Shown piece by piece: positions 1 through 64,000 of a DNA stretch of 64,000 bases; positions within the stretch are counted from its first letter, which is position 1; each line of letters begins with the position of its first letter. Source of the stretch: an uncultured Clostridium sp. (GTDB lineage Bacteria; Bacillota; Clostridia; TANB77; CAG-508); assembly GCA_947641575.1 (NCBI GenBank), contig CANRQN010000001.1:46380-110379 (forward strand), in the 5' to 3' direction. The position numbers were made by a program, and so were the translations under genes. A model generated the notes under the pieces. The model was not told where the DNA came from. It worked only from the letters and a program-made list of their open reading frames with translations, and did no database searches.

Positions 1-1177
1 TGCTGTTTTTCTGATATAAAAATTTCTCATTTCTATTGGATTATGCAATAAGTAATCTAATCTTTTATTAATACCTTCTTTATATGTATTCTTTGAGGTT
101 TCTGCGTCTGTATAATATGCACTTGATGCACGATAAATATTATACCATCCTGAGCCCGCTTCTGTTTCACTCATTCCCATGTATAAATAACCTATAGGCG
201 GAAAACTCTCTCTTCTACTAAAGTTACATTTATTTATATAATAATTTTTTATAAGTGCTCCTGGTAATATTGAAAGTACGATAAATCCAATTATTACTAC
301 TACATTAATTATTGTTTTCTTTAATTTTATTTTTTTATTTATAATATCTAAAAATAAGTATATTACTACAGCTATTATGAATATTAATATATTCATTCGT
401 AACATATATGCAAGTGCCATACATATTGCAGAAAATAAAGCATATTTAATTTTTTCTGAGCTTACATATTTCATTATAAAATATACTGAAAGTAATGCAA
501 AAGCTAGACTTGATATATCTCCATATACATACACTACTAATGCTGAAATTGATATAAATGTTAATGTCATAAATATTCCTAAATATTTGTTTACATTATA
601 TTTTTTTGAAATCTCTTTGCATATTAAATGTATAGCTATAATTGTTATCCCATTACATACAGCATTCATATATTCTATTATTACAAAGTTTGTACTTCCA
701 ACTATTCTAAATAAAATGCTCCATATAAATGCTAATGTAAATTGTTGACTATAACATTCCATATATATATAATTTGGTAGTTTTACTCCATATGTTGTAC
801 CATTTTCTATTATTTCGTTTAAAGTTCCTTCTGTCATTCCGAACAGCTACTTGGTATACCGTCTTTTGATCTACAGCAGGGCATGCATTTCTACAATTAA
901 CCCATAATATTTGGAGTACTATATAGATTATTATTATTGCTCCTAGTATTACATATTTCCCTTTTATTTTGGCACATTTAAATTTTAAAATTTTACATAT
1001 ATTATATATTGTAAATGCTATAATAGCAGTTCCTGCCAAATATGCAATAGTATTTACCTCTATTGTTATTATTTCTTTACTTGATAGATATGAAGTATAA
1101 AATAAATTTAATACAAGTACTGCCCCTAATAATATGATTCCAATTATACTAATTATATTCTTTAGTAATTTATTCAT
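1..1177 (-). CDS. Polytopic membrane protein (GT-C/PMT_2-like glycosyltransferase or O-antigen-ligase-like). The start is at 1177 and the 3' end runs off the window. The reading frame breaks near 840.
   Basis: Minus-strand translation runs from 1177 to position 1 and is continuous apart from one frame change. Deleting one C at 'gttCggaatg' (minus strand, about 836-845) joins ORF 749..1177 to an open frame that extends to the window edge. The product is highly hydrophobic and multi-TM. The plus-strand ORF 377..748 is antisense noise. Confidence 0.5.
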
Positions 1178-1179
1178 TT

Positions 1180-1860
1180 TTACTTTTCCTTTATATTTCT
1201 TTTATTTGCGATATATACTGTATATGTTATTACTGCTCCAATAACTCCTGTAATTATTTGTACTAATCCCATAGAATTTTGTAAGTTTTGTACTAATTTT
1301 TCTGGAAATATTCCAAATGCATTAATTAAGTTAAATCCTAAGAATATTATACCTACTTTTACTGCTATAGATATAGCACTTGTTACAAAGTAGTTTACTT
1401 TCTTTTTTAGTAATAAAACTTTATATAAATATACTAAAGCAAAGTTTCCAATCCATATTGCAGGTATCATATATATCATGTATACCGATGCTGTTTTAAA
1501 TACATATCCTCCAAGTATTGCAGAAATGCTTGGAAGTGTTATTATGCTTACAATTTTCTTCCATCCTTTTACATTTATTGCAGTTACTATTAATGCTGTA
1601 TTAACAATTGTTCCTACTATAATTTGTGAATTTGATGTAATTATACTATTTTGTCCAAAAACTATTGTTAATAGTTTAGCTAAAAATGTTGGCACTAGTA
1701 ATGCTGCTATTCCTATTAATATAATTTGTAAAGCTTCTATTCCTTTTGAATAATCTTTCATTGTTTTTTCTAATATGTTTTCTTTCTCCATTATTCTTTC
1801 ATCCTTTCTTTTATTTATATACATTCTAATTTTCTTTTGTAGAACCACTTTGCAAAACAC
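1180..1860 (-). CDS. Integral membrane protein (ECF-transporter S-component/BioY-like fold?). The probable start is the internal Met near 1791.
   Basis: A 226-aa ORF with five or six predicted TM helices. The N-terminal 23 aa are basic and low-complexity, and an internal 'MEKENILEK' is a better start. Confidence 0.45.
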   Translation of the reverse strand: MFCKVVLQKKIRMYINKRKDERIMEKENILEKTMKDYSKGIEALQIILIGIAALLVPTFLAKLLTIVFGQNSIITSNSQIIVGTIVNTALIVTAINVKGWKKIVSIITLPSISAILGGYVFKTASVYMIYMIPAIWIGNFALVYLYKVLLLKKKVNYFVTSAISIAVKVGIIFLGFNLINAFGIFPEKLVQNLQNSMGLVQIITGVIGAVITYTVYIANKRNIKEK

Positions 1861-1861
1861 C

Positions 1862-3431
1862 TTATGTTTTTTTCAAATTCTTATTTCCAGTTCTTACAAC
1901 CTTTAGCATTGGGTTGTAACTATCTTCTGATAATACATCTTTTGATATTACTCTTCCGTTTTTCTTCACTATTTTATATGCTTTTGATTTTACTCCATTT
2001 GCTCCATTAGTTTGAATTACTTCTTGACCTTCCATAAGTGAACTGTCATATACATATTTAGTGTTTGGTGGTGTTATATCTATTGTCTCACTTACAAGTT
2101 CTATTTCTACTTCATTTTCTTCATATATTCCTTTTATTTCCATCTCTAGTATTCCGTTCGTTGCTTTTGCTCCTATTCTTATTGCATATTTTCTAGAATT
2201 TGAAAATTTAAAGTCTCTTGATCCATATGATATTGTTGCATCTAAACTTGGGTCTAAGTACGAAACTATCATTGAATGGTTATATCTTTCATCTATCTTT
2301 AAATTTGCATAAAGCACTGTATTATATAATGTACTAGATACTTGGCAAATTCCTCCACCATAGTTTTCTACAAGCTCTCCTGCTGAATATGCACCTGCTA
2401 GTTTGTATCCTTTTGATGCTGTTGTTGGTCCTACAATACTATTAAACGAAAATCTTTCTCCTGGCATTAGTATTTTACCATCTATTGCCTTTGCTGCTAA
2501 ATCAATATTTGTTGCTCTGTTTGTGTTACTTGCATCATATCTTGTTGAGAAGCTTGCAAGCTTATCTGGGAATGCATCTTCTCCAAGCATACTCGTTGTT
2601 ATCCCTGGCTCTATTATTTTAAGCGGAATTACATATTCTTCTTTTTCTTCTTCTATAATTTGTTTCGCTTCTTCCATACTCACTCCAAAATCTATTCCTT
2701 TTGAGTGAACTACTAATTTTTGTGTACTTTTATTATATGATGCATCTTTTGCTTCTTTATATATTTCTTTTTGAATTTTCTCTAAGTCTATATTACTTGG
2801 CTCTTTTGTTATGACTGGTATTTCTATTTGTTTTATTTCTTTTCCTTCTATTTTTTCATAAGCAAGTTTTATTATTTCTTCTTTAAGTTTGTCTTCATCT
2901 ATTACTTTTCCTTGTTTGCCTCTAACAATTACTAATTTTTCTCCATCTATATAGTAACTATTATCTATAAATTTTTCTCCCCATTCTTCATCTAAAGTAC
3001 TAAATATACTTTTTATTATTTCTTCATTAAATCTCAGATTTAATCCTAAATCTTCTCCCTTTATAAGTACTTCTAGGATTTTGTAGTTATTTAGAATTAT
3101 ATTGTCTTTTCTACCTATTGTACATGCTTCATATATTTTTTCTGATATATCTGTTTTTAATTCTATTTGTTTAAGTGTAATTGTTTTCTCATATTCTTCA
3201 TGTTTTAATATTATTTCATCTTCCATTATATTTTCAATAATTTTTTCAAATTTCATATCTGCTTCGCTCTGAGTTAATCCTGAAACTTTTATATTGTTTA
3301 TTTTTACATGATTTATAATATTTGAATTTGTTGAAAATATAAGTGCAAATATAGTTGAAAAAATGCCGTATGAAAAGTAAAATGATTCCTAAATAAATTA
3401 TTGGTATTAGTTTTCTATTTCTTCTTTTTCT
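1862..3431 (-). CDS. VanW-family protein with a C-terminal G5 domain. The N-terminal TM segment is joined by removing one C near 3368-3372.
   Basis: The VanW signature 'ENYGGGICQVSSTLYNTVLYANLKIDERYNHS' is present, with a G5-like C-terminus. ORF 3246..3446 encodes the signal/TM segment and fuses in frame if the C in minus-strand 'ataCggcat' is deleted. Confidence 0.75.
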
Positions 3432-3701
3432 CATGTTTTTCTCCATTTCTATCTTTTTTACCTATAGTACATAATTATATATTAGCATAAACTTGTCTTC
3501 TTTACAATATTATTTATTCCGATTAATTTAAAATATTCATTTTTTCATATTTACTGCTAGACAAACTTTGTTTTTTTATGTATAATATTATCAGATTTTA
3601 TTGAAAGAGGAAATGTAATATATCTTTCATTCTCTCAATTAATTTAGAGAATTTTTACTAATTTATTTATTAGAGCACAACTTGCTCGAATGGAGGTTTT
3701 T

Positions 3702-4274
3702 ATGATAGGCAATATGCTTGCAAAGGCAAGAAAAGATAAAGGTATGACAAAAACTGACCTTGCTAACTTGACTGACATTAATATTGGACATTTAACACAC
3801 ATTGAAAAGGGAGAAAGAAATCCTAGTCACAAGGCTTTAAAATCAATTTGTAAGGCTTTAAATATTCCTCACCAACCTTTGATGTTTACTTATGATAAAG
3901 AAATAGATGAAGAGCAAGCTCTTTATAATGTTACTGATTGTATTTCTTATAACAAAGTCTTAGCAGTTGATAAAATAGGAGGTTTTGTTGATTGTCCACC
4001 CAAAATACCAAGTGCAGCTATTGCTATAAAAGTGCCTGATAATTCTATGGAACCTACTTTTGCTAAGAATAGTTATGTTTTTGTTGAGCTTAATGTCCCA
4101 CTTAGTTCAAAGGATTATGGTATTTTTGAGCTTAACAATTCTATCATAATTAGAAAATTTTTCTCAAAAAAAGGTAAGATTTCTTTGAAGGCAGATAATA
4201 AAGAAATAGAGGAAATTAAGGTGTCTTCAGATGATAATTTCTGTATAATTGGAAAAGTATATAAAAATAAATAG
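3702..4274 (+). CDS. LexA-like repressor: XRE-type HTH plus S24 peptidase domain
   Basis: The N-terminal HTH is 'MTKTDLANLTDINIGHLTHIEKGERNPS'. The C-terminal S24 fold has Ser in 'PDNSMEPTF' and Lys in 'KISLKADNKE'. A GGAGG RBS lies 7 nt upstream of the ATG at 3702. Confidence 0.75.
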   Translation: MIGNMLAKARKDKGMTKTDLANLTDINIGHLTHIEKGERNPSHKALKSICKALNIPHQPLMFTYDKEIDEEQALYNVTDCISYNKVLAVDKIGGFVDCPPKIPSAAIAIKVPDNSMEPTFAKNSYVFVELNVPLSSKDYGIFELNNSIIIRKFFSKKGKISLKADNKEIEEIKVSSDDNFCIIGKVYKNK

Positions 4275-4357
4275 TTTTTTTGTAAAAAAAGCTTGAATAA
4301 TATTTTATTTAATATTATAATAGTAACACAAAAGATAAAATAAATAGGAGATTTATA

Positions 4358-4822
4358 ATGGAATTAACAAAGAATATATTTTTTAATACTGATAAGTTAG
4401 TTGCAAATACAACTGTTAAAATATCTTATACTGGCAGTTTATTTCAAGGAAATGCAAAAGAAGTTTTTATTCACTATGGTTTTGGTGAAAACTGGGATAA
4501 TCTAAATGATGTAAAAATGGAAAAAACAGATCTTGGTTTTCAAGCTGAAATACTTTTAGATGATTCTGCTTCTTTCAATTTCTGTTTTTATGATGAGAAT
4601 GGAAATTGGGATAATAATAACTCTCAAAACTATTCTTTTACTATTGAAGAATTACCAACTGCCTTAGTTTTGCAAGAGGATTTAAGTTTAGATGGTAAAC
4701 CTAGACTAAGACGTGCTTATATTTGGAGTAAAAAGATTAGACTTGCTGTTTATAAAATAATTACTTATCTTCCTAAGCTTATTTCTGGAAACTACAAACG
4801 TAAAATAAATAATAATGATTAG
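4358..4822 (+). CDS. Cytoplasmic protein with a CBM25/CBM26-like (starch-binding-module-like) domain
   Basis: The pattern 'IHYGFGENWDN...FYDENGNWDNNNSQNYSF' resembles starch-binding modules. There is no signal peptide. Confidence 0.35.
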   Translation: MELTKNIFFNTDKLVANTTVKISYTGSLFQGNAKEVFIHYGFGENWDNLNDVKMEKTDLGFQAEILLDDSASFNFCFYDENGNWDNNNSQNYSFTIEELPTALVLQEDLSLDGKPRLRRAYIWSKKIRLAVYKIITYLPKLISGNYKRKINNND

Positions 4823-4854
4823 TATTAAAAAAGGCAACTTTTCAGTTGCCTTTT

Positions 4855-5181
4855 TTAATATTCTTCTATTTTCTTTCCAAATATTGATTTTGCAATTGTT
4901 CCTATTACTGGAAGTTCTGGTTCATCATCATTACACGCCTTTATGATTCCAAATACTATACAAAGTATATATATTACAGATAGCGCTGTTCCAAGAAATG
5001 GTATATATAGTGGTATAAATCTATATATTGCTGTTAGTATCATATAACCAAATCCTATTACTATTGCTTGTGCGGCATGATATTTTGTATTTCTCTCACA
5101 GTCTTTCACTCCATATAATACTATAATTCCTCCTAGCCAGCTAAATATGTATGCTAATATACATTTCGCTTTTTCTGTCAT
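4855..5181 (-). CDS. Small integral membrane protein (DUF4870-like)
   Basis: A 108-aa protein with three TM helices and an 'AYIFSWLGGIIVLY' motif. A terminator-like A/T-rich hairpin follows. Confidence 0.5.
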   Translation of the reverse strand: MTEKAKCILAYIFSWLGGIIVLYGVKDCERNTKYHAAQAIVIGFGYMILTAIYRFIPLYIPFLGTALSVIYILCIVFGIIKACNDDEPELPVIGTIAKSIFGKKIEEY

Positions 5182-5282
5182 TTTTATTTCCTCCTCTTTT
5201 TCTATTTTTATTTAATCTTTCTTATGTTTACTTTATATTATTATATTTTAGTTATACAAAAATGTAAACACTTTTTAAAAAT

Positions 5283-6011
5283 TTAATCTATCCAACCTCC
5301 ATCTACTTTTATAACTTCTCCTGTTATGTATTCATTGCTAATTAGCATATATACACTATTTGCAATATCCTCTGGTATTCCCATTCTTTTTAGTGGTATT
5401 TCTTTTTCTAATTCTTCTATATCTTCTTTACTTAAGTTTTTATTCATTTCTGTATCAATAGCTCCTGGAGCTATTACATTTACTCTTATATTTGATGGTC
5501 CCATTTCTTTGGCAAGAGCTTTTGTCATTCCTATTATGCCTGCTTTTGCAGCTGAATAGTGTACTTCACATGATCCTCCTGTTATCCCCCATACAGATGA
5601 TATATTTATTATGCACCCAGATTTATTGTGAAGCATATTTTTTATAGTCTCTTGTGTCATATAAAAAACTGATTTTAAATTTATATTTAGCATACTATCT
5701 ATGTCTTCGTCTGTTAAATCTGTAAATAGTTTTACCTGTGATATTCCTGCATTATTTATAAGTATATCGATTTTTTCGTATTTTTTTAAAACAAATTCTA
5801 TCATTTGTTTTACTTCTTCTCTTTTACTTACATCTGCTTTGAATATATCAATTTCTATTCCTTCTTTTTGTAATTCTTCCTTTAAGCTTATTGCCTGCTT
5901 TTCTGATTTATTATAGTTTGCAATTACTTTTATATTTTCTCTTGCAAGTTTTTTTGCACATTCTCTTCCGATTCCTCTTGATGCTCCTGTTATTATCGCA
6001 ACTTTTTGCAT
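5283..6011 (-). CDS. SDR-family oxidoreductase (FabG-like 3-oxoacyl-ACP reductase)
   Basis: It has the 'TGASRGIG' Rossmann motif, 'NNAG', and an S...YxxxK catalytic triad (YSAAK). Its paralog lies at 34377..35106. Confidence 0.85.
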   Translation of the reverse strand: MQKVAIITGASRGIGRECAKKLARENIKVIANYNKSEKQAISLKEELQKEGIEIDIFKADVSKREEVKQMIEFVLKKYEKIDILINNAGISQVKLFTDLTDEDIDSMLNINLKSVFYMTQETIKNMLHNKSGCIINISSVWGITGGSCEVHYSAAKAGIIGMTKALAKEMGPSNIRVNVIAPGAIDTEMNKNLSKEDIEELEKEIPLKRMGIPEDIANSVYMLISNEYITGEVIKVDGGWID

Positions 6012-6074
6012 ATCTTCCTCCTAAAATATTTGACAATTTCTATAAATCTGTGTATAATATAGATAGAAAATGAG

Positions 6075-6092
6075 AAACCACAAACGTGGTTT
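6075..6092 (-). terminator. Stem-loop (aaaccac-aaac-gtggttt). This is a putative terminator for the small minus-strand peptide gene.
   Basis: A perfect 7-bp stem that is followed on the minus strand by a U-rich stretch. A second hairpin lies at 6107-6138 (cacatctg...cagatgtg). Confidence 0.35.
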
Positions 6093-6156
6093 GCCAGATA
6101 AATGTTTAGGCACATCTGACTGGTCAAAGTTACAGATGTGTCTATTTTTTATTGGT

Positions 6157-6279
6157 TTATTCGCTATTACTCAAAATTACTGCTAATGCTATAATTAAGG
6201 CAATTGCTATGATAGTCATTCCTACAAGTCCATAAAACAATATGTATATTACTGTCACTAAATATTCTGCATCTATCAT
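6157..6279 (-). CDS. 40-aa hydrophobic peptide (MIDAEYLVTVIYILFYGLVGMTIIAIALIIALAVILSNSE). It may be a small membrane protein or a type-I-toxin-like peptide.
   Basis: It is not in the ORF track because it is below 60 aa. It has a strong RBS (GGAGGTGGGG) 6 nt upstream of the ATG, a single TM helix, and terminator hairpins downstream. Confidence 0.3.
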   Translation of the reverse strand: MIDAEYLVTVIYILFYGLVGMTIIAIALIIALAVILSNSE

Positions 6280-6706
6280 AAGCCCCACCTCCTTACTGGA
6301 GGCAAACTACATCTGCTTATCTTATTTTCTATGTTAACTAGTATATTATATTTCTATCAATTTGTCTAGTATTTTAGAACAAATTTTTGCAGAATAAGTA
6401 ACTATTCAGAGGTAGGACTAGAATGCTAAATTGAAACAGTAAAGAAAAGGAGCGACGTCCCGTCGTCTGTACTACTAAGGCTTTGCTATATTTAAATTTA
6501 TAATCTAAGAAAATCCTTCGAAGAGCCAAAGAAGTTTATTCTCTGTGGTTCTGCGGTCGATTAGAAATCTCCCCTACATCAGCACTCTATTGTTTTTATA
6601 TGATATTCTAGTAAATTACCTCTGAATTGTTACCAAGAATATATAAAAAAATTTTTTTAATTTTGCAACAAATACATATTATGCTACGTCATAATTAATA
6701 AAAGAG

Positions 6707-7216
6707 GTGAAAAACTTGGAAGATCTCTATAATGAATATTCAAAACTTGTATATAATTATCTAAATAGCTTATGTAGCAATCAATATCTTGCCGAAGAGT
6801 TAACTCAAGAGACATTTTATAAAGCCATTAAAGGAATAAATAAATTTAATAATGAGTGTAAAATCAGTACTTGGCTATGTAAAATTGCAAAAAATACTTG
6901 GATTGATTTTTTAAGAAAAGAGAAAAAAAAGGATTTTGTCTCTATTGATGATGAAAAATATTCTGAAGCTTTTTTGACTCAAAAATCTTTTGAAACTAAT
7001 GTAGAAGATAAAGATGATATTATTAATTTATATAAATATATACATAAGCTTGATGAAGATACAAGAGAAGTCTTTTATCTAAGGCTCAAAGGTGAACTTA
7101 GCTTTAAACATATAGGCGAGATTTTAGATAAATCAGAAGACTGGGCAAGGCTTGCTTTTTATAGAGGAAAAATTAAGTTAAAGGAGGTTATGAAAAATGA
7201 TGAAAAAGGAATGTGA
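6707..7216 (+). CDS. ECF (sigma-70 family group 4) RNA polymerase sigma factor
   Basis: Sigma-70 region 2 (EELTQETFYKAIKGINKF...) and region 4 (REVFYLRLKGELSFKHIGEIL) are present. The stop overlaps the start of the downstream anti-sigma gene. Confidence 0.8.
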   Translation: MKNLEDLYNEYSKLVYNYLNSLCSNQYLAEELTQETFYKAIKGINKFNNECKISTWLCKIAKNTWIDFLRKEKKKDFVSIDDEKYSEAFLTQKSFETNVEDKDDIINLYKYIHKLDEDTREVFYLRLKGELSFKHIGEILDKSEDWARLAFYRGKIKLKEVMKNDEKGM

Positions 7217-8133
7217 AATTATTAAAGATTTGTTACCTAATTATATTGAAAACCAGATAAATGACGCTACTAAAGATTTTGTAGAAGAGCATATTAAAAC
7301 TTGTAATGATTGTAAAGAAATGCTTGAATATCTTAATCGGCAAAAAAAATATCACCTCAGATACTAATGATAAGGATAAAAAAGAATTTGATCTTTTAAA
7401 GAAATATAATAGGAAATTGAAATCACTTAAAATAATCGCAATAATTCTTGCACTATTTCTTATATTTGCATGGAGTTTTAAAGGTATTCAATGTATATAC
7501 AGATATTATAACGGAAAGTATGCTTATGAAATTATAAGTAAGGTTTATGAAAGTACTAAAAATTTAAAAGACCAAGATAATTTCTACTTATCAAGCAAAA
7601 ACTCTTTTCATGAATATAACCTTTATTATAAAGATAAAAAATTTAAGTTAGTATCAAATGATTATGGAAATGTACAAGGTTCTAATATATATTATGGAAA
7701 AATAATTGGAGATACTACATTGTGCTTTGATTTTTCTGACGAAAATGGTAAATTAATAAATGGATTTGTTACAAAACTTGAATTTTCTTATCTAGATGTT
7801 CCGTTTGAAAATGTATTTTATCTTTTACATCAATTAAATGAAAAAAATTTAATAGAACTTGGAAAAATTAAAGTAAGTGAAGAAACCCGTTATGGCACAG
7901 AATATTATATATTAAGAGATTTCTCTAATAACGAAGGATTTGTATTAGAAATAAATAAACAAACTATGCTTGTTACAAAATGTATTAACCTTTCTGATAT
8001 TGGAATTGATAATTGTACGCATTATGAGTATAGTCCTGGAAAAGCTAAGGATATAGACCTAAAATTAGAAATAGAAAACTTGGATGAATATACTATTGAT
8101 GAAGAACTTAAACCTTATGTATATGATTTCTAG
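7198..8133 (+). CDS. Anti-sigma factor (N-terminal zf-HC2, a TM segment, an extracytoplasmic domain). The reading frame breaks at the 7338 'cgg' next to an A8 run.
   Basis: 'HIKTCNDCKEMLEYLN' is a zf-HC2 motif. Deleting the C at 7338 (aatCggcaaaaaaaa) fuses ORF 7198.. to ORF 7306..8133, which then continues ...NGKKNITSDTNDKDKK with a TM segment 'IIAIILALFLIFAW'. Confidence 0.65.
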
Positions 8134-8184
8134 TAATATTAATACACCTATATTAAATGATAGGTGTATTTTTGTAAGAACAAA

Positions 8185-8207
8185 TCTCGCTTCGCGAGAC
8201 CTTTTCT
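8185..8207 (+). terminator. Rho-independent terminator after the anti-sigma gene
   Basis: The structure is tctcgc-ttc-gcgaga followed by CCTTTTCT. Confidence 0.55.
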
Positions 8208-8394
8208 CTACTATTAATATTTCGCACTTCTAATTTAAGGTCTCAAAGAAGCGTAAAGATTTGTAGCGCGAAAAATTGCATTGCAATTTTTCTGTGCAAC
8301 GTATTTTTATATAATAGGAAGTTCGGAGAACTTTCCTATTATATTAAAAATAACACCTTCTAACAAGTCTTATGACAAGTCAAAAAGTGTTTAC

Positions 8395-8470
8395 TGGAGC
8401 CACTCACCCGATTCGAACGGGTGACCTACGCATTACAAGTGCGTCGCTCTACCACCTGAGCTAAATTGGC
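8395..8470 (-). tRNA. tRNA-Thr (anticodon UGU) with encoded CCA
   Basis: The reverse complement reads GCCAATTTAGCTCAGGTGGTAGAGCG-ACGCA-CTTGTAA-TGCGT-AGGTC-ACCCG-TTCGAAT-CGGGT-GAGTGGCT-CCA. It has canonical D- and T-loops, a 7-nt anticodon loop with TGT, and one A:G mismatch in the acceptor stem. Confidence 0.8.
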
Positions 8471-8714
8471 ACATCATTTATTTCAATATTAATAATGTCA
8501 AGGTGTATATTTATTATAGCAAACGTTTCTTTATATTTCAATACTTTTTGAAGATTTTAACAAAAAAATTATTATAAATTAAAAAGAATTAAAAAGGATT
8601 ATTTAAGTTTAAATTATATTACATTTCTGGGGAATTTGTGGGGAATTTTTTTATAAAATTCTCTACTATTTTTTATAGTTTTTTATAATTTTTTATTATA
8701 CTAGGAGGTAATTC

Positions 8715-9404
8715 ATGAATGAGGAAAATCAAATTAGTTATTATTCGGTTATACCAGCTACAGTTAGATATGATGAACAGTTAAAGCCTGCTGAAAAGCT
8801 GATTTACAGTGAAATAACATCTCTAACAAATAAATTTGGATATAGTTTTGCAACTAATAAATATTTTGCTAAACTGTATAATGTAACTACTCATACTGTA
8901 TCTCAATGGATTTCTCATTTAGATAAATTAGGATATATTCATATAGAACTAATCAAAAATGAGAATGGAGCAATAGATGAACGACGAATTTATATAAGAG
9001 ATACCCCCTATGTACAAAAAAATACATACCCCTGTGGATTTAAAAGTACATACCCTATGTATAAAAAAGTACAATATAATAATATAAAATATAATATAGA
9101 TGATGTATTTAATTTAATTATGAAAAATAGCACAGAAATTCAAAAAGATTTTTATTCTATTTTGGATCATTTAGAATTTCTTTATACACAAAATATTTTA
9201 AATATGATGAAACCTGATAAAATACAAATGCTGAAAGAAATCATATATGTTTTGTATGAGTTATTTAATAGTAATTTTGATTCTGTACTCTCAAAAGTGA
9301 GTAGAGAGTCTTTATTAAGTTTATATACATTAGCACAAGAAAATGGCACTGAAAACAAATTAGGCTATTTTAAGAAATCAATTATTAACAAATATGGGAG
9401 TTGA
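8715..9404 (+). CDS. HTH replication-initiator/replisome-organizer-like protein (DnaD / phage_rep_org_N-like). It is the first gene of the conjugative module.
   Basis: An N-terminal wHTH ('YSFATNKYFAKLYNVTTHTVSQWISHLDKLGYIHIE') is typical of Firmicute plasmid/phage Rep organizers. A GGAGG RBS precedes the start. Confidence 0.4.
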   Translation: MNEENQISYYSVIPATVRYDEQLKPAEKLIYSEITSLTNKFGYSFATNKYFAKLYNVTTHTVSQWISHLDKLGYIHIELIKNENGAIDERRIYIRDTPYVQKNTYPCGFKSTYPMYKKVQYNNIKYNIDDVFNLIMKNSTEIQKDFYSILDHLEFLYTQNILNMMKPDKIQMLKEIIYVLYELFNSNFDSVLSKVSRESLLSLYTLAQENGTENKLGYFKKSIINKYGS

Positions 9405-9657
9405 TTATATGCTGAATAATTATATAAATGATTTTGAAAATATTGCATCTAATATCTTTTTTGTAAGTTTTAAAGTAATATTGATTACACTTATATCACT
9501 ACTTATCTTTTCTTTAATTATGCTTGCAATAGGATGCTTAATCAAATCTCAAAAAATAAAATCTAAGTTTTTAATTATTGTACCAAGTCTATTATTAGGG
9601 AATATATTTTTCATCACACTACCCTATTTCTTGGTACATTTTAAAAATATTATTTAA
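9394..9657 (+). CDS. Small two-TM membrane protein (conjugation-module accessory)
   Basis: An 87-aa hydrophobic protein that overlaps the upstream gene. Confidence 0.4.
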   Translation: MGVDYMLNNYINDFENIASNIFFVSFKVILITLISLLIFSLIMLAIGCLIKSQKIKSKFLIIVPSLLLGNIFFITLPYFLVHFKNII

Positions 9658-9713
9658 AATATAGTGCTTCCAATACGATGCCCTTCAAAAAATCGTAAAA
9701 GGAGCTGAAAATT

Positions 9714-10083
9714 ATGAATTTAATTAAAAAAGTAAAAAAATTGCCTACAATGGCAACTACTACACTTGTTTTACTTGCAACTCATAACATAAGTTTTGCA
9801 AGTGGTATTGGAACGGCGGAAGTTCAAACTGCAACAGAAAATATAAAAAGGGTTATTACTTCTATCGCAATGCCTTTACGGAGGAGTTTTAATTTTTGCG
9901 AGTATTGTTGTTGCAGCTTTAAAAATGATTACAAATGCTAATAACCCTCAAAAACGTGCTGAAAGTATTGGTAGCTTAGCCTGGATTTGTGGCCGGTGGA
10001 GTAATACTTGGTGCATCTCTTATCATTGCAGGAATTATTATAAATATTGCAACGAATAATACAGGTAGCTTATTAGGTGGCTA
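9714..10083 (+). CDS. VirB2/TrbC-like pilin-like protein, broken twice by single extra C's
   Basis: It has a signal peptide followed by two hydrophobic helices, ...GGVLIFASIVVAALKMI... and ...GGVILGASLIIAGIIINIA.... Continuity is restored by deleting the C at about 9878 (tttaCggagg) and the C at about 9987 (tggcCggtgg). Confidence 0.45.
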
Positions 10084-10099
10084 GGAAAGGGGCAATTTT

Positions 10100-22602: not shown

Positions 22603-23196
22603 TTGCAAATGATAATAAATGAAAAATTAAAAAAAGAACTACATAACTTACAAGAAGAAACAGGAGTAATCCTAAATAATAATAGCTTGACAGATATGCA
22701 GATAGAAAATTACTTAAAAGGTCTTGAAAAACATAGATATATCTTGTTAAACGAAGTTAAATTATATAATAAAACAGTAGGTTTTGACTATGAAAAGTTA
22801 AAAACCATTGATAGTGAATATAATGCTGAACTTATAGATGACATATTAAAAATATATGTACCTGAAATTATGCCATCTTATAAAAATATAAAAACTCATA
22901 ACTACAAAAGAATTCTACTAAACATAGCAGAAATAACAAAACCATTTAAAAATTTATTTGAAGATCAAGTTTTTATTTATATTAAGGTATTTGATAACAT
23001 TTTAGGTTGGGATATTGATAATAAATGTATAAAACCTATTGCAGATGCTTTAATATTATCACAAGTAATAAAAGATGATAACACTTCTAAAATGTTTTAT
23101 GCGGCTAAAGGTGAATTTTCTGAAAATCCACATACAGAAATTTTTGTTATTCATGGTGATAAAATTACAGAATTTTTAGAAAATTACAGTCGCTAA
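22603..23196 (+). CDS. Hypothetical protein (197 aa)
   Basis: The ORF is clean and carries an RBS. No recognised domain. Confidence 0.4.
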   Translation: MQMIINEKLKKELHNLQEETGVILNNNSLTDMQIENYLKGLEKHRYILLNEVKLYNKTVGFDYEKLKTIDSEYNAELIDDILKIYVPEIMPSYKNIKTHNYKRILLNIAEITKPFKNLFEDQVFIYIKVFDNILGWDIDNKCIKPIADALILSQVIKDDNTSKMFYAAKGEFSENPHTEIFVIHGDKITEFLENYSR

Positions 23197-23318
23197 AAGT
23201 GTCTCATTTTTTCCAAAAAAACTTTTTGAAAAACGAGATATTTTTGAAATTATAAAACATTGTTATATCAACAATTTCAAGTTACAAGTGCGACATTTTA
23301 ATTAGTGGAGGTAAGGAG

Positions 23319-23339
23319 TTCGATAGCGTAGCTGTCGAA
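23319..23339 (+). repeat. Imperfect inverted repeat (ttcgatagc-gta-gctgtcgaa) immediately upstream of the putative relaxase gene. It is a candidate oriT nick-region hairpin.
   Basis: An 8/9 inverted repeat that lies 30 bp upstream of the 23366 gene. Confidence 0.25.
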
Positions 23340-23365
23340 TTACTTGCCATGTACCATTATATGAT

Positions 23366-24310
23366 ATGATTTATGTTTTATTAGGAGGTGTGCTTTATTT
23401 GAATTATTTTCCCAAATCTAATGAGGAAAAAGAACTGATAAAATTTATTGCTCAATATCAATACCTATATGTGAGTGATGCAAAATATTTTTTCAGTTCG
23501 ACTATGTATTATAAAAAGCGAATTCATAGCTTGATAGAAAACAATTTTTTAAAAAAGATTAAGTTAAACCTTGTACTAGGTGAGCTTGGAATAGAATACG
23601 CAAAACTTTTTAATTTTGACTATAATAAACTAAATCGAAATGCAAAGTATTTGCCAAGATTATTATATATAAGTAGTCTTGCAGCATTTTATCATAATTC
23701 TAATACTTTATCCTATACCCCATCTTTCTCCATCAAAAACAAAGAAGAATTTACATCTACTGCCAGAAGATACATAGGAATATTAGAAATTAACCATATA
23801 TCCTATTTAGCTTACCATATCCCGAAAAATAGTACAAAACAATATATCCTTTCAGTTATTTATGATATTCAAAAAGAAAAACAATACAAAAATATAATAA
23901 TACTAGCCGATGATTTATCAATGATTAATGCTAGCGAATTTGTTTTTGGAATGCATCAAGTATTACTTATAGAAGATACTCTTGTAAATAGAGAAAAGCT
24001 GCAATACCTTAACAATGTAAATTGGTCTAATGTAATACAAAAACTTTATAAAAGCAAAGTTCATTTAGCAGAATATTCTTTTTGCGATTACACCGATTAT
24101 AAAGATAAATATGTTAGCTTTTTTTATACTTTAGATACAGAAAAAGTTAATAGAATAAGGTACTTTTTATTAGAAAACAAAAATAAAAATATGACAATAG
24201 TTTGTAATAAAGAATTGCAAACTACATTAAATAAAGAACTTCCCACTTGTAATTATGACATTATAGCATTAGAAGATTATATTGAGAAAGAACACTATAT
24301 ATATGATTAA
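23366..24310 (+). CDS. Replic_Relax-like (replication-relaxation family) putative relaxase
   Basis: An N-terminal wHTH-like 'EKELIKFIAQYQYLYVSDAKYFFSSTMYYKKRIHSLIENNFLKK' resembles the PF13814 family. The gene sits directly upstream of the coupling-protein gene. Confidence 0.35.
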   Translation: MIYVLLGGVLYLNYFPKSNEEKELIKFIAQYQYLYVSDAKYFFSSTMYYKKRIHSLIENNFLKKIKLNLVLGELGIEYAKLFNFDYNKLNRNAKYLPRLLYISSLAAFYHNSNTLSYTPSFSIKNKEEFTSTARRYIGILEINHISYLAYHIPKNSTKQYILSVIYDIQKEKQYKNIIILADDLSMINASEFVFGMHQVLLIEDTLVNREKLQYLNNVNWSNVIQKLYKSKVHLAEYSFCDYTDYKDKYVSFFYTLDTEKVNRIRYFLLENKNKNMTIVCNKELQTTLNKELPTCNYDIIALEDYIEKEHYIYD

Positions 24311-26046
24311 GAAGATATGTTTTTACATATTTTTATTTTTTTGTTTTGCTTTAAATGTTATTTTAGATTTTAACATAAAAAACTACATTAAATTACTTAA
24401 TAAGTGTTTTAATAAAGACATTGTTTTAACTACAAATAATTATATACTTATTTGCTTTATAATTGCTCTTATTTCGTTTTTTATTATTATAGACATATTA
24501 CTTGTTGTTTATAAAAAACAAGACAAAATAAAGGGTATAAAAATCAAAAGTGAATACGGAACTTATGGCACTGCTAACTGGATGCAAGAGAATGAAATCA
24601 AACAAGTTTTAGGAATAAATGATGTTCCAGGTATTATATTAGGAAAATACAATTCTGATATTGTAAAACTGCCTTTTAACAGCTATTTTAACAAAAATAT
24701 TTGTGTCTTTGGTAGTAGTCGGTAGCATGAAAACAACTCGGTTTTCTATTAACTAATCTTTTGGAGCTTTCAAAGTATAAAAAGTCTATCATAGTAACTG
24801 ATCCAAAAGGAGAAATTTATCGAACTACTTCCAGCTATTTTAGAAGTATTGGATATAATGTAAAAGTATTAAATTTAAAGGATATGAAACATAGCGATCG
24901 TTGGAATCCTTTGGGAGAAAATGAAACAATAACTGATGTTCAAACATCTAGCAATGTTATTATTTCTAATACTCAAAAACACAATGCTCGGTAAAGATGA
25001 CTTTTGGCCACGAGCTGAAGAAAATCTGTTAAAAGCCTTTGAATTTTACTTTTTAGAAATGCTAATAACAAAAAATAATCTAACTAATATATATAAAAAG
25101 ATTGCAAATCGGTGATATTGGAGAAATAGACAATATTTTTAAAGGACTACCAAATGATAACCCTGCTAAAATGAGCTATAATATCTTTGCAAGTCGGTAG
25201 TGATACTATAAAAGCATCAGTTATTACAGGTTTAGGTACTAGATTACAACCTTTCCAAAATGAAGATTTACAGCGATTAACCTCTGAATCAGATATTGAT
25301 TTAACCGCTCCAGGAAAAGAACCTTGTATTTATTATGTTATAACAAGTGATGTCGACTCTAGCAATGATTTTCTCGCCTCATTATTTTTTACATTTCTTT
25401 TTATAAAACTAGTTAGATATGCAGATTCAAGACCAAATGGTAGGTGTGAAACTGAAGTATATTGTTTTTTAGACGAATTCGCTAACATTCGGTCAAATAC
25501 CTGATTTTAACAAAAAAATATCTACTGTTAGAAGTCGTGGAATTGCTTTAATTCCTATTTTGCAAAACTTAGGTCAATTTCAAAATCGTTATCCTAATCG
25601 GTCTTTCAGATGAAATAATTGGAAACTGCGATAATAGAATTGACATGGGAATTACAGATGTTCTAACTGCGGAGTATTTTTGTTCTCTCATAGGTGTAAC
25701 AAATGTTGAAAGTACCTCTATAAACAAATCAAATTCCATAGAGGGAGACTTAGCAGAATATGGTCAAAAGAATGTATCCTTGCAGCGAAGAAATCTACTA
25801 AATGTCGATGAAATAATGAGAATTCCATCACTCAGGCTAATATTAAACATACGAGGAAATAAACCTTTGTTATTAGATAAAGTAATATATAAAGAGCATC
25901 CTCTGGCAAAAAAGCTAAAAGATAGTCCTGTAAGTGAATATAATCCTAAATGGATTAAAAATATTTCCCAAAAAGTACAAGTAAAAGAAAAAGTTAATAT
26001 AAAAGTTGAAAAAAAAGAAGAAAAAATAGAATGGACTACTTTTTAG
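24282..26046 (+). pseudogene. VirD4/TcpA/FtsK-like type IV coupling protein, split by about seven single-C insertions
   Basis: It has an N-terminal TM segment and a Walker A region, 'VFGSSGSMKTTG', that appears after correction. Frame breaks at about 24716, 24743, 24988, 25118, 25195, 25490 and 25598 are all C before GGT. Confidence 0.65.
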
Positions 26047-26093
26047 TTATATGATATACTTTCAGTAAAATTAAATTTGATGCAAGGAAGGAA

Positions 26094-26333
26094 GTGCAAC
26101 TTATGTCTAAATATTTTGAGGGTTTAGGGCATTGTTCTTTAGATGGAAATTACAATTGGTGTGCTACAATTTTAGAAAATGGTGATGCTTATGCAGGTAG
26201 ACTTGATACATATAATAAAAATGTAACAAAAGTTTCAAAATTAGATGAGCAAAACTATATAATTGAAGTAAATTGTCCTAAATGCCATCGTAGAGAATTT
26301 ATAGAAAAAAATGTTAAAGATTCAAAAGTATAA
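26094..26333 (+). CDS. Small Cys-containing protein (possible zinc-ribbon protein, with CxxC at 'NCPKCHRRE')
   Basis: A 79-aa protein with four Cys/His that may bind zinc. Confidence 0.35.
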   Translation: MQLMSKYFEGLGHCSLDGNYNWCATILENGDAYAGRLDTYNKNVTKVSKLDEQNYIIEVNCPKCHRREFIEKNVKDSKV

Positions 26334-26390
26334 AATTATGATTTCACTTACCTTAAATGGTAAGTGTTTTTTATTATGGAGGTGAAATAG

Positions 26391-27185
26391 TGAACGAACT
26401 AGCAATAAAAGAACTTATGAGAAGTAAAGAAGAAAAACGAATACTGACAAGCAAAATTAGTGGTATAGAAGATGAATATTATAAATATAAAAACGAGAAT
26501 ATATCCTGTGCTATTGTTTGGTATGAAGATATAAAAATACTTATTCCTATTCAAGAGCTAGGTATATCAAAAATAAATAAGTCTATAATCAGAGGCATGC
26601 TGGGTGCAGAAATAGACTTTATTATAATAGAAATAGATACTATATCTAATATAGCAATCGCAAGTAGAAAAGAAGCTATGCAGCTAAGAGCAAAATTAGA
26701 ACTTTCAAAGCTAAAAGCTAATGATATTGTAAAAGTTAGAATAATTGCTGTAGGAATTAAGCATATTTTAGTAGAATTGTATGGAAAAGAAGTAATAATA
26801 AAAGCTAATAACTTACAACACATATTTATAGTTAATTGTAAAGATTATTATACTGTGGGTGAATATTTAAAAGTTAGAATCAAGAAAATAGATATAGAAA
26901 ATAATATATTTGAATTGAATAGCAAAGATTTTATAAAAAATCCATTTAAAGATATTCGAAAATATATCATTGAAAAACGGAGAATATACTGGTAAAGTCA
27001 TTGCTTTTCCAAAAGGTAATAGTGGTGTCATAGTGCAATTAGCTGTAACAGATATTACATGTTTAGTTAGAATACCTGCAAGATTTAATAATTATCCCCA
27101 TTATATGGATAATGTATTAATTCGAATAACTGAAATAAAACAAGAAGAAAAGCTGATATATGGGTATTTAATGAGAGTAATATAG
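26391..27185 (+). CDS. S1 RNA-binding domain protein (two S1-like OB folds). One single-C insertion lies at about 26985.
   Basis: The sequence contains 'GEIVNE..IKEL...' together with 'IVKVRIIAVGIKHILVELYGKEVIIKANNL' and 'GKVIAFPKGNSGVIVQLAVTDITCLVRIPARF'. ORFs 26357.. and 26970.. join when the C in 'aaaaaCggagaat' is removed. Confidence 0.45.
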
Positions 27186-27198
27186 GAGGATTTATTTT

Positions 27199-27675
27199 AT
27201 GATAGATAATTTAAAAATAATAAATTTTATTCAAGATTTTGGGTGTGCTAAGATAGAACAACTGCAAATTATATTTAATGACAATAAAAATACTTTTAAA
27301 TCGATTCTCAGCTCAAATATGGTATCTAAAAAAGGAACTATCATGGTTCATAATACAAAACAAATAAATAATCAAATGCTTATTGCATTAGACATATTAT
27401 GCAAATACAAAGGAAGATTTATAAACTTTCACAAAGGATATGAGCCAGTATTTATTACCTTTATTACAAAAGATAATATAAAATATCATATAATAGTGGC
27501 AAATGAAGATAATGCAAAGGGAGTTGTAAAATTAGTAAACTCTTATCCTTTATCACTTCCAATCGCTGACAAATTAATTTTAGCATTTCCAAATAAGGAA
27601 CAATTAGAAAATATAGAGTGTGATATACCTTTTTTGTATTGTATTTATCCTAGCTTAGATATAGTCAATAACTAG
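27199..27675 (+). CDS. Hypothetical protein (158 aa). It is the last gene of the plus-strand conjugation block.
   Basis: The ORF is clean and carries a GGAGG RBS. Confidence 0.4.
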   Translation: MIDNLKIINFIQDFGCAKIEQLQIIFNDNKNTFKSILSSNMVSKKGTIMVHNTKQINNQMLIALDILCKYKGRFINFHKGYEPVFITFITKDNIKYHIIVANEDNAKGVVKLVNSYPLSLPIADKLILAFPNKEQLENIECDIPFLYCIYPSLDIVNN

Positions 27676-27706
27676 GTTCAAAACACTTAAACTATAATAA
27701 AAAAGC

Positions 27707-27740
27707 AGAAGAATGAGTTTTCACACATCCTTCTGCTTTT
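27707..27740. terminator. Bidirectional hairpin terminator (gcagaag...cttctgc plus T-run) between 27199..27675 and secreted-protein gene A
   Basis: A 7-bp stem flanked by A5 on one side and T4 on the other. Confidence 0.5.
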
Positions 27741-27811
27741 GAGAAGTAAAGTATCTACTGCTTGTTAGTTACTTATTGTTTTTTTATTTCAAATGCTTTT
27801 ATAGTTATTAT

Positions 27812-28300
27812 TTAGTTGTAAGGGTAATCAGTCGCCAAAAGGTAGAACGCATATGGAGCAGTGGAATCTGCCATCCTTATGGTATAATTATATTTACCAG
27901 TAGGAAATTTACCTCCAACAAAGTAAATGGTAAACTGTCCATTAGGATTATCAGTAAATTTTTTTACTACTCCCATATCTTCTGCATCCCCTGTGAGCCC
28001 CAACAGTGTAACAATAATATCTGTGTGCGAATTAACTACCAGCGTGATATACTGTTCGGTAGTTAAAGTAAAGCTTCCAGAGTAAGATGTTTTGCCTGTT
28101 GTGGTATCTCCGTATTGAATCTCTTTGAGATCATAGACGGACTGCGTAGAAGTAGGTGCATTGTTGATTTCCACATTGACAATGCTAACTTCTTCGCCCT
28201 CATTTGTTTCAACCTCAGCTGCTGAAGCAACCATCGTACTGGAAATGAGAACGACAATTGTCAGAGCCATCGCGAGTAACCGTGCGTGCAAAGTTCTCAT
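27812..28300 (-). CDS. Secreted small protein A (signal peptide plus a mature domain of about 130 aa). It is copy 1 of a GC-rich paralogous family.
   Basis: The signal peptide is 'MRTLHARLLAMALTIVVLISSTMVASAAEVE'. Local GC is about 40%, against a window background of about 26%. Confidence 0.6.
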   Translation of the reverse strand: MRTLHARLLAMALTIVVLISSTMVASAAEVETNEGEEVSIVNVEINNAPTSTQSVYDLKEIQYGDTTTGKTSYSGSFTLTTEQYITLVVNSHTDIIVTLLGLTGDAEDMGVVKKFTDNPNGQFTIYFVGGKFPTGKYNYTIRMADSTAPYAFYLLATDYPYN

Positions 28301-28596
28301 AAATATACCTCCATAGTGTTGTGTAGATTCTTTACCTTCTCTATTACAAAAATATCAGCAAAATAGCTAACATTAGTGTAATTAAAAATCCTACTATACT
28401 ATATTAAGCATTTTATATATTATACAATAAAATATATGAGAAAGCAACAAAAGGTTAAAAAAGATATTGAAACGAATTTCATGATTGTAATAATACAAAA
28501 GTAAATTTTCCCTTCTACACAAATATTGTAAATTAATTTTCAAAAATAAGTTTATTCTTTAATTAATTTTTATTACTGTTCTTATTTTATGTAAAA

Positions 28597-28631
28597 ACTA
28601 AAAAAGAACAAGTAGACTTCCTACTTGTTCT
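28597..28631 (-). terminator. Rho-independent terminator of the protease gene
   Basis: The structure is agaacaagtag-acttc-ctacttgttct, followed on the minus strand by a T-run. Confidence 0.55.
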
Positions 28632-28682
28632 TTCAAATGAAACAAATTACTAATTAACTGCAACATTTTAATATCTAAAAAA

Positions 28683-29705
28683 CTAAGGATTAGCTTCATT
28701 CCATTGATTTCTAAGATTAGTAACTAATGTTATAATACGACGATTTGTAATAACAGCTTCTCCATAAGAAGAAAAGTCCGATCTAGTAGTAATTCCTAGC
28801 ATAATGTAATCACTATCTCTCCATACTGGTCCTCCACTGTATCCTTCGAAAAGAAGTGCATTAAACTTAAATGTTATATCGTTTGTTTCAAATATCTTTC
28901 CTCCTGATGCCCATTGGGTTCTACCATTAAATCCATAGTTACCTTGAGAAGGATAACCTGTAGCTGTTACAGAAAATTGTTTCAATTCTTCTGGATCATC
29001 ATAATGTTGAAGACCAAAGTACCCAAGATATTTTCCAATAGGTTGAGTTAATACACAAAGAGCCCAATCATATTGCTTATCCTTATTAATCATATAAGAA
29101 CTAGGGAAATAAATTTGTTCATAATTTGAAGAATATCCTTTATAATTGCCATCATCTATATTCTCGTCGTTTGCATTGCCATTATATCCTGGTCTAAAAA
29201 CAAGATTTTCAAAAGTATACCATTCCTTATCATATTCTAAGAAAGCAACATGAGCTGCTGTTAGCGCTATATTAGGTCCTACTAAGCTAGCCGAGCCACT
29301 AATAGTAGCTGAAACTTTATCAGCTTTCAAATCCCCACTTACTTTACAAGTAGTTCTATAAGGGAAAGCAGAAGTATCTGTCACTTTATTTCCTAAAGCT
29401 GCACGCATGTTGTTGGTAAATGCAAGTTTAGGAGAATATATTGTCTTATATGGATCATATGCATTTAGCTTATATGAGCTTTCTCCATTGCTAGTTTTAT
29501 AAGTAGCAACTACTTGCTCTAATTCTTCCATGTCTACCTCTGTTATTTGCTTTGTTTTAGCATCATACTTCATAATTTTTTCTTCTTCTGGCACTTCTAT
29601 TTCACCTAAACTTACAGCTTTAACCTCTCCGTCAATATTAATTATAAAAAATAAAATGCTTATAAGTATTCCAATAAATACTTTCATCTTTAAATTTTTA
29701 ATCAT
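28683..29705 (-). CDS. Secreted trypsin-like serine protease, glutamyl-endopeptidase (S1B/V8)-like
   Basis: It has a signal peptide and a catalytic triad of His in 'LTAAHVAF', Asp in 'YDWALCVL' and Ser in 'EGYSGGPVW'. Confidence 0.65.
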   Translation of the reverse strand: MIKNLKMKVFIGILISILFFIINIDGEVKAVSLGEIEVPEEEKIMKYDAKTKQITEVDMEELEQVVATYKTSNGESSYKLNAYDPYKTIYSPKLAFTNNMRAALGNKVTDTSAFPYRTTCKVSGDLKADKVSATISGSASLVGPNIALTAAHVAFLEYDKEWYTFENLVFRPGYNGNANDENIDDGNYKGYSSNYEQIYFPSSYMINKDKQYDWALCVLTQPIGKYLGYFGLQHYDDPEELKQFSVTATGYPSQGNYGFNGRTQWASGGKIFETNDITFKFNALLFEGYSGGPVWRDSDYIMLGITTRSDFSSYGEAVITNRRIITLVTNLRNQWNEANP

Positions 29706-29816
29706 TTTATTTCCTCCTTTCCTATTCTATTTATATAATTTATCTATCTAATTGTCAATATTCTTTCGTGGTACTTTTTTTGACTTTTTTAGTACCTTTT
29801 CGACTTTATATATTAT

Positions 29817-30263
29817 TTAGTTACTATTTATAATTTTAATTAATCTAATTCCATGTAATATAGGATTTTTTATTTCAATTTTTCCTGAAACTAAAAGATG
29901 TTCATTTCCTATTTTCGTATTTATTTTTTTTTCTCCCTTATCTTCTTGTTCTTTATATTCAAAATAGATAGTATCTCCTATCTTCAATTCCGAAATATTT
30001 ATTTTTCTTCCTTGATTATTTTGTAATTTTACATCTTTTATTGAAGAAATAGAAAGTACATAACTATCAGCTTCATTCTCGCCATTTCCTTTAACATAAA
30101 TATCATACTTTCCTTCTTCCCCACCCTTATTTATAGATGTAACAATTCCTGTATTATTTAACAATGTTCTATATATATTTTTTCCATAAGCTGACCATAT
30201 AATTATAATAACACTTAATATCAATATAACTACTATTGCTATTTTTTTCATTCTTTCCTCCAA
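29817..30263 (-). CDS. N-terminally membrane-anchored small protein (lipoprotein-like)
   Basis: It has a TM/signal segment 'KKIAIVVILILSVIIIIW'. The probable start is the internal Met at 30251. Confidence 0.4.
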   Translation of the reverse strand: MEERMKKIAIVVILILSVIIIIWSAYGKNIYRTLLNNTGIVTSINKGGEEGKYDIYVKGNGENEADSYVLSISSIKDVKLQNNQGRKINISELKIGDTIYFEYKEQEDKGEKKINTKIGNEHLLVSGKIEIKNPILHGIRLIKIINSN

Positions 30264-30429
30264 AAATACTTATTACTACAGGATAGTTTATCATATTATC
30301 ATAAAATTTTCAAATAAATATTCAAAATAAAAGTAGGAACACTTCAAAAGCATTCCTACCCAATAAGGGGATTCAACAATAGCATATTAACTTAGCTTAA
30401 GTAATACTTTTTTTATTTGTGTGTCACTT

Positions 30430-30906
30430 TCAATTCCACCGTGCAAAAACTGTTACACTTCCTTCAATGCCAGAAGGAGTTATCATAAGATACCATTTGC
30501 CCTCTGGAGGATTTGGTACAGTCCACATTTTGTATTCATTACAGTTTATTGTCCATTCATCGGAGTAGAGTTCTAAATCACTCCCATATAAGGACAATTG
30601 AATTGTTCCTTCAGAGCTATCGCTTGTCGCTAAAACAAAGAATTGATCTGTAAATCCCTCGTATTTAGTCAGTTCCAGCTCTAGTCCTCCAGTTTGTCCT
30701 GCTTCAATGGTAATACTTGCTCCTCTGTTAATATCCGGATCAACATCTGTTGCATTCGCTTTCTCATTGGTAACTTCGTTCAACACAGGGGTTTCTTCTT
30801 TAGCAAAAGCCTGTGTTGGCAACATTACAAAAGTCATTGCGAATACTATCAATGCCATTGCCATCAAGGTCAATGTGCACTTCCAGTTGCTTTTTTTTGC
30901 TTGCAT
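30430..30906 (-). CDS. Secreted small protein B. It is copy 2 of the GC-rich paralogous family.
   Basis: The signal peptide 'KCTLTLMAMALIVFAMTFVMLPTQAFA' resembles those of copies A and C. GC is about 42%. A perfect 13-bp inverted repeat (caataaggggatt, 30361-30373 and 30935-30947) brackets the ORF. Confidence 0.6.
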   Translation of the reverse strand: MQAKKSNWKCTLTLMAMALIVFAMTFVMLPTQAFAKEETPVLNEVTNEKANATDVDPDINRGASITIEAGQTGGLELELTKYEGFTDQFFVLATSDSSEGTIQLSLYGSDLELYSDEWTINCNEYKMWTVPNPPEGKWYLMITPSGIEGSVTVFARWN

Positions 30907-31097
30907 TTTGATACCTCCATTAGTTTGGTAGCAAAATCCCCTTATTGTGAAAAGATGATTACTTAAGCTTAGTCCTTGTATACGCTATCACAAATCAATT
31001 CAAATGTCAAATATCTTTATTTTACTTCAGCAATGAGGAATAAATTTTTTTATTTTTGCCCATTTTATAGATTATCATCATTTTTTATGTTGATTAA

Positions 31098-31185
31098 GTA
31101 GTTATCCACTTTTAACTTCATTTTTTGATGCATTATCCACATTGATATGATATTCCTCTTACACTGCAAGACTTATCCACAGTTT
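31098..31185 (+). repeat. Three direct repeats of a DnaA-box-like nonamer (TTATCCAC[A/T]) in about 90 bp, just beyond the 3' end of the transposase gene
   Basis: They are 'gttatccactttt' at about 31101, 'attatccacattg' at about 31133 and 'cttatccacagtt' at about 31171. Two of them match TTATCCACA exactly. Confidence 0.4.
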
Positions 31186-31189
31186 TTTT

Positions 31190-32610
31190 AGAATTTTATA
31201 TAACTATTTTATTTTTCTTTCGTTTTTTTATTGATTTTTTTCTTTTGTTTGTATATAATTTAACCATAAAATCTTAACTGTATTTTACCATGTACAGCTA
31301 GATTTATTGAGGTTTGAGTAAGTGTTTGTGTGATGGCTGCACTTACTTCTTTTATGCTCATTTTTAACTCTGATACATATTTTAGCCCTTTTTCTAATAG
31401 CTGTCTTATTGTATGTGCAAATTGTATAAAAAAGTAATGTGCTTTCATCGCATTGTAATTTCTTGAATAAATATGCTCTATATCAAATGTCCCGTTCTTC
31501 TGCATATTAAATCCTTCATTTTCAATTTTCCATCTCTGTCTTCCATAATATATTATATCTTCTTTATTTTTCTCTGTTATCTTAAATGACGTAAGCCACA
31601 TAAATTCTATCTTTTCTTCTTTCTTTGTTTCATAGTATTTTATTACATTTGCTTCTTTATCTCTCTTTACTTCATAATATTTTAACTTATTCCAATATTT
31701 TATTTTGCTTTCTTTTTCTGCTTTCTCTAATCCTTCTATTTCTTCTCCTAATGCTTTTAATCTATCTTTCTTAAATCTTAATATATATTCCCATTTATTA
31801 TTCCTACATACTTCCATTACTGGTTCACATGCATACAATGCATCTCCTGATATTATTATTGGCAATTTTGGATATTCCTTTTTTATTCTTTCTGCCATTC
31901 TGTAAAATGCTCTTATTTCACAATCTTGCTTTTCTACATTTTCTTTTTCATTTTCCACAAACTCTGTATCTATACTAATTACTATATCTCCTACTACTAA
32001 CTTTGCCTCTAATACATAATGGTAATATATGCTATATTCATCGTCTTGCCCTTTATTATATGTTCTCTTTAAACAATTTGGACAATGTCTTTCTTTAAAT
32101 GTTGCTAGTCCTGTCCCATCTATCACTATTTGAAAATATTTTCCTTTATATCTATATTTATCAAACATCTTACTTCTTATCAGTCTATTTACCATATATT
32201 TTTGTATTCTTCGTAATTCTTCTATATCAAGTTCTTCAAATATATCGTTAATCGTATCATAGTGTGGGATTTCTTCTATTTCTATTCCTAGCAATTTTCC
32301 TATATTTTCTATTGCTTCCTCTGTATTAAATTTTTCTGTTGTATTTCTCATACTTGTTATTCCACATAACAATCCCATTAGCCTTGTTACTGTTATTACT
32401 GACATTTGATATTCTACATAACTTTGATGTCTTGTATCTGTTAATCTTTCAAACCTTTTTATTAATTCTGGAAAATATTGTTTTATTATTTTTACTACAT
32501 CTGCAAATATATCTATCTCTTTTTTTAATTTTCTTTTTTCTGCTCTGTTCATTTTTTTACTCCTTTGTGATAAATTTCTTTTTTATTTTATCACAAAGGA
32601 GCTCTTTTGG
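31190..32610 (-). mobile_element. IS4-family insertion sequence. The boundaries are approximate and terminal inverted repeats were not identified.
   Basis: It contains a single 430-aa DDE transposase ORF. A 13-bp perfect hairpin (cctttgtgataaa...tttatcacaaagg, 32562-32599) lies in its 5' leader. Confidence 0.4.
31260..32552 (-). CDS. IS4-family DDE transposase
   Basis: The C-terminal 'YGRQRWKIENEGFNMQK' matches the IS4 Y-x2-R-x3-E-x6-K signature. Confidence 0.7.
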   Translation of the reverse strand: MNRAEKRKLKKEIDIFADVVKIIKQYFPELIKRFERLTDTRHQSYVEYQMSVITVTRLMGLLCGITSMRNTTEKFNTEEAIENIGKLLGIEIEEIPHYDTINDIFEELDIEELRRIQKYMVNRLIRSKMFDKYRYKGKYFQIVIDGTGLATFKERHCPNCLKRTYNKGQDDEYSIYYHYVLEAKLVVGDIVISIDTEFVENEKENVEKQDCEIRAFYRMAERIKKEYPKLPIIISGDALYACEPVMEVCRNNKWEYILRFKKDRLKALGEEIEGLEKAEKESKIKYWNKLKYYEVKRDKEANVIKYYETKKEEKIEFMWLTSFKITEKNKEDIIYYGRQRWKIENEGFNMQKNGTFDIEHIYSRNYNAMKAHYFFIQFAHTIRQLLEKGLKYVSELKMSIKEVSAAITQTLTQTSINLAVHGKIQLRFYG

Positions 32611-32706
32611 CTGCTTTTCTTTCTCTTTTTATTGCGAAAAATTTTTATTCCTCAAAGCTGATTTTACTTTAATAAAATATGTCTTATTCTCTCCTATATA
32701 TATCTT

Positions 32707-33036
32707 TTACAAGTTTCTTGCAATATAGTCAATAATATTTAAAAATTTTTCTTTTTTACTATCATCTAACTTTTCAAGTTGTTTATATATTTGCTTAATC
32801 ACAATATCTTCTTCCATTTCTGTTTTAATATCTTTATTATAAATTAGATAGTCCAAACTTAAATTCAATTTATCTGCAATTTCTAAAAATGTACTTAGAC
32901 TTGGCTTTCTCTTTGCAGTTTCAATATTTGACAAAAATGCTGGTGTGATATTTAATTCTTCTGCCAACTCTTCTTGTGTTTTGTTATTTTTTATTCTTGT
33001 TTCTGCAATTCTTTGCCCTATCATATTAAAATCCAT
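32707..33036 (-). CDS. XRE-family HTH transcriptional regulator
   Basis: The HTH is 'KTQEELAEELNITPAFLSNIETAKRKPS'. An AAAGAGG RBS precedes the ATG at 33036. Confidence 0.65.
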   Translation of the reverse strand: MDFNMIGQRIAETRIKNNKTQEELAEELNITPAFLSNIETAKRKPSLSTFLEIADKLNLSLDYLIYNKDIKTEMEEDIVIKQIYKQLEKLDDSKKEKFLNIIDYIARNL

Positions 33037-33183
33037 TATACCAACCTCTTTATTTAAGTTTGTATAATTATATTGCAAATTTTAGTTCTTTTATATAAAC
33101 ACAAAGAATAGTTTTTCTTTCTCATAGCATAGTTTAATAATAAAAAAAATTAACTTTCTATCTTGTAATTTTCTATACAGTTC

Positions 33184-33639
33184 TTACATAAGTAAACCTC
33201 GTTTACATTGATTATATCTTTTTTTTCTACCACAAGCTGCACATTTCTTTTGTGGCTTTAAAATTAAATTCCCATTAAAGTCTATTGAAATTCCTAATTG
33301 CTCTTTTTCTAATATACTTAGAAAAGTTCTGTATTCCATCGGTATAACAATTCTTCCTAATTCATCTACTTTTCTTAATATTCCTTGTGTACGATTTAAT
33401 GCTAGTTTTTCATTCAAATTCCTTAAATCACTATCTTTATTACAAAATATTTCTTCCAGCACATCTAAAGACAGATTAAGTTCTCTTGTTAGCTTAAGTA
33501 TATTTTGTATATTAAGTTTAGAAAAATCATATTCTTTAGTTACTATGCTATTTCCAAGTATATTACTTATTTTATCATTATCTAAATTGTAAAATGCTTT
33601 TATAGTCTCCATTTTTAAATTTACCGTATTCTTATTCAT
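33184..33639 (-). CDS. AbrB/SpoVT (looped-hinge helix) domain regulator with a C-terminal Cys cluster
   Basis: 'LRKVDELGRIVIPMEYRTFLSI' matches the AbrB/MazE swapped-hairpin motif. Confidence 0.5.
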   Translation of the reverse strand: MNKNTVNLKMETIKAFYNLDNDKISNILGNSIVTKEYDFSKLNIQNILKLTRELNLSLDVLEEIFCNKDSDLRNLNEKLALNRTQGILRKVDELGRIVIPMEYRTFLSILEKEQLGISIDFNGNLILKPQKKCAACGRKKRYNQCKRGLLM

Positions 33640-33855
33640 TACTTTTCTCCCTCTTTCTATTAATTTATATTTACTGCATCTTTTATTCGATTCTTCCTCT
33701 TAAGAATTTTAGCTTTTATAACCTATATGACTTTCCCCCTTTCATGAATATTCTCATTATATTTGGGTATATTAATATAGTGTATGATTATATACTATAT
33801 TCGCCAAAAAATATATTATAGTAATCTATATATTATGTCGAGAGGAGAATAAACC

Positions 33856-34128
33856 TTGTTATTATCTGAAGCAATTAGAATAAGAATAAATTACTTTATG
33901 AACAAAAAAGGTTTTTCTTCTTGTTGGGATTTATATAAATCATCAGGTTTACCAAGATCAACCATAAATGCTCTTTTGTCTAGTGAAAGAAATGCACTTC
34001 CTCGTTTATCTACTCTACTTCACATTTGCGAAGGTCTTGATACTAATTTTGTAGAATTTTTTAATGATTCAATCTTCTTAGATGTAGAGGACTTCTCAGA
34101 AGATAATCTTAGGAAGTTAAAGGGCTAA
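33856..34128 (+). CDS. XRE-family HTH protein
   Basis: The HTH is 'LPRSTINALLSSERNALPRLSTLLHICEGL'. Confidence 0.5.
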   Translation: MLLSEAIRIRINYFMNKKGFSSCWDLYKSSGLPRSTINALLSSERNALPRLSTLLHICEGLDTNFVEFFNDSIFLDVEDFSEDNLRKLKG

Positions 34129-34376
34129 TAATATATAAATTATATAATTTATATTATTGTATCATGCTTATTTTAAAAAATTTGTCGAATTTTGTAAAAT
34201 ATTTCCACTTTTTTTCTTTTTTTGTTGTCAAATGTAAAAAAGTTAAAAAGGGCCTTTTTATAAGAGCCTTTTTATATATAAAAAAGTTTCACTTTTTTTA
34301 AATCTTAAGAAAAAATTAAGAATTAGTACTCTATTTTCAAGAATGCTAATTCCTATTTTTGTGTTAAACTTTTCGG

Positions 34377-35106
34377 TTATTCGGTCCAGCCACCATCTAT
34401 TTTTATAACTTCTCCAGTTATATATTCATGATTTGTAAGCATATATACACAATTTGCTACATCTTTTGGTGTCCCAATTCTTTTAAGTGGTATCTCATTT
34501 TTTATTTTTTCTTCTTCAGCTTTTGATAATTCATTATTCATTTCTGTGTCAATATATCCAGGTGCAATCGCATTTACTCTAATATTTGAAGGTCCAACTT
34601 CTTTCGCTAATGCTTTTGTAAAGCCTATTATTCCGTGCTTTTGTACTAGAATATAATACTTCGCAAGAAGCTCCTATTATTCCCCATACAGAAGATATAT
34701 TTATTATTACACCTGATTTATTGTGTATCATATTAAGCAAAACCTCTTGTGTTACATAGAAAATTGATTTTAAATTAACATCAAGCATATTATCTATATC
34801 TTTATCTGTAATATCTGTAAACATTTTTATCTGCGATATTCCAGCATTATTTACAAGTATATCTATTTTTTTATATTTTCCTAATACATAATCTACCATT
34901 TGTTTTATTTCATTTTTCTTTGTAACATCTGCCTTAAATATATCAATTTCTATTCCCTCTGCTTGAAGTTCTTGTCTTAATTCTTTTGCTTTTCCCTCTG
35001 ATTTATTATAATTTGCAACTACAATTATTCCTTCTCTTGCGAACTTTTTTGCTATTTCTTTACCAATACCTCGTGATGCTCCTGTAATTATTGCTACTTT
35101 TAACAT
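34377..35106 (-). CDS. SDR-family oxidoreductase, a paralog of 5283..6011 at about 70% amino-acid identity. It is broken by one single-C insertion near 34655.
   Basis: It is collinear with the first SDR through 'SCEVLYSSTKA'. The frame is lost at minus-strand 'gcaCggaat'. Removing the C restores '...GIIGFTKALAKEVGPSNIRVNAIAPGYIDTEM...GGWTE*'. Confidence 0.7.
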
Positions 35107-35451
35107 AAAAATCTCCTAATTATATAATAATGTTATATTATATCACAAAATACGATAAATTTAACCTCAATACTTCCTTTACTGTATTATAATACAGATA
35201 TCTGTTAAAAAGTTTAATTTTTTACTTTAAATAGTAGACTTTTTGATATTATAAAAAAATATTACCCCATTATTTTTGTCTTTTTTTATCTTTTGCTTGA
35301 TTTCCCTGTGAAATATATAGTATAATACAGAAGTTATATACTTAATACAGTATATTCATAATATTTTAATTACACTGATGTTGGTTATATTCTGACATCT
35401 TTGTAATAGAGATGGAAAGTGCCTATACAAACAGCTTCAGGAGGTATTACT

Positions 35452-35913
35452 ATGAAGAATGTCAAGCGGCTTTTTACCCTTCTCATGGCTTTGACCATGG
35501 TTCTGTCCTGCACTGCGGTGGCTTCGGCCGCTGAACTCCCGGAGAATGACGACGTATCCGTTGTCCAGGAGATTGCCAGTATCGACGATGGCATTATGCC
35601 TTTGTCTATTGAGTATCTCGTCCGAGAGAATGGCATGATCAACAGAGGCGCCACCAAGACCTACACCTCAAATACTGTCCAGCAGACTGAAGACGTCTGG
35701 CTGTTCTTTAATTGCGACAAGCTTTGTCGTATTGAGGTTTATGTTAAGGCTGGTTGGCAGTCTGCCCTTCTGTATTCTACGGATGTGGAAGGTGGCGGCT
35801 CTATTTCCAGGGGAATTACCGCAACGCTCCCCAAAGGGGCAAAGATTCAGGCCAAGATTATTGGCAAAGAAGACAACTGCTCTTACAGTGTAACCCTGCG
35901 TGGAAGCTATTAA
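35452..35913 (+). CDS. Secreted small protein C. It is copy 3 of the GC-rich family, at about 50% GC.
   Basis: An AGGAGG RBS precedes the start. The signal peptide 'MKNVKRLFTLLMALTMVLSCTAVASAAELPE' closely resembles that of copy A. It has a very GC-rich codon usage that is foreign to the host. Confidence 0.65.
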   Translation: MKNVKRLFTLLMALTMVLSCTAVASAAELPENDDVSVVQEIASIDDGIMPLSIEYLVRENGMINRGATKTYTSNTVQQTEDVWLFFNCDKLCRIEVYVKAGWQSALLYSTDVEGGGSISRGITATLPKGAKIQAKIIGKEDNCSYSVTLRGSY

Positions 35914-35972
35914 GCTTCTAAGAACTTCTTATTAGGTAATTAACACTTAACTTCTAGGCACTTCCATCTCCT

Positions 35973-36004
35973 AAAAACGGATGCATTAAATTGCATCCGT
36001 TTTT
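35973..36004 (+). terminator. Rho-independent terminator (aaaaacggatgcatt-aaa-ttgcatccgttttt)
   Basis: A perfect 12-bp stem followed by T5. Confidence 0.7.
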
Positions 36005-36101
36005 AGTTATATATTTGACTTTCATTCATTTCTATTGTCTTCTACCTCTAAGTTATACTTATTTGAGCATTTGTCATGTATAAGTTTTAATTAAGATATT
36101 A

Positions 36102-36971
36102 CTAAAATAATATCTCAATATATAATTCGTCTTTTATATATTTAGCTGTAATCATTCCTTCATTCATTTCTACTAGCTGCTTTGCTATTGAAAGTCCGAG
36201 TCCAGAATACTTTTTTATATTTTCTACAGTATAATATCTCTCAAAAATCCTTTTTACTGTTATTACATCTAATTTGCTCGCTTTATTTGAAAAAGATATT
36301 TTTCCATCTTCTTTTAGGGTAATATTGCAATTACTATCACTATATTTAATAGCATTTGATATTATATTTTCAAAAACTCTAATTATCATATCTTTATCAA
36401 TATTTCTGTATATCTTTTTCTCACATATACTAATATTAGGCTCTACTTTTTTGTCTTTAAATGAATTATATAGGCTCGCTATTGTTTCTTCTAAAATGTC
36501 ATTTACACAACATTTTTCTTTCTTTATTTTTCTTTCTAGGTCTAATCCTATACTTAAATCTCTTAGTTGTTCTGCAAGAACTGTTAATTCCTTTGTTTTA
36601 TTTTTTATTATTTTTACATACTCTTTTTTATTTAAGTCTTCTTCTTCCAATAATTCAATATATCCACTAATAGCTGTAAGTGGTGTCCTTAAATCATGTG
36701 AAATATCAGTTACAAGTCTTTTTAACTCCTGATTTCCATTTTCATATTGTAATTTTTGTTTTCTAAGTTTCTTTAATTCTATATTTAAGCTATTTGCTAA
36801 AGCCTTTATTTCTCTATCATTACTAGATACTGTTATTAAATTATTTGTATCTATTTGTATAATTCTATGTAGTGATTTTTGTATTTCATTTATTGTTTTT
36901 CTAAGTAGTATTAACTTTAATGATAATGCTACTATTATTAAAGTTAGTATTCCATATATATAAATACTCAT
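36102..36971 (-). CDS. Sensor histidine kinase (HisKA plus HATPase_c)
   Basis: H-box 'ISHDLRTPLTAISGYIELL', an N-terminal TM segment, and G-boxes 'GLGLSIAKQLVE'. Confidence 0.8.
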   Translation of the reverse strand: MSIYIYGILTLIIVALSLKLILLRKTINEIQKSLHRIIQIDTNNLITVSSNDREIKALANSLNIELKKLRKQKLQYENGNQELKRLVTDISHDLRTPLTAISGYIELLEEEDLNKKEYVKIIKNKTKELTVLAEQLRDLSIGLDLERKIKKEKCCVNDILEETIASLYNSFKDKKVEPNISICEKKIYRNIDKDMIIRVFENIISNAIKYSDSNCNITLKEDGKISFSNKASKLDVITVKRIFERYYTVENIKKYSGLGLSIAKQLVEMNEGMITAKYIKDELYIEILF

Positions 36972-37003
36972 AATAAATATGCTCCTATTTTAGCTCTTTC
37001 CTA

Positions 37004-37864
37004 TTAAATAACACTATTCCTGATAAAGTAAATATTGTTATAACACCGTATAGAACATAAAAGTAGTATAGTATTATTGTAATCTCTTCTATTTTCTACA
37101 TCTTGGTCTGGTGCTAATTTATTTAAAAGCATTGTAGCTTGTCCTGCTGGCATAATATAAAGGATATTTTTATACTCTTTTGCTTTCTTTTCTCCTGGAA
37201 ATCTAATATTTACACTCATTATTTCTTTTTCTATAATTTCATCACCCCTACTAGTTGTTGCATAATAATATTGTGGTTCATTTACTTTTTCTATTAAGTA
37301 AAAACTTGTTGCTATCATTATAACAACTAAAATTAACCCAATTGCTGTTGATAAATTTATATCAGAACATATTAATGGTATAAATGTAAAAATAGCAGCA
37401 TATTCAATTGTAACCATTATTATATCAAATATAATAATCATAAATTCACTCATACTAATTTTAGTTTCAAACCCTCCGTATAATAGGTATTCCAACTATT
37501 GTGGCAAATATTAAATATACTACTTCTATAATGATACTAACCGTAATATTAATCATCAAATTTGATAAATATATTTTTGTTCTAGATTTGCCGAACTACT
37601 ATCTTATTTCTAATAGCACCGCCCAGAATATTCTGCTCCTGTAAATAGTGTTGCAAATATTACTATTAAAAATGCTATAATATTTATATTTCCTACTAAC
37701 ACTGTTTCTAAATTTTCTATTAAAGTATTATTTCCTTTTTTTGCAACACCAATCATAAGTATTGCGATTAAAAGTGTTACTACTATTATTATAAAAAACA
37801 TTTTAGATTTACTCAATTTAAACATTCCTAGACTTAGTAAATTATACATTGTTTCCACCTCCAA
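37004..37864 (-). CDS. ABC-2-type permease, split into three frames by single-C insertions
   Basis: It has six TM helices. The pieces join after removing the C's in minus-strand 'gggCggtgc', 'gttCggcaa', 'ataCggagg' and 'ataCggtgt'. Confidence 0.55.
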
Positions 37865-38757
37865 TTAAATTTATATAATAATTTTCTAGTGTTTCTTCTT
37901 TTTCATGAAATTCATTGATGGTACAATTTTGTTTTGAAAGTGCAACTACAAACTCTGAAATGTTTATATTACTATATATATTGATTGTATTATCATCGAC
38001 AATTTTATAATCAATTTTAATCTGTTCTAAATGTTTTACGCATTCTTTTAAGTTATTTACTTTTATTTCAATTCTTTTTTTACAATTTTTTTCTAGTTCT
38101 TCAGCACTAATTTCTTTTATTATCCTCCCATTGTCTATGAATCCATAATGTGTCGTAATTTTAGATAACTCATCTAAATAATGACTTGATATTAAAATAG
38201 TTATTCCTTTTTCTTTATTAAGCTTTAATATTAATTCCCTTATTTCTATTATTCCCTCTGGATCTAATCCATTTATTGGCTCATCTAAAATAAGTAAATC
38301 TGGATTTCCTACTAAAGCTATCCCAATTCCTAATCTTTGTTTCATTCCGAAATGAGAAATTTTTTGTCTTTTTTTTATCTGTGTTTTTTAGTCCAACTAA
38401 TTCTAAAATTTCTTCTACTATTTCATAACTTGGATTCCCAATAATTTTTGCTTGTGCTTTTAGATTATCTTTTGCTGTCATATCTAAATAAATTGATGGA
38501 GTTTCAATTATTGCACCTATTCTATTTCTTGCATCACAAATATTCCTATCTAAGTTCTGTACTCCATAAATAGTATAATTGCCACCACTTGGTTTTTGCA
38601 ATCCACAAATTACTCTAATTAAAGTGGTTTTTCCTGCTCCATTTTTTCCTATAAGTCCGTATATTGAACCTTTTTCAATGTGCATATTCACCTTGCTTAT
38701 TGCCTTAAATTTTCCATATCTTTTTTCAAGATTATTAGTTTCTAATACATATTTCAT
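37842..38757 (-). CDS. ABC transporter ATP-binding protein, broken by one single-C insertion near 38347
   Basis: Walker A 'GKNGAGKTT', a signature '...FSFGMKQRLGIGIAL' that appears after the C in 'tttCggaatg' is removed, and Walker B 'LLILDEP'. Confidence 0.75.
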
Positions 38758-38843
38758 AAAATTTGTTCTCCTTTCTCTTTTTATTTTACCAAGAAATAGT
38801 AAAGGAAATGGTTAAGAAAAAGTAAAGTTTTAGTAAAGATTTC

Positions 38844-39503
38844 TTATTCTTTTATTTTGAATCCTATTCCCCATACTGCTTCAATGTATTCTTCAAGTTT
38901 AATTTTTCTTATTTTCTTTCTTATATTGCTTATATGTACTTTCAAAGAACTTTCATCACAATTCTCTGCATCTATACTAATTAAATCTAGCAACCTTGTT
39001 TTAGTAATTACTTTATTTGGAGTTAATAGGAGTTCTCTCATTATTGTATATTCTGTTCTAGTTAATGAAATTTTATGGCTTTGAATTTTCATAGTCTTAT
39101 TATCTTCTAATAATTCTATATCTTTATATTTTAAATTTTTATCTTGGTGATGGCTTATTCTTAATTGTACTTGTATTCTAGCAAGAAGTTCAATTTTCTC
39201 AAAAGGTTTTGTAATATAGTCATTTGCACCCTCTAATAACACTTTTGCTTTCTCTTTTGAAGATGTTTTTGCACTAATAACTATTATAGGTATAGTTTTA
39301 TTTACTTTTTTCACTATATCTTCTCCATTTATCCCTGGAAGCATTAAATCTAAAAGTATTAAATCTATATTATCATTTTCTATTATTGTTAGTGCTTCTG
39401 TTCCAGAATAAGCACTTTGAACAATATAATGTTCTTTTTCAAGAAATTCTTTTATAAATTTGTGTATCGTATTATCGTCTTCTACCACTAATATTTTTTT
39501 CAT
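38844..39503 (-). CDS. OmpR-family response regulator (REC plus winged helix)
   Basis: The REC domain is 'KILVVEDD...DLILLDLMLPGINGEDI' and there is a C-terminal trans_reg_C. It forms an RR-ABC-permease-HK operon. Confidence 0.8.
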   Translation of the reverse strand: MKKILVVEDDNTIHKFIKEFLEKEHYIVQSAYSGTEALTIIENDNIDLILLDLMLPGINGEDIVKKVNKTIPIIVISAKTSSKEKAKVLLEGANDYITKPFEKIELLARIQVQLRISHHQDKNLKYKDIELLEDNKTMKIQSHKISLTRTEYTIMRELLLTPNKVITKTRLLDLISIDAENCDESSLKVHISNIRKKIRKIKLEEYIEAVWGIGFKIKE

Positions 39504-39691
39504 CTATATCTCCTATTTTTCATATTTTTATGATATCTACTTTCTTTTTATCAACTATCACTATAATTATAACATATAGTAGATTATGTCCGCAATCTGA
39601 TTTCAAAGTCTTGTTTTTATTAAGTTTTTAGTGCAATAATAAAGAAAAAAGATAGCCTATTTTTTTCAAACAAAACAGACTATCTATAAGT

Positions 39692-40762
39692 TTAAGCTAC
39701 TTTATTTAATGTATAATGTACATTAAAATCTCTATCAAAGAAATCTCTAAAATTGTCAATGTATTTTATCTCAAAATTATATTTAAGCGGTTCCAAATCT
39801 TCAATTATTTGACTGATTATATGTTCTGTATCATCTTTATCTTCTTCTCTAATTACAAATGTAATATTATTAATATGAGCCCTTTCAATTTGTTTCAAAA
39901 TCATATATGAATTTGTAATATTTTGAAACGCAATAATTGCATTATCTGAATTTTCCCTTATAAAATTTCCTAAAAGTAAGTTATTAGTTATTATAATATT
40001 ATCCGTATTTTTTTGGAAGTTTCCTTTTAGTATCCAATTTCGTGCAGCTGTACCATTTATTTTGTCATTACTTGAAAACCATATTTCTTTTGAACTATTA
40101 AACTCTTTATCTAATTTTATCGACAGACCTTGTATCAGTCCATTCTCATCAAACACAGGTATTAAAATTCCACTTATTCCTGTAAAACACCAATTAAAAT
40201 CTTCTTCTTGATATACTCCAGGAATACCACATAAATTATACTTTTTAGATAAGTTATAAGCTACCAGACGTCTTTTTATGTAATTTTTAGGCAAACTTCT
40301 ATAAAGTCCATTTTTTATAGAACTTTTTAACAAACCTAGTTTTTCAAGATATCCTCTATGTGAGCTTTCTAATTTTAACATATTTAGAAATTCTCTATAA
40401 ACTGCATCTCTAACTTCAATATCTGCAATCATATTAATTGGACTAATTTCTATTCGTGATTTATTCTCGCCAAAACATTCCTTTTCTAATAGTTCTCTAT
40501 ATGCTTGTTTTTGATTAATTCCTCTAACATTTGCGTATAATCCTATTGAATACCCTTTTTTCTTACATCTCATGCAATGGTATCTATTTGTATTAGGATT
40601 AAGAATTAAAGTAGGTGTTTTGCTATTTTTATTATACCCACAGAACGGACATATAGCTTTAACTTCAACTCCTCTATCCTCGTATAATTCTAAGCATAAA
40701 TGATATGCTACATTTAGTATATTTATATGTTCTTTTACCTCTTGGTAATCTGCTTTGTTCAT
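39692..40762 (-). CDS. DNA primase (CHC2 zinc finger plus TOPRIM), plasmid/phage type
   Basis: The zinc finger is 'CPFCGYNKNSKTPTLILNPNTNRYHCMRCKKKG'. It is followed by a TOPRIM-like region. Confidence 0.6.
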   Translation of the reverse strand: MNKADYQEVKEHINILNVAYHLCLELYEDRGVEVKAICPFCGYNKNSKTPTLILNPNTNRYHCMRCKKKGYSIGLYANVRGINQKQAYRELLEKECFGENKSRIEISPINMIADIEVRDAVYREFLNMLKLESSHRGYLEKLGLLKSSIKNGLYRSLPKNYIKRRLVAYNLSKKYNLCGIPGVYQEEDFNWCFTGISGILIPVFDENGLIQGLSIKLDKEFNSSKEIWFSSNDKINGTAARNWILKGNFQKNTDNIIITNNLLLGNFIRENSDNAIIAFQNITNSYMILKQIERAHINNITFVIREEDKDDTEHIISQIIEDLEPLKYNFEIKYIDNFRDFFDRDFNVHYTLNKVA

Positions 40763-40786
40763 ATATTACATATTTCTCCCTTCATA

Positions 40787-40993
40787 CTATAAGTTATTTC
40801 CCTGTACTATTTTAATTTTTCCATAGCGTAGTCCAAAAGATAATTCTTTTAAAAGTTCTATATCCTTTATTAGCCTTTGATCTACTTGAAATTTTTTTGT
40901 TATCACTTTACTTCTTTGTTTTATATCTAATAGTGAAAAATCACATTCAAAAGATTGAATCATATTTGAGTATTTCTCTGTTACATCTTCCAT
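40787..40993 (-). CDS. Hypothetical small protein
   Basis: A 68-aa ORF within an operon-like array. Confidence 0.3.
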   Translation of the reverse strand: MEDVTEKYSNMIQSFECDFSLLDIKQRSKVITKKFQVDQRLIKDIELLKELSFGLRYGKIKIVQGNNL

Positions 40994-41012
40994 AATATTA
41001 ATTGCTCCCTTT

Positions 41013-41264
41013 CTAAAATATTAAAAATCTTAATTCTTCTCTGCTAAATTTGTACTTATGTATTTTTGAAAAATAGTGTTTATCTCTATTTATAACATTA
41101 TCAATATAGTCATTTATTTCGTTTAATAATTCCTTATTTCCTGTTTCTATATACTGTTTTTTCATCTTAATAAGCTTCATTAAGTTATTTTTTGTAACTC
41201 TCTTCAAAGTTCTCCCTCCTCTTTTAATTTTTGTAATTCCAATTCTCCTATCAATATCGAGCAA
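41013..41264 (-). CDS. Hypothetical small protein
   Basis: An 83-aa ORF. Confidence 0.3.
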   Translation of the reverse strand: MLDIDRRIGITKIKRGGRTLKRVTKNNLMKLIKMKKQYIETGNKELLNEINDYIDNVINRDKHYFSKIHKYKFSREELRFLIF

Positions 41265-41375
41265 CGTGCCTTAATATATTTAGCTTCTTCATCATTCAAT
41301 TCTCTAGTCATTTTAATTAGTGCCATAATAAGCTCAATCCATGCTTTACACTTTTCTTTACTTATCTTCATTTTT

Positions 41376-41900
41376 CTAATCTACCTCATTTTCTTGACTT
41401 TTCCATTTTTGATAGCATATATCAGCATTTTTATCACATTCTTCAATCCAATTTTTAGGTACATTAGTCAAGTCATACGAATTAACTAACATTTCATACC
41501 AATATATTTCTAATTTTTCATTATCTAAATTGATAATATACTGAAATTCATGTTTATCTAATTCAGATTCCTCATTTATCATATATCTTAAGTTTTCATC
41601 TCTATAATACTCTAAATGTCCGATTGTTTTTGCTAGTAAACATACAAAATCTTTTAATGTCCTGGTCGCAATCTCTAAATTTGCATACTTTTTACATTCT
41701 TGTATTTGTTTTTCTGTTGGAATATCAAGTACATCTACTAATACTATTTTCTCAAAAATAGTATTCATTTCTGTAATAGATGTTGTATTTACAAAATTAA
41801 TTATTAATGTACCTATATCGTTATATCCTCCATCAAAATTACTATAAGTTATCTTATATTTGTTATCTTTTTTAAATCCATATACTGCATGTGTTCCCAT
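41376..41900 (-). CDS. Hypothetical protein (174 aa)
   Basis: A clean ORF. Confidence 0.35.
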   Translation of the reverse strand: MGTHAVYGFKKDNKYKITYSNFDGGYNDIGTLIINFVNTTSITEMNTIFEKIVLVDVLDIPTEKQIQECKKYANLEIATRTLKDFVCLLAKTIGHLEYYRDENLRYMINEESELDKHEFQYIINLDNEKLEIYWYEMLVNSYDLTNVPKNWIEECDKNADICYQKWKSQENEVD

Positions 41901-41904
41901 AATA

Positions 41905-42168
41905 CTATCTCTCCTTTTTTATTTCTTGTTCTAATAATTTATTTTCTACTTGAAGTCTTACATTAGGATAGTTATTTACAATTTCTCTATATACTTTTAA
42001 TTCTTTTTCTATTTGTTCCATTTTCATTACCTCAATTTTTAGTTCCGTATCCTCTATTTGCTTTTGTACTCTTCTAGCATTTTTCTTGTCATCATTCTCT
42101 AAATATCCCCATCTTCTTTTTTTCAATACTTCTATTCGTTCATATAATTCTGCTCTTTTTTCTTCCAT
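41905..42168 (-). CDS. Hypothetical coiled-coil protein (87 aa)
   Basis: A charged heptad-like sequence. Confidence 0.3.
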   Translation of the reverse strand: MEEKRAELYERIEVLKKRRWGYLENDDKKNARRVQKQIEDTELKIEVMKMEQIEKELKVYREIVNNYPNVRLQVENKLLEQEIKKER

Positions 42169-42183
42169 ATTTTCTCCTTTCTA

Positions 42184-43060
42184 TTAAATGCACAATATCC
42201 ATTTGTCCTCTTTTTTCTGAAAATTAGGATTATTATTCAATGTTTGTCTAATTTTTTCTCTTACATAATTATTGCCTTTTGCCTTTTTTGACTTAATCAA
42301 AATATTATAAATTTCATCAATAGTGGCCTTATTCTTAAGGTATTCTAGTGTTGCCTGAATCAAATCTCTCCAGGTTATATTAGTCGCATTTATGATATTT
42401 GCTTTAATATCTGTTGTAGTCTTTATATTATAAACCCATATTTTATTTTTTCTAAAAACAAGTAAATGCTCGTGTTTTATTGGAATGAAGTTATTATTGC
42501 TATACACTTTATTATCTGAAATACAATTATATTGTATCTTTATGATGTGACTTTCTAAATCACCGATACCAATTCATATCTTTTATGATACTGTAATATT
42601 TACCTTTTTTTCTGACATCTCCAACTAAAGTCGCATGCCTTCCACCATTAACTAAAGAATGATATATTTTTTCGTTTACTAAATTAAGCTTTTTTATAAA
42701 TTCCTCATAAGGCATTTCATTTGATAAATCGTTTACCGAATAGTTTTTCCTTTGTTTAGCATAGGAAATAATGTCCCAATAAGGCGGATGTGAAAAAATA
42801 AAATCTGCCCCACAAGGTATTTCACTTGTTAGGGCATCCCATCCATTATTTAGATCCAAATGTATGCTATTAGTTATATTAAGTTCTTTTGCAACATCTT
42901 TTCCAGTATTTCCACCACTAAAAATCTCTACGAATTTTTTTGGCTTCGAATTAGGATAAAATTGAGTTAGCAAATCTTTTATAATATATCCTGAACAATT
43001 TCCCCTATACTGATTATCTCCATAATTTCCACGCTCTTTATAACTAACTACACTTTTCAT
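42184..43060 (-). CDS. Small SAM-dependent amino-methyltransferase (S/D-PPY motif, orphan), joined across one single-C insertion near 42583
   Basis: Motif I-like 'EIFSGGNTG' and motif IV 'SHPPYWD' are present. ORF 42560..43060 fuses to 42184..42507 (...NWYGDLESHIIKI...HEHLLVFRK...) after the C in 'tatCggtga' is removed. No adjacent endonuclease gene is evident. Confidence 0.5.
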
Positions 43061-43430
43061 ATTTATTCATTTCTCCTTCTTCTAAACATGGTTTTAATAG
43101 TAGTTCTAATGCTTCTACCATTTCATTTTGATTTTTAAAATACTTATGCACAAAACTATTGTTATATTTTTCGGTTTTTACATCTAAATTTAATGCTGCT
43201 GTACTAATTTTAAAATCTCCGAATTCCTGCATAATCCATATTCTCTTATTTAATATTGTACTTTCGCAAATAATCCACAATGGAGTAGCTCTAGTTACAA
43301 TATCTTGTTCTAGTTTTTTCCAATTTGAAAAATCTTTTATAGTATCTAAATCTGCTGCATATATAAGTTTATAGATTTTTCTATATTTTTTCTCATATAT
43401 AGGTGAGTGCAAACTTTCTATTCTCCTCAT
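43044..43430 (-). CDS. Hypothetical protein (128 aa)
   Basis: A clean ORF. Confidence 0.3.
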   Translation of the reverse strand: MRRIESLHSPIYEKKYRKIYKLIYAADLDTIKDFSNWKKLEQDIVTRATPLWIICESTILNKRIWIMQEFGDFKISTAALNLDVKTEKYNNSFVHKYFKNQNEMVEALELLLKPCLEEGEMNKYEKCS

Positions 43431-43852
43431 GCTATCTTCCTTTCCTCCTTTAGCATCCTTTGTTTTAATTGTCCTGGTCCCATAAAAGGTATATCCTTAA
43501 ATAACATTTCTTGTACTTTCTCAAATTTATTCAATACACTATTTTGTATTTTCTCAAACTCTCCATATATATCCATTGTAAATCCATGTTCTAACATTTC
43601 TATTTGAGATAATACCCAGCCTGCTCCATAAAGAAATGTAAATATTTTGTGATTATTACTTATAAAGCATAAGGAATTATCCGAATTATCATAATATGAA
43701 ATTTCCTTATTTCCTGGTCTAAAATGACAATTTTCTTCCTTTCCTAAATATATTTTTTTATCATAGCTCATAATAGCTTTCATTCCTTTATAATTGCTCC
43801 TTACTGCTGAAACAATTTCTAAACATTTAATATTATTCATAATTTTAATCAT
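43427..43852 (-). CDS. Hypothetical protein (141 aa)
   Basis: A clean ORF with a 4-nt start/stop overlap with its neighbour. Confidence 0.3.
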   Translation of the reverse strand: MIKIMNNIKCLEIVSAVRSNYKGMKAIMSYDKKIYLGKEENCHFRPGNKEISYYDNSDNSLCFISNNHKIFTFLYGAGWVLSQIEMLEHGFTMDIYGEFEKIQNSVLNKFEKVQEMLFKDIPFMGPGQLKQRMLKEERKIA

Positions 43853-44042
43853 TCCTCTCTTTTGTTTTATATATTTTCTGTCTATCTTTATTGCGTTTTT
43901 TATATTTTATTTGTCCTGTAATATGTATATAGATTCTAAGTATTACTAAAGTCAATATACAAATAATTACCAGTATTGCAGAAATCATTTCTCCAATAAT
44001 TTTAATTTTTATAAATAATCCCACTGTTATTTTTCCTTTCAA
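43845..44042 (-). CDS. Small membrane protein (65 aa)
   Basis: A single TM helix and a basic C-terminal tail. Confidence 0.3.
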   Translation of the reverse strand: MKGKITVGLFIKIKIIGEMISAILVIICILTLVILRIYIHITGQIKYKKRNKDRQKIYKTKERND

Positions 44043-44842
44043 TAAACATAATTATAGTTTTGTTTTTCTTTAATTGGTTCTATTTTTTCAAAGATTAACA
44101 ATATTGCATTCACATTCGTTCCCGCCTCCTTAAAGCTATTTTGTGGTAATTTATACCAAGCTCCATTTTTTTCCTGAAACCATTTCTTAAATTCTTGTCC
44201 TTTTTTATTAGATAGCTGTAAAACAGAACTAGTTGCTACAGTGACTAAATATCCATTATTTTTTAGAAATTTATATGCATGCATTATATGTTCCTTTTGT
44301 TCTTTAAATGGTGGATTCATTATTATAACATCATATTTTTCTTCTGGCTCTACTGTTAGAAAATCTGTACATATTGGATTATATCCTTTTTGTTTCATAA
44401 ATTCGCAATGATACGGATTTATTTCAATGCAAGTAACTTTAGAGTTTGGAAATAAAGTAGTTATTTCATCTGCAATATGCCCTTTTCCACAAGATGGTTC
44501 TAAAAATTCAAGTTGTTCATTATAGTACAAAGGTATTGTTCCAAACATAATATTTATTACATTTTTAGGTGTGTAAAAGTATTCTGTTTGTTTCTTCCAA
44601 TTAGTTACTCGCTTTTCTTTGTAAACATTTTGTAGCATATTAGAAATATCATATTCAAAAATATGACCTTTCTTTTTCCTATTCCATTTTGCTCCTAATG
44701 CAAGCAAAACTTTATTTACTTTTTCATACACATTTCGCTCTAATTGTATCTTTGGTAAATAATATACATTATCCTCTATAATTCCTTTTTTTAATATGCC
44801 GATTGTTTCTTCATCAACATCCATTTGATTTTTATTTGCCAT
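44039..44842 (-). CDS. Gamma-class N6-adenine DNA methyltransferase (orphan)
   Basis: An 'FYTPKNVINIMF' (FxTP) motif, motif I 'EPSCGKGHI' and motif IV 'IIMNPPF'. There is no cognate restriction gene nearby. Confidence 0.6.
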   Translation of the reverse strand: MANKNQMDVDEETIGILKKGIIEDNVYYLPKIQLERNVYEKVNKVLLALGAKWNRKKKGHIFEYDISNMLQNVYKEKRVTNWKKQTEYFYTPKNVINIMFGTIPLYYNEQLEFLEPSCGKGHIADEITTLFPNSKVTCIEINPYHCEFMKQKGYNPICTDFLTVEPEEKYDVIIMNPPFKEQKEHIMHAYKFLKNNGYLVTVATSSVLQLSNKKGQEFKKWFQEKNGAWYKLPQNSFKEAGTNVNAILLIFEKIEPIKEKQNYNYVY

Positions 44843-44909
44843 TCTCTCACCTCTTTATTATTTTTTCAAACTAATAAGAGATGAAATTTAATTCATCTCT
44901 TATCAAAAT

Positions 44910-47348
44910 TTAATTATCTTGTTCAGGTTTCCATAAAAAAAAGTCACTTGTTTTATAGTTTCCTTCATCTTGAATTGTTGCTGGTCCTTGCAAACTGTCT
45001 AAATATTGCTCACCTGCTTTTGATTTTGATATATACATATAAAAATTTTTGTATATATAGCTTTCATTTGTTTCTCCTCTATAGAAATAGCTTAATGTCA
45101 ATAATGTCTTCATTTTTTGTGCCTTACTTTCCAAAAGTTTTATAAACATTTTCTTTATGTTATGAGCTACATCATCTGAAATTCCAGAAATATATGCCCT
45201 TTCTAAAAATATAGTTAATTTTTCCTTATTATATTCTTTATCAATGCTATCATTATCTTCATTTTCTACATCAACAAAAGATAAATTACTTGTTTGCTTT
45301 AAATCTTGATTTTTCACTTTTGTAAGTCGAACCATTGCTCTTGCAACTATTTTGCCATTTCTTCTTGCATATAATATTTTTTTATTACTATCAAAACAAG
45401 CAAGTAGACATCTATTGTACATTCCTCCTATATATGAAAGGCATGTTTCCATAGGTTCTTGTCCTAGCAGCATCGTAGAATAAAAATCATCAAATTCACC
45501 AACTTCAATATCATTATTAGATAATGAAATATTATTAGTCCATTCATCTATTTGATCTTTCGTTAATTCAAAGCTTAACTCTTTGTTTAAATCATCTGTA
45601 TGATATTTTAGTTTTTTAAATTGTCCTGTAAGTTCTGCTTTTAATATCAGTTTAAATTTTTCTCTATTTATAGTACAACTGTTATAATAACAATATGCAA
45701 GTTCTGCTCCATTTTTCAATAAAAATTCTCTTATATTAGCTTGATATTTCTCTATAAATTCTGGTGTCAATTCCATAAACTCTGCAATATTTCTCCAATA
45801 TTTATCTGTTTCCATCATTTTATCTTTTGCTTCTTGTAAATTTGAAAATTGTGCCAAGTTATCCTTATTTCTTAATATGTATAACAATTCATTCTTATCC
45901 TTAATTTCTCCAATAAATCTGCTAATATCTTCATAAGATATTAAGGCTTTAACAACATCACTAGCAGTTATATCCTTAATGTTTTTAAACTCCTGTTCCA
46001 ACCAGCTATATAATGCTTTTGTGCTTAATTTTTTTGATAACTTTTTTAGTTCTTCTTGTGATGTATAATTAGCTAATAAATTTTTATTTATTATTTGTTT
46101 TATTCTTTTAATCCTTTCATCTACCTTTAAATTCAATAAATAGTTATACATTTCATAATATTTTCCATTATGCGTATCATATAACATTTTAATTTCATTA
46201 AAAGTATATATATCTTCCTTTAATAAGTGTAAGTTTTGTACTCCTGTCATAGATTGTAAATCTTTTAAATTTTTTGAATTCATAGCATTTATATTTACAT
46301 ATTTAGAGTAAAATTCTTCATCAAATAATATTGAATCATTCGGTATCTCTGAAAATTCATCTGGATTCTGTTCAATTAACTTTAAAAATCCATTTTTATT
46401 ATTCACTATTGCATATATTATTAGTTTTTCTTTTTTTTCTGTTAAATAGTTTAAATTCAAGCTTTTTAGTTTACTTCCATAAATAAAATTGATATATCCA
46501 CTTCTGCAGCCAAACATTCCATATAATTTTAAAATATCTATGTCTTTATTTTCTATTTTATTTATTATCGACCTTAAATCATATAAATTACACTTGTTTT
46601 CTATCCATCTATATAAAACTCTATATAATATATCATTATTATTTAGCACTTTGGATAACTGATGCACATACTCAAAAATTAGTTTTGCATTTCTATCTAT
46701 TTGTTCATAATTTTCTCTTTCTAATCTAACTGTTAATCCTTTTCGGTATAAAAAAAGTATGAATTTTTTTAGTTCCTTATTTCGAACTAAAAACTCATAC
46801 ACAATTTTCAAATTCGTATTTGGTATTAAGTTATAAGCTGAAAGTGCTGGTAAAGTAAATAACTTCAATTCTTCTGCCGTCAGTTCTTGTATTTTTATTT
46901 TTTCCTGGTTAAAGAAGTAATCAAGGTTTTCGATAATTGTCATTTTTTTAAAGTCATTTTCAACTGTGTCGATAAAATATTTTAAATATGCATAACTTGT
47001 ATCACTACTTTCATTATGATCTAGTAACACATTTATTATTTTATTTACATCATAATTTGTCAGCTTGTCTCCTGCCTTCTGCATAGTTTCTATAAGCTTA
47101 CCTATTTCGTCTTTCGTTATACCAGCAACATATGCACGAATTAAATATTTAATAATATTTGTATTCTTTACTAATTCCTTTTGTATTACTTCAGACGACA
47201 AGTACATTTGATGTGCCAAATGACTTTCTTCTATTTTTTCGCAACAATTCTCTAATTCTTTTATTTGAAATTCTTTTAACAACTTTAGGTCTAATTCTTT
47301 GCAATAAAGATTAGTAGCAATTTTAGCATGCTCTTTTAAAGATTCCAT
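44910..47348 (-). CDS. Large hypothetical protein (812 aa, all-alpha, Lys/Asn/Tyr-rich). It is a paralog of the upstream 708-aa protein.
   Basis: No Walker, nuclease or HExxH motifs were found. It shares an 'FSEIPN' motif and a repetitive helical character with 47323..49449. Confidence 0.4.
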   Translation of the reverse strand: MESLKEHAKIATNLYCKELDLKLLKEFQIKELENCCEKIEESHLAHQMYLSSEVIQKELVKNTNIIKYLIRAYVAGITKDEIGKLIETMQKAGDKLTNYDVNKIINVLLDHNESSDTSYAYLKYFIDTVENDFKKMTIIENLDYFFNQEKIKIQELTAEELKLFTLPALSAYNLIPNTNLKIVYEFLVRNKELKKFILFLYRKGLTVRLERENYEQIDRNAKLIFEYVHQLSKVLNNNDILYRVLYRWIENKCNLYDLRSIINKIENKDIDILKLYGMFGCRSGYINFIYGSKLKSLNLNYLTEKKEKLIIYAIVNNKNGFLKLIEQNPDEFSEIPNDSILFDEEFYSKYVNINAMNSKNLKDLQSMTGVQNLHLLKEDIYTFNEIKMLYDTHNGKYYEMYNYLLNLKVDERIKRIKQIINKNLLANYTSQEELKKLSKKLSTKALYSWLEQEFKNIKDITASDVVKALISYEDISRFIGEIKDKNELLYILRNKDNLAQFSNLQEAKDKMMETDKYWRNIAEFMELTPEFIEKYQANIREFLLKNGAELAYCYYNSCTINREKFKLILKAELTGQFKKLKYHTDDLNKELSFELTKDQIDEWTNNISLSNNDIEVGEFDDFYSTMLLGQEPMETCLSYIGGMYNRCLLACFDSNKKILYARRNGKIVARAMVRLTKVKNQDLKQTSNLSFVDVENEDNDSIDKEYNKEKLTIFLERAYISGISDDVAHNIKKMFIKLLESKAQKMKTLLTLSYFYRGETNESYIYKNFYMYISKSKAGEQYLDSLQGPATIQDEGNYKTSDFFLWKPEQDN

Positions 47349-49449
47349 AATTGTATTCCTCCATATCCATATATCTGTTTATATATCCTTTAACTTCATC
47401 CAAAGTAAGTTCTTTTTGTCTTATAAATAGTTCTAATATTCTAAAAAATCCTATTATATTCCCTTCAGAAATTTCAAAATTTTCGATATTTTTATCCAAA
47501 TATCCTTTTACTATTTTTTTACAAATATTCCAAGTTTCATCGTCATATTGTTTGCCATCGCAAAATCCATATATATCCTTTAAACTTGCTTTTGGTACTT
47601 TGAAGAAATCTGCTATTAATTCATTTTTCTTTTCTTGAAGTTTTATCATTTTTTGTCTTTCTTTTTCTTTATTTTCTCTGTCTATAATGTCTTGCAATTC
47701 TTTTTTTGTTAAATATTTCTCCCTTAATTGTTGATTTTTTTCATATTCTTTATCAATTTTAATCAGCATAAGATATACCGCTCTTAATTCTTCTTTAGGC
47801 ACTACTTCACTAACAAAATCACTTCTTAGAGCATCCTTTATAAAGTGTATATAATCTTCTGGCTCTACTGTGAATATATAATTATCTAACCAAAGAAATA
47901 GTTTTTTGCTTTCTTCTTTTGATAAAAAGCTTCTTTTTATGTCTATCTTACTTACATAATAATAGCTACGATAATTCTCATATAATGTACTTATATTAAA
48001 TCCCATCTTATCCGTTTCTTCAATGCTATATCCTCTTTCTTCCAATATATATTTTAAAAAATTATAAGCATTTCTGCTTTGTATTTTGTTTACATATGAT
48101 TTTAGATGATTTATACTTACATTATTTCCTAGACTTCTTTGTTTTTCATATTCTTCATAGTATTCTCTTAACGAAATTAAATCTTTATCTACTAACTGAT
48201 TAAATATACTAGTCCTTCCATTATTAGGTATATGAAAACTTTCTAAATATGATGTATTGGCAAGTTTATTATATCTTTCAATACACTTTTCTAATATAGT
48301 CCTATCGAAATTATTTTGTTCTATGAAATCATTGAATAGTGTTTTATACTCATCCTTTTCCATTTTTTGAGCCAAAACATCCCATTTTTCCTCTAAAATA
48401 TTAAATGAGAATAACCTATTTGGAAAGATTCTACGAAAATTAAAAAATGTTATTGGATCTATTATATTTATCTTATCTCTAATATTTTCTAATAACCCTT
48501 CATCTCCCTCGAGCCTAATATCAAATTTTCTATATTTTTTTATAATCCATTTAACCATATCATACAGTATTTGAGGTTGCTGACTGTTTTTATGTAATAT
48601 TGTTATACAAAAATTTACTGCTATTCTTTCTTCTGTTATAGAAGAATTGTAAAGTTCAACAGTATTTGGTATTTCAGAAAAATATAGAAGTCCATAATTC
48701 AAATAAGCAATTTCTTCTTTCGTATATCCATTTTCGTATAAAACTTTATATACATCACTATCTTGCTTTATCTGTTTTGTAGGTATAATTATCATCTTTT
48801 TTAATAGCATAGCATCCTTTTTCTTATAGCCTTTTAAGACACTATATAAACTATTTATTATCCAAGCATATAATTTTATATTATTAATTGCAGATATTGT
48901 TCTATCTTTACCTAATAATATAATTATCTGATTTTTCAGATTATCAAATGCCTTTTCTACATTATCAAATAATGATAATACAAAAAAAAGTTCCTCAGTA
49001 TTCGCATATTTTTTATCCAAAAACTCTTTCCCATATTGTGCATATTTATCAGCATCATACAAATATAATGAACCTTTTAAATATAAATCATCTTCAGCCA
49101 TACTTTTTATTTTAGTAATAAAATCTACTAATTGAGTTCCTACAATCATATTATTAGTAACCAATTCTTTAGCATAGCCCAATGCCAAACTAATAGCTCT
49201 AATATCATTTATATTATTCCCTATTTTTTGCTCATATCTTTCTAATAATTCTCCAAAATATTCAACATTACAAGTACTTTGGATATCATCTAAACATTTT
49301 CTCGTAAACCATATGCACTTTTTTCTTATGTTATCTATTTTTTCATTCGAAAAATTATCAGATGTATTAGCAATAAAATTTATTAAACTATTGCATAATC
49401 CAATATTGACATTTTTTTCAAATGCTTCATTTTGTATAAATTCTTCCAT
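47323..49449 (-). CDS. Large hypothetical protein (708 aa), translationally coupled to the 812-aa gene with a 26-nt overlap
   Basis: A clean ORF with no recognisable catalytic motifs. Confidence 0.4.
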   Translation of the reverse strand: MEEFIQNEAFEKNVNIGLCNSLINFIANTSDNFSNEKIDNIRKKCIWFTRKCLDDIQSTCNVEYFGELLERYEQKIGNNINDIRAISLALGYAKELVTNNMIVGTQLVDFITKIKSMAEDDLYLKGSLYLYDADKYAQYGKEFLDKKYANTEELFFVLSLFDNVEKAFDNLKNQIIILLGKDRTISAINNIKLYAWIINSLYSVLKGYKKKDAMLLKKMIIIPTKQIKQDSDVYKVLYENGYTKEEIAYLNYGLLYFSEIPNTVELYNSSITEERIAVNFCITILHKNSQQPQILYDMVKWIIKKYRKFDIRLEGDEGLLENIRDKINIIDPITFFNFRRIFPNRLFSFNILEEKWDVLAQKMEKDEYKTLFNDFIEQNNFDRTILEKCIERYNKLANTSYLESFHIPNNGRTSIFNQLVDKDLISLREYYEEYEKQRSLGNNVSINHLKSYVNKIQSRNAYNFLKYILEERGYSIEETDKMGFNISTLYENYRSYYYVSKIDIKRSFLSKEESKKLFLWLDNYIFTVEPEDYIHFIKDALRSDFVSEVVPKEELRAVYLMLIKIDKEYEKNQQLREKYLTKKELQDIIDRENKEKERQKMIKLQEKKNELIADFFKVPKASLKDIYGFCDGKQYDDETWNICKKIVKGYLDKNIENFEISEGNIIGFFRILELFIRQKELTLDEVKGYINRYMDMEEYNYGIFKRAC

Positions 49450-49486
49450 TTTGATTTCCCTTTCTTTACAAATTTAAGAAGTGGTT

Positions 49487-50335
49487 TTATGCAGCTTTCT
49501 CTAAATTTTCATTTTGCACTTCAAATTCTTCTATTTCCTTTATTAAATTATTTGCACACTTTTGTATTTTGTTTCCAAGTTCTAAAACAACCTTTGGTTC
49601 TCCTTTGGCCCATTTTGTGATGTAATTGAAACTACAGCAAGAAGTATCAAGTCCAAAATGGTCTGCAACAATAAAACTAATTGATTCCACAAATACTTCA
49701 GACAAATTTCTATCAGTCTTATAATCAAAGTCATCATATAGTCCATGTGAAAGTTCGTGTAATAATACTGCTGCTTTATCATCAACTGACAATGATTTTT
49801 CCAATACTATCTCTTTTTTTATCGTATTGTAATACCCTTTTGCACTTCCTTCTATATTTCGCTCATATATTGGAAATTTACTAAATTCTTTTAATTTTTC
49901 ATAAAACTCCGTCATATTATTATTATCAATATTAGTACTCTCTAAAGGAATTTTTTCTCCTGTTGTTTCAGAAATATCATATACATAAACATATCTATAT
50001 GCGTTGTATCTAACCTTTTCAACAACTTCAACTTCTTCACCATCTACAGTCTTTTTAACTTTTTTAGTATATGCTCTTGGTATTGGTGCAACAATAAATA
50101 TCTTCTGTGCATCTTTTTTTACTTCTCTTTTTAATTGAGTCCATTTAGCTTTTCCTGCTACCTTTGTAGCATCTGGAAATTGCGAAAAAATTAAAATAAG
50201 GTTATTAAAACTATACCCCCTAAAACTTTTGCTAAATTTTAAAAACCTCTCGTATTCACCATTTTGAACGATATTTTGAATATAATTTACAACTTTTTCA
50301 AAGACTTGCTTTGTGTTATTCTTCTTATTATCCAT
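49487..50335 (-). CDS. ardC: ArdC-like antirestriction protein (an N-terminal ssDNA-binding domain plus a C-terminal zincin HExxH domain)
   Basis: 'LLHELSHGL' is a HExxH motif. The N-terminal 'FSKSFRGYSFNNLILIF' is ArdC-N-like. The protein ends in ...EKAA. Confidence 0.5.
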   Translation of the reverse strand: MDNKKNNTKQVFEKVVNYIQNIVQNGEYERFLKFSKSFRGYSFNNLILIFSQFPDATKVAGKAKWTQLKREVKKDAQKIFIVAPIPRAYTKKVKKTVDGEEVEVVEKVRYNAYRYVYVYDISETTGEKIPLESTNIDNNNMTEFYEKLKEFSKFPIYERNIEGSAKGYYNTIKKEIVLEKSLSVDDKAAVLLHELSHGLYDDFDYKTDRNLSEVFVESISFIVADHFGLDTSCCSFNYITKWAKGEPKVVLELGNKIQKCANNLIKEIEEFEVQNENLEKAA

Positions 50336-50415
50336 AATTTTTTTACCTTTCTTATTTATTTAGTGCACAGGAGGTTAATCCTCCTGTAATCACTATATTT
50401 AGATATCAATATGTA

Positions 50416-51966
50416 TTATGCAGCTTTTTTATTAAGTTCATATTGTTTAATTTCAATTTTTGATTTCTTCTCATATTTTGACTTTTTATCCATAAAGTTC
50501 CTATATCCTAGCCACTTGTCAATAAAATCATTTTGTTCCTTAGTAAGATTTTTGTTATTATTTGCAAGTACTTTTTGTTTGACACAACCGTTTTTAAATT
50601 CAAGTGTTATAAATGATTTATCCATTTTATCTAATTGCCTAACAAAATATATTTCTGTTTCTCCTTCTATATATGGTTTAAGATACAGATGTCCTACACA
50701 ATTTTTCTGTTCTCGCCCTTCGTTTTTTAAGTCCTCCACACTTGGTGCTGGAAAAATGATATATTTATCATCTTCATATGTGTATTTAGACAATTCCAAA
50801 TATCTAATATATGCTGCAAATTGTGTATTAATATCTTTAGAAATCTCCAATTTAGTGCTTAATTTATCATGCCAAGCCTTTAATTGATATGGAAATAGCC
50901 TTTTTTTACTTTTTATACTAAAGCCTAACTGGTCTGCTGCTTTTAAATAATCTGCATACAACTGTAGATTATTTAATCCCTTTTGATAGTTTAGTAATTT
51001 CTTTAAAGGAACATATTTACAAATTTCTCTAATAGTATCACGTCTATAATAAAAGTTATTTACTACGTCTTCATCATGAATAAGCCCTTGCTTTTTCATA
51101 AATGACAAATAATTATAATCATAATACCTATATCGTTTTATCATCTCCATATCAGGTCGTTGTATTAGCTTTAATGTTCTATAATCCCAATAATCTATAT
51201 CGTTTTCCAACATAAATTTAAAGAAACTTTTAGGAACTCCAAATCTTTTTTCAAAAGATCCTTTTTTCTTAAATTTATTTGAAGCTAAAGCTAAACTATG
51301 CAATCCCATCTTCCACAATATTTCGAAACTTGGATGAGATGCTATTTGCAATATCTTAAAGTCATTATAATGACTATACTCCTTTTTAAATTCTTGTATT
51401 GGAGCATATTCTAAAGGTGTTCCTTTAAAAAGGTGCTTTTCATTATATGGATATATAGGCATTTCATCAATTAACTTGTTTCCAGTATATAAATGCCATC
51501 TTTTAATTTTTACATTATGCCATATTGCTTGATGCCACATACCAAAACTTACAGAGTTATTTATAATAATACCTATACCTGGAATAAATCTTGCAAATTC
51601 TTGCAAATGTTCTTTAAATGTCCTCGTTTTATAATCATACTTAGACCTTATTTCAAAGATTCTTAGAGCTATTTTATCTTCTACTTTTGTGTAAAAAGCA
51701 ATATCTTTAAGAAACTCCATATTTCGTAGATTACAATTATAGGCATAGTATTTATGACCACATAATTTACATTCTTTTTTTTCATAATCCTTTAATACTA
51801 CATTTCCTTCAAAATATTTTTGACATCTCGTACAAAAAAGTCTGTTTCCACATTTTAAAATTACATTATGGTCTGTTGTATTATGATTAATAAATTTTCT
51901 CCAATGTTTTGGTTTTTTCCCAGAATCTATTTTTTTCATTAACTTATCTATTTCTTTTTTATTCAT
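50416..51966 (-). CDS. PcfJ-like protein
   Basis: A protein of about 516 aa with Cys-rich N-terminal motifs and 'QKNCVGHLY'. Its size and context match the PcfJ-like family of Gram-positive conjugative elements. It ends in ...KKAA. Confidence 0.4.
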   Translation of the reverse strand: MNKKEIDKLMKKIDSGKKPKHWRKFINHNTTDHNVILKCGNRLFCTRCQKYFEGNVVLKDYEKKECKLCGHKYYAYNCNLRNMEFLKDIAFYTKVEDKIALRIFEIRSKYDYKTRTFKEHLQEFARFIPGIGIIINNSVSFGMWHQAIWHNVKIKRWHLYTGNKLIDEMPIYPYNEKHLFKGTPLEYAPIQEFKKEYSHYNDFKILQIASHPSFEILWKMGLHSLALASNKFKKKGSFEKRFGVPKSFFKFMLENDIDYWDYRTLKLIQRPDMEMIKRYRYYDYNYLSFMKKQGLIHDEDVVNNFYYRRDTIREICKYVPLKKLLNYQKGLNNLQLYADYLKAADQLGFSIKSKKRLFPYQLKAWHDKLSTKLEISKDINTQFAAYIRYLELSKYTYEDDKYIIFPAPSVEDLKNEGREQKNCVGHLYLKPYIEGETEIYFVRQLDKMDKSFITLEFKNGCVKQKVLANNNKNLTKEQNDFIDKWLGYRNFMDKKSKYEKKSKIEIKQYELNKKAA

Positions 51967-52376
51967 GAAACCATACCTCCAAATAATGAAATTTGTTCTA
52001 GCTTTTTATTCTCTTCTGCTTTCTTCTTTGCTTCTTCCATAGATATTATATTGTTTTTATTAGATTCTTTTGGAGTCTTTTTATTTGCATTATTTTTTTG
52101 CTTTGTATCATTTTTTATTTTTAAAAAGCTATTAGGAAATGCAAAATACATAATTGCCCATGCAAAAACCACTTCATTTGTAATATAATTCCAACCAACC
52201 TGTACTACATTTTTGCCCTTTTCTTGAACAAATTTAGCCATTCCATCAATATCTTTCTCTTCGTTTAAATACTTTTGTTCCATATCTTTTCTTGATAACA
52301 AATAATCAACTACTTGTATCAAAGCTTTATCTTTTTGCCCTACCATTTGTTCTCTTAACCTATCAAACCCTGTCAT
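51963..52376 (-). CDS. Hypothetical protein (137 aa)
   Basis: A clean ORF with a 4-nt overlap with the PcfJ-like gene. Confidence 0.3.
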   Translation of the reverse strand: MTGFDRLREQMVGQKDKALIQVVDYLLSRKDMEQKYLNEEKDIDGMAKFVQEKGKNVVQVGWNYITNEVVFAWAIMYFAFPNSFLKIKNDTKQKNNANKKTPKESNKNNIISMEEAKKKAEENKKLEQISLFGGMVS

Positions 52377-52396
52377 TTATCCTTCTCCTTCCAAAA

Positions 52397-52729
52397 TTAA
52401 GATACTTTTTTAAATCTGTTAAACAACTCATTTTGTTCTTTTGCTTCTTCCATATATTTTTTATAATTATCAACTCCATATTTTTGTAATTTTGCCTCTC
52501 GTTCTTTACAAACATCTTGTAGTAATTTTGGTATTTCGCTAAAATTATAAAAGTAAGAGACAAGGTTCTTATAATGAATAACCTCATCTCCTTTATAATC
52601 TTTTATAATATTAAATCTATAGTGATACTTCTTCTTACCTCTATGATTACTAATGCGAATTCCACAGCATACACCATAATCTAATTTTAGGTAAATAGAA
52701 ACTGTTGTAATCGCATTATGTCTATGCAC
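52397..52729 (-). CDS. Hypothetical protein (110 aa). It probably has a GTG start, and the in-frame reading extends upstream to the previous stop.
   Basis: The start is 'gaggatttatt GTG'. A 13-codon ORF sits in an A7 run just upstream. Confidence 0.3.
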   Translation of the reverse strand: MHRHNAITTVSIYLKLDYGVCCGIRISNHRGKKKYHYRFNIIKDYKGDEVIHYKNLVSYFYNFSEIPKLLQDVCKEREAKLQKYGVDNYKKYMEEAKEQNELFNRFKKVS

Positions 52730-52792
52730 AATAAATCCTCGCTTTCTTAACTCGCGAGATATTTTTTTGCAACTTCTTTTTCTTTCATAGTT

Positions 52793-53068
52793 TTAAGCTG
52801 CTTCTTCCTGAATTTCGGCAAAATCTAAATACCTTTGTTTATTGACTTTACTTATAATTACTTTCATATATGGTTCGATTCCTCTTATCTTCTCCCTTGG
52901 GACATTAATTTTTGTTACTAAGGCAATGTTTGTTCCAAATGCTGTAGGTGTTTGAACTAAATCTCCTACTTCTAACTTAGCATCTGTGAAATAGGAATAT
53001 TCTTTCCCTGTAAATGTTCCTGGATCATGTTTATCCTCATATTTGACGCTCACAATATTTGTTTCCAT
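52793..53068 (-). CDS. Hypothetical protein (91 aa) that ends in ...EEAA
   Basis: A clean ORF. Confidence 0.3.
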   Translation of the reverse strand: METNIVSVKYEDKHDPGTFTGKEYSYFTDAKLEVGDLVQTPTAFGTNIALVTKINVPREKIRGIEPYMKVIISKVNKQRYLDFAEIQEEAA

Positions 53069-53079
53069 ATTGCTCCCTC

Positions 53080-53760
53080 CTATTCTCTATATCCATTATA
53101 AATTTCTATACAATAATATCCTTCTGAAATAGTACTAAAAATTATTCCTTGATATTCTTCTTGAGAGTCTGCATAGCATATATCATGCTCTAATTGTGGT
53201 AAAATCTCTAAAGAAGTAACTTCTATCTCTGTATAATAATCGCCATTTTCATTTACTTTTATAGTTATAGGTTCGATAGAATATTTATTAATCGTTTCGA
53301 TATAGTTTTTAAAATAAGAACTATCAGTACAATAAATCTTTATTTTCATAATTGGCTTTGCTTCCACTATTTCTAATTCTATTAATTCAAATCCTATATT
53401 CCATAAAGTAGTATTTTGTTTGTTAGCAAAATTACTAAACAAATTTATCATATGATTATAGAAGTCTTTAATTTTACAAGTAGTTTCGTATTTATCGTCC
53501 ACAACAGTTTTTGGTGTTGCTTTTGTAAAAATTTTAAATTTCAGTTTTACTGTAGAATCATTAGGTAATTTTAACTCATTAATAGTAATATATCGTATAT
53601 CAAATTTTTGTATTTGTTTACTATTTTGTTGCTCATCCCAAATCTTTTCACATATAAAATTATTTAATAACTGATACAAGTTAAGTTGGCAAATAGTAAA
53701 AAGAGCTTTTCCATCTTCTTCAACACATAAACTTGCCCTTTCTTTTCCTGTTAATTTCAT
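53080..53760 (-). CDS. Hypothetical protein (226 aa)
   Basis: A clean ORF. Confidence 0.3.
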   Translation of the reverse strand: MKLTGKERASLCVEEDGKALFTICQLNLYQLLNNFICEKIWDEQQNSKQIQKFDIRYITINELKLPNDSTVKLKFKIFTKATPKTVVDDKYETTCKIKDFYNHMINLFSNFANKQNTTLWNIGFELIELEIVEAKPIMKIKIYCTDSSYFKNYIETINKYSIEPITIKVNENGDYYTEIEVTSLEILPQLEHDICYADSQEEYQGIIFSTISEGYYCIEIYNGYRE

Positions 53761-53782
53761 ATTTTTTGTACTCCTTCCATTT

Positions 53783-54223
53783 TTATATTATCGTATCTTC
53801 TGTCTTAACATATTTAGAGTAAAATTTATCAAAATTTTTAACATTGTGATTTTCAATCCCCATTTCTATTGGAGATAATTTTATAAACACATCTGGGTCA
53901 AAAATTTTGACTTTTTTAGGCTTTTTATTTGTTGTTTGTAATTCAACTAATCTATCTATTATTTCTTCCCTTAGAAGCGGATTTGCTTTGTTTAAATAGC
54001 ATCCAAAAGTTGTTATAACAGGTTCATCAATTCCAGGTATATAAAACGACATTTCAGCAGCATGCCATGTTCTTGTTGCTTCTAACATAATAAAATCTGC
54101 TAAATCTTGTAATCTAATAATACCTTTATCTCCCAAATTAGTTTCAACAAATAGAATTCCTTCCTTTTTTATTATCTTTAACATTTGACGTTTATTATAT
54201 GTCTTATATTTAACTTCTCCCAT
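53783..54223 (-). CDS. Hypothetical protein (146 aa)
   Basis: A clean ORF. Confidence 0.3.
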   Translation of the reverse strand: MGEVKYKTYNKRQMLKIIKKEGILFVETNLGDKGIIRLQDLADFIMLEATRTWHAAEMSFYIPGIDEPVITTFGCYLNKANPLLREEIIDRLVELQTTNKKPKKVKIFDPDVFIKLSPIEMGIENHNVKNFDKFYSKYVKTEDTII

Positions 54224-54240
54224 TACATATCACCTCACAC

Positions 54241-64000: not shown

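Follow-up and report, generated by a model that had tools for sequence, protein, structure and literature searches.

In hok-type and other type I toxin mRNAs, pairing between the 5' and 3' ends closes the whole message and is conserved by covariation, and in the stalks of rRNA operons, which are targets of RNase III, the flanks of a long functional RNA pair into a closing stem. The hbs mRNA of Bacillus subtilis contains a 14-nt interaction between its 5' and 3' UTRs (14 bp, -19 kcal/mol), whose 5' segment follows right behind a 5' hairpin and whose 3' segment comes right ahead of the terminator; this pairing shields the leader from RNase Y and protects the message from decay (Braun, Durand and Condon 2017, PMC5737220). 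The hbs 3' UTR is reported not to be conserved in close relatives (PMC7821165). In icaR mRNA from Staphylococcus aureus a 3' motif pairs with the Shine-Dalgarno sequence (SD) itself, preventing initiation and giving rise to an RNase III site (Ruiz de los Mozos 2013, PMC3868564).

Here we analyse three gene cassettes, A, B and C, in a window of 64,000 nucleotides of DNA from an uncultured Clostridium sp. A first-pass annotation had described each as bracketed by inverted repeats, and had known of no described system built in this way; the hbs mRNA of B. subtilis is one (PMC5737220). We find that the repeats exist, exceed chance, are conserved by covariation and are predicted to form a helix in full transcripts. 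On the combined weight of sequence, folding models and analogy we propose, with a probability of about 0.6, that the members of each pair would be the strands of a long-range, conserved RNA helix inside a single mRNA that, as in hbs, stabilises the message.

Results

All three pairs of inverted repeats were recovered by local alignment, at most one base away from the coordinates first given for them. To compare their complementarity with chance, we took for each ORF of 100 aa or more the 100 nt on its upstream side and aligned them by Smith-Waterman with the reverse-complemented 100 nt on its downstream side. Over 65 ORFs the mean score was 18.1 (sd 4.4); the three cassettes scored 27, 31 and 28, ranking 4th, 2nd and 3rd, and the fractions of random segment pairs with the same spacing (n = 1500) that matched these scores were 0.011, 0.0013 and 0.0067. 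The single ORF that outscored them, at 37004-37453, is without the cassette architecture, and its match is A+T-only and lies inside the adjoining coding sequence. The inverted repeats are real and above chance. The description of the cassettes as GC-rich holds for the ORFs only (0.40-0.49); the arms of the repeats fall within UTRs that are rich in A+T (leader GC 0.23-0.28).

Cassette C is on the forward strand. A predicted sigma-70-type promoter (TTGATT, 18 nt, TATAAT; 35297-35326), kept in orthologues of 70-80% identity, precedes the conserved leader hairpin (35369-35407, with the flagged stem at 35377-35399) and the 5' arm GAGAUGGAAAGUGCCUA (35409-35425), which was assigned from alignment, folding and orthologue pairing. 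The 3' arm UAGGCACUUCCAUCUC (35955-35970) abuts an intrinsic terminator with a 15-bp perfect stem (35971-36006). In the predicted duplex GAGATGGAAAGTGCCTA (35409-35425) pairs with TAGGCACTTCCATCTC (35955-35970) over 16 bp with one bulged A (-24.8 kcal/mol; P 0.93 in the full-transcript fold); the first-pass annotation had found this repeat but began it one base early, at 35408. Between the arms lie the SD GGAGGT (35440-35445) and an ORF of 153 aa with its ATG at 35452 (together 35440-35913), which has GC 0.49 and GC3 0.57 and by its dN/dS of 0.18-0.50 is a real coding gene. In orthologues with 70% and 80% protein identity the 16-bp helix is retained with both arms altered (U-A to G-C, a shifted bulge, a G.U), while synonymous sites across the same span are near saturation (dS 0.77).

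Cassette A, on the reverse strand, has a predicted sigma-70-type promoter (TTGCTT, 17 nt, TATAAT; 28419-28447), read from the sequence, that is positionally homologous to that of C and to consensus-like promoters in loci L071 and L082-L088. Its leader hairpin (ATTACAC...TGTAAT; 28343-28382) was identified by pattern match and RNAalifold consensus, and the 5' arm GAGAAGGUAAAGAAUCUAC (28323-28341) starts 1-2 nt past it. The 3' arm GUAGAUACUUUACUUCUC (27741-27758) abuts the intrinsic terminator (27701-27740), which has 18-nt arms that are 89% complementary, a 4-nt loop and then a T run. As first annotated, the arms are complementary, over 17 bp interrupted by a bulge and an A.A mismatch (-17.3 kcal/mol); in the minimum-energy fold, 17 of the 19 nucleotides of the 5' arm have their partners in the 3' arm (P 0.88). 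The SD GGAGGT (28307-28312) and an ORF of 162 aa (together 27812-28312; ORF GC 0.41, GC3 0.37) encode a protein with a signal peptide and a beta-sandwich domain. In an AF2 model this domain has 8 strands and pLDDT >90, and its best match is the ColG collagen-binding / pre-peptidase C-terminal (PPC) domain (E ~1e-3).

Cassette B, also on the reverse strand, encodes a 158-aa protein of the same family (SD GGAGGT at 30913-30918; SD and ORF together 30430-30918), the family's most divergent member, and is without the conserved leader hairpin found in the other cassettes. The perfect 13-mer first noted there was reproduced: it forms helix Y, in which CAAUAAGGGGAUU (30935-30947) pairs with AAUCCCCUUAUUG (30361-30373) over a perfect 13 bp (-18.1 kcal/mol), the 3' arm abutting an intrinsic terminator of 14 pairs with a T-rich tail (30331-30361). 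A longer second pair had been missed. This helix, X, joins the 5' arm ACUAAGCUUAAGUAAUCAUCUUUU (30950-30973), at a site homologous to the A and C arms, to a 3' arm at 30390-30413 (24 nt, 20 bp, -17.7 kcal/mol), and is present in the minimum-energy fold (P 0.73). Helix Y is invisible to nested folding because it crosses helix X, and nested folding cannot evaluate the two together. The terminators that had been annotated at all three copies were found again.

The three genes belong to one family of proteins of about 150 aa with a signal peptide and a beta-sandwich; it is rare, with 13 clusters in a set of 1.84 billion proteins. Their units follow a common order, from sigma-70-type promoter through 15-bp leader hairpin, purine-rich 5' arm, SD and ORF to pyrimidine-rich 3' arm and intrinsic terminator; the hairpin leads straight into the 5' arm, and the 3' arm straight into the terminator. 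The RNAalifold consensus of the hairpin in 7 cassettes has 15 pairs, of which 2 show changes on either side, with many U-A/U.G exchanges and abundant G.U on the sense strand. The first-pass annotation had it that the repeats differ between copies, which is true of the inner halves; the arms of A and C are homologous, with a common outer half, GAGAnGG(n)AAAG, and their leaders have promoter, hairpin, TTTGTAATAG and outer arm in common. The inner halves have diverged yet each is complementary to its partner (AAUCUAC/GUAGAU versus GUGCCUA/UAGGCAC in the A/C comparison). A search by leader pattern and a protein search yielded 9 more distinct cassettes that are complete on both flanks; each has an arm right behind the hairpin and its partner right ahead of the terminator.

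Across 12 distinct cassettes the helix has 14-17 bp and 99.0% of cells are paired, a percentage that is biased towards structure because the alignment was fitted to the helix by hand, with bulged bases set aside as N; slid registers of the alignment gave 37-53%. Eight of 20 pairs are changed on both sides (16 such cells), which 0 of 500 shuffles reached, a count that is not a probability because many of the cassettes are related. The non-Watson-Crick cells on the sense strand are 4 G.U, 1 A.C and 1 A.A, and the 4:1 ratio of G.U to A.C is weak. All eight full-length transcripts that were folded hold the helix in the minimum-energy structure (P 0.73-1.00), and the arm duplexes span 13-20 bp and -17 to -25.5 kcal/mol. 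With arms between promoter and terminator, the helix in 8 of 8 folds and compensatory changes over 12 cassettes, the earlier suggestion of a panhandle between 5' UTR and 3' UTR gains support.

Discussion

The arms have co-evolved to remain complementary, and the ends of the mRNA therefore most likely pair. We suggest that each gene of the family would be transcribed from its own predicted sigma-70-type promoter, that the leader would fold as the conserved 15-bp hairpin, and that a purine-rich stretch of 15-19 nt, 1-2 nt past the hairpin, would pair with a pyrimidine-rich one, some 500-560 nt further downstream, whose end lies 0-10 nt ahead of the terminator hairpin. Since the arms are placed by hairpin and terminator, hairpin, closing helix and terminator would meet at one junction, with the ORF as a closed loop. 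The 5' arm ends 10-14 nt ahead of the SD in A and C and the 3' arm begins at least 16 nt past the stop codon; with both arms outside the translated region, ribosomes should not melt the helix. By analogy with hbs, the helix most likely covers a single-stranded A/U-rich leader segment beside the hairpin, which would limit entry of RNase Y and then 5'-exonuclease attack by RNase J, giving a stable full-length message. We infer the transcript ends, the pairing in vivo and its stabilising effect; the analogy makes a stabilising role the most likely one.

The same helix might be a site of processing or decay at which RNase III, specific for double strands, cuts the 14-20 bp duplex, either trimming off leader hairpin and terminator, much as in rRNA stalks, or triggering decay and lowering expression, as for S. 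aureus icaR. We consider this unlikely, although it fits with the existence and conservation of the helix and with a length and energy in the span seen for such substrates. RNase III sites commonly have bulges at variable positions, and bulges vary in position here. The icaR 5'/3' duplex is itself an RNase III substrate (PMC7821165), but a site beside a 5' hairpin and a terminator is closer to the protective one of hbs than to that of icaR, where the 3' motif lies over the SD; moreover, most of the duplexes are shorter than two helical turns. No sequence feature separates RNase III cleavage from protection. It is quite improbable, in our judgement, that the arms form a translational switch, with the pyrimidine-rich 3' arm as an anti-SD-like off-element and the purine-rich 5' arm as a sequestering decoy, or the reverse under some condition. 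The 3' arms are indeed rich in C and U (CUUUCCUCUC, CAUCUCC), the 5' arms are runs of purines that resemble an SD, the AUCUCCU of C is able to pair with AGGAGGU, and the 3' arm of B has UCCCCUU, which resembles the icaR UCCCC motif; anti-SD-like sequences hundreds of nucleotides from the ribosome-binding site also repress B. subtilis mRNAs (PMC12697547). However, no arm overlaps the SD in any cassette, the 3' arm of A has no good match to its own SD, and predicted extensions of the duplexes into the SD are no better than shuffles. The inner halves that covary (GUGCCUA, AAUCUAC, GCCCAC) are unrelated to the SD, which argues that selection is on the pairing of arm with arm.

A reading at the level of DNA, also offered by the first-pass annotation, would make the repeats recombination sites that invert or excise an ORF segment of about 600 bp between a fixed promoter and terminator, like an inverton, or terminal repeats of a MITE- or attC-like element. 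The repeats do flank the ORF and leave promoter and terminator outside, the region is part of a conjugative element crowded with IS copies, and repeats exchanged or maintained by recombination would likewise stay complementary and covary. We nevertheless find this reading scarcely credible: behind each of the 47 leaders in the contigs that were fetched, SD and ATG come in normal orientation, every cassette has its own promoter, orthologues of 70% identity occupy the same locus, next to the same histidine kinase, bulge positions shift between orthologues and G.U exceeds A.C. The assemblies held no inverted, excised or empty variants, no shared terminal repeats and no leader-to-terminator deletion junctions, and at the cassettes there were neither target-site nor flanking direct duplications, nor a GTTRRRY core. 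The arms are also not the ends of an element, because the hairpin and terminator just outside them are conserved along with them. Chance complementarity within A+T-rich intergenic DNA, such as lifts the unrelated ORF at 37004-37453 to its high score, is ruled out by the flank-score test, the pairing in C orthologues and the 12-cassette covariation. Three independent matches, each with p of about 0.01 or below, have a very small joint probability, the position of the arms relative to hairpin and terminator is identical, and compensatory changes keep the helix in 12 cassettes from separate samples.

The cassettes share with invertons, MITEs and integron attC sites a short DNA segment bracketed by inverted repeats; they differ in that orientation variants, target duplications, shared terminal repeats, core sites and an associated recombinase are all lacking, and in that their arms lie inside a transcription unit that is itself conserved. 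As in rRNA stalks, flanking sequences would form a closing stem, but those stalks are longer, enclose non-coding rRNA and are cut during maturation. Closure of the whole mRNA by covarying 5'-3' pairing, as proposed here, recalls hok-type messages; type I toxin systems, however, have ORFs shorter than 60 aa, an antisense RNA and an mRNA that 3' trimming activates, whereas the cassettes encode proteins of about 150 aa with a signal peptide and beta-sandwich, and no antisense partner was seen for them. With icaR they have in common intramolecular pairing of 3' UTR and 5' UTR in a Firmicute and a pyrimidine-rich 3' motif (compare UCCCCUU in B), but the arms of A and C stop at least 10 nt upstream of the SD, and the partner in B, AAGGGGA, lies 29-41 nt upstream of the start, away from the SD. 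If, as we favour, the arms form an mRNA-closing helix that stabilises the message, then hbs resembles the cassettes as a Firmicute mRNA for a small protein, with arms outside the ORF, the same placement by hairpin and terminator and a similar size and energy. The two have no sequence homology, cassette B has two crossing helices, and masking of an RNase Y site, shown for hbs, is what we infer for the cassettes. While hbs is a single housekeeping gene, the cassettes carry a helix that covaries across an accessory family of secreted proteins.

Three signal-peptide genes between complementary arms

Three short ORFs lie within 27.7-36.0 kb of the window, A (27812-28300, minus strand, 162 aa), B (30430-30906, minus strand, 158 aa) and C (35452-35913, plus strand, 153 aa). 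Every one begins with a signal peptide, their mutual identity is 23-25%, and Pfam holds no family for any of them. Their coding sequences have a G+C content of 40-49% in a window of ~26% and a GC3 of 0.34-0.57, that of neighbouring genes being 0.12-0.23; their leaders and trailers are A+T-rich, as is the remainder of the window. Every repeat reported around these ORFs in the first-pass annotation was recovered by local alignment of each upstream flank with the reverse complement of the downstream flank, and the terminators were found in place. The complementary segments, or arms, are at 27741-27758 and 28323-28341 for A (minus strand) and at 35409-35425 and 35955-35970 for C (plus strand). For B (minus strand), the perfect 13-mer pair at 30361-30373 and 30935-30947 (Y) stands, but a longer pair at 30390-30413 and 30950-30973 (X) had been overlooked.

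When the same flank alignment was run on each of the 65 ORFs in the window with 100 aa or more, the three cassettes ranked 2nd, 3rd and 4th in flank complementarity, and random segment pairs at equal spacing reached their scores at a frequency of 0.0013-0.011. The sole higher scorer is without the cassette architecture. Given these ranks and frequencies, the repeats are neither irreproducible nor equally common around random ORFs, the two outcomes that the first-pass annotation had named as counting against it. The top-scoring ORF (37004-37453) is flanked by an A+T-rich 18-nt inverted repeat (36933-36950 and 37534-37551). We set this repeat aside as an A+T-only match that we judge to be due to chance, because one of its arms falls within the neighbouring kinase gene.

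A conserved predicted transcription unit

The 5' regions of A and C can be aligned over their full length and share, in order, a predicted promoter (TTGnTT, 17/18 nt, TATAAT), a conserved block, a hairpin (ATTACAC...TGTAAT) and the outer half of the arm, GAGAnGG(n)AAAG. For the inner half, A has AAUCUAC and C has GUGCCUA, and the 3' arms differ correspondingly (GUAGAU versus UAGGCAC). Both arms are on the coding strand between the conserved, consensus-like promoter and the intrinsic terminator, the transcript ends being predicted. The leader hairpin is conserved, with 15 pairs and many sense-strand U-A/U.G exchanges, and the 5' arm begins 1-2 nt after it. Its 3' strand, TGTAAT, abuts the 5' arm, and in A, C and 10 further cassettes 0-10 nt separate the end of the 3' arm from the terminator stem, so that the hairpin, the helix formed by the arms and the terminator would meet at one junction. 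The 5' arm is 10-14 nt upstream of the Shine-Dalgarno (SD) sequence in A (arm end 28323, SD 28307-28312) and C (arm end 35425, SD 35440-35445), the corresponding positions in B being 30935-30973 for the arms and 30913-30918 for the SD; the 3' arm begins at least 16 nt beyond the stop codon. Conserved sequence extends beyond both arms, in the form of the hairpin, TTTGTAATA and the terminator. We also note that in most cassettes the predicted -10 element is followed, ahead of the leader hairpin, by a conserved block, CTTAATAyAGTAyA (35334-35368; 28383-28415 on the minus strand; contigs L081-L086), which might serve as an operator or form a 5'-terminal stem.

One gene family with its own UTRs

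The first-pass annotation had proposed looking for other units with the conserved leader, and more cassettes were indeed recovered, both by leader and by protein. A search with the leader only, independent of any ORF, found three further cassettes, two in a Clostridia metagenome-assembled genome (MAG) and one in a metagenome; matches to the leader pattern in genome, metagenome and viral scans were mostly chance sites, the true ones among those inspected being L034, L036/L048 and L071, and five matches lie in viral contigs. Word-indexed protein searches with A, B and C gave almost only near-identical sequences, so that exhaustive phmmer was required; with A it returned only 13 clusters among 1.84 billion representatives, all of 131-167 aa. 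The contigs of the five clusters with both flanks complete show the same arrangement of leader hairpin, arm and terminator, and a sixth contig ends just past the stop codon, so the 3' arm region is absent from it. All ORFs recovered by the two routes are members of a single protein family, which makes the unit a gene family with conserved UTRs and not a portable frame for unrelated genes. Rfam, searched over 26-38 kb at E up to 1, gave no family, megablast found nothing matching 26000-37000 in plasmid and phage collections, and a literature search found no description of this family.

Two diverged orthologues of C, with protein identities of 70% and 80%, occupy the same locus and adjoin the same histidine kinase. 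Against the 70% orthologue, dS is 0.77 over the whole ORF and 0.94 over the mature part; across this divergence the leader core, the two arms and the terminator have hardly changed. Such differences as the arms do show are two-sided (U-A to G-C, a shifted bulge, G.U pairs), and each variant retains a 16-bp helix. As separate observations, the evolutionary rate of cassette C is roughly double that of the adjoining histidine kinase gene at 36102-36971 (dN 0.23 versus 0.09 and dS 0.77 versus 0.45, against L025), and the signal-peptide codons and UTR core of C are far more conserved (signal dS 0.30 versus mature dS 0.94). The 70% orthologue (L025 179-640) has a GC3 of 0.45 and its neighbouring kinase one of 0.13, so the G+C bias persists across a dS of ~0.8; no such enrichment in G+C is seen in the A homologue of L034 (GC3 0.26). 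When synonymous changes on the C and L032 branches were polarised for selection towards G+C, the counts were too small and the directions opposite.

Covariation and predicted folding of the helix

Twelve distinct cassettes were aligned by hand, with real bases only, N opposite bulges and an artificial spacer between the arms, plain MAFFT alignment of the arms having misregistered the bulges. In this alignment 99.0% of the helix cells are paired, two-sided changes occur at 8 of the 20 pairs (16 cells), and the covariation score is 0.234 against 0.102 in shuffles, 0 of 500 shuffles reaching 0.234; with an alignment fitted to the helix and a set of related sequences, the figures express consistency and are not a calibrated probability. 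Sliding the register by 1-3 columns lowers the paired fraction to 37-53%, and an alignment of seven cassettes gives the same picture. Non-canonical cells are mainly sense-strand G.U (4 G.U, 1 A.C and 1 A.A). With 8 of 20 pairs changed on both sides and 99% still paired, the double changes are a natural counterpart to compensatory mutants, and the cassettes supply ready-made pairs of mutant and compensatory mutant.

Folding with ViennaRNA does not depend on the alignment. Among full transcripts of ~680-760 nt, the long-range helix appears in the minimum-energy structure of all eight cassettes folded, with a predicted mean pairing probability of 0.73-1.00, which agrees with the earlier suggestion that the 5' and 3' UTRs close the ORF in a panhandle. 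The predicted arm-arm duplexes are of 13-20 bp and -17.3 to -25.5 kcal/mol.

Cassette B is the most divergent family member and is without the leader hairpin; its leader alone shows no significant fold (z = 0.47). Helix X, of 20 bp, is homologous in position to the arms of A and C, whereas it is through the perfect 13-mer Y, whose 3' arm abuts the terminator, that the terminator-side placement is satisfied. The order in the RNA is X1 Y1 ... X2 Y2, so the two helices cross and could form jointly only as a pseudoknot; nested folding of B shows X only, and the search with B yielded no diverged orthologue in which to compare either helix. Between the end of an IS and the upstream region of B there are three DnaA-box-like motifs on one strand within 80 bp (31102-31181, plus strand; TTATCCACT, TTATCCACA and TTATCCACA), the TTATCCACA pair being the only perfect copies in the 64-kb window.

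Proteins and genomic setting

An AlphaFold2 model of A, made from a 16-sequence family alignment, is an eight-stranded beta-sandwich with a domain pLDDT above 90, and its best matches among solved structures, of marginal significance (E ~1e-3), are to the ColG collagen-binding and pre-peptidase C-terminal (PPC) domain. Recurrent neighbours of the family are FtsX/ABC transporters, two-component systems and a trypsin-like protease. A gene for a trypsin-like serine protease adjoins the A-type cassette both in the window (28683-29705, minus strand) and in a Clostridia MAG (L034 6499-7533), and in most family members the disordered N-terminal linker ends with a conserved Pro-Arg (or Lys), at which a propeptide could be cleaved.

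The region belongs to a conjugative element into which many ISs have inserted, whose genes include TraG/VirD4-type coupling protein fragments, DUF5697, PcfJ, a CHC2 primase and a SpaA-type surface protein. Many metagenome assemblies contain identical copies, and the sequencing runs SRR12959809, SRR30905882 and SRR35270336 and the reads underlying the ERZ134104xx assemblies also carry the element. Between the IS transposase gene at 31260-32552 and cassette C, the window carries ~2.6 kb more than the other contigs with the identical C protein, in which the spacing is ~280 bp (for example L001); the extra DNA, within 32553-35300, contains an Xre-type HTH gene, a MazE/AbrB-like gene, a second HTH gene and a split short-chain dehydrogenase. 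This dehydrogenase (34377-35106, minus strand) is broken into ORFs of 54 aa and 175 aa, and a similarly split one (85 aa and 173 aa) lies upstream of a paralogous cassette in unrelated contigs (L082/L083 352-1147). An IS encoding a 506-aa DDE transposase sits just upstream of the A promoter in L017, L018, L023 and L024 (~300 bp before the ATG), and in L019 (1690-2967) the A terminator is closely followed by a group II intron reverse transcriptase. The cassette flanks seem to be insertion hot spots.

Discussion

The first-pass annotation left open whether the repeats act in RNA or delimit an excisable or invertible DNA cassette resembling a MITE or an attC site. We favour RNA because both arms are on the coding strand inside one predicted transcription unit, because the non-canonical cells are mainly sense-strand G.U, because bulges move between orthologues, which a helix could tolerate and a recombinase site could not, and because conservation runs on outside both arms. 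That the repeats are recombination sites of an invertible, excisable or mobile segment is very improbable. In the fetched contigs each of the 47 leaders precedes an SD and ATG in the normal orientation, where an inverton would show both orientations, and the assemblies yielded neither leader-terminator deletions nor empty junctions; these counts come from assemblies, and a rare inversion in the reads keeps a low probability. No serine or tyrosine recombinase domain was found among the ORFs scanned near the cassettes. A MITE or IS-like element with a passenger gene is at odds with the absence of target-site duplications, or of any direct duplication outside the arms, with the lack of empty junctions, with orthologues at the same locus and with the conserved hairpin, TTTGTAATA and terminator continuing past both arms. 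An integron cassette consists of a promoterless ORF and a single attC with RYYYAAC/GTTRRRY cores, beside an integron integrase; here every unit comes with a promoter of its own, the arms stand on either side of the ORF and do not make up one site, and the GTTRRRY core is at neither boundary. We also rejected a type I toxin-antitoxin system with a fold-back structure: type I toxins are small hydrophobic ORFs (below ~60 aa) with an antisense RNA, and the present ORFs are of 146-167 aa, carry a signal peptide and are modelled with confidence as a beta-sandwich. The repeats define no new kind of mobile cassette, and a false lead is removed.

Our preferred reading, to which we give a probability of about 0.6, is that the repeats form a closing helix like that of hbs, and we propose it because the layout matches hbs, the one characterised case in a Firmicute. 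By analogy, the helix would shield the A/U-rich leader segment beside the hairpin and would stabilise the full-length message. The helix lies outside the path of the ribosome (10-14 nt before the SD in A and C, and at least 16 nt after the stop codon), which fits a structure that persists on translated mRNA. The same helix might instead be an RNase III processing or decay site, as in icaR or rRNA stalks, and sequence alone cannot separate this from protection; we think it unlikely. Less likely again is an anti-SD/decoy switch: the 3' arms are CU-rich and distal anti-SD-like sequences have recently been reported (PMC12697547), but the inner arm halves, which covary, show no relation to the SD, none of the arms overlaps it, and the feature is not general across members. 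An anti-terminator, with the 3' arm pairing to the ascending terminator strand, was dropped since only ~5-bp alternatives were seen, as judged by eye.

A more ambitious version of the closing helix, which we hold only tentatively, is that leader and trailer together act as a dedicated mRNA clamp, evolved jointly with the whole gene family, helices X and Y of B forming an ORF-spanning pseudoknot. If so, this would be the first bacterial ORF-spanning mRNA structure with phylogenetic covariation support, and the clamp, combined with a coding sequence that stays unusually G+C-rich in very A+T-rich hosts, would make exceptionally nuclease-resistant messages for secreted beta-sandwich proteins.

To our knowledge, bacterial mRNAs with 5'/3' UTR pairing are few (hld/RNAIII, icaR, hbs and hilD), each established by experiments in one species. 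A gene family with natural compensatory mutations offers evidence from comparison that selection can act on the closure of an mRNA around its ORF, and a 2021 review considered that the applicability of such pairing to other genes needs investigation (PMC7821165). In icaR, the 3'-UTR motif pairs with the SD region, whereas in the present cassettes predicted extensions onto the SD are within the range of shuffles. The nearest system is hbs; the first-pass annotation knew of no described system with this layout, but hbs shows the same kind of element (PMC5737220). Its duplex is of ~14 bp and ~-19 kcal/mol, with the 5' segment after a 5' hairpin and the 3' segment before the terminator (PMC5737220), and the pairing lowers RNase Y cleavage in the leader (PMC5737220; PMC7821165). 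As in hbs, the arms of A, C and 10 further cassettes are placed just after the leader hairpin and just before the terminator, and a stable duplex is predicted to form in the full-length RNA (13-20 bp, 8 of 8 predicted folds); the present element is not homologous to that of hbs, and the family adds covariation support across its members.
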